Source of the DNA: Sminthopsis crassicaudata
Lineage: Eukaryota
Direction: 5' to 3'
NCBI RefSeq assembly: GCF_048593235.1
Contig: NC_133617.1
Coordinates: 68,409,767-68,473,766 of the forward strand
Length of the DNA stretch: 64,000 bases
In this document: positions 1 through 64,000 of the stretch, in pieces
How the letters are laid out: the number at the start of each line of letters is the position of its first letter
Position numbering within the stretch: position 1 is the first letter of the stretch
Position numbers and translations under genes: made by a program
Notes under the pieces: model-generated
Seen by the model: the letters and a program-made list of their open reading frames with translations, nothing else
What the model was told of the DNA's origin: nothing
Database searches by the model: none

Positions 1-177
1 AGGCTTTAGTGTAGTCTGACTGTCCTGTGGGTGGGGGTTGTGGGGGTTCCCCCTGGGCAGGTGGGGCCGTGGGGGCTGGCGCTGGACCTGGCACAGGGCC
101 TGGAGGCTGCTGGTAGTAGTGTGAGTAGTAGGCAGCCCAGGCGGCATTGGGATCTGCTGCTGCAGCTGCTGCTTTAT
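1..177 (-). CDS. KHSRP: KHSRP coding exon 17 (Tyr-rich repeats), cut by the window edge
   Basis: [30 protein letters not shown]...SDYTKA; acceptor AG at 179-178. Confidence 0.94.
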
Positions 178-261
178 CTGGAAAATAAAGACAGATTTCA
201 GAGGGAAAGTGTGTAGGGGGAAACTGAACCTCCTTCCCTTCCCCTATAGCTGATTACTTAC

Positions 262-350
262 TTGGGTCATGAGGAGCAGGTGGCTGCCACTGTGGATAGG
301 TGTTGCCCCAACCTTGGGGTGGGTACTGGTGAGGAGGGGGCCCTCCAGCA
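262..350 (-). CDS. KHSRP: KHSRP coding exon 16
   Basis: [29 protein letters not shown]; 89 nt. Confidence 0.95.
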
Positions 351-1118
351 CTTTAAAAAGATAAGGGAAAAGGGATTGATGAGTAACAATGGAACTCAAG
401 AGTGAGGAATTAAGATGGCAGGAGATTCTGGATCTATCAAATATATCGCAGTGTGACCTCAGGTAAGTTCTTTTATTAGACACACATTTTGAGATCAATG
501 GCTGGAACTTAGAAACCAATCTTGGCTGGATAGAAGAAAAAACATCAATTTGACCTGTCAATAAATGGATCAGCCTGTCTTGGTAGTTAAAAATGCCCCA
601 TCTCTAGAAACTTTCATACAGAAAACAAACAGCCCCTTATCTTGGACATTGCCAATCTAATACCATATACCAATAAAGAAAAGAACCCTGGTTTTACCAA
701 CAGACCAGAGTTGTTTGGCTGACATTTACTACAGGGTGAGCCTATGAACAGCCTCTTAGATCTTGCTTCCTCCTATGCAACTAAAAACTTCTAGCTGTGT
801 GAAAACAGCCCTGGCACTGCCACTTCACAGAATCAGGGTAAAGAAGCACCACAGAGGAGATCACCACCTGGACTACTTGACTTCTGAGGCTATTTCAGCT
901 CCCATGAGTAATTTGAAAATCTCCAAGGGCATTTTCAAGTTTTGACAACAAAAGGCTCTGAAAGTTAAATCCAACTCTTCATTCCACCAAGAAGAAATCA
1001 ATAGCAAATATCAGAAGGTACTTCCATGTTACTTCATTGACACAATGGGTCTTAAAACCTGCCCCTACCCTGCCATTCTTTCTTCTCCCAGATTCCCAGA
1101 GTCATAAAAGATACTCAC

Positions 1119-1228
1119 TGAGGAGGAGCTCCTGGAGGCCCCTGGTTGAAAGGCCCTGGGTTGAAGGGACCCATTGGGCCAGCAGGACCTGGTCCCCCAG
1201 GACCTGGACCAACTGGACAGAGAGGACC
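1119..1228 (-). CDS. KHSRP: KHSRP coding exon 15
   Basis: [36 protein letters not shown]; 110 nt. Confidence 0.95.
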
Positions 1229-1319
1229 CTGGTAGAAAAAAACAAAGTTTGGGGTTTAGTACCACAAATTGCAAAGAGACAAAGGCTGTGGCCACATACA
1301 GTTTTTTCTTTCTTTGCAA

Positions 1320-1447
1320 GGCCAATGGGATTAAGTGACTTGCCCAGGGTCACAGTCAGGACATGTTAAGTGTCTGAGACCAGATTTGAACTTGGGTCCT
1401 TCTGAATCCAGGACTGGTGCTCTAACTGTGACATCTAGCTGACCCCC
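1320..1447 (-). mobile_element. WSINE1-type tRNA-derived SINE in KHSRP intron 14
   Basis: ttaagtgacttgcccagggtcacag...gtgtctgagaccagatttgaac...ggtgctcta; T-rich tail on the left. Confidence 0.85.
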
Positions 1448-1485
1448 CAGATAATATTTTCCATAGCCTCATCCGCTGTTCCCAC

Positions 1486-1646
1486 CTCAATCTTCTCCTC
1501 AATAAGCTGCTTGGCATGGTCAATTTGTTGAGGGGATCCCCGGATGATAAAGAGTTTGAAGTTAGGGTCCCCATTTGGTGGGAGCTGCCGAGAGATCTCC
1601 ACAAAGGCGCCTGTTTGCTGATTTATGGCTTTCACATTCTCCCCAC
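1486..1646 (-). CDS. KHSRP: KHSRP coding exon 14 (KH4)
   Basis: [20 protein letters not shown]...[10 protein letters not shown]; 161 nt. Confidence 0.96.
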
Positions 1647-1741
1647 CTATAGTAAAAGCAAGAGAGGCTTCTGAGTATGGCTGACAGAGGAAGAGAGCCT
1701 AGCCTAAGAGGGAAGAGGAGCCTGTGGGGAGGGAGGCTCAC

Positions 1742-1886
1742 CTCTGCCAATGACCAGTCCACACTTGTGAGTTGGAATGGAGAAAGTCATCTCTCCACCA
1801 GGAGGCCCCCAGTTTCCCTGGCCTCTGCCTCGGCCTCTGCCTCCAGGGGGCATGCCCGGGCCCCCAGGAGGTCCTGGGGGACCACT
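1742..1886 (-). CDS. KHSRP: KHSRP coding exon 13 (RGG linker, start of KH4)
   Basis: [27 protein letters not shown]...HKCGLVIGR; 145 nt. Confidence 0.96.
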
Positions 1887-2223
1887 CTGTAAGAGAAGAA
1901 GACTAGGTGAGCTTCAGCAAATCCAATGGTGACCCTGGAATGAAGCAGCAGCAACTACAAATGGGATTCAGAGGCCAGCTCTGCTCTTTATGCAGACACA
2001 TCAGTTAGTTTTCCTGGGAAGGCCTAGACTGCAGGGGACCGTCCCCATCACCTTTAGTCCTATAAACCTAAGAGCAGTCTCGAAAATGTAATACATTGAA
2101 GACAAAGGCCAAACGAGTACAGATGGGACGTTGGAAGTTCTGCTCCCAGCTCCTCAGGGTGCAGCTGGACATTTTGGCCCCCCATTCCTGTAGGCTCCCT
2201 CCAACCTCCACTCTGGAGCCTAC

Positions 2224-2324
2224 CCTTAAACTCTGGAGGAGGTCGTTGATGATTCGGGCGGCATGCTCACACCGGTCTGGGGGTCCCATGATATGGGCTA
2301 TTTTCTCAGGACCTGTTCCATCAT
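2224..2324 (-). CDS. KHSRP: KHSRP coding exon 12 (KH3)
   Basis: [33 protein letters not shown]; 101 nt. Confidence 0.96.
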
Positions 2325-3789
2325 CTGAAACCCAACAACAATAAAAGTTCAGTTTTAAAAATAATACTATATGCCTAAAATAAAAGATTGTGAGGGGAGA
2401 AATTAATTTGAAATTAAAGGAGGTAGGTTTTCTGTTTAGTACCCATGTTGCTTTTGGCAAAACTGCTCAACCTCTCTGGGTCTCCTTAACTAGATAAATT
2501 CTAGGGTTCCCATCCATGTCCTGTGAAACTCCTATGAAATCTAGCAGCTTTGTCTGCAATAATTAAAAAGACAAGAGAAATCTTGAAAACATGGGGTTTT
2601 TAAAAACTAGGGAAGTGATGTACAAATTTTGACATTTAATGAAGTGACAAATATTAAAATGAAATCATAGTTAAGCCATACAATCAAGAAAGCAGCACCA
2701 GAACATTTACACACTAGGACAACATAAATTCAGAAGATACAAGTGCCTAGATATTTGTTCTTTTAATTAAGTTCATATGTATCCTTTGAAGATAAAAGGT
2801 AAAATTTTGGAGCTCATATTTCTATGTACAATTACTTTCATTGTATTTGGAATCATTTACTAATTGTTACTAAGTTAAACAACTTTTCTTGTTAAATCCT
2901 GTGCAGCACTGATTGTCATGGAAAGCAGGGATTACATGACTTCTGAGTCCCCTCCCCACCTTTGATAGTTGGTCCAACACTATTTGCTCACTTGTAGAGC
3001 TGGATTTAGTAGAATATCTGATAGAAAAGCTTATGGTCACTGTCTGTCTCCAAGACATCTTTTACCCTTCATTACCAGGATAGCTGTGGGCAGTTAGTCC
3101 AACAAAAGAGAACTGGGCTAGTTAATGTAAAGCAGTAACAGGTCAACTAATCCCTCTCCCCTAGCAATGACTCTGGATCTTAAATGCTGTACTCTCTTCC
3201 CTCAGAAATATAAACAGGTCATACATAGTAAGTGCAATCTCAATCTCAAGCTGATTTGCCATTGAAAGGAAATTAACTTGAGAGCCAGGGTTCAATGCAG
3301 GAAGGCAAAAGTGTGGATTGAGGAAATGGTGTCTTCATTGGGTACAGGTGTTATGACCCACTCTTACACAGGAAGGGAAATTACATACATAATACATACT
3401 AAGGGAGAAATAATATTCTTAGTGGAATCTGAGAATCAAGGACTCCCAATATACCTCCAAATATCTGAAGAAAAATATAAAAAGTCACAAAGAGGCAATT
3501 TCAACTCAATTACAAAAGGATTTTAGATTTTATCTGGGCTTAAGAATTAGCTTATGAGGAAAAAAATTTTCTAATAATCTGAGCAAATTTAATAATGGAA
3601 TTGGCGTTTCTAAGGATAATTGAGTTCCTGGTCACCCCAGGTAGAAGACAGATAGATGACCATAGGTAGGATGCTCCAGAGTCCTATCCTGGGTACAAGA
3701 TGAACTATAAACCCCTTGGGATTCCTTCCAATGCAGACTCAAAGGAACTAGTCTACACATTGCCTGTAACTTGTTAAAAGGAGTCTGAC

Positions 3790-3892
3790 CTTGTTTGAAC
3801 TGTATCCGGACACCAGCGTCACTTTGTATTTTTTTGATCATTTCTCCACTCCGGCCAATGACCACACCAACAGAATGTCTGGGCACTGGCAC
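3790..3892 (-). CDS. KHSRP: KHSRP coding exon 11 (KH3)
   Basis: [34 protein letters not shown]; 103 nt. Confidence 0.96.
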
Positions 3893-4035
3893 CTGAGTAA
3901 AGGACACAAAAAGGAAAATCAAGGTGATCTACATTCCCCTGTCTCTGCTGCCCTCTGCTGCCAGGCACAAAAGATACCCTTCACAATGCCCACTCTCATT
4001 CCTGATCCTGGTGACCCAGGAGAAAGCATTCTTAC

Positions 4036-4134
4036 ATCTATCCCGCCGCCAATCCTGGATCCATATTCATTCCGGTCCCCAAAGCCTCCTTGGTCACGTT
4101 CTCTGAGGATATCCATCACCATCTCACAGGCTTG
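4036..4134 (-). CDS. KHSRP: KHSRP coding exon 10
   Basis: [33 protein letters not shown]; 99 nt. Confidence 0.96.
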
Positions 4135-4652
4135 CTACAACATGTGGTATGCATAAGCAGCAGCACAACAGCAATGGATTCTTCCCCTAATTACTTTTTT
4201 GTTCCCCCAAACTCCACCACCCCAGTAGAAGATGTAGCAGTCTGCTGGATCCCACCAGAATACCCACTATACTCAGGAGAAGCTTAACGTTACTGATGGC
4301 CCATAGACAAAATTGGATCCTAGGGTCAAAGGGAAAGTAGAGGGGAAAAACAACTTTGTAGGCATATAAGAGCCAACTACTCCAGAGGAAAAACCTAAAA
4401 TAAACTAGGCCAAGGAGACCTTTGGGGTACCAGGGCCAAAGAGCTGGGGCAATTTTTATCTTCTTATATTCAAGGAAGTCAGAACTGAGGGAAAAAAATG
4501 CAATCCCTTTCCTCAGCCATGATCTTTGCAAAAACCATCTCCAATGAAGCCTGAACTCCACTTCTTTCTGTCCAACCCCAGTCTACAGCAATTTAATTAA
4601 CGTCTCAACCCTTCAAGTCTTCCTGATCACCCTTTTCCTCTCTTTTCTTTAC

Positions 4653-4752
4653 CTGTACTTTATAAGGGTCTCCAATAATCCGGAGAGGTTTGTCCCACAT
4701 TGGTATTTTGGGATCCATCTTGAATTAAAATCATCTTCACTCCAGCTCGCTC
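4653..4752 (-). CDS. KHSRP: KHSRP coding exon 9 (KH2), carrying an apparent +1 frameshift
   Basis: 100 nt between phase-0 junctions; ERAGVKMILIQDGSQNTNV, then GTGGGAC; removing one G restores DKPLRIIGDPYKVQ. Confidence 0.93.
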
Positions 4753-5007
4753 CTGTATAACCACCAATGCCACAGTTAATGATAGACTCTTGCTCAACAG
4801 GTCAGGGCAAGGGCAAGGGCTGGCAGTATCATAGGATTCAACACAAAGGATTCAGGGAAGGACAAGTGATAAGAGGGCTCTGAGAGACTCTGCTGAATGT
4901 TGGCAGAGAACAATACCAAGCCCTATGGTACTGTTCAAGGTAAACCTTCTTGAGAAAGGGAGGGGACTGGATCTGGAAGAGAGTTGTCCTTAGGGTCATT
5001 CTCACAC

Positions 5008-5182
5008 CTGCAGCTGTTTAATGGTCTCCCCGCCTTTGCCAATCACCAGTCCTGCCTTCCCTGCAGGAATCATGATCTCCTGCACTGTGCCGTTCTGACC
5101 CCCATTTGAATTATCATGGAATTGTCCAGGAGGGCCACCTCGACCCCGAGAAACAATATCATCCAGCATCATCTTTGCTTTC
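5008..5182 (-). CDS. KHSRP: KHSRP coding exon 8 (end of KH1, start of KH2)
   Basis: [19 protein letters not shown]...[15 protein letters not shown]; 175 nt. Confidence 0.96.
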
Positions 5183-5508
5183 CTGGGAAGAGAGAAGAGG
5201 AATATACCAATAAGGTTATGTTGGTTTCCTGATCAACAACATCATTAAGGAATACAGACAGATGTTTAGGGGAGAAGATAGCCAGTCATTGCCTAAGTAA
5301 TTGAACCAGCAAGATGTAGAACTCAATTTCTGAAGGGCAAAAAAATGCCCGGAGAAACAAACATTAAACTCCAAATATTACCAACCCTTCCACCCTCCAC
5401 CCCATATACCACACCAATATTCATTCATTCATTTCTGAGAGGCCCTAAGCACATGGATGTGAATGTATTCCCTTCCAAGAAAGAGGCAGCAAAATCAAGA
5501 GTACATAC

Positions 5509-5566
5509 TGCACTGATTCTGGGGCTCCTGTCAGTGACACACTTCGCTCTGGTAAGCCACCACTGT
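5509..5566 (-). CDS. KHSRP: KHSRP coding exon 7
   Basis: SGGLPERSVSLTGAPESV; 58 nt; AG/GT flanks. Confidence 0.95.
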
Positions 5567-5981
5567 CTGAAAAAGAAGGACATAGAGTCAGGGACCAAGA
5601 TCTCTAGAAAAAAGAAACTTTCCCTGATTCAGATAAAGCTGGAGAAACTCTTCCTAAAATATTTCTTTGGCCACCCACTCAGCCTAAAGAGAAGTATTTG
5701 TTTTTCTGAAACTTCAGTCATGTCAATTCTTCATGATCCCATCTGGGATAGGTTCAGATATATGGTGAACTATATGAGTTCTGAGATAGTGAGGGATGTG
5801 TGTGTGAGAGAGATGTTTCAGAGAACCGATTGTCAAAGACGCAAAAATAGGAACAGTCAATCAATGTAGTTCCAAAACACAAAAGTCTGTATTCAACAAA
5901 AACCCAGGTTAATGCACTCCTTGACTACAGACGTGGAATCAATGAATAAATTGTAGATCCTCACAAGGAGTCTTCTCATAC

Positions 5982-6053
5982 CTGGTGAGATCTGTACTTT
6001 GCAGCCTGAGTCCTGCTGGATCTTGTTGATTTGTTCACCACCTCTGCCAATGA
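5982..6053 (-). CDS. KHSRP: KHSRP coding exon 6 (KH1 GxxG loop)
   Basis: IGRGGEQINKIQQDSGCKVQISP; 72 nt; AG/GT flanks. Confidence 0.96.
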
Positions 6054-6394
6054 CTGGATGGGACAAAATTAAAAAGAAAAAATGTAGACAACAACCCAGC
6101 ACTCAGGAGGTCTTTGTTTTGTAGTAGCTAATATCCTCAGGAAATATCAGCTAATATTTTCAGGAAAGAGGGCAGCAGCCACTCCAAAAGCTACAGTGTC
6201 GAGAAGATAGGGTGGAGTGAAGGGCACAATTAAAATGAGAACAGAGACTCTTTCAAACCAAAGACGTCTGGCCTGGCACAATTTCACAGGAAGCTGGACC
6301 TCAGAAGCTAAGATAATAGGGCCCCTGACCAAGGTGAGGCTGACAGCTTCTACACCCCCCCCCCCATTTTACTTTAGCACAGGCCCACACTTAC

Positions 6395-6444
6395 TTAATC
6401 CAACCATGCCATCAGGGACACGGTACTCTTCCGTCATTGAAGAC
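6395..6444 (-). CDS. KHSRP: KHSRP coding exon 5 (start of KH1)
   Basis: SSMTEEYRVPDGMVGL; AG/GT flanks; 50 nt. Confidence 0.95.
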
Positions 6445-7113
6445 CTGCAAAGGGAAATCACAGATTCAAAAGTGAAGAAGGAATATGGACAAAAGATTTG
6501 AGGGGTCACCTAGAACAAGAGCAGTGCCCTAATACAAAGAACTGCAGGGATTGCTCAACTCAAAAATATATGCACCAGCCAACCTACATATTGAGAAGAG
6601 CTTCTTGAAATACTATTGGCTGCCTACATAAAAACAAGGAGAACATCTGAGTGATATGGATAACCTATGAAACCTCAAGCAGTAGACAGCAGCACAGATC
6701 ATGATATAACATACCTTTCCCTTCCCAGGCCAGAGGCTAACCTTTTATCTTTGAGACCTGAGATCATGTTATTAAATGAGATAACATATAAAGTTCTTTA
6801 CTAATCTTAAAATGCTATATAAATGCTAGCTATTATTATTCACCTCTCTAGGCTTATTTTTTTCTATTTACAAGAGGAACTTGGATAAGATGCTCTCTAA
6901 GGTCCTTTTCAGCTCTTACTCTACAGTTCTAACAGATTCTTGGGACAACCCTAGAAATGTCATTACAGGAAACAAGCTATGACAGAAGTCATATAAAGAC
7001 TCATACCAGTCCCTTCCCCCTCCCATCATGAAAAAGCAGGAATAACTGAACCCACCCCTTCCTTGAGCCAATAGAAAGTTATAAATTTCCTCCACAAAAC
7101 CCATGGATACAAG

Positions 7114-7149
<36 letters not shown>

Positions 7150-7323
7150 GATTAATTTTAATTTTCTCTACTTAATTTCTCAAAGAAGTTCTAAGATAAA
7201 AATAACCAAATTCACTAATTTGAATAATCTAAATAACTGTTATTCTGATGAAAGGGCTCTGTTGGCAAATCTGAAGGAAGGGTTAAGAGCAGAGAATAAG
7301 ACATTCTTCAAACTGTGGCTTAC

Positions 7324-7363
7324 CTGGGAGGAGGATGGATAGGCCCAAGTTGAGAACTGAGAG
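7324..7363 (-). CDS. KHSRP: KHSRP coding exon 4
   Basis: (S)LSSQLGPIHPPP(R); AG/GT flanks; 40 nt. Confidence 0.93.
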
Positions 7364-7722
7364 CTGGGGGAAAAAAAAAAAAAATCAAAAGGAATATTGG
7401 TCTGGTGCTAACTGGTAGCCAACAAAAAGTCTTGATTCTATAGCATTTTAAGATCGACAAAATGCTTTCCTTACCAGTACAAGGAAAGGAATGTAAGGAT
7501 GGTGGCACACCATTTAACAAATCCCTAAATCCTCTATACTTTGTGTCCTTAGCAGGTACTCAGAAAATATCTGGGAGCCTGAGAATCAGCATGATTGGAC
7601 CTAACTACCCAAGCATTCCATATTAAAGAAAAATTAACACTTGGCAAATACAAAGACCACTCTTACAACCAGGCCCCTGCCCAAATACAAAACACTCTGA
7701 TACCACATGAAAATGGACTTAC

Positions 7723-7761
7723 AGTCGCCTTGGGCTGCCAGTTTCTTGCTCTCAGGCTGAT
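7723..7761 (-). CDS. KHSRP: KHSRP coding exon 3
   Basis: (D)QPESKKLAAQGD(S); cag|AT...T|gtaagt; 39 nt, phase consistent. Confidence 0.93.
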
Positions 7762-8375
7762 CTGTGGAATTGAGAAGATATTAGATACAGCCTCTACCTA
7801 TTGCTGCTTCAGAGCCAGCATTAATGCCACATGTTTTTAGGCATTCCTAATTTGGAGAGACTGACTGTAGACTGAAAAATACATGTGTCAGATTTTCAAC
7901 TCTAGGGGTAAAAAAGCCCTTTATAACAAGTGGAACAATGATTTAAGGGACAAAGCCACAGCATTTCCTGATGAGAAAGAGCCAAGCTTTTACTAGTAAT
8001 AAGAATGAGGTTTCTGGATGAAAGAGTTGCTTTGGCTTATTATCATGGCTGCCATTGGTAACTTTGTGTTTATCTCGTACCAAACTCTAGATCAGACCTC
8101 ATGTTTGCCATGTTCCATGTGGGAATTTTTTTTCCTGGAATTACTATATTTGCAACTATATCAATTGTCTCATCCCAACCCAAATTTAATATTCTGCTAT
8201 TGTAGGATACCAAAGGAAAAAAAAAAAAAAAGAATCAACAGAAGTTGGTGAAACTTTTGCAAAAAACACAACAGGTTTTTAAATTAAAAAATAAAAATAA
8301 AATCTGACATCATTTTACCACACAGCCACTATCTCTATGTCTTTCTCCCAACCTTCCCCTGAAGTTAGGAGTTAC

Positions 8376-8472
8376 CTCCATCTTCCAACTGTCTCTTTTG
8401 GCCCCCAAACCCAAAATCTGGAGTGCTGTTATTGACCGTAGTAGCTGCATCGCCTCCAATTTTTGCTGCTAT
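8376..8472 (-). CDS. KHSRP: KHSRP coding exon 2
   Basis: [32 protein letters not shown]; AG/GT flanks; 97 nt. Confidence 0.95.
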
Positions 8473-9899
8473 CTGAAAGTTAATTAAGAGGAGCAAAAAT
8501 TAATAATAAAAAGACAACGGTGTTTAAGGATATGAAAAGAGGATATAAGAGAAAAAAAAGTTCTTCCTCCTGTAGACATTAGTTTCCCCAAATTATCACT
8601 TGCCAATTGATTCTTTAGCTGACTCCTATTCACTTCTAAAGAGCCTTTTAGTGAAAATATTAAAGTTTTGTTTAATATCTCAAATTTGAGATTTCATCTA
8701 AAAACTTAGTAATTCCCTCTTTTTTTTCCCCCTTGGTGTAGTAGCTGAATCTAGAAAACTTTCCAGGTCAAACAGAAGTGAAACTATAAGGACCCAAAGA
8801 ACTATTTGGTCCTTTTACTGAGGTCGGGGTGGCCGAATAGACTCTGCCCCCTTGATGTGCCCATGACAGCAAGGTATCCGTGCATTTCTTGACATTCCCC
8901 AAGTTGCTCTCACTAATGGTGCGGGCCAGGGTGCTCCGGGTGTGTCAGTCTCAGAAATGTCAGAGCTGCGGCCCCCAGTTCTCGCAGCCCGTTTCCAGCA
9001 GGCTCTTCCTCAGCTCACTTTCACAGACTCAGTTTTAAAGTTCTCAGTATAGAAGCCCATGTTCCTAGGATTCCAATTTGCATGGGCCACACAGCTTCCT
9101 GGAGGCTGGTTCACAACCAAGGAAAAACCACTTCAAACAAACTCAACCTCCCGAAACTAGACCAGGCTCTGCGAGGATAACTGTCCAGCAGTGAGCGCAA
9201 GAAGCAGCGCTCAGGACACTCACACCCTGGCCTGGGGCGGAGATCCCCCTCAGCAGGCTCGGGAGCACCTCATCCTCCCTCCACCGCAGGCGATGCCCAC
9301 AAGCCACAGGCAGGCGTGTGGGCGTTCCTCTAACGGGACCGCGGAGTTTTCTCCAGTCCTAGCACCCAGCTCCCCCAGCAAGGCTGGCTCCCGGCGTGAC
9401 AAGATGTGGCCGTTCCAGGCTGGAAAGCGGGTGCGGGGAGGGAGGCCACCCATCGGAAGAGCTCCAGCTGCCGCTTGCAGGGACCCGGCCGAGACAGACT
9501 TCCAGCACCTCCCCGGCCTCCCCCACTTCAGATGACCGGAACACACCACGTTCCCTCCAGAGGATAAACAAGAAGAAACCCGCTCTTCACATACAAAAAA
9601 GTCAATCATGTTTCTACAGTGCTGCTCTAACCATAACATCCCCCCCAGGAAAAACGTGAGCAGCGCTGGGTGCTGAGGAGTTACTAAGCCCCTCACGCTG
9701 GAGAGCCCACCCAAGCCCTCTAGGAGAGCCCCACCCTGCCCCGTCCCAACTTAGGTAAACCTCAGAGCCATTGCGGGGAAAGCCCGGGAGCTCAGGCGCC
9801 CGAAGGGACTGGGGGGAGGTGGAATCATGCCCCTTCCTGAGTCTCCCTCCTCCCACGGAGCAGAAAGAATGAATGGGAAAGTCACTGCACCCACTCCCA

Positions 9900-11250
9900 C
9901 TCCCCCCACGTGCCAAAATCTAAGCGAGAAGGTCACGGTGCCCCTTCCCACACTTAACTTTTGCCTCCCCCCGCACTGACATAACGAGTAGAGGGGCGCT
10001 CGCACCTCCTGCCTTTAGGGCTGGGGGGCTACGGTCCCTTCCTCCTTTTCTCACTCCTGGGAGGAAGAAGCAATTAAGATGATGGGACACTCTTCCTCTC
10101 CACTTTTCCCCGCCTCCCAAAGTGCAGGAACGAGGAGGGCCCGGGGTTGCCGGGCCCTCGGCTGGCCGAACTCCAGAGGTTAGGCCCCCTAGAGAACCCG
10201 GCTCCCAGCCCCTGTCCTTAGCCCCCATGGCCCCCACGTGCCCCCCCCAGCCCCGCGCGCGCGCGCGCGCACATGCCCCCTCCTCAGCCCCCCCACGTGA
10301 CCCCGGCCTCGCGCTCCCTCCTCCCCCCGCCCCCCGGCGCTGCCGCCGCCGCCGCCGCCTCCTCCTCCTCACCTGCCGGGCCCGCTGCACGGCATCCGCG
10401 AAGGCGTCCTTGCGTATTCCCGGGGCTCCCCCTCCGGGTGGTGGGGCCGAACCGGGGCCTGGTCCTCCGCCCCCTCCACCTCCCCGGTCCCCGGCGCCCG
10501 GCGCTCCTGGCGGCGGCCCCCCGGCTCCCCCGGCGCCAGCCCCGGCTCCGGCTCCGGTCCCGGCACCTCCTCCTCCTCCGGCAGGCGGCGGAGGCCCCGG
10601 CGGCGGCCCCCCAGTGCTGTAGTCCGACATGGCGGCCGGGCAGGGCGTCCCCTCAGGGGGCGGGGGGGCGAACGGGGCTGAGGCGACGCGGCTGGGCCCG
10701 GGCTGAGGCGGCGGCGGCTCAACGCGGGAACAAGGCCTCGCTCCACACGGCCGCAAAGGAGTCTGGGAGCAGAGCGGCTGGGGAGAGGAGGAGGGCGGGG
10801 GAAGGGCGGCGGGGCGAGACTGGAGGGGGGAGGGAGGGAGGCTTGTTGCTGGCGTGAAGGGCAGCACCACTCAGCCAATGGCCAAGGGTCTCGGCGTTTG
10901 CAGAGCCAATGGTGAGCCCTGGATCAGGCAATGAAGGCCAGCAATTCGGGAGGACCCCAGGAAGGGAGGGGTGGAGGTTGTGGGGCACGCAGTCAGCCAA
11001 TCCAAAGGAGACGGAGTCGTGGGGGGAAGGGAAGGCGGGAGACGCAGGGAGATGGACAGCTCGCAGAATCAATCCACGGTGAGTGCTCCGTGAGAAGGTG
11101 GAGAATTCCGGACCGCCAGAGAAAACGAGAGGACCAATTAGACGAGAATTCCAGAATCGGGAGGCGGATTCGAGACAAGATTGACATCTACGACAAGGCA
11201 ATCGCACGGGAAGGACGGCCAAAGTGAACTCTCTCCTGAGCGCCAGAAGG
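9900..11250. promoter_or_regulatory. KHSRP CpG island and promoter with CCAAT boxes
   Basis: Very GC/CpG-rich; CCAAT at 10875, 10906, 10997 and 11134; GC boxes; surrounds exon 1. Confidence 0.85.
10373..10630 (-). CDS. KHSRP: KHSRP/FUBP2 coding exon 1 (Gly/Pro-rich N-terminus, 86 codons)
   Basis: ATG at 10630 gives MSDYSTGGPPPGPPPP...IRKDAFADAVQRARQ; donor GT at 10372-10371; 258 nt, phase 0. Confidence 0.97.
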
Positions 11251-13064
11251 AAGTGGGCTGGCTTCCAAAATGATTGATATTTTTGAGATCCAATCAAGTT
11301 TACTTAAGAGTAGGGGGCAAGTTAGTATAATGACTGCTATGAATATAAACCAAACCCTGGCGAATAAAGAGTTGCTGAGGCTGGTCTTGTTTCATGACTG
11401 ATGTCCACAATAGCCACTCCTCTTTCAGCTGTTATACTGCCAAACAAAGTCAAAGGTTAAATGGCAGGGGCGGGACTTACTTGATTGATCTCAATCCGAA
11501 CAAATAGAAAGGAGATAAGAAAAATCAATTTTGATGGGAGCCAATGGAGAGATACCTGCATCAGGGCGGGCCAAACCTCCAGACGGCAGGCAAGAATTGG
11601 CTGAAGGAGAATGACTAACTGCTTTGCTGGCCAATGTGATAAAGGGCTCTTTTCCCTCCCTTGCGCTGTAGGAATCTGCTGGCGCCTGGGGTCTGCAGGG
11701 GAATTTGAGCACGTGGTCTGGGGCTACATGCCCTCAAATGAAGCCAGGCGTGGGATGCGAAACAGAGAAAACTCAGCATGTTGGGACACTAGTTCCCCAC
11801 CCCACAGACCGGGCACTCTAAGAGCCTTTGAGCCAGAAGTCTCTTTCTATGCTTAGTTAGCGTCTTGCACGTGGGTTGAAGGTCTCCAGATCCTCAAGCC
11901 CACCCCCTCCCAGTCTCCCTCTTCCTGGGCTATTCCATCCTCAAGGCTGTCCCCGGCCACCAGCTCTGGGCACAGAATTGACGAGCATTTAGTAGCGCGC
12001 TGGAAATCCAAGGGCAAAAGCTGAACGGGTGCTGCCCTTCGGGAGGTCACACACTTCACAGGAAGATACATTGTCTCTTTGAGCTTCCACCTATTGTTCC
12101 TAAATCTGCATGGGGCTCCCGCAGAATAGTCTGTTTCGCCTTTCACGTGACCGCTTGTGAATCCTAGAAGATGCTCTCTTGCCCCTCCTAGTTCTCTTCT
12201 CTAGCTTTAATTTCCTAAGTGTTTGCCTTGAGACCCTTTCTCTTACTGATTCCCTCTGAATGGCTTCTAGCACATCTGGCATTCTAGAATATCCATATTT
12301 TCTAGAAAGTGTTATAAATAACCAACATTCTAGGTGTGGTCTAACAGGGCAGAGGACGTCATCTCCCTAATCTTAGACGTGAGGCTTCTCTTGATGCAGC
12401 CTTATAAGAAAATATAACCCAAAGCAACCTGTTGATTCATGCTGAGTTTATAATCTGGAAAAACTCCAGATCTGTTTCAGACCATCAAGTTGTATCTCCC
12501 CCTCCCCCCAGTTTGTACTTTTGGAATTTGATTTTTTAAGCCAAGTATAACACTTTTACACTTTTCTCATTATATTCAACCTTTTAGAGTTGGCTGCACA
12601 ATCTAGCCGAGGGCCAGCAAAGCAGAGCCAGCAGGAGGATGCATCCAGTTTGTGCATGAGTTTAAAAATGATGGTTTATTTTAACAATAAAAATGTATTT
12701 ATTATTTTTAATATTTAATTTTTAAAAGGCAAAACCCAATGTTTTCTGGTAAACTCCCTTCACCTATCAAGATTGTTTTGAGTGTGTACTAAATCATTCC
12801 TGTTTTGTACTTTGTGCAAATATCTTAAGCCTGCCATCTTATGTCTTTATTCAAGTGAATGATGACAGCAGAAGGCCAAACACTGGAACCTGGGTGGCAG
12901 TATTTCATTGGAAACTTCTATCCAATGTGGTGTAAACTATTAAGGACTCTTGGGGTCTTGCTATTCAATGAATTCCAAATGTATTGTACTATCACTGATT
13001 GAATCCAGGTGGCTCCCTCCCTTCTTAAGAATAGCAGGTAAAAACTTGCCGGATGTTGCTTAAC

Positions 13065-13260
13065 GGGCTCAGCGGATAGAGGGCTGGGCCTGGAGTTAGA
13101 GCAAACCTGAATTCAAATCCAGACTCAGTCACTATGACCCTGATCGAGTCACCAAACCTTTGTTTGCTTTAACCAACTAGAAAAGGAAATGGCAAATCAT
13201 TCCAGTATCTTTGCCAAGGAAATCCCCTGCACAGTTATGATCCCTGGAGACTTGACTATA
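13065..13260 (+). mobile_element. Mar1-type CORE-SINE
   Basis: tRNA-like head plus tail aaggaaatggcaaatcattccagtatctttgccaagg. Confidence 0.7.
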
Positions 13261-14016
13261 CAATCACTGCTGAAACACTTTTGTGTCCACACAGGAACAG
13301 CTTGGGTCTTGATTGTGATTATAGTAATAGAAGAGTGGAGATAGACATTCTTGCCCTATGTAATGTAAATAGAAGACCCACGCCCCCAATTCTAGGTTTA
13401 AACAAGGTTTAACTAGGTGCAATAAGTCTTTAACCAATTTGAGGGAGAGTGAAGTACTTTGCCTCACTGGGCAAAAGCAGATAGCCCACATAGGAAATGT
13501 TTTATTCTGGTTGAAGAAAATCAGCCTAGTCCCTTTCTTCAGTCCCATGGTATTTTTTCCTTTCTTTGCAAAAGATTTGAAAGCTATTGATTATGGCTCA
13601 GCAATCATACCTTTCATCTGTGCCAGGTAGTCTGTACTCAAGGACAACCAAATGATCTCTTATTGTTTCCTGGTTAATCTTGGATTTTAACCTATTTTTA
13701 GGCAGTTCTTTCCAAACCAAGGAATTAATCAGAGAAAACAGAAGCAAACTTGCAGTTGTCATCACCTGATTTAACCCAAGCAGCTGTTTAAGTGGCCCCT
13801 TCTTTGATATTTCTGTTTCTTCAATATAACAAACAAGTCAACAAACTCTATGAGTAAACAATAACAACAAAATAAAAAAATCCACAAACTTTTTTTGGGC
13901 CCAAGCTGGCATCTCCAGTACTGGGTTTAGTTAGCAATCAATGTTTATTTAGCACTTATGATGTGCTAGGCATGATGCTAAGTACTGGGTACTCTAGTAA
14001 TAATGACATTATTCTT

Positions 14017-15848
14017 TTTATTTTTTATTAAAGCTTTTTATTTTCAAAACATATGCATGGACAATTTTTCAACATTAGCCCTTGCAAAACCTTGTGTTCC
14101 AATTTTTTCCTCCTTTCCCCCATCCCTGCCTCCAGACAGCAAGTAATCCAGTATATGTTAAACATGGTAAAAAATATATGTTAAATACAATATATGCATA
14201 CATATTTATATAATTATCTTGCTGCACAAGAAAAATCAGATCAAAAAAAAAAGAGAAAATAAAATGTAAGCAAACAACAAAAAGAGTGAAAATGTTGTGA
14301 TGCATACTCAGTCCCTACACTCCTCTCTCTGGGTACAGATGGCTCTCTTCATCACTGAACAATTGGAATTGGCCTGAATCATCTCATTGTTGAAGAGAGC
14401 CAAGTACATCAGAATTGTTCATTGTATAACCTTGCTGTTGCCATGTGTAATGATCTTCTGGTTCTACTCATTTCACTTTGCATCAGTTCATGTATGTCTC
14501 TCCAGATCTCTCTGAAATCATCCTACTGGTCGTTTCTTACAGAACAAAAATATTCGATAACATTTATTCAGCCATTTTCCAACTGATGGGCATCCACTCA
14601 GTTTTCAGTTTCAGGCCACTACAAAAAGAGCTGCCACAAACATTTTGGCACATACAGGTCCCTTTCCCTCCTTTAAGATTTCTTTAGGATATAATCCCAG
14701 ATATCTTCAACATAAAGAAGATCCAACTCACTTCCAGCTGAACAATGATGGACAGAAACAACTACACCCAGAGAAGGAACACTGGGAAGTGAATGTAAAT
14801 TGTTAGCACTACTGTCTATCTACCCAGGTTACTTATACCTTCGGAATCTAATACTTAACGTGCAACAAGAAAATTGGATTTACACACATATGTATCTAGG
14901 TTATACGGTAACACATGTAAAATGTATGGGATTGCCTGTCATCTAGGGGAGGGAGTAGAGGGAGGGAGGGGATAATTTGGAAAAATGAATACAAGGGATA
15001 ATGTTATTTTAAAAAAAATTACTCATGCATATATACTGTCAAAAATTTTTTTATAATTATAAAAAAAAAAAAAAAAAAAAAAGGATATAATCCCAGTAGG
15101 AAAACTGCTGGATCAAAGAGTATGCCCAGTTTGATAATTTTTTGTGCATAGTTCCAAATTGCTCTTCAGAATGGTTGGATTTGTTCACAACTCTACCAAC
15201 AATGTATCAGTGTCCCAATTTTCCCACATCCCCTCCAATATTCATCACTATTTTTTTTTCTGTCATCTTAACTAATCTGAGAGGTATGTAGTGGTACCTC
15301 AGAATTGTCTTAATTTGCATTTCTCTGATCAATGTGATTTAGAGCACCTTTTAGAAATGGTTTCTTCATTGGAAAATTGTCTGTTCACATCCTTTGACCA
15401 AGTATCAATTGGACAACGGCTTGAATTCTTACAAATTTGAGTCATTTCTCTATATATTTTAGAAAAGAGGCCTTTATCAGAACTTTTGACTGTAAAAATG
15501 TTTTCCCAGTTTATTGCTTTCCTTCGAATCTTAACTGTATTAGTTTTGTTTGTATAAAACTTTTTTAACTTAATAAAATCAACATTATCTATTTTGTGTT
15601 CAATAATGATCTCTAGTTCTTCTTTGGCCACAAATTCCTCCCTTCTCCACAAATCTTAGAGATAAACTATCCTTTGTTTTTCTAATTTGCTTTTAATATC
15701 ACTCTTTAGGTCTAAATCAAGGACCCATTTCAATCTTATCTTGGTATGTGGTGTAAGGTGTGGATCAATGCCTAGTTTCTGCCATACTAGTTTCCAATTT
15801 TCCCAGCAGTTTTTGTCAAATAATGAGTTCTTATCTCAAAAGCTGGGG
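14017..15848 (-). mobile_element. 5'-truncated L1 (ORF2 C-terminus and 3'UTR) with 15-bp TSD, interrupted by a younger L1
   Basis: TSD aatgacattattctt at 14002-14016 and 15849-15863; ORF 15329-15652 is L1 ORF2-like (IKLKKFYTNK...WENIF...DKGL.SKIYRE). Confidence 0.92.
14701..15081 (+). mobile_element. Young 5'-truncated L1 3' end with polyA tail and 15-bp TSD
   Basis: TSD aggatataatcccag at 14686-14700 and 15082-15096; A-tail from about 15060. Confidence 0.92.
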
Positions 15849-15940
15849 AATGACATTATTCTTATGGAAACAAGCCAAGTTTTTTTATTCATCCCTTCTC
15901 TCTATCTTCTGTAAAAACCTTTTTAAAAATCAAAGTTGAT

Positions 15941-16086
15941 TTTTTTTTTTAGCTGAAACAATTGAAGTTAAGTGACTTATCCAGGGTCACACAGCTAGGA
16001 AGCATCAAGTGTCTGAAGTCAAATTTAAACACAGAGTCTTCTTACTTCAAGGTTGGTGCTTTAGCTACTGAGCCATCTAGTTGACC
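15941..16086 (-). mobile_element. WSINE1-type SINE
   Basis: ttaagtgacttatccagggtcacacagctaggaag...gccatctagttgacc. Confidence 0.8.
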
Positions 16087-16719
16087 TAATTTAAATTGAT
16101 TTTGAACTCATATGCTTCAACACAACTCTTTAGACAATTCTCCTGAATTATTTTTTATGTCTTCAGATTTTGATTCTTAAGAGCTTCCCTTTCTTCCTGG
16201 ACTGGCTTACCCTATAGAACTTTAATCAAGGAAGTCCTCAGTTTCTTTTATCTTTTATCTAAATCCTTTGAAATCTTCTCTCTCCAAATCTAGAGTGAAT
16301 GGGAAATTATTTCTCAGTTTCCTATCTTCTATCATGTTAATATGGAATGATCTCTTCCCCTCATTTGATGGTCACTCCCATCATTTCCTTGTTGATTTAA
16401 GTCATATGCAAAATGGTTTTACTATAACCCTGGGCTTCTCAAACTCTGGGTAACAAAGACTGAGCCTAATATCATGGACTTCCCTGAAAAACTCACTATT
16501 TTTCTTTGTGAATATCCAAATATAGCTTGTATGTGTATATATTTCTACAAATGTGGGTAACTATCCCAGCTCCCATATAAGTACTTAAGATAACATACAT
16601 CCCTTGGTTGAAGGCAGCCTTTATTTCAACACACACATTTGCAAGATTGGCAATCAGTAGACATCCATGAATTTAATTACCATCTCTATGCTAATTATTG
16701 TCAGATATACTTATATAGT

Positions 16720-17500
16720 TCCAATCTCTGCTGACCCATAAATTCACATCTCCAATTGCTTTTAGACATCTCAAAAAATGTCTGTAGACATCTTAAATTC
16801 ACTATGTTCAAAATGAAATCTTTCCCCCACACTTTCTCCTCCTACCCCTCCTACCTTTTCTATTGCTATTCTATGCAATATCATTTTCCCCTCTCGCATG
16901 CTCATAATGAGGGGTCATCATCAATTCTTCACCATCTCTCTCTCTTCCTCCTATCTAATGTGTTGATTTTACCTTTGCAATATCTCTCAAAGGTGCCCCC
17001 TTGTCTCCTTTGACAGTATCACCACTCAAGCAGACGCCTTTATCACCCTTATCACCTGGATTATTGTAAGAGCTTGTGAGACTGCCCATCTCATCTCTCT
17101 CTCAGCTCCAACCTATCCTCCATTCAATTACTAAAGTGATTTTCCTAATACACAGGTCTGATCATGTCATATCCCTGCCCCCAGATAAATAGGATCAAAT
17201 ATCAAATGCTCTGTTTGGCATCCAAAACTCTTTATAACACAGTCTTTTATATTTTGCTTCCCAACATGTGCTCTTCAATCTAGTGTCCCTAGTTGTTCTC
17301 TAGGAGCAAGATCCTCAATCTTGTCTCTGGTCATTTCCTTTAACTGTTTTCCTCTCCCACTCTCAACCCCATACTTGGAACATCTCTCCTATGGTTGACT
17401 ATGGCTCTCCCTGGTCTCCTTTAAGCTCCAATTAAATTCCTATATTCTAAAGGAAGCCTTTTAATTTTAAAGCTTCCCCTAAGTTAATTATTTCCTATTT
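16720..17500 (+). mobile_element. L2 LINE 3' fragment
   Basis: ctccaattgcttttagacatctc...catcttaaattcactatgttcaaaatgaa resembles the L2 3' region. Confidence 0.7.
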
Positions 17501-18859
17501 ATCCTATTTATATTATTATATTTTATGGTATTGTTATACTATCACATATTTATTATATTATTATATATTTTATCTATTAAAAAAGACAAAGTCACTCACC
17601 ATTCCTATTTTTTTTCTTTTTGAATAAAATGCAACAAATGTAATTGCAGTGAGTTTCAGTATTTTTCTTTAGTTTTGTTAGGTAACAAAGAGATGGCGAT
17701 TGAAGTGGAAAGATTCAATTATCACCAAGGACCAGATCTAAGGGTTTCAACAGGTCATAAACCCCATCTATAATGTAAAATGCTATCTTTTTGTGGTGGT
17801 CTGTCTCCATCTCTATCTCTTTGTCTTTCTCCATCCTTGCCTCTCTTGATGAGCAACCACATCATAACAGGTAGCGTAGTGGAAGATCCGGGACAGGTGG
17901 ACAAAAATAAAGACAAACAGGCAATCAGAGACAGTTAGAAATGGGAAGAATATGCCAGAAGACAAAACAAGACAGCAGTGCTTGTCGGGAGTAACATAGG
18001 TTCTGTTGGAAATATTCCAGATGCCCTACAACTATCATAAGATACTATTGGGTTATCAATTATTCTTACAGCACTTGGTGGAGGACCAGTATTCATCAAC
18101 TGGTGAAACTATTCCCTTTCCTCTTTTTGTGATGTTGATATTGGTGCAAATTTGTTATTCTCCTCTACAAATGACCTTTGAGAGAATATTCTCCCTTGGA
18201 AAAAGGAACGTTGAAAATTTATTTCTTAATGGGAGAGGATACAAATGCTGGGATATTTGGATCTCAGAATTCCCTAGAAGCAGCAGGTTTCCAGTTGCTA
18301 AGGAGATCAAATGTGGCAATTAAAATGTCTTTTTGTTCTAATTAATAAATTAACTTTAAGCTGTAATGTGAATGTGTGGTCCTTGAGGATTGGAGGGAGT
18401 TAAGACTCCATTAGATGGGGACTGAGTAATTTTGGTAAACTTCAGAATCAGTGATGATCCTCTTCAAACTTTCCACCCTAGATTTACCAAGAAAAGATAG
18501 AATTTAAGATAGAATCAGCTTCAATGTTGAAAAATTGCCCATGCATATGTATTGTAAATAAAAAGCTTTAATAAAAATTTTTTTTAAAAGATATTACCTG
18601 CTGATTTCGAAGTCACTGGTAGGTTGGGCAAGCCAGTCTTTCTGATTGGCACAGAAGTCCTGGCTGGCAATCCACATTCCTACATGAGCCAGGACTGAGA
18701 CCCGATAGCCAGAACCTGGTGCTCCACCTGGTGGCACATGCAGAAACTCCATACTGAATAAACCCTGCAATCCACCTGCTATGTTCTTCCTGAAATCCAT
18801 TCAAGGCAGGTGTTCCTGTGAAGTATAAAAATACTGTGCCTTACAAAAGTATATCCTTC

Positions 18860-19020
18860 TAGAACCATATTCCAGTAATGAGTTTCATCCTGCCAAGTCT
18901 CAACGATTCCTAAGGGATCAAATTTGCTTCCATGCAATGGGATATCCACTTCCTTTTATTTGTCATTCACATATTGTACATTTGAAGCCAGAGTTTTATT
19001 AACTGCTACTTTCTAGGATT
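18860..19020 (-). mobile_element. CR1/L3 LINE ORF2 endonuclease N-terminus (decayed)
   Basis: Minus translation ASNVQYVNDK*KEVDIPLHGSKFDPLGIVETWQDETHYWNMVLEGYTFVR matches the CR1 APE motif (N..S..NK..EL......D.IGITETW.DE.HDWN...EGY). Confidence 0.75.
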
Positions 19021-20189
19021 TTGTCTCCTGTGAACTTCTAGGTGTCTCTATTTGTTGTTCCTACATCATATCTATATTCAGTTATATCTACTTTGATGGA
19101 GTCTTATAAATAATTATTTCCCTCTTTCCTTTCTATTCAAGATTTTTGAATGGATTTGCAGGACTGTCAGCAAACATTTTTATCAACCCTTATTTAGGAG
19201 TACTCTATCCCTGTCTTGTCTGCATTTTAAGGCATAATATGGAAATTAAAATCTCATTATCATATGCCATCTTTTTAAAATGAAAACATATACATTTTAT
19301 TTTGAAAATATCACTCACATACACTGTAATTAAGAATATCAATGGACCATTCATAAGCACAGGTATATCTGTGCTATTAACATTATCTCTTCTTGCATAT
19401 AACTTATAGCAACAAGGCTTCTTTTCAACAAATTTTGAATTTACTTGAGGAATAGGAATTTTAGGTAAAAAAAAAAAGGTTTTTTAAAATTTTTGAAATT
19501 TTACCCATCCTAAATAGTATTGTGGATAGTGGTGGGCTAACAGTCAGGAAAATAAAAATTCAAATCAAATGACTGACAATTGCTAGTTGTGACCACAGAA
19601 AAGTCATCCAAACTCTCTGTACCTCAATGTCAAAGGTTATTAACTGTATTCCCAATGGCAAATCAACAAGAGAACTCAATAAAGATATTATGTTTAGAGA
19701 ATTATTCTGAAATTTATTTTCACAGATTAATTATATAGATATAATGAGGAGGCTTTAAATAGCACAAAGGACTTGGTGTTTTGGTACCACGTAGCAATTC
19801 CTGATTTATGCCATCTTAAAAAATTTAGTAATGCATTTTCCTTTTTATACACCAAAAAATTCAATCAATCAATCAATAAACAAGCAGCAACTTTGTGGTG
19901 CACATTATGCTAGTTAGGTTTAGAATCATATAAATATAAAAGTGAAACAGTGTCTGCTCTAAAGGAACTTATATTCTACTGTCAATATGATATTGACAAA
20001 ATTAAATACCAAGCAAACTTCTTTATAACGTATAATTCCTGGTGGGGGAAAGTAATATGAATTATTATTATTAGAAAAGGCCATAGGATCATAGATTTAG
20101 AGGTAAAAGGGGCTTAGAAGTCCTCTAGTTCAACCCTGAGGTCCAGAGCCATGTATCCTTTGGCAAAATGATCTTAATGTTGATCATTA

Positions 20190-22900
20190 AATTCCACCAG
20201 AGCATGATTGCCTGTTCATTCTTGGTTCACTTGTATTGTTGTAGTCACTGTGGATATTATTCTTTGGGCTCTGCTTTCTTAATCTGCATTTAGAGTAATC
20301 TTTTATTTTAAAATATTTATTTTTTAAATTAAATTCTAAATAAGAAAAAAACAAAACAAAAATACAGAAAAAGGAAAATTAAAAAACAACAACAAAATAC
20401 TGTCATGTACCCAGTAGAATTTCAGGGAAGATTCAATGTATATTACAATAAATTTCAATTTCAAGAATAGCATATAAAATTATAAAAGACATTATATTCA
20501 TTTTCTTTGCTTCCTTGAAGATTATTTTTTTGTTTTCTGCTGTGCACTTTTTACTTTATTCTTTTTTTCCACTTTTATTCCCTGTACCTCTCCCAAGAAA
20601 GCTAGAGTTAAGCATGGATGTATGTGTGTGTATATGTACATGTATATCTATATATACAGATACACATACTTACATACATGGGGTACACATGCACACACTT
20701 ACACACACTAGGCATGCATCTAAAACAACATTAATATGGCTGGCATATAATATAGATTTCTTTCTTGAGTGAATCTTTTTAAGATTGATTTTGCAATCAA
20801 AGATTACTAGCTCTACTTTTTTTTTTAATAAATTCTGTTCCTGTTCCTTGTTATTATGTTTCTATATATTTCTTATTTCCTATCCCTGATAACTTTTTTA
20901 CTCTAGTTCTACTTCTTAACTTGCCTTATTACTTAACCTTCTCCCACCATGGATTCCTCCTTTATCATCTCTCTTCATCCTTTCCCTCCCTCTTTATCCC
21001 ATTCCAATTAATCTAACTATCCTTCTGTACCCCATCTTATTCCTTCCCCTCTTACCTTTGTAGATTTTGAAGGATGCTATATCCTTCATAGCATATGTAA
21101 GTATACAAATATGTATACACACACACACATATATATATGTATTGTTCCCTATTTAACCCATTCCCAATGTAAGTTTTCAGAACTACCAGCCTTCCTCCCC
21201 CATCTAAAGTTTCTGTGTCAGTTTTTCCTTTGCACCTGATTTGTATAGCATAATTACTATTTTTACCTTTTCCAGACAAGTTTACTTTTTAGAGTCACAT
21301 AATCAGCTCTGCCCCAATTTTTTTTAATTACTCAGTTACTGATCTTAATCTTAGATGTATAGTTTATATTTCTATGTATATAAAACATAGAGTTCATTCT
21401 TGTTGAATCCCTTAAAATTTGTATTTGATGTTGGTTCTTATATGTTAAATTTTCTATTGAGCTCATGTTTGTGACAAAATCTTGAAATTTGGTGAGTTTA
21501 TTGAATATCCTTTTTTTTTTCATTTAATATTATGCTTAGTTTTATTGGATATGATATTTTTGGCTTCAGACCTGTTGTTTTGATCGTCAATGTATAATGC
21601 CTGTGGTCTTTTATTGTACTTGCTGATAAATCTTGTACAATTTTAATTGTGGCTCCACACATATTTGAAATGGGTTTTTTGTTTGTTTGTTTTGTTCTTG
21701 TAAAATTTTCTCTTTGATCTGGGGGTTTTAAAATTTAGTAATAAACTTCCTATGTGTTTTCCTTGTAGGATCTCTTTGAGGTGGGGATCAGTGGATTTTC
21801 TTTCTATTTCTACTTTCTCCTTTTGTTTTATCAATTCCGGATAATTTTCTTTGGTTATTTCTTCTAATATTGTGTCAAGGTTCTCTTTTTTTTGATCACA
21901 GCTTTCAGATAGTCTAATTTTTCAATATTCTCTTCTTGATCTTGGTCTTGATCTTCAGATCTGCTGTTTTCCTAATATTTCACATTCTTTTCTATTTTTT
22001 TTTCATTTTTCATATTTCACTGATTTCCTTCCCCAATTTTTACAGAACTATTTTCTTCTTTAAGTCTCTGTATCTCTTCGAGTTTATTGATTTTCTTATC
22101 ATAATCTTCGTGGTTTTGTAGATGGTTCTTATTTACTTTAAAAAGTTTTTCCTCAATCTCTCTTTTTTGAGTTTGACTTTTTTGTGTTCTTCTATAAATT
22201 CTTTCTGGGCAGCTAACTATTTAACTTTATTCTTTGGGGCAGAAGATTTTTTTTTTTTTTTTTTTTACTTCACTGTCCTCTGAAGATGAACCCCTTTCTT
22301 CCCTATTCCCATAGTAATTTTCTATGGTTGGATTTTTTTCTCCTTTGCCTGCTCATTTTAAAAAATGAGAACTTATTAGTGTAACCACTTCTAATTCTGG
22401 GGTTCAGGGAGAATGGTTCCTCTGGCTTGATTTTAGTTCTACCCTCTGATCCGGAACCCTCAAATTCTACCCTCCTATAAGTGCCTGCAGCCAACAATGT
22501 CTCTACCCCCACTGCTTCTGAACTCATCTTGCTTGTGCTGGTTCCCCTCACCTGTCTTTCCAAACTCAGATTCCTGATTCCCCTCACAATCCAAAAGGTG
22601 AAATTTCCCTGCTTGCTGTTTCTGCAGAGTTAGCTTGGAATTATTTACACTTACACCAGTTAAACCTCCATCTAGGGTCATCTCAGGTTGTTTCAGGAGG
22701 GTCTCTGTTCTGCCCCAAATTTGTTTTGTTTTTTACAGGTCTATATTCACTCTAAGGTGCAATTTTGTTTTATTTTTGAGGGAAATCTGGAGAGCTTGGA
22801 ATTTTCTGACTTATTCCACCACCTTCCCAGAATCCTCCCCAGTCTAATCTTTATTTTTAAATTTTTTTCCTCAGACTAATCTTAATGAGCCATTCCCTTC
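20190..22900 (-). mobile_element. Degraded L1 5' half (5'UTR, ORF1 and inter-ORF spacer)
   Basis: ORF 21643-21834 (KQKEKVEIERKS...) and neighbouring frames are L1 ORF1-like; boundaries approximate. Confidence 0.65.
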
Positions 22901-23744
22901 TGAGATCCGCTGGGTAATATATTTGATAGAACTATGAGCTCCAGATTCAGGAAGTCATGAGTTCAAATCCTGCCTCAGGTACTTATCTGTGTGATGCTTG
23001 TTTCAATTTGCTCAGCTGGAAGATGGAGATAGTAAATGGGCTCACCTCCCAGATTTATTGTGAAGTTCAAAGGAGTTCCTGCCACCTATCAGGCATGGAA
23101 TAAATGTTTCCTCCTTGTCTTCAGTAGGCAACAATAAGGAAAACCCCACCTATCCCCCTTCAATTTATTGTTTAAATTTCATTAATATTAAACAATCCTT
23201 TCTGAGTTTTTCCTGACATTGAATTGACTGCAGTATCACATGGCTGAGAATGTACATATACATATAAAGCCCAAAAAAAGAGTACTTGTGAACCAATCAG
23301 AAAAGCTCCAGAGGCCTTCATATATAAGCTGAGCCAAGACAATATCATCAGATAAAAATTAATTCTCTATAAGGAGTCACTTACTATCACCATACCATCC
23401 TGTTTCCCTGATCCTTGTGAATGACCTTTCATCAGTCAATCAGTCAGTCAGTCAAAAAACATTTATTAAGTGCTTAGTATGTGCAAAGCACTGTGCTTTA
23501 ACACTATATAAAAAGAAGGGCAAAAAACAATCCCTTGCCTCAAAACAATCCCTTGCCTCCATGAGCTCACAATATAATGAAGATATAAGAAATAAACACA
23601 CATATATAAGCAGCTATTTATAGGATAAATAAGAATTTGAAATACTATTCCATCATATTCATATACCAAAACTTGTTCAGCCATTTCCCAATAGATAGGC
23701 ATTCCCTCAGTTCTTTGCTAACACGAAAAAGACCAGCTATAAAT

Positions 23745-24377
23745 TGTAATATTCTTTCTAAAATGTAATGTTCTCTTGTTGGGTTTTCTTGGGGTCTCTG
23801 GGAGCAGCCTTCATTTCAGTTCAGTAATCACCAAAAGTGCAGCCAGGGGTTAAAGTCCAAATCCTTTATTGTCTTTTTCAAAGTCCTATATCCTTCATTT
23901 GGGGCTCCACTAGTTTTCTGGAGGCCTTTCTATTTCCTTGGTTCCAAGAGCTTGAGCTCTTGCTTGCCTTCTCTGGCTTCTGAATCTCCCCGAAATCAAA
24001 GGTTTGTGCTTTAGCCTCCAGCCACAGCAAAAGTCGAAGATGGAATGAATCTGTTTCAACCTCAGAGAGCTTCCAGTGCTCTTATCTTTTTGGCCCTGAG
24101 AGCTTCTAGTTTATGTGCCCCACACTGAGTATAAACCAATCATTATATCACTAGTAAACCATTATTTGTTATAGGATTAAATCAATGCTAAATTAGATTT
24201 AACCATAGTCTCCTCAATTCTACTTGTTTCAAGTTCTGGCCCATAACATCACCTTGTAGGATTAAATCAATCATACTGAATCATGCTAAATTAGATAACT
24301 ATTGTCTCTATCAATTCCACTGACTTAGTACCTTGTAAGAATCCTTTGTTTGAAGTTCAGAGTTCTGGCCCATAACA
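23745..24377 (-). mobile_element. Solo ERV LTR
   Basis: TG...CA termini; AATAAA on the minus strand near 23864; CCAAT/TATA-like core near 24130; internal direct repeats; TSD not resolved. Confidence 0.7.
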
Positions 24378-24389
24378 ATAACAATTTTT

Positions 24390-24953
24390 NNNNNNNNNNN
24401 NNNNNNNNNNNNNNNNNNNNNNNNNNNNNNNNNNNNNNNNNNNNNNNNNNNNNNNNNNNNNNNNNNNNNNNNNNNNNNNNNNNNNNNNNNNNNNNNNNNN
24501 NNNNNNNNNNNNNNNNNNNNNNNNNNNNNNNNNNNNNNNNNNNNNNNNNNNNNNNNNNNNNNNNNNNNNNNNNNNNNNNNNNNNNNNNNNNNNNNNNNNN
24601 NNNNNNNNNNNNNNNNNNNNNNNNNNNNNNNNNNNNNNNNNNNNNNNNNNNNNNNNNNNNNNNNNNNNNNNNNNNNNNNNNNNNNNNNNNNNNNNNNNNN
24701 NNNNNNNNNNNNNNNNNNNNNNNNNNNNNNNNNNNNNNNNNNNNNNNNNNNNNNNNNNNNNNNNNNNNNNNNNNNNNNNNNNNNNNNNNNNNNNNNNNNN
24801 NNNNNNNNNNNNNNNNNNNNNNNNNNNNNNNNNNNNNNNNNNNNNNNNNNNNNNNNNNNNNNNNNNNNNNNNNNNNNNNNNNNNNNNNNNNNNNNNNNNN
24901 NNNNNNNNNNNNNNNNNNNNNNNNNNNNNNNNNNNNNNNNNNNNNNNNNNNNN
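24390..24953. other. Assembly gap (N-run)
   Basis: Run of n. Confidence 1.
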
Positions 24954-26157
24954 CCTAATAGTAGTAGTAGTGTTGGGTCAAAAGGTATGTAATTTTTTAG
25001 CACTTTGGATATAATTCCAAATTCTCCAGAATAGTTGGACCTATTATTTTCCACCAACTCTACCAACAATCCATTAGTGGACCTATTTTTTCTATATCCC
25101 CTCCAGATTTTTCCTTTTCTCTCATGTCAGCCAAGCTGAATGGTGTGAAGTGATACTGCAGAGTTGTTTTAATGTACATTTCACTAATTAGTGATTTAGA
25201 ATATTTTTTCTTATGATTATTGATAACTTTGATTTCTTCTGAAAACTGCTATTGATATTTTTTAACTATTTATCAATTGGGAAATGGCTCCTATTTTTGT
25301 AAATTTGGCTAAGTTCTCTATATGATTTAAAAATGAGACCTTTATCAGAGAAACTTTTAAGTCCCTTTCCTACTCTCCCAGTTTCCTACTTTTCTTCTAA
25401 TTTTGGCTGTATTAATTTTGTTTGTGCAAAAACTTAAAAATTTTACATAATCAAAATTACCTATTTTTGTTTTGTCATGAATTCTACTATTCATAGATTT
25501 GACAAATAATTTCCTCCATGTTCCCCTACTTTGCTTATATCATCTGAATATAATATATAATTATAAATATAATAAATTGAATAAAAAATTTAAAAATTCA
25601 ATAAATAAAGTTTTGAGTTTATCTTGGTATAAGTGAGATTCTGGTCTATGCCTATTTTCTGTGAGGCTACTTTCTAGCTTTCCCAATAATTTTTGTTAAG
25701 TAGCGAGTTTTTGCCTCTATAAGCTTGGAATCTTTGAGTTATCCCCCAGTAGGTTATTATTATGTTCATTTGCTTCTGTTCATTGCATACCTAATCTGTT
25801 CCATTTATCAACCATTCTTTCTTATACAATACTAAAGTATTTTGATGATTATCACTTTGTAATATAGTTTGACATCCAGTATAGTTTGACACCTTTCTTC
25901 ACATTTTTTCTCCATTGATTCCCTCGATAGTTTTGCTTTTTGTTCCACCAGATGAATTTCTTTTTTTCTAGCTCTATAAACTAATTTGTTAGTAGTTTGA
26001 TTGGCATGGTACTATATAAGTAAATTAAGTTAGGCAGTATTGTGATTTGTGTTATATTGGGCTCAGATTACCCATAATCAAATAATATTTCTCCATTTTT
26101 AGACCCGTTTATTCATGTCAAGTGTTTCATAGTTGTATTTATATAGTTCCTGTGTCT

Positions 26158-26302
26158 TTTTTTTTTCCCCCTGAGGCTGGGGTTAAGTGACTTGCCCAGG
26201 GTCACACAGCTAGGAAGTGTTAAGTGTCTGAGACCAGATTTGAACTCCAGTCCTCCTGAATTCAAGGCTGGTGCTAGATAGGTGCACCACCTAGCTGCCC
26301 CT
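26158..26302 (-). mobile_element. WSINE1 inserted in L1
   Basis: ggctggggttaagtgacttgcccagggtcacacagctagg...caccacctagctgcccc; imperfect flanking repeat tcctgt(at)gtct. Confidence 0.9.
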
Positions 26303-26587
26303 CCTGTATGTCTTGACAAGTATAATCCCAAGTATACTATCTACAGCTACTTTAAATGGAATTTTTCTATTTTGTCATGCTGGGTTTTGTTGATAATATA
26401 TAGAAATTCTGATGATTTGTATGGACTTTTTTTTTTATTAGTTTTTTTGGTTGATTCACAAAAATTCTTTAAGTATACTATCATATCATCTACAAAAAAA
26501 ATTATAATTTGTTTGCTTTTTCTCTATGATTGTTCTTTCAGTTTCTTTTTCTTGTTTTATTTGATATTTTCTATTACAAAATTGAAT

Positions 26588-26719
26588 GATGGTTCAGTGG
26601 ATAGAGCACTGGCTCTGAAGTCAGGAGTAACTGAGCTCAAATCTGGCCTCAGACACTTAATACTTTTTAGCTATGTAACTCTGAGCAAGTCACTTAACTG
26701 CAATTGTTCCCTCCCCCCC
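26588..26719 (+). mobile_element. WSINE1 (5'-truncated) inserted in L1
   Basis: cagtggatagagcactggctctgaagtcagg...gcaagtcacttaac; flanking repeat aaattgaat on both sides. Confidence 0.85.
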
Positions 26720-26842
26720 AAATTGAATAATAATGGTCATAATGGGCATTCTTATCTCCCCCTTGATCTTATTGCAAAGTCTTTTTAGTTTATCCCTATT
26801 GTAGATTTTTGCTCTTGGTTTTAGATAGACATTCCTGGTCAC

Positions 26843-27065
26843 TTTTAAGAAAAGCTCCATTTATTCCTATGTTTTCTAGTATTTTTAATAGGAATGTTGT
26901 ATTTTGTCAAGAGCTTTTTTTGTGTCTATTGATATAAACATATGATTTTTGTTGTTTTAAGAAAAGTTCCATTTATTCCTATGCTTTCTAGTATTTTTAA
27001 TAGGAATGCTGTATTTTGTCAAGAGCTTTTTTGGGTCTATTGATATAAATATATGATTTTTGTTG
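26843..27065. repeat. Two-copy 112-bp tandem duplication inside L1
   Basis: ttttaagaaaag...tatgatttttgttg starts at 26843 and again at 26955, with a few mismatches. Confidence 0.92.
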
Positions 27066-28824
27066 AAATGAACAATCATTTCTGAATATAGTGTCCGAAT
27101 ATTGAATCCGCATTCGTGGTATAAATCCAACTTGATCATAAAAATCCATCTGGTCTTGGTTTTTTTTTTTTTTTTATGGGAATGGGAAGGGTGGGAGGAG
27201 AGGTATAGGACGAAGGAGGGTGGGGGTGAACTTATTCATGACTTGTTAAATTTTTTTTTGTAAAAATAATGTTATGCAAATATTCCATTTCTTCTTCTAT
27301 TAATCTGAAAAAAAAATTAATTTTTGTAAACATTCATCTACTTCATCTAGATTGCCAGTTTTATTGGCATATAGTTAGACAAAAAATAGATCCTAGCTAT
27401 TGCTTAAATTTCATCTGGTAATTTTATCTGCTTCTTTCTTTTTAAGTCAGTCAATTGCTTATTTATTTTAAATTATGTAAGTATATCCAGGCTTAAAAAT
27501 AATGTAACAAAAAGCTAGTGGTCAAATACCCAGCTAGTCAATTACATTAAGTAATAATTGCTAAGAGAAGCAGTTCCCATCCACCAATGTCATCCCTATT
27601 TTGTACAGAAGAAGTTATCAATGTCTTAGATAGTTATCTAAGACAAAACCTGTAGAATTAAAAAGAAATTAGGAACTCTAAGGGACACATTAAATGCCAA
27701 AGCTGAAGTACAGTAAATTGGGCAAATGGAGATAACATATATTTTATTTGATTTTATTTTTCCTTAGGCTGGGGTTAAGTGACTTGCCCAGGGTCTTTCA
27801 TAAAACCAGCTCAATTTCATTTGTTCAATAAATTTTAAAAGTTCATTTTATTATATTCCTCTTTTGATTTTAAGGAATTCTAGCTTAGTGTTTGGAGATT
27901 TTAAATTTATTTTTTCTTCTATTTTTATTAATTGCACGCTTAATTCCTTGATATGCTTTTTGTCTTTTTTTTTATTGATGTGTTTAATGTAAATTTTTTT
28001 CAAGATACTGTTTTGATTGCAACCCACAAATTTTAATATGTTGTGTCATTATCTTTAATAAAACTGTTTCCAAGATTTGTTTTTTAATTCATTCATTCTT
28101 TAGGATTTGATCATTTAGTTTTCAATTAACTTTAATCTATGCTTCAGAAGGCCCTCTCCTGAGGGTAATTTTTATCTCATTATAATTTGAGATGGATGAA
28201 TTTAATATTTCTGATTTTCTGTAGGTTTTTGGTTTTTATGTCTTAATACATGATAAATCCTGTGAAGATTTTATGCATGACTGAAATATAAGTATACTTC
28301 TTTATATTCACATTCAATATTCTTCATAGATCTATTTTATCTAACTCTTATAAAATTCCATTCAGGTCATCCATTTCTTTTTGGGTTCTTTATCTAGGCC
28401 ACAAAGAAATAAATAGTATTCCACTATTTTAAATTTATTGTCTATGTTTCTCTATAATGCATTTAACTTTTTTTTTTTTTTATAAGAATTTAAATGCTAT
28501 TTCATTTGGTACCTATAGTACCAAATAGTATATAGTTTGCATTGATAGGAGTAGTTGGGTGGTACAGTGGCTATTACTATATTCATTTTTTTATGATATC
28601 TTTCAGTGAAATGTAGCTTGTTTATCTCTTTTTTCATAGAGTCTACATTTCTCTGTTGTTTTATCTGAAATTATGATTGCTTCTTCGGTCCTTTTTTACT
28701 TCAACTTATACCTAATCGATTATTATCCAGCTTTGTACTTTAACTTTGTGTGTTTTTTTGTTTTTTGTAATTCATATATTGTTAGATTCTACTTTCTAAT
28801 ATGTTCCTATATCCTCTTATCATC

Positions 28825-28960
28825 NNNNNNNNNNNNNNNNNNNNNNNNNNNNNNNNNNNNNNNNNNNNNNNNNNNNNNNNNNNNNNNNNNNNNNNNNNNN
28901 NNNNNNNNNNNNNNNNNNNNNNNNNNNNNNNNNNNNNNNNNNNNNNNNNNNNNNNNNNNN
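28825..28960. other. Assembly gap (N-run)
   Basis: Run of n. Confidence 1.
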
Positions 28961-29078
28961 TGTTAAGTGACTAGCCTAGGTCACATAGTTAAGTATTAAG
29001 TGTCTAATGGCAGATTTGAACTCAGGTCCTCCTGACTTGAGGGCTGGTGCTCTATCCACTGTGCCATCTAGCTGCCTC
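28961..29078 (-). mobile_element. WSINE1 abutting the gap
   Basis: ttaagtgactagcctaggtcacatag...ggtgctctatccactgtgccatctagctgcc. Confidence 0.85.
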
Positions 29079-30065
29079 TCTTTTCTTCTCTTTAAGCATT
29101 TGTTTTGCTTCTAATTAATCTCTTCTTTTATCTACCCTCCTTTCAAATCTCTAAATTTTCTTTTGTTTCCCAGGCAGGTGAAATGTACTTCTGTACTCCA
29201 CTGCATGTGTATCTGTGTGTTCACATGTACTCTTTTCTCCTTTGCTTAATTTAGAGAAGTGAAGTTCAAGTGCTGTTTGCTCCCTCTCCAACTCCATCCT
29301 TTTTAATTGTATAGACTTCTACTTGCACCTCCCACTTATGTGAGATAATTTTCCCCATTCTTTTTCTCTTCTTCTCCCAGTGTGTTTCTCTACTCTTCTC
29401 TTTCTATTAAAAAAAAAAAATCAGTAAAACATATTTATTCATAAGCTTTCTGTCTAAATATATTCCCTCTATGACCATTGATGATAATAGAAATCTGAGT
29501 TATTACATGTATCATCTCCCATCTTTTTTAGTCCCTTATGATTATTCACTCATGTTAACCTTTTTATACGTCTCTTGGTCCCTGTGTTTGTCAAATTTTC
29601 TAATCAGCTCTGATCTTTTTTTTTTTTTTTTAATCAGTAATACTAGGAAGTCTTCTATTTTATTAAAAATCCTTTTCTTTCTCTCTGTGGGATTATATTC
29701 GATTTTATTTGGTAAGTTATTCTTGAATGTAAGCCTGGATCTTTTGCCTTCTGAAATATCATAAGACAATCTCTCTGCTTCTTTACAGTGGTGGCTGCTA
29801 ATTGTGATCCTGACTGTGGCTTCTCAGTACTTGAATTCTTTTTATCTGACGGCCTGCTGTACTTTTTCTTTGACCTGGAAGCTCTGGGTTTTAGCTATCA
29901 TATTCATTTTGGAGTTTATTTCAGAAGATGACTAATGGATTATTTCAATTTCTACTTTGCTTGCTGGTTCTAAAGGATCTGAACCATTTAAAAAATTTTG
30001 TGAAATATAATATCTAGGATTTAAAAAAATTATGGCTTTTATGTAGTCCAATAATTCTTAAGATT

Positions 30066-30205
30066 CTTTTTTCCCCCCTCTGAAGCAATTGGGGTTAAGT
30101 GACTTGCCCAAGGTCACACAGGTAGGAAGTGTTAAGTGTCTGAGAACACATTTGAACTCAAGTCTTCCTGACTTCTGGTGCTCTATCCACTGTGCCACCT
30201 AGCTT
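30066..30205 (-). mobile_element. WSINE1
   Basis: gaagcaattggggttaagtgacttgcccaagg...tccactgtgccacctagc. Confidence 0.88.
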
Positions 30206-31387
30206 GTTCTTGGTTGAAAGTTTAAATAGGCTACTGTTGGATTCATGCATTATTAGCCCAGTAGGAGGTTCTGGGCATTTATAGGGTCAAGACCAAGTTT
30301 TTCTTTCATCTAGGATATCTGATCTGATTATTCCTCCTGCAGCTTAGTCTACAGGCTAGAACTGAGTCTCTGCTCTTCTTCTGGAATTAGAACCACATAG
30401 TCTGCATCTGAACTTGTTCCTTGCCCACTACACAACTAAGACCCAGATTATTCCTCTCAATCATCCTTAGGTACAGATTCCTTCCTCAACTGACCTATAT
30501 CTGTGATCCAAAACTAAATAGTGGGCTTCAGAGCTGTCAGGTAACATCTATTCCTTCAATCTGTCCTAATTCAGAGATTTCTTCTGATCTGGTGCTTCTT
30601 GACCTTATGCACAGTCATGGCCTTCTTTAGGTCCTTGGAATCCCTAGAATACACTTTATGTTCTCCTAACCAGACTCTATTCCCTATCTCTATCACTAAA
30701 ATTCTTTAGACTAAGACTAATTAAAACTAGATTAACATTAAGACACTAATACTAAGATAAACTGAGTTTTTCTTAGATTTTCTAATCACAATTCGTGCAT
30801 TTTCTAGATATATGTGGAAGAATTCAAAGTGGGGACCTGGGCTCTACTTCTCCTTGCTACCCCATCATCTTGACTTTGTCTCCCCTTTTTATACTTTTTA
30901 AATGAATATTTCATCCTTTCTGATCTCTTCTAGGAGGGAGACCAGCTTGCATTTTTAAGGAGCAATCATTTACTTGGCAATGAAAAACTACAAACGTCAT
31001 ATATTTACTAGAGGTCACAGTAAAATTATCTCTGTTTTCTATACTTACCAGGACATCCCCAGTCCTTGACATTCTTGCTAGTAGCTTCCTTGGGAAACTG
31101 TCATGACAAACTGTTTTTGGAGTAGTCTTCAATACCAGAAATTACTGTTTTTACTTTGTTAGTTCACCTTAACAGCCACACCCAACTTCCCCTTTCTTCT
31201 CTAGGCAAGTTCTTACCAAGCTTGTCATACCAGCTTGTCTTACTTTGTCTAACCTTATCTTATTTATATTCTTATCAGCTACTACCTCATCCTAGAGTCC
31301 TTCTCTTTCAGCTCATCTTCCTCTTTGAATTCTCATTCTTCTCTTTTTTTTTTCCTTTTTCTCCTTTTCCATATGTGTGTATATGTT

Positions 31388-31390
<3 letters not shown>

Positions 31391-31431
<41 letters not shown>
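31391..31431. repeat. (GT)n microsatellite
   Basis: About 20 pure GT units. Confidence 0.98.
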
Positions 31432-31435
<4 letters not shown>

Positions 31436-32820
31436 CAATAAAACCTAGTAGGAAGAAAAAGAAGGAGAAAATCCATTTAAAATAGCTGAAGACAATAAAT
31501 ATTGGGGTCTATAAAGGCACACCCAGAAATAATATGAACACAGTTACAAAACAGTTCTCACACAAAGACACAAATTAAACAATTGGAAAAATGTTAATTA
31601 CTTGAAGTAGGGTAAGCCCATATAATGAAAGTAACAAAACTAGTTAAATTAATTTTCTTATCCAATGCCACATCAATCAAACTAACAAAAAATTTGTTTA
31701 TTGAGGTAGGAAAAATATTTCTTTAAGTATTCATGTAGGAGGACAATAGATTAAGAATATCAAGAGAATCAATGAAAAAAAAATTAATGAAGGTGACCTA
31801 GCAATATCAGATCTTAAGACTACTACAATGTAGTGATCATCAAATCAATCTGGATAAGAAATGGAGTGATTGATCAATAGAATACATTAGGTAAAGAAGT
31901 GAATGACTAGACTAATTTGTGTTTGATAATAATATTTGATAAATTCAAAGATCTGCAATTTTGACAAAAACTGCTGGGAAAACTAGAAAGTAGTCTCAAA
32001 GAAGCCAAGCATAGATCAGCATCACATACTATACCAAGTTAAGCTCAAAATGAATATATGATTTCGAAGCAAAGGACAGTATCATAAGTAAATTAGGGAA
32101 ATATGGAAAAAATTATTTATCACAAGTATGGATAAGGAAAGAGTTCATGACCAAATAAGACATAGAAAGGTCTATGGGAGATAAGGAGGATAATTTTAAG
32201 TTTTTATTCAAACAAAATCAATGTGGTCAAAATTAGAAAGAAAGTAAAAAACTGGGAAACACATTTGACAGCAAGTTTCTCTGAAGGTCTCCTTTTTAAA
32301 TATAGAGAGAATTGAGCAAAATTTATTAAAATAAAATCTATTTCTAATAGATAGTCAAAGGATATGAACAGGCAATAATATTCAGAGAAAAAAACCAAAG
32401 CTATTAATAATCATATTAAAAAGCTCCCAATCAATAATCATTAGAGAAATAAAAATTGTAACTGTGAGTTACCATCTCATCCATCAGATTGGCTAATGTG
32501 ACACAAAAGGAAAATGACAAATGTTAGAGAGGATATAGGAAAATAGGTACACTCATGCACTGTTGGTAGAATTGTGAACTAAGAACTAATCCATTCTGAA
32601 GAACAGTTTGAAACTATGATCAAAGTGCTATAAAATAGTACACATACTTTGATCCAGCAACACCACTATTAGGTCTGTAACACAAAAAGATTTTTAAAAA
32701 AAAGGAAAAAAAGAAAAAAGGACTTATATGTACAAATATATTTATAGCAGCTTTTTTCTTTTTTGTGATTGACAAATTGAAGGGCTGCCCTTCAATTGGG
32801 GAACGACTAAACATGTTATG
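31432..32820 (+). mobile_element. Old L1 ORF2 3' region
   Basis: A-rich sense L1 motifs (aaaaactgctgggaaaactag, gatccagcaacaccactattaggtct). Confidence 0.7.
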
Positions 32821-32829
32821 GCATATGAT

Positions 32830-33420
32830 TGGATTTTTAAAAAATTCTATTGTATTTTATTTTTCCACTTACATGTAAAGATAGTTTTCAACATTCACTT
32901 TTGTAAGACTTTGAGTTCCAAAATTTTCCCCCTCCTTCTTTTACCTTCTTCCCTCCCTAAGATAGAAAGCAATCTGATATAGGCTATACATGTACAATCA
33001 TTTTAAACATATTTTCATATTAGTTATTTTGTGAAAGAAAAATCAGAAAAAGAAGGGAGAAATCATGAAAAAGAAAAAACAAACAAACAAACAAAAAGGA
33101 GCACTCAGTTTCTCTAGTTTTCTCTCTGTATGAGGATGGCACTTCCCTTCCCAAGTCTATTGCAATTGTCTTGAATCAATGTATTGCTGAGAAGAGCCAA
33201 GTCTATCATAGTTGATCATCACCTAATCTTGGTGTTACTGTGTGCAATGTTCTATTTCTGCTCATTTCACTCAGTATCAGTTCATGTAAAATTTTCAGGC
33301 TTTTCTGAAATCAGCCTGCTCATCATTTCTTCTAAGACAGTAATATTCCATTATGTTCCTATATCATAACTTAGTCAGCCATTCCCAAATTAATGACTAT
33401 TTACTCATTTTCCAATTACT
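32830..33420 (-). mobile_element. L1 3'UTR fragment
   Basis: Similar to 14030-14620 (ctcatttcactcagtatcagttcatg). Confidence 0.7.
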
Positions 33421-33470
33421 TGCAATCATTACATCCTGAGGTTCTTCATTATTCTATGATAGAGCTAAAA

Positions 33471-33515
33471 CAACGATAACAACAATAACAACAACAACAA
33501 CAACAACAACAACAA
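33471..33515. repeat. (AAC)n microsatellite
   Basis: caacaacaac run. Confidence 0.9.
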
Positions 33516-34586
33516 AGAAGTCATTTTGTCACATTCACCCATTGCTCCTAATTCTGCCTTCTGAGAACAAAACAGAATTCCATCTCCATGTGTCAATCCT
33601 TCAAATAATTGTATAACACATGGCTCCAATGCCAGGGTTTCATAAGGGCTGACCCTCTAAAGATTAATTTTTCTCTTTTTCCTCTTGTGCTCCCACCTAT
33701 AATTTTACTCTGGGAAGTCTCCAAATATTTTTCACAAGTACAGTTTTCCACTGATGTGCATAAATGGGGTCCCCATTTTTTCCGTAAAAAACTCAAGTTA
33801 ATACATTTTTCCACCAAACATAGAATAGGCATTCTTGCAGAATTTAAAAAAATGTCCTGACAGATAAGAAAGCACTATTAGGAGCACATAAATAGATAAA
33901 ATATATAAAAGCAATTACAATAGTTTCCCCCAAGAAGTAAACTAAAATTTGGGACTTCCAGCAGGGGCAAACATTCCATCCAACATTTTTGATAAGTCCC
34001 AGATTTTTCCATTGTAACAAAATATACCTAATCAAGTAAAAAACAATTTTTCTACATTGGCTTGAGTCTAGAAATGTCTTTCCCAAAATCTATAGTGAGT
34101 GCTCTTTGTGACTCAGACTATCAGTAGAAGACAAACATAGTTTGGGGCTACTAGACAGGCAATTTCTTTCAATCAGATCTGCATTATTATATGGACAATT
34201 TATTGTAATAGTGGAAGATGGCATGGAAAGTTTTTTTCTAACTACATCATGGTTTTCTGTCCTTACTGCTTTCCAGATGCAGCAAACATATGATAGTTCT
34301 CTTTTCCCCTCCAGGAAATATGCTGTTCAGAACTCTTGGACTTGGGTTTTTCACAATGTACTCCACATTGCAATCCAAAAAATCTCCAGCTAGAAAACTA
34401 GGCTCTGGTGTCATATGGCCAAGGAAATAACTCCTCCCTATACTTTTCCACAGAAGAGATTGGAGTTCAAGAACATTGTTTAAGATTTCTTTCTCAGGCC
34501 ATAGAGATAATCACATAAAAGCTTCTTTGATACTTCATAACTGTCCTTGTTGGTGCTTTATTTTGGGTTAGAAAAGTCCATTCTTA

Positions 34587-35113
34587 TGTCCATCAATTGG
34601 AGAATGGTTGGGTAAATTGTGGTATATGAATGTTATGGAATATTATTGCTCTGTAAGAAATGACCAGCAGGAGGAATACAGAGAGGCTTGGAGAGACTTG
34701 CATGAACTGATGCTGAGTGAAATGAGCAGAACCAGAAGATCACTGTACACTTCAACAACAATACTGTATGAGGATGTATTCTGATGGAAGTGGAAATCTT
34801 CAACATAAAGAAGATCCAACTCACTTCCAGTTGATCAATGATGGACAGAGGTAGCTACACCCAGAGAAGAAACACTGGGAAGCGAATGTAAATTGTTAGC
34901 ACTACTGTCTATCTACCCAGGTTACTTATACCTTCGGAAGCTAATAATTAATGTGCAACAAGAAAATGGTATTTACACACATATATTGTATCTAGGTTAT
35001 ATTGTAACACATGTAAAATGTATGGGATTACCTGCCATCGGGGGGGAGGGAGGGGATAATTTGGAAAAATGAATAAAAATAAATAAATTAATTAATTAAT
35101 TAAAAAAAAAAAA
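34587..35113 (+). mobile_element. Young 5'-truncated L1 3' end with polyA tail and 17-bp TSD
   Basis: TSD agaaaagtccattctta at 34570-34586 and 35114-35130; closely similar to 14701-15081. Confidence 0.92.
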
Positions 35114-37074
35114 AGAAAAGTCCATTCTTAGGAACTCCTTTCTGACTTTCTGAATAAGCAAAACCTCTATCTGCTAAATGCTTCTGCCTAGAATTACCAT
35201 TAACAGCTTGGGGAGAGAGAGAGGGAAGGGAGACCTACTCCTTCTGAAAGAAAGGTACAAGGGAAAAGGGAGAAAAGAGGCTAAATAGTTTACTTTTAAA
35301 GGCTCTTGCAAAGGGATGACTCCTCCATTAAGATGTTATCCTTTTGTGTCTTAACCTACCAAATCATCTTATGAGGTTGTTAAACCTCATGCCCTAAGAA
35401 GGGCCAAAGGGTGATAGCTAATTCATCATGAGAAGATTGAGTTTCGGAACTCTAATCATAAGTTCTCTGTCTTCTTGAGACGCTTATGGTCATGTCCATA
35501 CAGGAAGTTTCTATATGGACATGTTCTGTAAGAAAATAGATAAACTTTAAAAACTGATCATCTCCTTTATATATGAAAATAGATCTCATCTGTCCTAACT
35601 TTTCCTTTCATTGACTCACCTAACATCATCTTAAGACCCTATACTCTACAATTTATCAATCTACAGCTTCCTAAAATGTAGCATTCAAAAGGGAAGATAA
35701 TAAGCTCATCCTGAATACCTATGCACTTCAAAATTCTTATAATCCAACCTGTAGCATCACTTGTCCCACAATTTGTTCCACTGATTGTACTAATTTTTTT
35801 TTAATAACTTCCACATTTTCTGGATGATTGCTATTTGTAATATAGTTTGAAATCTGGTACTGCTAGTCCCCTTCCTACACTCTTGGTCTGGGGACTTGAA
35901 TTCATCAGGAACATTCAAATATCCTCTTGGGAGGATATTTATGTTGGGACACTTTGTCAATCTTAATGCAGCTTTATTACTAGTTTTCTTGTGGACATCA
36001 TAATGCCTACTCATATTGAGTTGTAATCCATTGAAATCCTCAGATCCTTCTCAATGAATTGCTACTCTCTAGCTGTGTCTTCTCCACCTAATACTTGTAG
36101 AGTTGATTTTTTAAACCTCTAAACCATAATTCAGAACCATATCACTGATTTTTTTACCTAGACTAGGTTTCATTTTAACATGTAATACTCTTTTTATCTA
36201 GTACCTCCACCCAGAATTTCCTTTGGGAACTTAGGAATTTGGCTTACTTGTAGGTGTCTATGTAAAAAGCAAAAAAGAAAATGTCCTCTCAGTTCCCATA
36301 TAAGTACTCAAGCTAACAATATATTAAATACAGGACAGACTATTTAAAAAGGGAAAATAGAAAGGATTTGTATCCAAACCTAAATTATTCTTTTAGGCCT
36401 TAATTTCCCCCTAGAGATTTTAGGACATTCAGTTCTATACTACATAGGGGTTCCATTGAAAGAGAAAATAGGGAGTCAATCAATTCCTTTCCCTTAGACA
36501 TGCACAGTCCGCATATTAAACAATACTAGTGGACATAAGTACTCGGTTTCCTCTTCTATGTAGCCCTGATTCTTATAACACTGAAGTGCTGGCTCCTGCT
36601 TTGTCCAGAACTACCCTTTCTTCTCTGTACATCTGCTTTTGGAATTTCATTGTACTGTTCCATCACACTGATACCTTTCGTCCACTGCTGCTGCCTCTGG
36701 CTCCTTTAGTTTCTGGATTGACCTAGGAACTTCTGTTCTCCCACATTCTCCAATAGCTGCTATCTCTGGGACCACTGGAGTCTCTTCTCTCAGGGGACCA
36801 CACAGTTCCCTGGGAGGAATTTCACAAGAGCACAGATTTCTCTTCTAGGGACCACGTTAATGTGTCTGTAGATAGCCTCTCTTCTATCTGCACCTCTTAG
36901 TTTTGGTTCTTTCCATCAGTTTCCACATGTCTCTGCTTATCTAAATCTAGGGGCATATCCCAGTTGCAAACAGCCCATAGCTCAATATATTAATCTCAAA
37001 CTGGATCAATATAAGAACATTCATACTATGTATAGTAAGATTTTAATGAAAAGACTAAAGGAAATCTCCAACCA

Positions 37075-37770
37075 ATTTCAGATTTTTTGTTTAGTATTTA
37101 GTATTTTCCACAATTACCTGTTAAAGACAATTTTCAACATTTAAAATTTTGAGCTCCAAATTCCCTTTCTCCCTTCCCACCCCCTCATTGAGAAGGCAAT
37201 TTGATATAGATTATCCATGTGTAGTCATGCAAAATATATTTCCTTATTGAAAAAAACAGTGGATACCCCCCCAAAAAAAAAACTCCAAGAAAAATACATT
37301 TTGATTTGTATTTAGATTCCTTCAGTTCTTTCTCTGGGAAAGGTTAACATTTTTTTTCATCATATTTTCAGAGTTGTCTTGGATCACTGTATTGTTGAGA
37401 ATAGCTAAATTACTCATAGTTTATCATCTTACACAATGTTGCTGTTATTGTGTACAACATTTCTGGTTCTTCTCATTTCACTTTGTATCAATTCATATGT
37501 CTATACAGGTTTTCCTGAGAGTTCATTGTTTCTTATGGCACACCAGTATTCCATCACAATCATATACCACAACTTGTTCAGCTATTCCAGAGTTTATGGG
37601 CATTCCCTCAATTTCCAATTCTTCTCCAGTGCTATAAATATTTTTGTACATATAAATTCTTTTTCTCTTTTGGGATACAGATCTAGTAATAGTATTGCTA
37701 AGTCACAGAGTGTGCATGGTTTTTATAGGCCTTTGGACTCAGTTCTAAATTACTCTACATAATGGTTGAA
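37075..37770 (-). mobile_element. Old L1 3'UTR fragment
   Basis: acaattttcaacattt...gagctccaaattc...gatcactgtattgttgagaatagc. Confidence 0.7.
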
Positions 37771-38439
37771 TCATAAACTTAGATTTTTAAAAGATGTGTA
37801 CAAGAGACAGAAATAAGGCCGGATAAAAAGTGACTAGAACAACATGACATAGAACTATAAAAATGACATCCAGAATATTAAAGCCCAGAGGGAACTGAAG
37901 CTGATAAAGGAAGCTAAAGACTTAAAAAAAAAAAAAAAAGAAAAAGCATTTATATAGCACCTATTATGTGCTAGGCACTGCTAAGCATTTTAAAACAAAT
38001 ATCCTCATTTGATTCTCACAACCACCCTAGGAGATAGGTGCTATTTTTATCTCTATTTTACAGTTGAGGAAAGTAAGGTAGCCAGAGTTTGATTGACATG
38101 CCCTGCAAGCAAATTTTTGAGGCTGGAATTCCTGATTCCAGACCCAGCACTATATTAAGTTATCTACCAAGGTTTTGTTTTCTAGCTATATTAGGAGAAA
38201 AAGATAAAAGAGGGGATAGATCTTTCTTTGGGGGTGAATAGTTTGATGGTAATTTACCAAACAGACAAAAGAAGAGCTGCTTATTTTGTTTTCTATGTGC
38301 ACAATTGCGTGATGAAATAACAGAACAAAAATGCCTAATAGGGAGTTGAAATCAAGATAAGGAGATAGCAATATAGGCTTTGATTCCAGGGAGTAAAAGA
38401 ATGAATTCAATGAATTCAAGTCATCTAGTCCAGATGAAA

Positions 38440-39890
38440 TACCTTTCTAGTGCCCCCCAAAATGGACATTTTGATTATTAAGAGACTCTAAATGATATTT
38501 GAAAAATGATGGAAAAGAGGAAAGGTGCCAAAGATTAGAGAAGAATAGATGTCCTACTTTAAAAAGAGAGAAGAGTCTCTGAAAAACTACATGTTCTAGA
38601 ATGGAGATATAGTTGGTAAGCATCTAGAAATAGAAATTGATTTCAAAAAGCCAGTCTGGCTTCATCAAGCAGAGTTTATGCCAGAAAAACCTCACTTTTT
38701 TTTTTTTTTAAATTATTTTCTTTTTTTGGACAGGATTACTAGATGAGTAAAATACTAAGATGATAATTTACCTTTATCTTAGTGGCTTTAAAAAAATAAA
38801 GTTTCTCATACTATTCTTAAAGTTAGAGATGTGGATTAGATGATTCTACAATCAGAAAGACATTTGATCTGGTTGGATGTCCGTACTCACCAAGTAATTA
38901 ATTTTTCATGGTTCAATATCAAAGTGGCAAAGGTTTCCAGTAGAGAATCCCAGGACTCTGTGCTTGGCCCTATTTCTGGTCAATCATTTTTATCAATGAT
39001 TTTGTTAAAAAAAAAAAATTGGTAGTATGCTCATCAAATTTGTAAATGACACAAAACTGGGAGAAATAAAACACTAGATTAATAGTCAGGATCCAAAAGT
39101 ATTTTGACAGGCACAAATATTGAGCTGAATTTATTAAGATAAAACTTAATAGGAATAAAAGTGTCTTGCATTGCTTCTTCCGTTCTACTTCAACTTTACA
39201 AGTATAAGATAGGAGATGTATGAAAGAACAAAGAAATAGAATCAAGGTCTTAATGAACTAAAAGCTCAAATATTGTGATATGTCAACAACAACAACAACA
39301 ACAAAATTTGATTCCATTTTTAGGCTAAATGGAGAGACATCTCTTTCAGGAAAAGGGAAGTAATGGTTCTACCATATTCTGTCTTTATCAGTATTGTGTC
39401 CAGTTCTGGGCAACATCTTTTAAGGGCATTTATCATTTGGTTGGAGTGTATCCAGAGAAGTATAACCTAAATGGTAAAGGGCCTTGAATCTTTGACATAT
39501 TAGTTGAAGGATGCTTATTCTGGAAAAAAGATGACTTTGGGGAAGAGTAGAAGGGGGAGACACGATTTATCTTAAAATATGTAATGGATTGTCACATCTA
39601 GAGGTAGGATTATGTTTGTTCTATCTGGCCCTAGAGAGCCAAACTGGGAGTACAGTGCATGAATTGCAAAGCAGCTAGATTTAGGCCAGTTGTCAGGAAA
39701 AACTTCCTAGCAAGGAGACAAACCAAAGTTGGAAGGAGCTGCTGTAGGAAAGGCTGAGTTCTTACTCCTTGGTGGTGTTCAGGCAGGGACTGGATAATCA
39801 GGTATGCTGTAGTGGGGTTTTCTTTTGAATATGGGTCAGAATAGATGGTCACTGAGGGTCCATTCTAGCCTTAATTTCATGATTCTGTGA
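38440..39890 (+). mobile_element. CR1/L3 LINE RT region and 3' end
   Basis: CR1-like text (ggttcaatatcaaagtggcaaagg, ctcatcaaatttgtaaatgacacaaaactggg) ending catgattctgtga. Confidence 0.75.
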
Positions 39891-40678
39891 CAGTGATATA
39901 AAGCAAAGTGGCAAAAGATGGTAAAGATCCAGGGCAATTCCCAAGAGTACACTCCCAACATTCCCAAATGTAAGAATTTAGGTTTTCACCCTTACCTATT
40001 ACATTTCACCTTATTAGGCCCAAAGTTTTAGCCTATCAGGAAATTTTTGAATGCCAGCTTGTCATTCAGTGTGTTAGCTATTCCTAAGCACCTTCGTATC
40101 ATCTTTTTACTCAAATCATTGATAAAATGATGCTCAGCATAGATCCCTGGAGCACTCTGTTAAGAGATTAACTTCTAAATTTTCACTGAACCATTAATGA
40201 TTCCTCTTGGGTTTCAGTCGTTTAACTATTTTCTGAACTCACATCTTTACAAGCCCATGCTTTCCATAATTTGTACAAAAAGAGAACAGGTTATCTTACC
40301 TAATGCTTTTGCTAAAAATTTAGGTAAGTTATACAGAATTACCCTTATGTATCTGTCTTAGAAACCCTGCTAAAATTGGAAATGAAATGCTGTAATTTGG
40401 GCCTCTAGATCTGCTCCCACAATCCAAGTGTTCTGGGCCCCATTTTCCCTTGCATGTTTTAGGTAACCTGGATCCCAGCATCCCTTTTGTAGTCCAACTG
40501 TTCTGAGCCAGAGTCTTCCTCCTACACCCCCAGCCTTTGGGGCTTCCATTCCCCCCAGCCACACAACACGGACTTTCACAGCTGTCTTGGATCACCCAAC
40601 TGTTGTTCTACATTTCATGTAAACTTGGTCCACCCCCCACATTCCACCTATACACACAGATGACACACAATAGATGAC

Positions 40679-40684
40679 TTTATT
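40679..40684 (-). terminator. Probable SLC25A41 polyadenylation signal
   Basis: AATAAA on the minus strand about 280 nt after the stop, followed by a GU-rich tract (ttgtgtgtcatctgtgtgt). Confidence 0.6.
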
Positions 40685-40966
40685 CCTTTATCACCACTTT
40701 CACTGTCTTCCCCAAACCTGAAGTTGGGCCTGGGGAAACCCCATCTGGCCCCCAGAGAAGATTTGAAAAATGGGTCCCACTCTAGAGTCCTCCCTGCCTT
40801 TCCCACCCTGGGGCTAAGAGCATTGGAAAGGGCTCTGGGCCGGCCTTCTGTGCCTAGCATCTCCTTGGCCCAAGCCTGCCAGGCTCCCTGGATGGGGGGC
40901 CCTGAACCTTTAACCAGCTTCTGCTGGGGATCTCTGGCCCTCTAGCCCTTCAGACAAGGGGGAAGG

Positions 40967-41203
<237 letters not shown>

Positions 41204-41537
41204 TCAGGGATCCCTCTCTGTCCCCCACCCAAGGGAACAAGTGAAAATAGGATTTGATTTGCAGGGCCCCAAGAGATGGCAATCCACAGCAGGAGAGAAA
41301 TAAGGGAAATCTAATTTTCTCCCTCACATGTGTCTTCTGTATGACCTACTTCCAAAGGGCTTCTAACTATCCCTTCCACAGTTGTTATCCTGCACCCCCA
41401 GCTTCCTTCTGATGGTGGAGGGATCTCAAGTCCCTTCCCACAACATAGATCTTCTGGGCCCTGGTGCCCATTGGAATTTGGAAAAAGTGGGTATTTTAAT
41501 AATGGGGAGATAGAAGTCAGACTAGAAAGTATCTTAC

Positions 41538-41685
41538 CTTGGGCCTGCATCCTTGTCCGCACCAGTGTCAGGGGGTAGCTAGCCATCTGGCCACAAGTGC
41601 TGGACAAAGTGATGGACAACAGGCTGACCATCCCGCTGGGATTGTTGGAGTGGAACCCTAAGTAGAGCCAGACCCACTTGAGCGC
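41538..41685 (-). CDS. SLC25A41: SLC25A41 coding exon 6
   Basis: ALKWVWLYLG...[19 protein letters not shown]; 148 nt. Confidence 0.94.
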
Positions 41686-41762
41686 CTATAAGGAGGGGAA
41701 AAATTGGAAGGGGCTGGGTTGGGCCAAAAAATGTGCCTCCTAGGCCCTTCCCCTTGCCCTCA

Positions 41763-42198
<436 letters not shown>

Positions 42199-42410
42199 TA
42201 GGAGGCCTGGGCCTGGAGGATGTCCTTGGGGAACAGGAGAGCTTGGACAAGGGACTCAGAAGGAATTGGACATCCTGCCCCCAGCCTTGTCATGCAAAGC
42301 CCCAGAGGGAATGGCCTGGTTGGAGGGACTCTGGGGGAATGGCTCCCAGGCATTCTGTCCCAGTCAGTCCCATCCTGCCTGATTGAGGCAACCATGGATT
42401 AGGCGCTCAC

Positions 42411-42518
42411 CTCCATGGGGTTGATGAGAGTCTGGGAGATGGCCGCTGCCAGGGAGCTAGCCAGGATTCTTTCATGAAAGGGCTGGGGGTTGTCCTGGTT
42501 GCAGAAGGAATTCTTACA
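42411..42518 (-). CDS. SLC25A41: SLC25A41 coding exon 4
   Basis: CKNSFCNQDNPQPFHERILASSLAAAISQTLINPME; 108 nt. Confidence 0.95.
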
Positions 42519-42808
42519 CTGTGGGAAGTGAGGAGGTGACAGGGAAGCGGGGGTAAGGGAAGATCCACTAATCCTATAACTCAAAGCCCTCTCCCAATTC
42601 CTTCCCAGAGTCCCCTCCCCCAAATTCTTTTTCTGACCTCCCAAACCCTCAGAGCTGGACAGAAGAAAGGGCAGAAAGGTGGAATATGAAAGAGAACGTG
42701 TCCTGTTGGGATGATAAAAAGAGTGGGCACCTGGTGGGGCTGGGAGAAAGAGAGGGCTGTAGGATGAGGTTCAGAGTACACATGTTAAGGCTGATTGGCC
42801 CTGAGTCA

Positions 42809-43457
<649 letters not shown>

Positions 43458-43832
43458 TCAAGTCCCAGGGTCCCCACAAAGCAGCTCAATAACCCGACCC
43501 ACAGAACCCCCCTGCTCCCCCAGATTCTAAAGAGAGCACACTAATTGGTTATCTCCTCAGTGACTGCCCCTTCTAAGATGCATTTTTGGATTGAGATGTA
43601 AAGCCCTGCCCCGGCCCCTATAGCACACCTCCTCCCATGCTCTGTACTATCCCTTAAATCCCTCCCCCCGCCCCTCCCCTCGCCATGGAACCTAGCCAGG
43701 CAGTTGGATGCTATTTGTTCCCCAAAGCGGTCTACAGCAACGGTATGGGCAATATGACCTTTGCCCTCCACCCCCATCCCGGGAATGGGGACCTTGGAGA
43801 TCCCTTGTCTGGACTTGGCCCTCTGAGTTCAC

Positions 43833-43913
43833 CTGCTGTTTCTCCTGGTGGTGGTAGGGATGGGGCCCAAAGCTCTGGACGTAAGAGATGGGATTCCTAT
43901 CATGGGGCTCCAT
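43833..43913 (-). CDS. SLC25A41: SLC25A41 putative coding exon 1 (from the re-start ATG; 330 aa product)
   Basis: gctaccATGG Kozak context; MEPHDRNPISYVQSFGPHPYHHQEKQQ then CAG|gtgaac donor, phase 0, joining VLDTG. Confidence 0.6.
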
Positions 43914-44329
43914 GGTAGCCGGGGGTGGGGGTGGGTGGGAGAGACTTCAGACAGTGGGATTCCTTCCAGGACTCTGGCTCTCTCCCGGTTGGAGGGAGGA
44001 ACCCCTTGGAACCCTGGCCCTCCCTTGGGGAGTAGCCATGATGTCACAGAATCATTGGTGAAGTCACTGAATTCTGTTACCCTGGAGATTGGAATGACAT
44101 CTAACTTGGGGGAGTGAGATTTCCTAAAGTTGCAGGTTCATAGAATGTTTGAGGCAGGAAGGCCCTTAGAAAAAGGTCAGTCCAACTTCACTGTATTATT
44201 TTTATTAATAATATTTAATAATCCTATCAATAAATTCTATTATCATTAAAATTCTATAAGCCTCTTGGGCCAGCCCAAGTGATTATAAACATTATTTCTC
44301 TCCTTTTGAAATACACTGTTAATAATAGT

Positions 44330-44560
44330 TCATTCAAGTTTGGTGCTTTAAGATTTACAAAGCGCTTTCCTCATAGTAACCTTAAGAGGCAAGTGCTCCA
44401 GGTATCATTATCCCCATTTTACAGAAGAGGAAACTGAAGTTTAGGAGAGAGTAAGTGATTTGCCCAGGTTTACACAGGAGAAATCAAATGAAAATTTGAA
44501 CTTGAGCTTTTATTTCCTGACCCAAAGCTCGGTTCCACTTATACAATAAGATAGCACTAA
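44330..44560 (-). mobile_element. MIR SINE
   Basis: cccattttacagaagaggaaactgaag...gtgatttgcccaggtttacac. Confidence 0.8.
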
Positions 44561-44639
44561 CTTCTAGTCACTTGGAAAGGGATTTAGCCTTTTTTTGTAT
44601 ATATCCTAGAACACTGGCTTCTCTCCCCCACCTAGGCTA

Positions 44640-44810
44640 TCAGTCTGATGAAGTCTAAGGACCCCTTCTCAGAATCAGGTTTTTAAATGCATAAATGAAA
44701 TACATAAAATTACAATAGAAACTGATTATATTGAAATAATTATCAAAATACTTTTTTAAAAAATCCAATTTAATGAATCCTTTGAAATCTATCCAAAGGC
44801 CCAAGGACCT
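44640..44810. mobile_element. Possible ancient hAT-type (MER) DNA transposon relic
   Basis: ggaccccttctcagaatcaggtttttaaatgcataaatgaaatacataaaattac resembles recalled MER internal sequence; family not certain. Confidence 0.4.
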
Positions 44811-45000
44811 CTGGTTTCAATCAACCCCTTTATTTTACAGGTGAGGGTCAAAGAGCTTTTCTGATCTCACCCAACTATGAGGTATAAACTGGAATTTAAA
44901 CCCAGATGTAATCTCCTAGAGAGGTTAAAAAATACTAGATGTGAAATCAGGCCTGGCTTTAAGCTTCTAAGTCATTGTATAACCTTAAGAATATTTGTTT

Positions 45001-45108
45001 CAGGGGCATCGGATGACCTGAGTTCAAATGTGATTTCTGACACTTAACACTTCCTAGCAGTGTGACCTTGGGCAAGTCACTTAACCCCAATTGCTTCAGG
45101 GGGAAAAA
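45001..45108 (+). mobile_element. WSINE1 (5'-truncated)
   Basis: gacctgagttcaaatg...gacacttaacacttcctagc...gggcaagtcacttaaccccaattgc. Confidence 0.85.
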
Positions 45109-46104
45109 AGCATATTATTTTCTGTCTCTAACCCTTAGTCGTCCCCATCTTTGAATAAACATGGTCTTTGAAATTCTTTGGGTCTCTGACTCCTAGTTTA
45201 GGGTCCATAATGTCTGTTCTATCTACCACATTTTAAAGGAGTCCTAGTATTTTATGGCATTTCCTTATTTCTGCTCCATCCTTCCTCCCCTCCTTGGGTT
45301 TCTCAAAGGCAGACATTGGAAGCTCTTCTATCTTTTTATCTATGCTCCAGGGTAGAACAGTTAGGGCCAGGGGACTGGGGCTTGGGATACCAATGTCTAG
45401 GGAGAGGGTGGGTTCTGCCTGTCGGGGATCCTCCAAGCTCACTATCCTGTGCTTTTGTCTATCTGCTGGCCTATGCAATAAGGTGACTGGCTGCCTTCCT
45501 GGCTTAACGGTCCCAGGTCTGGGGCAGGGGGAGCAGGGAGGTTGCCATCACCCACAAGAGCCTCCTTCAGAAGAAGGGCTCTGGCCTTGAGGGATGGGTA
45601 TATGCCACAGGGGCATGTACTAGGCTCTCTGGGAAAGAGTGTTTCTCCACATCAACTGTACCTGAGGCAGGAGCCAATCTTCTCTTGTCAAACCTGCTCT
45701 CTGCCCGTGATGTCGCTTCTGGCACAATAAATCTTAGCTACAGTTTTGCTCCAGGGACGGTAAGTTTTGTGCAGTGCTGAAGTCCCCTTGAACCGTCTTC
45801 TTCTCCCCCCCCAAATAAAGACACCACACAGCCTGGCTTTGGGGGCTTAGAAAAATGTATTCATTTGTTTCCCTTTGAAAAGATGCACACACAGGCAGAT
45901 AAACTGAGTGGGGAGGGAGCATGAGAGGGGAAGAGGGACCTCTGGATACTGCTCTCCACAGGTACTAGATTCTCTGCTCTCAGAGAGAGAAGGAGACCTT
46001 TTAACACCTTAATTCTCAGATCTCACCTCCACCCCCAGCCTCAGAATCCAGCTATAAAATGCAGTAGAGACAGAGATTCTCTGGAGGTTGGGGAAGCTGT
46101 GGAA

Positions 46105-46109
46105 TGTGT

Positions 46110-46141
<32 letters not shown>
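46105..46141. repeat. (TG)n microsatellite
   Basis: TG run with one interruption. Confidence 0.95.
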
Positions 46142-46947
46142 TGGGAGAATAGCTGTTCTTTACCCCAATAGAAAAATAGACCTGGGTGGGGTGATGTTTA
46201 AGACTTCTTTCTTTCTCTCTTTATTTTTTCCTGCACTATTGGAATGTGTGTTTGGAGGATGCTGGAGGGAGGGGCATAGACCTAAGTATGGCTCAGCAAG
46301 AGGTCCTAACCCTGTCCTAGGTCCCTTTTCAGCCTTATTCAAACTCATCCCTTACCTAAACTGAGGCGTGAGAAAAAGGGGGAAAGTAGAAGGTTCATCC
46401 TTCGCTGTGGGGTCCTGGAGGGTCTCTGCCTAGGGCCATGGGGAGCCCTCCCTCTGGCTGGGATTAGCTAGTGTGTCTCCCTGACCCTGCATTCCCCCCA
46501 CAGATGTGTTAGGCTGAGTTGTCTGTGGTGACAGGGTTGTCAGGGCTGGAGCAGAACAGTGTCACTATCATGGGGGGATATGGAGGAGGGATCCAGGGAA
46601 TTTGCACTGCCATTGAGGACCCAGTGGAGCCGCAGTACAGGGGGATGGGGAAGAGACCAGATGGTTCTCATGTCAGTGCAGTGGGGAGGGGGCCTAGGGG
46701 TGAAGGGCCACCGCCATCCCCACCTCCATCAGAGGTTGGGAATCCAGTGTCAATGCCATGCAGAGCAGATCCTGGGGCAGGTTCCTCTGGTGATCCAGTG
46801 TCAATGACCAGGTTGGGGTAGATCAGTTGGTTGCAGGCTCCAGGAGCAGCCGAGAAATCTGGCACAGGGGGTTGGTCTTATCACCAGGATCCAGAGGGAA
46901 AGGGACAGGATCCAGCAGGGAGGGGAAGGGGGGGAACCCCCAGCCCC

Positions 46948-47132
46948 TCACCTGGTGGTAACCCCTAGGGCTTGTTTCATGTTCTCATAGACGACATAGG
47001 AGATGCTGACAGCTGGAATCACTTTCATGAAGTTGGGGGCGATGCCTCGATACAGGCCCCACACCCCCTCTCGGGAAAGGATGTGGCGGAAGAGACCCAG
47101 CATGGTGAGCTGTGGGGCACCCTCGATGGAAG
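46948..47132 (-). CDS. SLC25A23: SLC25A23 (SCaMC-3) coding exon 10 (last)
   Basis: [22 protein letters not shown]...[13 protein letters not shown]; 185 nt. Confidence 0.96.
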
Positions 47133-48048
47133 CTGGGAGAGGCAGTGCAGGCGCAGGGGTCAGATTGGGCTCAAAGGTTCGGATCCAACCCTTCCCTGAC
47201 CCCCTTGGGGCCGGACTCTGGACTGGGGGATGGGAAAAGTGTCGTACATGCTCCAGCCTTAGATGGAGGAAGGGCAGGCTCAAATCAGGCCCTAACAGAC
47301 CCAGAGCAGCAGCTGGGCCCAAGGAGAAGGTACCCCAGAGAGAAGCCTCAGAGACTCCCATGAGCTGTCAGGCTCCTATCCATAACTCTCCATTAATTGT
47401 GCCTACATGGAAAAGTTGGAAATGGGGAGGACGCGTTGCCCTGAGAAAAGGAAGCCTCAGGATGATGCACCACTAAGTGTATTCACAAGCAGATATTCTA
47501 AAAATGCAAACCTTTGATAATTGTTCTCAAAAAACTAAGAAGCCTGAAACTAGAAATACATGGATAACCCCCAAATCCAAACCCCACAAACAACAGTGAA
47601 AATAAACCCACAGACAACCCTCAAACACCAGCTGTTACAGAGTCTGGAAATAGAACGAGCAGTTGGGAGAGCCCTCTTCCCTCTAGTCCTGCCCAAGCTA
47701 CCTTGTGGAGCCCCGGAGGTTCTAGAGATTTTTGTCTTGACACACTACCTCCCCTGTTGGCTCTCGGGCACCAGAAGCACTCATGTGGGGAAAGGAGAAT
47801 GGAGGGCCCAGAATGATATTCCACAGTCAGGATCAATGTACCTCCTGGAGAACCAGGAACCTATTGACTTCCTCCTGCCCCCTCCTTCCACCTTGCAAAG
47901 TGATGGAGAGATTAGCCTGGCTCTCATTATCCAGGATTTTAGGCCCCCTTGGAGGTAAGAAGTCAACCCTGACCCCAGGATAGGTGAATCCTCCATTCAG
48001 TCCTTCCTCCTCAATCTCCCTCCCACTCTCCCTTCAGGCCCCACTTAC

Positions 48049-48199
48049 CCTGAGCTTGCATGCGTGTTCGGACCAGAGCCAAGGGATAGCTGGCAATCTG
48101 GCCACAGGTACTGGAAATGGTGCCGCAGGCCAAGAGGATGAGGATCCCTGGGTCAGCCGAGTGGTGGCTGTCCTGCTGGAGCCACCTGTTCTTCAGGGT
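48049..48199 (-). CDS. SLC25A23: SLC25A23 coding exon 9
   Basis: [18 protein letters not shown]...[14 protein letters not shown]; 151 nt. Confidence 0.95.
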
Positions 48200-48232
48200 C
48201 TGGAGGAGGAGGATCCAGAGCTGGGGATCTCA

Positions 48233-48613
<381 letters not shown>

Positions 48614-49099
48614 CTACTCCCATGACAAGTATCCCAGAATAGACATACACCTAAGATAAATGCCCCCCCCCCAGGTATATACCCCTAGGACAGGTATAAT
48701 CAAGACAGGTGCCCCAGGGCAACTACATCTTAGAGACAAACTTGAGACAGTAATTGCTTCAGTTAGGCACCCCCTTCTTCCTTTCTGATAATTACTGGGG
48801 CCACAGGTTCTTTTTCCAACAGATAACCCCAGAATTATCCCCAAAGTAACTTCCCCAAGAATAGCTACAGGGGCTGCAGCTGCCCCAGGACCAACCACCC
48901 CCAGCGCCCGGGTAGCAGTCATAGCTGCAGCTATTGCTCTTTTCAACAATCGCAGTCTGAGACTCCAAAAGGGAAGCTGACACCCAGACCTCCCCCAGTG
49001 CTGCTCTGACCTCCCAGGGACAGGTGTGCCTTGCCGTCAGGGCCTCCCTGGATGGTCTTCCCTAGCGAAAAGCCCAGTCCTTTCCCTGGCCTCTCTCAC

Positions 49100-49207
49100 C
49101 TCCATGGGGTAGATGATGGTTTGGGCTGTGGCCCCAGCCAGGGACCCTGCCACAAAGCGCTCCTGCACCCGCAGCGTCTCCTGCTGCCCCCGAATCGCCC
49201 ACTTGAT
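49100..49207 (-). CDS. SLC25A23: SLC25A23 coding exon 7
   Basis: IKWAIRGQQETLRVQERFVAGSLAGATAQTIIYPME; 108 nt. Confidence 0.95.
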
Positions 49208-49432
49208 CTGAGGTGTTCACAGGGCATTGTCAGGATTCTGGCATCTGTCCACCATCCCTTTGGAGGGCCCTCCCTCTTTCTTTCCCTGCCCAGCTCCTGG
49301 AGAGACAATGTCCTGCCAAGGGGCAGCAGGCAAGGGCACAGATGCCCATTCCCTCATGCCAATCATATTTTTCTCATGCCTGTAACATGCTTTTCCACAG
49401 CAATTGCATCCCCACAGTCCAGCTGTAAACTA

Positions 49433-49768
<336 letters not shown>

Positions 49769-49908
49769 CTAGGAACCGGGGAAGCAAAGAAGTAGGTGGG
49801 GATCTAAAGCCTCTGTGCCTGCTGATTGGGGAATTAGAGTAAGGGGAGAAAGGCTGTTCGGTGACTTTGGCCTAGGATGGGTTTTATCGGGGAAGGGTTG
49901 ACCTTCAC

Positions 49909-50067
49909 CTGCATGAAAACCTTTAGTCGGTCAAGCGGGGCTGTGCCTGTCCGTGACACAGCCCCTGCCACAGCTCCTGCCACCAGTTGTTTCCACCACA
50001 TGCCCGACAGCTTCTCTTGTTCTGAGAACTCATCCGGCACTGTCAGACATTCACCTATGTCCAGGAC
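49909..50067 (-). CDS. SLC25A23: SLC25A23 coding exon 5
   Basis: [19 protein letters not shown]...[12 protein letters not shown]; 159 nt. Confidence 0.96.
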
Positions 50068-50698
50068 CTGGCCAGGGGTAGGAAGAAGAATTGAAGTAGG
50101 TCACTCTGGTAAGGAGATCCTTCTCTCCCATGGGATCTATTACTTAAAGATTCCTACCCACTGAGAAGTCCTGCCCAGAACATCTGTCTCACTCTTGGAT
50201 CCTGATTGGATCCCATTTGAGCCCTTCAGGAGGACTCAGCATGCCAGATTTTACCATCAAATTCCAGCCATATCTCCACCAGGATCCCTTGACACAAATC
50301 TAGTCAGGGCCCAGGAGATATTTTTGCTTTTGTCCCAGTGGCAGGGAACTAAAGAGGGGGCCTCACACACTTGACTTCTCCAGGAGTTTAGCAAGCTTGA
50401 GAGCCCTGGTGTTTCTGAACTCTGTTCCCAGGGCCCAGAGTAAATCCTCTAAGGAGATTAGAGCCTGAGGGACAGGAGCGGGGAGGGAGGAAAGGAGAAA
50501 TCTGACCCAGAACAGCTCCTTCCCTGAGGTCTGGCTGCTCTGTTTGACACTATTTTTCTTTGGGAACCTGGGCATCTGACTTTCCAGCTCCTGGCCCTCC
50601 CCCTATTTGTAGTGTTATTTTCCCCTTCCAGGGTATGACCTTGACCCTTTCCTTCCACTTGACTAGACCCCAAGGCCTTGTTCTTCCAGTCAGCGCAC

Positions 50699-50810
50699 CG
50701 TTGAGTGCTTCCAGAACTTCAGGACATCTTCCATGTTCTCCAGGGGTTGTAGCAGGAAGTGGTCTCGCCATTCTTGCCAGTCAATGGTCATTGTCCCATC
50801 ACGGTCCATG
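50699..50810 (-). CDS. SLC25A23: SLC25A23 coding exon 4 (EF4)
   Basis: [20 protein letters not shown]...KFWKHST; 112 nt. Confidence 0.96.
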
Positions 50811-51152
50811 CTGGGAAGGGAGGGAGGGAGGGAGGGCTGGGGATTGGGAGGAGGGGGGTGGATGCCAGGGTTCAGGCTGCTGGGTAGACATTTGGGTCTA
50901 GATTGTGTATGTGTGTATGTATGTGTGTGTGTTCTTGGGGATGGGGGTGGAGGTGGGCAGACATCTAGGTTCAGTCTGGAGACAGACACCTAGGTTCAGA
51001 CTATGTAGGGGAGAGATGTCTTGGTTCAGGAGGGTGGAGGTAAAAAAGACAACATAGATTCAGGGTTTATTTGGGGGGGAGAGGAGAAACTTAGCCTTAG
51101 AATGGTAGGGGTGGAGATGTAGACATGGGTTCTGGATACCTAGGACACTTAC

Positions 51153-51239
51153 CTGTGCAGAATTTTTTCAGCTTGTTGCAAAGAGATGGAAACGCCCAGG
51201 CTTGGAAGCTCTGCTGGATTTCTGAGGCATCTATGTGGC
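51153..51239 (-). CDS. SLC25A23: SLC25A23 coding exon 3 (EF3), carrying an apparent -1 frameshift
   Basis: 87 nt where phase requires 88; HIDASEIQQSFQA in one frame and LGVSISLQQAEKILH in another; adding one C (GCC CTG) joins them. Confidence 0.93.
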
Positions 51240-51978
51240 CTGGGAGGACAATAGGGGAAAGAGGTTTCCATGGGTTGAATCCACTTGATTTTGAATGAGG
51301 GAAAAGTGGGGACTGATGAGTTGGAAGAAATGAGATCCATAGAAGAAAATAGGAAGGACTCCTTTCCTAGGAGCTTAGGATCAAGGAGATGGGAGGTAGG
51401 ACCCAGGAGACCAGAGGCTGGGACTGAATAGGAAACAAGTGGCCAAGAAAGACTGTAGTCCTAACACAGGCATTTGGGATAAAGGAGGTCACTGGAAGCC
51501 AATCCCCTCATTTTATAATTGAGGAAACTAGGCCCAGACAAGAGAAGCAACTTAGGTCACCTAGGGACTGTGAAAAAGCAGAGAAAAGATCTGAATCTAG
51601 AGCTAGATGATGGAAAACCCTAGGTTCTCTATTCCAACACAAAGCTTCTCCCAGTCTAGGAGGGGGAGCCATGGGTCAAGTCTGAGAGGAATATGGGGCC
51701 TGGGGCATCCAAGGAAGCAAAGAAGTAGGTGGATCCTCTGGGAAAGGAGGGAGAGAATAAAGGAGGGAAGGAGGGGCCTTAAGAGCTGTTCTCAAAATAG
51801 TCTGTGAGTCACCAGGAAGAAGCCACCCCCCTTCTTCCCTCCCCCTAGGACTGTCACCCTGGATTGTCTCCCTGCCAATGACACCCCTGAAGCTTGGGCT
51901 GGGGTGGAGGGCACAGAGGCAGAGGAGAATTCCCTATATTAGAATCCTCAGCCCAACCCAGCCCAGTTTGGGCCGTAC

Positions 51979-52105
51979 CGTCCTGGTTCCGGTCCAGGCT
52001 GTGGAACATGAGCAGCAGCCGTCTCTCATGTTCCTGCAGGTAGCGGGTGAACTCCTCAAGGGTCAGGCCCCCATCTTGGTCTATGTCCCCCTCCTGGAGA
52101 ATGTC
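51979..52105 (-). CDS. SLC25A23: SLC25A23 coding exon 2 (EF2)
   Basis: DILQEGDIDQDGGLTLEEFTRYLQEHERRLLLMFHSLDRNQD; 127 nt. Confidence 0.95.
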
Positions 52106-52996
52106 CTGGGGTTAGGAGAGGAAATAGGATGGAGTTTGTCGGGGAAGGAAACAGTCAACATGCAGTTTCTAGACAGTGACTCCTCTTGCCTTGTCCTTAA
52201 ATCACGAGAATTTAGACATGAAAGGGATCTTAAGAGATCATTTCATTCAACCGGATCATTTTTAGATGAGAAAACATCTAAACCACATGGTGAGATCCAC
52301 CATGTGTAAGTAGCTTGTCCAAGGTCACCTAGGTAGCACATGGCAGACTTAGAAATTGATTTTCTGACTCCAAATCACTGTTTTTCCCACTATCTCTTGT
52401 TCGTTCTAGAGCTAGAAGCACGTCACTGGGAACTGGGCCATCAGCTGGTACAGCAGACCACCCATCTCCTTATTCTGCTTGGGAGCCTTTCCCTTTTCCA
52501 ATTCCTGGGGTCCAAAGCCCAGATGTTCGAGTCCCCCAGCTCTCTCTGGGTAGTTTCCAAGACAGAAACAGGCCTGAGCTAAAACAATCATTTTCACTTC
52601 TTTAGGAGTTCAGGGTTTATAATGTGCTTGTCTTGGTAGGTAGGGAATACAAAGTCATTTTGTAGGTGAGGAAACTGACTCAGAGGGGCCGAAATGACTA
52701 TCACTATGTCGTAACAGAAAAGATTTCCAGTTAAAAGGTCTGAGTTTGAATTCCGAATCTACAAATTATTACCAGAATGGCCTTGAACCCTTCCCAGGGC
52801 TTCCAAAATGGGGATAATAAACCTTGCACAACCTGATGGGAGCAGTGTGGCCTCTAACTAGCCTTTTCACTAAATTTGTTCTGGGAGGAAGCCCAGCTGT
52901 GAGAGATTCACTCCCTGGGAGATCCTGCCCTTGCTTAGCCTTTCCTAAGCAGGAAGGAAGCTGGAGGATAGGACTGGACCCCTAAATGAGCACACA

Positions 52997-52998
<2 letters not shown>

Positions 52999-53069
<71 letters not shown>
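52999..53069. repeat. (CA)~35 microsatellite in SLC25A23 intron 1
   Basis: Uninterrupted CA run. Confidence 0.98.
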
Positions 53070-53071
<2 letters not shown>

Positions 53072-53434
53072 GCCTGCATGCAAGCTAGGCAGGGTGGACC
53101 AACACCCCCACCCCCAACCCCCACCTCTAACCAGCTCAGTGTGTTTACATTCCAGGCATCAGGCTCACTAAGTCCCATGACCAAAAGGCTCAAGGAAGGG
53201 AAAGCTAAGTGGGCACAGTTTCTCCAGGGAGCTGTGTTCTTGTTAGATGGAACCAGCTCAGCTACCTTCCAAAAGAAGCCTGTTGATTACTGAAGACAGC
53301 AGGAAAGGAAGGGCTAAACTCTAGGGTCTCTAGAGGCCCTTGAGAAGAGCTAAATGCCCCAGGGAAGACCAGTCTCTAGAGGGCACTAAAGGATTCCCCA
53401 CCCCCCACATTTGACCCATTTTGGAAAGGCTGTA

Positions 53435-53650
53435 CAATATGGTGAAGAGAGTCTTGGATTTGGAGTCAAGATCTAAATTCGAATTCCGACTTGGCAACTG
53501 ATTACTACTGTGACCTTGGGCAAGTCTCTAGGGCTCAATAACTGCTAACCCTTATACAACTTCTCTGAGCCTCCATTTGGGTCCCTATAAAATGAGGAGG
53601 TTGAACTAGAATGTTTCTAAGAATCCTTCCAAATAAATGCTCCTATGATG
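53435..53650 (+). mobile_element. MIR SINE
   Basis: ggatttggagtcaagatctaaattcgaattcc...tgtgaccttgggcaagtc...ctctgagcctc. Confidence 0.75.
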
Positions 53651-54249
53651 AGCTCTCTGCCCCTCAGTGGGTGCTAGTGGGTTCTGGTTCATTAATATAA
53701 AGGGGTGAGGCCCCCCCAACTGTTTGAACCAAGCCCTTCCAGGCTTTACCACTCCTACATTCTTTGCTTTCTCTCCCCTGACCTACTGGATTTCGTCAGA
53801 GGCTTAGGAGGGCAATGATGGAGAGGACCTAGTCTCCCAAGGTGCTTATGCAAATTGTTTAGGATGATTCTAGATTCTGATGGGAACCACGAGGAGAGAC
53901 CTATGAAATATCAGGTGGGGGAAGGTACTGCTCAGGAGAGAGCATTTATGGGCACCAAAGTGAGGACTGCCCAGGGTGATTTGTGGCACTAGCAGGTATT
54001 TCCCCCTTTGGGAGGTACCTGCAAGGACCTGCCAAATGAGAAGGTAGACGGACTGACTCCAGATCCTGATAATTCAGATAAGCACTGCCTGGTGCTGAGT
54101 TCATCTAGGCACGGCCAGGGAGATCCTAGGCTGGGGATGGACACCATCAGGCGGTTCTAGCAGGGGCTGCCGGAGCAGACTGGTATCACTGAGATTTTAG
54201 GCTAGGGAGGGAGGGAGAGGACCTGTTCTACGTGTGTTTATGTAGACAA

Positions 54250-55000
54250 ATAGGTCCTCCCAGTCTGGGAATGCTACTGACCTGTTGTCCACTTGCGCAC
54301 CACCACCCCCAGACATATCCATACCTGGCCGGCGCTGTCCGGGGTCCTCGCGCCTAGCCGGGCCAGCCCCAGGCGCAGCTCGTGAATGTCCACGCGGCCA
54401 TCCTTGTTGCTGTCCAGCTCGTCGAAAAGGAGGCCCCATCGCTGCTGGCGCTCGGGGTCCCCGGCAGGGGGGCTGCGGCCCGGACTGGTCCTGGCCATGG
54501 CTGTACCGTGGCTACCACCCAGTGCCAGAGCCAGTGGCCGCCAACCTCATTCTCTTGCCCCGGCCCGGCCCCCCGGCCCTCGGGGGAGGGGGAAGGGGGA
54601 TGGAAGGAGGGGGGGAAAAGGAGGGGGTGGCCCGGGCTCAGCTGGAGCTTAGAGGCTCCCCCTCCCCCTCTCCCTTCCCCTCTCCCAGCCGGCCCGCACC
54701 CGGCAGGGCCGGGCCGGGCTGGGGCTGAAGCAATGACTGCTCTCTCAGAACAATCGAGTCCCTCCGCTTAAAGCCTAGACTACTGCCCCGGGGCTGGGAA
54801 AGCGACCCGGAGGAGGAGGAAGGTTGGGAGGGAGGCTGACTGGCTGGCAGGCAGGCAAGCAGACAGGCTTTCTGTGCTTGTCGTCGCCGCCCGGAGGAGA
54901 TCTGGCACCTCCTCCCCGCCCCCACTACCCTTACCCTTGGCTCGGGGGAGCAGAGAGCGGGGGGATGGTGAGGAGCTGAAGAGCCGGCACTCTTGGGTTT
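54250..55000. promoter_or_regulatory. SLC25A23 CpG island and promoter
   Basis: GC/CpG-rich, with GC boxes around exon 1. Confidence 0.75.
54325..54498 (-). CDS. SLC25A23: SLC25A23 coding exon 1 (EF1)
   Basis: gccATGG; MARTSPGRSPPAGDPERQQRWGLLFDELDSNKDGRVDIHELR...SAGQ|gtatgg; 174 nt. Confidence 0.95.
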
Positions 55001-55621
55001 AGGGATACTCCCCTCCCTTCTCTAGACACGTGGGATCGGGTGGTGAGGAATGGGACTTCTGCACCGCCCCACCCCCACTCCCCTCTTCACCCACTCGGTG
55101 GGTAACTCGTAACAGAAAGCGTGGGATCATGAGGACTCGGGGGCAGGGACTCCTGGGTCCTCCCTTCCAATACAGCTCGAGTGAGAGCGGGGGATGGTGA
55201 AAAGCTGAGATTCCTAGATTCTTGGTCTTCCCCTCCTCAGTCCCGTGGGACCTGGGAGTGAGAGGAGACAAGAGGGCAAGACCCAGTTCTGAGAGAGAAC
55301 AGAGAGAAGGGTAGTGAGGAACGGAGAGACTAGAACTCTTGGGGTCTCAGTCCTCCATTCCTTCAGCACCAGGGCTTCAGAGGATCATAGATTCAGAGCT
55401 GCCAGAGGCATCCGAGATCATCTAGTCACCGCGAGCTGGGGATGGTGAGGAGCTGGGTGGGAGGGAGAAATTTCTGGGTTCTGGGACTTATTCCCCTCCA
55501 TCTCAGTCTTGAGTGTGTGGAGAGCAGGAAGGTGAGGAACTAGGAGGGGGAGGAATTACTGGACCTTGGGTCTTCTCATCCAAGGAACTGAGAGATGGCT
55601 GAGGGATGGGAAGTGTAAGGA

Positions 55622-55925
55622 GTGTGTAAGAGACACAGAAGAGACAGAGGGAGAGACAGAGAGAGAGAGAGAGAGACAGAGATAGAGACAGAGACAGAGA
55701 GAGACAGAGACAGAGACAGACAGAGACAAAAAGAGGGGGGAGAGATAGAGACAGAGACAGAGGAGAGAGAGACAGAGACAGAAACAAAGATAGAGACAGA
55801 GACAGAGGAGAGACACAGAGACAGAGAAGAGACAGAGAGACAGAGACAGAGAGACACAGAGACAGAGGAGAGACACAGAGACAGAGACAGACAAAAAGAC
55901 AGAGGGGGAGAGGGGGGAGAGAGAA
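55622..55925. repeat. Compound (GA)n/(GAGACA)n low-complexity tract
   Basis: About 300 bp of agagacagagac variants with higher-order units. Confidence 0.95.
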
Positions 55926-57966
55926 AAGATATGGTATGTGTACAAGCACAGGGTGGGGAGGTGGGGCTGCTGTTAGGACTTCTAGGTTTAGCGCATAAAA
56001 CTGGAAGCGAGGTGGGAAAGACCATTGGGGAGTCGGGAAGCAGTGATGACAGGAGAAACCAGATAAGAGGGCTCTTTCCAAACTCAGAAAGCGAGGGTGC
56101 AGGAGGAAGCTAGAGACCAATCCCGTGTGCCTGGATGCAAGCGCTATTCCAGGTGCCTTTGCGTGACTCAGTTTCCCAGTTTCTTGGGAATCAACACCTC
56201 CTCCCCTAGCAGCGTGTGAGGGAGAAGAGCCCCAGGATCTTTCTAGAGTCGGATAATCTCCCTCAAGCGATTAGGGTCGAGGGGCCCCAACCTGATTTAA
56301 CGCTAACCCTCCCCCCAGGTCTGGTAAAAAGGTGCCTTGTTGACCGAAAATGAGCCCGCCCGCTCCTTTCCGAGGCATAACTGTGGTTGAGAATCCCAAG
56401 ATCAAAGCTCGGCCACGGCTCCTTCTTCGGCTCACCATTGGCTCCGGCTCTCAAGGCTGAGCTCAGCCTCCTCCCGCTGACCCCCTGCCGGCACGAGCCT
56501 CAACCTTTAGGCTCCGCCCGTCTCCGGAACTCCTTAAAGGGGCAGTGACCCAACATGTACAACAGGTGCCTCGGGTCAGAGAGTATTCAAGGTTCTCCTC
56601 CCCCCCCCTCTCCCCCCTCTCCCCTGCCAAATGCCGGCCATGCGTTAATCTCATGTCTAATGGAAGCTCCCAAAATGAAGAGTAGGTCCATTCTCTCGGT
56701 GCAGTTTCTCATTTCCACCACTAGGAAGACGTGCTTGGTTGGGGGAGATTTGGTAAGGGTCTGTAAGAGGAACTGATCCAATGAGAACTAGGGTAATGAA
56801 ACAGTTTCTCAAAAATAAAATAAAATAAAAATAAAAATAGAACCCTTTCCTCGAATTTAGTCAGTAAATGAGCATTTATTAAACGCCTATTTTATGCCTC
56901 CTGTGCTGAGCACGAAAGACAAAGGACAGTTCCTGTTTTTAATTGTTACACAATTGCAAACGCCTTTGTGAAGACCATTTTGGGACTCACAGGCCCTGAG
57001 GTTAGCAGGGTTCGGGAAAGAATTCTTGCAGAAGGTGGGACTTTAGCGGAGATGTAAACATAGGCAGAGGAATCAGGAGAGATGAGGACGAGAGAGTTGC
57101 AGGCATGGGAAACAACCAGCAAAAATAGCTGGAATCTGGAGAGTTCTCGTTTTGAGGAACATCAAGAACAACAATGTGATAGAACTGGAGTACATGGAGT
57201 TGGGAAATAAACTTCCCAGTTAGGCCTGGAAAGGTAGGAAGGGCCCAGACTGGGAATGCTAAGCAGTCTGGTTTCCCCTCCATAGGAACCAGTGTGGAGT
57301 GGAGTGGAAAGGGTGGGATGATTAGACAAACTTTAAGATCATTGATAATTGAGCAGAGGATGATCTGTGGTAAGGAAACACTGGAAGCAGGGAGATCAAC
57401 TGTTGGAATAATTCAGGCTTGAGGTGATGAGATTCTGCCTCAGAATGGTGGCAGTTTCAGAGCTAGAGAAGGGGCCACGTTAGAGAAATAGTGCAAAGGC
57501 AGAAACAACAGGACTTAATTAATTGGAGGTTAGTGTGAAGACTTGAAAATGACATTTAGGCTTCCAACTTCAAGGGTGGGATGATAGTGGTGCTCTTGGC
57601 CATATGAAGAGAGTTAGGAAGAGGAGAAATTGGGGGAGAGGATGAGTCAGTTTTGGACATGTTAAGTTTAAGATGTGCACAGCACATCCAGTTAGAGATG
57701 ACTAGTAGAAGAGAGCAGAGGGGCTATGTAGATAGTCTCAGTGCAGATAGTTTTTGGAATGCCACTGTGTGTACTCCTGATACCATGGAAAGAATGCTGA
57801 ATTTGGTGTTAAGGTGCCTGAGTCAGAATCCTACCTCTGCTGCTGCCTGTTTAACATTGGGCAAGTCATTTTAATCTTTCTGGACCTGAATTTCCTTATC
57901 TACAAAATGAGGGTTTGGAGTAGATTTCTGAGGTTTCTTCAAGCTCTTTTCAAAATCTATGAAATT

Positions 57967-58110
57967 GGGGCAGCTAGGTGGTGCAGTGGATAGAGCACCA
58001 GCCCTGAATTCAGGAGGCCCCGAGTTCAAATTTGGTCTCAATTAACACTTCCTAGCTGTGTGACCCTGGGCAAGTCACTTAACCCTAGCCTGGAAAAAAA
58101 AAAAAAGAAA
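57967..58110 (+). mobile_element. Full-length WSINE1 with A-tail and TSD
   Basis: ggggcagctaggtggtgcagtggatagagcacc...; A- and B-box-like motifs; TSD atctatgaaat at 57955-57965 and 58113-58123. Confidence 0.93.
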
Positions 58111-58129
58111 ACATCTATGAAATGATCCT

Positions 58130-59370
58130 ATGTGCCACATAAAGGTGTGTCTCCACATAGGTGTTCTCCCATGAAGTCATATTTCCAAGACACAGTGCTT
58201 CTAGTTAATTTCCCCCTCCTTACAGGTGTGGCTCAGAGACGTTTCCCTTTCCCCTTTATCATTATCCATTTGTTATTATCACTCTCCAGTGGTTGCCTTG
58301 GTGATTCTTTAGTACTGGTGGAATCTGGTGATTCTTCAGTCAGATAAATCTTGCTTACATTTTCCCACATACTTGTATTTCTCCTTACAGATGTGTTTCT
58401 ATTCACTGATATGGTTCATTCACAAGTGTGGGAGACACACCTGTTAAAACTCTCACTCATAATATCTGGGTCTTCCCAACAAGTATGTGGTCCCTCCTAA
58501 CAAGTCCCTTATTTTAGGTGTTTACTCCAACGAGTATGTTTCCATCACTATAAGCATGACCTTCATGTTTTCCCTCTCCTTTGAAGTCATTTTTCAGTCA
58601 TGTCTGACTCTTCATGACCCCTTTTGAGGGTTTTCTTGAAAAAAATACTGGAGTAACTTGCTATTTCTTTCTCTAGCTCATTTTATAAATGAAGAAACAG
58701 AAGCAAATGGGGTTAAATAACTTGCCCAGGGTCACACAGCTAAATAGTGCCTGAAGCCAGGTTTGAACTCAGGATGATAAATTTTCCTGTTCCTGGCTAA
58801 CTATTTTGTCCACTGTGGCACCTAGCTTCCCTTCAGACTTCTTTAATAGGATAGCTTTACTCCCCATTTGTGTTTTTTTTTCCCTTCTATTACAGGTGTA
58901 TATTTCCCAAAAAGTGTATATGTCTCCAATATTTCTCCCTATGCACCAACAGGCACACATTACAAATGTCTTTCCTAAAAATTGGTCTCTCCATTTAAAG
59001 TACTTCTCCTTTGGGGCGTATCTACCTATTAAATTACAGTAGTGTATTCTTCATTATGTTTTTACCTCATTAAAGATGTCTGTTCTCCCAATACAAGTCT
59101 GTTTCTCCAACAGATATTCCTACATGTTTCCCATTACAGATGTGTCCCCCTATGGGTTTAATGCTCCATTTAAATGTATGCTCCCTCACAGCTATATGTC
59201 CTCCTGCTACAGACATGATTTTCCCTACAGATGTATGTCCCCCACCCCCAACAGGTATGTCTCCTTAATAGGTGTTTCCCATTAGAGATGTATCTTGTAT
59301 TACTGGAGTATGTGCCCCAATACAGTCATTCCACCTTACAGGTGTGAGTCCTCAGTTACAGGTGTGTCCA
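58130..59370 (+). repeat. Degenerate short-unit array with TTACAG(G/A)TGT core upstream of CRB3
   Basis: Six exact TTACAGRTGT (58220, 58385, 58890, 59134, 59336, 59356) plus many variants. Confidence 0.8.
58585..58831 (-). mobile_element. Mar1-type SINE interrupting the array
   Basis: tcagtcatgtctgactcttcatgacccc...atactggagtaacttgctatttc...cttgcccagggtcacacagc...ccactgtggcacctagc. Confidence 0.85.
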
Positions 59371-59379
59371 AGTTAGCCC

Positions 59380-59910
59380 TGCCCCCTACCTGGGGCTCAG
59401 GTGCACAGACAGGAAGTTCGCTCCCCCTCCCAGGTGAGTGACTAAACTTTCCGGGTCACGTGAGCGGGTGGAGCCGGCTGGAAACGAGTAAGGGACAGAA
59501 GGACCGACTGGCAGACTGAGGACCAGAGCTAAAAGCTGGCGCCAGGTAGGAGGTGGGGCAGCTCAGCCCAACTCTTCAGTTCCCTCAATTTCTCTCCTGG
59601 ATCTCAAACCTTCTTCCGGGCCAAGATAGGTTAATCTTTAATTTCCAGCCAGGAAGAGCGGATGAGGGAGCTGGGAGGCGGGACTCGAGTTCCTTTTGGG
59701 CTGGGGGCACCTGCCCTGCAGGGATCCTGGGTCTGTTCCCTCCCCTTCCCCTCCCCCTCCCCCTCCTGGGGCCTTGGGCTCTCTCCTTTCTTCCCCTCTC
59801 CTTTCCCCTTCACAGTAGCCCGAGATGCAGTAGCCACCGGAGGTCCTGCAGTTTGGGAGCAGGAGCCAGGTCAGCCGAAGCATAGGCCTGGTTCGGTTCC
59901 CCAGGGGCCC
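59380..59910 (+). promoter_or_regulatory. CRB3 promoter and 5'UTR region
   Basis: CpG-richer; ETS-like ACAGGAAGT at 59410; GTCACGTGA at 59455; donors at 59434 and 59546; acceptors at 59815 and 59904. Confidence 0.65.
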
Positions 59911-59989
59911 ATGGCGAGCAGCCCTGGCCTGGGCCTGTGCTTGGCACTGAGCCTGCAGCTATTGAACTCCCAGCCCGCCTTGGCCCCTA
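59911..59989 (+). CDS. CRB3: CRB3 coding exon 1 (signal peptide)
   Basis: cccATGG; MASSPGLGLCLALSLQLLNSQPALAP; A|gtaagt donor; 79 nt. Confidence 0.88.
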
Positions 59990-60835
59990 GTAAGTAACTT
60001 CAGGTACTGGTGCCTTGTTCAGAGGTGAGAGCCAGGGTGCTTGTGTTCTCCACCCTGAGAGAAGGGAGACAGATTAGAGCTAAAATCCCAGTGGGGATAC
60101 CTTTCAGGATATATGATTAGAACTGGAGCCCAAGGACAGAGATCTTCTGTTTAGGAGGGAGGGTGGAGGTGGTGGTGATGAACATAACCAGAATGTCTAT
60201 ACCAGATGCCTGGAGACCTGGGAGGTTGTCTTAGCTGGGTTTCCTAAGGATCGATTTAGTTTGGAGAAACCAGCTGGAAGCCGGGACACTTGGATTCCCT
60301 CCTGGGAAAGGTCTTAGGATTTGTGTGCTGAGAGTAGGTAAGGCAGGATGCCAGGATATCTGGGGGAAGGGAGAAGAAGGTATTTGGAGCTAGAGGAATA
60401 GGAAGCCAGATTTTGGGAAAGAGGGGCTGAGGTTACATTCAATTTTAGTCCTCCTGGCTTCTGTCTGATATGCATGTTGTGTCCGGGCAAAGTCCCTTAA
60501 AGGGAAGGGGGTGGAGTTTGAAGGGGGACTAGAGTCGAGGAAAACTGGATTAGGGAAAATCTCGTTTCTGTTCTTGAACTGGACATAGGTATTCTAGGAT
60601 CTTCGGCCAGCTGGAGCCTTCTTGGGGAGTGGCTGTAATCTTTCTACTAGTTTCGGGAGCCTGGGGGGGGGGTGAATTTTGGTGACTCAGGCACTCCAGG
60701 TCTAAGTAGCGAGGCCACACCTACAGCCTGGGGTTGAAATGGCCGGAGGTGGGGAGGGAGGGGGCGATGGCTTTAGTTTTTTGAATGTGACTGCCGGAAC
60801 CCTCGGCTTCCCCCTTGCTCTCCTTTCTCCCATAG

Positions 60836-60906
60836 ACACTGACTACACTGGGTATGAGAACAACACTACTACCCCTTCCACAGCACCACCAGCCAGTGGG
60901 ACCCTG
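60836..60906 (+). CDS. CRB3: CRB3 coding exon 2 (short S/T-rich ectodomain)
   Basis: (N)TDYTGYENNTTTPSTAPPASGTL; pyrimidine tract plus tag| and |gtgagt; N-glycosylation sequons; 71 nt. Confidence 0.88.
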
Positions 60907-61237
60907 GTGAGTTTGTGGCAGGGAAAAGCATTTTCCTGGTAATATAGTATGATAAGGGGAGGCAGGAGATGATATTTATCCCTCAGTGACCTTGACCCAA
61001 ATTCTCTTTTAGCCTTTATCTTCCCATCTGTAAAGTAGGATGGGAGTGGAGTGGGACTTGGCGTTCCCTGGCAGCTCAAACTGTTCAATATTGTAATCTG
61101 TCCAACCCTGACCCTTTTAATAGAGAAATGTGGCAACTGGAGGAGGAGGGGGGAGGCGGTGTGGAGACTTGGGGGGAGGGGATTGACTGAAGATCCCGAA
61201 TGCCTTGTCAGTGGGTGACTCCCCTCCTTCCCCCTAG

Positions 61238-61444
61238 TCCCAGGGAGCAGTCACTGCCATCATCACTGTATTCTCAGTCCTGGGTATCCTCCTCCTGGTA
61301 GTGGCACTGGTCCTGCTAGGCCGGAAGCTTCGTGAGAAACGCCAAACAGAGGGCACCTACCGGCCCAGCAGTGAAGAGCAGGTGGGTGCCCGGGCTCCAC
61401 CGCCCCCCAACCTGAAGCTTCCCCCCGAGGAGCGGCTCATCTGA
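61238..61444 (+). CDS. CRB3: CRB3 coding exon 3 (TM and cytoplasmic tail, CRB3A; 118 aa in total)
   Basis: SQGAVTAIITVFSVLGILLLVVALVLLGRKLREKRQTEGTYRPSSEEQVGARAPPPPNLKLPPEERLI*; FERM-binding GTY motif and PDZ-binding ERLI. Confidence 0.97.
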   Translation, partial: SQGAVTAIITVFSVLGILLLVVALVLLGRKLREKRQTEGTYRPSSEEQVGARAPPPPNLKLPPEERLI

Positions 61445-61804
61445 GCACTTCATCCCCCTCTTCCTGCATGTAATCCCATGTCCCATTTCTGGTTTGGGAC
61501 CTGCTTGACATTGGGCATTCAACCACTGTGACCAGCCCCTTCAGGGAGCATCTGGAGTGACGATGAGGGCTTCAGATGCTAAGGGCTGGTAGGGAGTGGG
61601 CAGGGGGGCCCTGTCTAAGCTGCTGGCCATGGCCGACTTCACTGCACCACCAAGCTTGCTGCAGACTTTTGACTTTGGTCTGTGGACATTGGCCTGGAGA
61701 TGGCGGCTACTTCTGCTTCTCCTGACTGGAACTGTGGTGGCCACCTGGCCTTCTTCCCTGATGACCTGCTCCTGCCTTTCAACCCTGGTCTCCTTGCCTT
61801 TCAG

Positions 61805-61885
61805 TTGTCTCACGCGGCTGAAGCAGCCCCAGGGCCCCTGGACTCGAAGAACAAGGCGTGGGGCTGGGTGTCCTGCTGGGGTTAG
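61805..61885 (+). CDS. CRB3: CRB3B alternative terminal exon
   Basis: ttgcctttcag|LSHAAEAAPGPLDSKNKAWGWVSCWG*; in phase with the internal donor CAG|gtgggt at 61381/61382. Confidence 0.7.
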   Translation: MSHAAEAAPGPLDSKNKAWGWVSCWG

Positions 61886-62789
61886 GGTGTGTGCAAAAAG
61901 CCTGGATCCCCTTTCCCTTTGTGGGGAGGGGCAGAGACTTGGGTGGGTACCCACCCTGAGCACCCCTTCCCCCTCCCCAGGCCATTTGATTAACATTCCA
62001 CCCTCCCAAAGACTACTTAACTCTCTCAGGACTAACCTTCCCCTCCTGGTGAATAATAATAGGTATTTGTACTGAAAAGGAAGTGCTTGGAAAACTCTTC
62101 CTCTCCCCACCCCCTTTCCCGAAACTTATGTCTCTGGTCCTTTCTTTTTTCCTCTCTACCCCCCAGACCACTACCTCCTATTCCCTAGAACTGTCCCTGA
62201 GAAGGGCTGCTTGATTTGTATTTTTTATAAAGACGGTCATAAGGTCAAACCCAGTATTTTATCGAGTAGTGGTTGGGATATGGGGTTTGTGCCCCGGGGT
62301 AATGGCGAGTAGTAATTAAGTTTTTCCTTCCATACATCTTAGCTCACCTGATTGCTCAAGTTGCCTTTCTGCTCTAAACCCTAATTCTTTCACTAGTGAA
62401 AGCAACAGTTCCAGAATGTGTGACTAGGGTTTGATGCCAGAGACTCTAGAGGGGTCCCATAGCTAAATGGGAATAGTAACTGAAATTTTTCTGGTGATTT
62501 TAAAGCTTGCAGAATTCTATACCTTCATTATCTAAAGCTTAAGCACAACTACATGAAATAGATACCCAAAGTGTCAATGTTGATTTTACAGATGACAAGA
62601 GGTTTGGATCTTCTGTTGTATCACACCTAGTTTAGCTGTTGATGGACAGAGTTGGGATTGGAAGCTAGGGCTTCCTGACTCCACATCTAGCACATTATTC
62701 TAAGCCATTTAGTTTGGATTAAGGCTCTGGTGCCAGTTGTGTTACTAAGCGCTTGAAAGTTTATTTGCCAGGGGCCACCATAGAGCACA

Positions 62790-63005
62790 AAGTACTGTCC
62801 TGGCATCAAGAAAATTATTCCCAAGTTTAAAATCTGGCCTCAGACACTTAACTGGTTGTGTAACCCTGGGCAAGTCACTTAACCCTGTTTGCCTCAGTTT
62901 CCTCATCTGTAAAACAAACAGGACAAGGAAATGGTAAACTACCACCTTTGCCAAGAAAATTCCAGTTAGTGTCACAAACAGTTGGACGTGACTGAACAAC
63001 ATCAC
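62790..63005 (+). mobile_element. Mar1-type SINE
   Basis: ggcctcagacactt...cctcagtttcctcatctgtaaa...aaggaaatggtaaac...ctttgccaagaaaa...gacgtgactgaacaac. Confidence 0.85.
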
Positions 63006-63223
63006 CAAACTGCAAAACGTTTTGTTTCTAGGTGAAACAGGTGAAATAACCCTAGATTTCCAAACTTCTCATTCTGTGATTCTAGCATGTCCCTCACCTG
63101 GGGAACCAACAGTCTGGCTGGGAAGGTCTGAGGTATGCCAAGTGGCAGAGCTTGGGATATGTATGGAACAATCCTGCCTCTCCCAGGAGTAAGGATGGAG
63201 ACCACCGGCACTGGACAAACAGT

Positions 63224-63229
63224 TTTATT
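63224..63229 (-). terminator. Candidate DENND1C polyadenylation signal
   Basis: AATAAA on the minus strand; alternatives at 63321 and 62760. Confidence 0.4.
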
Positions 63230-63356
63230 GGGGAGGCTTCAAGGCATAGGATGGGACTTGGTACAAATGAAATTGGTATTGTATGGAAGTGGGAGGAGAT
63301 CCAAATCAATCTTGGATTTTTTTATTCTCAGCATGGTCTGAGCAGAAAAATTGCCC

Positions 63357-63743
63357 CTAGCCCTCAAATCGCTTTTTGAGCTGAGCTACCTTGGGATGAA
63401 TGAAGACCCCCTCTCTGAGACGTGGGGGTACTCCTCTATGAATGTCCTGGGGAACTGGTACAGGACTAGGGGGTCTGTATTCTGCACAGATGTTGGGTAT
63501 CTCTGACTCTACAAAGACTTTGGAGGACTGAGGTACAGCAAAGGTCCCAGAGGGTAGCAATTGTGGCTCTTGAAATTCTTCCTCAACCAGGAGTTGCTGA
63601 TGGCTTGAGGAAGGGACTTGGGGGGCTACAGTCTCCATGGAGGTATGAGAAGTCCTGGGTTCTTCCAACTCCTCACTGAGAAGAGCTGCAGTAGGCACTT
63701 TGGGGGATAGCAATTGTTCCTTTGAAGTTTCTTCCAGAAGCAT
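63357..63743 (-). CDS. DENND1C: DENND1C terminal coding segment (5' boundary uncertain)
   Basis: Ends PKVAQLKKRFEG*, matching the recalled DENND1C C-terminus (R..VADLKKCFEG); syntenic position after CRB3; pyrimidine tract plus CAG at 63745-63744. Confidence 0.75.
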   Translation of the reverse strand: MLLEETSKEQLLSPKVPTAALLSEELEEPRTSHTSMETVAPQVPSSSHQQLLVEEEFQEPQLLPSGTFAVPQSSKVFVESEIPNICAEYRPPSPVPVPQDIHRGVPPRLREGVFIHPKVAQLKKRFEG

Positions 63744-64000
63744 CTGGGGGAGAGACCGGGTGGAGAAAAATCAGCTGAACTGAAGTAGTAGGCAGATCTG
63801 ATAGAGCACTTGAGATAGAGCCAAAGTTCTTAACTCTCCTTGTGAAATGGGCTGCCTGGAGGGATTGTAAGATCCCCTCTACTAAAAGTGGATGACTACT
63901 CGGTGGGGACAAGAGTCTTAGAGATGAAAGAAACTAGATAGTCATCTAGTCCAACCTCATTTTGTAGATGAGTCTCCATAGACATTGAGTCTTGTCTAAG

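Follow-up and report, generated by a model that had tools for sequence, protein, structure and literature searches.

Promoter-upstream minisatellites or VNTRs that carry factor-binding motifs are represented by the insulin VNTR and by the 5-HTTLPR of SLC6A4, a repeat of 20-23 bp. Both are young, fairly homogeneous and length-polymorphic. For the gene considered here, CRB3, direct repression by SNAIL and ZEB1 through E-boxes is described in a review (PMC8624420, on Whiteman 2008 and Aigner 2007). A sequence-only reading of dunnart DNA had invoked this repression, as the review indeed reports it, and had proposed that about 1.3 kb of eroded E-box units directly upstream of CRB3 form a marsupial EMT-sensitive silencer. 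We analyzed this region in the window, by which we mean the whole 64-kb stretch of dunnart DNA, and compared it with the corresponding loci of devil (L009, L010), Antechinus (L011) and koala (L012), each with 10 kb of upstream flank, and of rat (L013) with 6 kb. We consider it probable that the 1.3 kb upstream of CRB3 are an ancient, heavily decayed minisatellite that runs into the core promoter.

Gene context and repeat structure

Counted from the inferred exon-1 start of CRB3, the array lies between about -1340 and -100 (Table 1). CRB3 was read as four exons from ORFs and splice sites; on the minus strand, SLC25A23 has its exon 1 near 54274-54498. Searches used individual CRB3 exons. A query with exon 4 returned marsupial CRB3 proteins, and a separate search with the intron-1/exon-2 ORF returned the Sarcophilus CRB3 model P0112 (96% identity at the N-terminus over 24% of the query), whose 90% cluster includes dunnart, koala, Antechinus, wombat and sugar-glider models. 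Exon 1 is 89% invariant across marsupials. The context of its donor is invariant in the three dasyurids, and the rat has CAGGTAGGGAGG a few bases away (alignment A2, in which koala is cut short there). CAGGTA at 59543, which had been counted as a box of the array, is this inferred splice donor. Contigs L001-L007, which matched exon 4, are non-marsupial, show 82% identity in the exon only and were left out of the comparison. One RNA contig of another marsupial (L008) begins in intron 1 and carries no upstream sequence. Those parts of the text and supplements of the dunnart ChIP paper that were accessible do not mention CRB3.

Table 1. Coordinates of the features at the dunnart CRB3 locus (positions within the window)
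Feature	Coordinates	Strand	Basis and remarks
Dunnart-specific SINE, tRNA-like head and A-tail	57966..58122	+	Abuts the 5' edge of the array, outside it
Array part A	58130..58584	+	About 14 decayed units of 16-21 bp (PWM); orthologous in four marsupials
Less regular stretch in array part A	58230-58360		
Embedded CORE-SINE (Mar1/MIR-type)	58585..58835	-	Splits the array; partial copies in the window and same site in four marsupials
Array part B, distal	58836..59326	+	About 22 decayed units (PWM); 74% of positions invariant in four species
Two most proximal, best-preserved units	59327..59366	+	PWM scores of 19.0 and 16.9 bits
Core promoter block	59367..59470	+	CAGGTG 59398, ETS-like CAGGAAGT 59410-59417, CAGGTG 59431, CACGTG 59457
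CRB3 exon 1, inferred, non-coding	59471..59545	+	Donor CAG/GT at 59545/59546; start putative
CRB3 exon 2	59826..59989	+	ATG at 59911; ORF and splice sites
CRB3 exon 3	60836-60906	+	ORF and splice sites
CRB3 exon 4	61238 to stop after ...ERLI at 61444	+	ORF and splice sites

Every coordinate that had been given for E-boxes proved correct by motif count. CAGGTG is found at 58223, 58893, 59339, 59359, 59398 and 59431, CACCTG at 58438, CAGATG at 58388, 59137 and 59228, and CAGGTA at 59252 in addition to the exon-1 donor. Exact TTACAGRTGT occurs six times in the window (58220, 58385, 58890, 59134, 59336 and 59356; 0.23 expected, 0/100 shuffles reach 6), and all six copies are inside the array and on the + strand. 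The proposed check of E-box enrichment against shuffled sequence came out clearly: 58130-59465 contains seven CAGGTG/CACCTG sites versus 1.04 in local dinucleotide-preserving shuffles (0/1000). Across the whole window these motifs show a mild excess (47 versus 34).

In each half of the array, autocorrelation is highest at lags 16-20. Some 38 units were recovered with an iterated PWM, arranged head-to-tail and on the + strand only, with the consensus ~TGTTTCCCCTTACAGGTGTG, in which a pyrimidine-rich spacer is followed by TTACAGGTGTG. The view that a tandem-repeat-derived E-box array lies immediately upstream of CRB3 is borne out by these units and lags. Its period is shorter than the 20-25 bp originally claimed: start-to-start spacing is mostly 16-21 bp (mode 16-18), with gaps. 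For cross-validation, a matrix trained on one half of the array was scored on the other half. Trained on 58836-59375, it gave 17.6 hits/kb in 58130-58584 and 0.42/kb in the rest of the window; trained on part A, it gave 20.4 hits/kb in part B and ~0.4/kb in the rest of the window. The cross-trained matrices had zero matches on the minus strand of the array. Autocorrelation and PWM scoring show the units. TRF, which had been suggested as a check, reports no repeat over the array even at score 30, so erosion appears to have gone beyond what standard tools detect. The boxes at 59398 and 59431 belong to the conserved core promoter and not to clear array units.

A search of Rfam with 58123-60000 gave no match. 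Two further readings of the units were dropped. AGGTGTGA is present at 59340, where it had been placed as a perfect T-box-like site; AGGTGT is part of the unit consensus, and AGGTGTGA reads AGGTGTGT in koala. Coding of a peptide repeat was set aside as well, with unit lengths of 14-26 bp that keep no frame. An ORF within the array (59076-59282), used as a query for orthologous Logan contigs, gave zero candidates.

Compared by BLAST within the window, the array halves produced self hits only. For devil, Antechinus and koala, PWM matches outside the orthologous site amount to 0.05-0.25/kb of the locus; for rat the figure is 0.15-0.31/kb. Within the DNA examined, the array is single-locus.

Two SINEs lie in and beside the array. 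The embedded element, a putative Mar1-type SINE after the name given in the sequence-only reading, has eight other partial copies in the window (BLAST, 72-92% identity) and is found at the same place in the alignments of devil, Antechinus and koala. Since array units flank it on both sides and it is common to the four marsupials, the array predates its insertion, as had been argued. Mar1 elements are common to opossum, wallaby and devil (PMC3403934). Just 5' of the array, the sequences of devil, Antechinus and koala align up to 57966 and resume at 58123, and this clean break identifies the SINE between these positions as a dunnart-lineage insertion. A direct repeat resembling a target-site duplication is present at 57952-57965 and 58110-58123. 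The element is probably of WSINE1 type, WSINE1 being a recently active dasyurid SINE (PMC3403934). Positions 58043-58122 were masked or excised in BLAST and alignment comparisons, and search references start at 58123; counts of base composition took in the entire window.

Orthology, age and constraint in marsupials

The whole SLC25A23-CRB3 spacer is collinear in BLAST, and identity over 58123-62436 is 92-93% for the dasyurids and ~79% for koala. Alignment A1 pairs the array, embedded SINE included, unit for unit across the four marsupials. Relative to the dasyurids, koala has ~50 bp (~3 units) and 23 bp (1 unit) extra in the array, and the Antechinus array carries a 10-bp duplication; copy number therefore differs between species by unit-sized indels. 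Because orthology holds unit by unit in dasyurids and koala, the array has an age of at least 55-60 Myr, the approximate date of the Dasyuromorphia-Diprotodontia split (PMC3403934), and both the array and its embedded SINE predate that split. Identity of the units to their consensus is 61%, and their JC distance of 0.56, compared with 0.10 per lineage since the dasyurid-koala split, suggests an amplification much older than this split under a clock that assumes a homogeneous start and ignores indel misalignment.

We compared the array with neutral and coding yardsticks at the same locus. Dunnart-koala identity is 82.4% in array part A and 82.8% in distal part B, versus 83.6% in the embedded SINE, 82.7% in intron 2 and 97.6% in the exon 4 coding sequence. 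Four-species invariance of the distal array (74.7%) is not distinguishable from that of the embedded SINE (77.7%; Fisher test, p = 0.37). It exceeds that of the SINE and introns 2 and 3 pooled (69.0%, p = 0.003), an excess due partly to koala gaps in intron 3. When the 36 distal units are pooled, invariance amounts to 71% at the six positions of the E-box core and to 79% at the other unit positions. Hence, the proposal that the whole 1.3 kb acts as a selected silencer does not fit the distal ~1.2 kb, which evolves at the rate of the embedded SINE and the introns.

The boxes themselves behave in the same way. Among the six distal CAGGTG/CAGATG sites of dunnart, one (58893) is intact in all four species, against a baseline of 25% for any array 6-mer. 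The box at 58438 is dunnart-only, those at 58223 and 58388 are lost in koala, and for 59137 and 59228 the loss concerns one or two species each. Conversely, an ancestral CAGGTG near 58950 is lost in dunnart and kept in the other three. Altogether, a box is present in one or more species at 15 aligned positions of the distal array, a single one of which has it in all four; the number of intact distal CAGGTG cores (2) is close to the 2.46 expected under independent column decay. Each marsupial has 3-6 distal CAGGTG-type boxes. The three distal CAGGTG of dunnart exceed shuffles (21/1000), and in every species tested the boxes outnumber those of shuffled sequence. The distal ~1.2 kb now drifts at the neutral rate, with boxes gained and lost without preferential conservation, and the bulk of the 1.3-kb array would be a neutral fossil.

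The proximal block (59327-59470) is different: 93.8% of its positions are invariant in the four marsupials, versus 74.7% in the distal array (p = 3e-8), and dunnart-koala identity reaches 95.8%. Windows of 30 bp from 59360 to 59479 have 93-100% of positions invariant in the four marsupials, and CAGGTG at 59339, 59359, 59398 and 59431, together with CACGTG at 59457, are identical in all of them. These ~140 bp are under strong purifying selection, with conservation about that of coding sequence.

The rat promoter and competing explanations

A rat segment (L013:5503-5585) aligns with 59394-59477 (84 bp, 83% identity). In alignment A2, dunnart and rat have in common the box at 59398, the ETS-like site (CCGGAAGT in rat) and the stretch from GTGACTAAAC through CACGTG; at 59431, the rat sequence is TAGGTG. 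The GTTACAGGTG of the most proximal unit (59355-59364) is aligned to an identical rat decamer, so that the boxes at 59359 and 59398 are both present in the two species. The constrained part is not a marsupial novelty, since its core and this most proximal unit can be aligned with rat. The two proximal units and the adjoining core promoter are best read as being, in part, the ancestral therian CRB3 promoter.

Upstream of rat CRB3 there is no array: TRF reports nothing relevant, no periodicity is seen, and the PWM yields only two unit-like matches (14.5 and 12.9 bits), which lie on the same strand at most 210 bp upstream of the conserved box. The second unit-like element (14.5 bits) is ~140 bp upstream of the GTTACAGGTG decamer. 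The SLC25A23-CRB3 spacer measures 2.95 kb in rat versus 5.1-5.4 kb in marsupials. One of the rat boxes is inside a sequence that, judged by eye, resembles a rodent SINE. In the 1.6 kb upstream of CRB3, the rat has 12 CAGGTG/CACCTG sites versus 1.4 expected (0/1000 shuffles). Most of these sites have an intact core and are not one-off variants, and no repeat ancestry is visible. From this excess, box density upstream of CRB3 may itself be selected, and the parallel between rat and marsupials raises the question of selection on site number.

We assign a probability of about 0.7 to the overall explanation that an old tandem amplification is decaying neutrally beside a conserved therian E-box promoter. 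A functional distal array seems unlikely to us. On this view the SNAIL/ZEB sites would form a homotypic cluster, birth-and-death turnover would maintain their number, and near-cognate units would serve as a reservoir in which single mutations regenerate CAGGTG; the view comes near the silencer idea of the sequence-only reading. The persistence of 3-6 distal boxes in every marsupial despite positional turnover, and their enrichment over shuffles in all species tested, are what such turnover would produce; however, a decaying array with the box in its consensus predicts such counts without selection, and the counts differ twofold, from 3 to 6. Moreover, the distal substitution rate equals that of the embedded SINE, the cores are no better conserved than the spacers, and the count of intact cores fits independent decay. 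As far as the alignments can tell, the rate and independence tests give no positive support to turnover, although four species have little power against a model in which box number rather than position is selected. The known repression of CRB3 through E-boxes speaks for turnover, as do the 12 CAGGTG in 1.6 kb of the rat, which are independent, have mostly intact cores and lack tandem structure.

The other alternatives concern where the array came from. A pre-therian array, which we regard as improbable, departs from the preferred explanation in origin only: a long array in the common ancestor would have been almost entirely lost in placentals such as rat and kept in marsupials. Unit divergence exceeds what each lineage has accumulated since the dasyurid-koala split by a factor of ~5-6, which agrees with so early an origin if the start was homogeneous, but the clock assumes exactly this initial homogeneity and ignores indel misalignment. 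The rat has two unit-like modules and an E-box-rich upstream region, as the remains of an array might leave; yet it has neither periodicity nor further units, its spacer is 2.2 kb shorter, and it is the one placental set beside the four marsupials. The array could have originated by amplification in marsupials or owe its distribution to loss in placentals. Hardly any weight falls on the idea that a dispersed TE or satellite came to lie beside CRB3 by accident and that the array is its internal tandem region, an outcome that the sequence-only reading had named as contrary to its own proposal. No second copy exists in the 64-kb window or, outside the orthologous site, in the 22-kb loci of devil, Antechinus and koala, orthology is collinear and single-copy with the same flanks in four species, and the array passes without a break into the conserved promoter; when the sequence was read by eye, neither terminal repeats nor target duplications were noticed.

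Under the preferred explanation of neutral decay beside a conserved promoter, an ancestral promoter-proximal TTACAGGTG module with its pyrimidine tract, of which the rat would keep two, was amplified in tandem by slippage or unequal exchange to give the array, and the distal copies would then have decayed neutrally. SNAIL/ZEB-type repression of marsupial CRB3 would operate via the proximal boxes under constraint, in the manner reported for the gene in placentals, and the distal boxes (3-6 per species) would be at most weak, redundant extras. By their position and constraint, the four proximal boxes are likely SNAIL/ZEB targets in marsupials. A more speculative possibility, to which we attach a low probability, is that the field of units amplified in marsupials from an ancestral therian, SNAIL/ZEB-responsive TTACAGGTG module still acts as a self-renewing reservoir that maintains several extra CAGGTG upstream of CRB3 in each species, and that E-box dosage, not a single site, is selected. 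If true, the field would correspond, in repeat-based form, to the non-repetitive 12-box cluster of rat.

Comparison with described promoter repeats and E-box clusters

The analysis separates a probably functional part of ~140 bp from a look-alike, the mostly fossil 1.3-kb array. The proximal ~140 bp offer a small, precise target for EMT-factor control of CRB3 in marsupials. The locus as a whole would be a case of a promoter motif that was amplified in tandem and then decayed, the ancestral SINE within the array providing an internal neutral control.

Like the insulin VNTR and the 5-HTTLPR, the dunnart array consists of head-to-tail units of 14-25 bp within at most ~1.5 kb upstream of a gene start, with a potential binding motif in each unit. 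It differs from them in its age of at least 55-60 Myr, in the ~61% identity of its units to the consensus, in escaping TRF and in holding the same position across orders. In its between-species substitution rate, the distal array equals the embedded SINE and so resembles the ancestral CORE-SINEs (Mar1/MIR) that serve as neutral yardsticks. Unlike CORE-SINEs, it is no retroposon, being locus-specific and derived from local tandem duplication. For the constrained part, the nearest counterpart is the cluster of E-boxes in the placental CRB3 promoter (PMC8624420): the gene is the same, and so are the CAGGTG-type boxes that sit shortly before its start. Rat sequence aligns with the proximal block of dunnart, boxes 59359 and 59398 being common to both. 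The marsupials differ in carrying an extra 1.2-kb repeat-derived extension, whereas the rat has dispersed boxes, the marsupial side of this comparison being known from sequence. Overall, we suggest that the array is best classed with promoter-upstream minisatellites, and that the constrained E-box cluster beside it represents the conserved CRB3 promoter rather than a marsupial-specific silencer.

Length variation of the array and the SINE at its edge

Alignment of the Antechinus (L011) and koala (L012) sequences to the window showed that array lengths differ among marsupials by unit-sized steps. Koala exceeds the dasyurids by ~50 bp (three units) plus a 23-bp stretch (one unit), in the parts of L012 that align near window ~58945 and ~59240, and one of the three additional units carries TTACAGGT. 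A local 10-bp duplication was found in the Antechinus array opposite window ~58500. The SINE bordering the array (see the table) is missing from devil, Antechinus and koala, and its absence from these species marks it as an insertion in the Sminthopsis lineage.

Features of the array edge, the SLC25A23-CRB3 spacer and CRB3
Feature	Window position	Details
Long CT/GA-rich low-complexity tract	55500-56120	reads as SLSLSL-type ORFs
Second CpG-rich patch	56000-56600	between SLC25A23 and CRB3 promoters; CpG o/e 0.5-0.6, GC 54-58%
SINE with A-tail	57966-58122	insertion point coincides with the array's 5' boundary; direct repeat on its two sides (57952-57965 / 58110-58123)
CRB3 intron 1	59546-59825	83% invariant across four marsupials
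CRB3 last exon	61238-61444	intact, with ERLI end

Composition of the SLC25A23-CRB3 spacer

Across dunnart, devil, Antechinus and koala, 73% of positions in the CpG-rich patch are invariant, and no obvious gene was seen in it. Koala gaps cover 30% of window 55001-56000.

CRB3 intron 1, last exon and isoforms

CRB3 intron 1 is unusually conserved, and 30-bp windows within it reach 90-100% invariant positions. The start of an RNA contig from another marsupial (L008:1-231) falls inside this intron, at the equivalent of 59756, and the NCBI/UniRef proteins modelled for Antechinus and Sarcophilus, 205 aa long, apparently start at an ATG within it. Together, these observations suggest an alternative start site or a retained intron. 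At the other end of the gene, 124-aa CRB3 models of devil and koala have a CDS range of ~1.9 kb and would end ~400 bp past the ERLI stop; P0113, an NCBI CRB3 model named Sminthopsis crassicaudata within the Sarcophilus cluster, is also 124 aa long. Hence, an alternative last exon or isoform is implied. ERLI-type models of 116-118 aa are present in the Trichosurus cluster. Seven Logan genomic contigs (L001-L007), each with a 54-aa exon-4 ORF, were left out of the comparisons. Their identity to the window is only 82% and is confined to the exon, so they derive from non-marsupial species.

E-boxes upstream of rat CRB3

The rat region upstream of CRB3 (L013:3900-5520) lacks tandem-repeat structure. 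One of its boxes, at L013:4383, sits inside an apparent rodent SINE. CAGGTG/CACCTG occurs 12 times in these 1.6 kb, versus 1.4 expected from shuffles; the majority of the boxes lie on the + strand close to the gene, with their cores intact.
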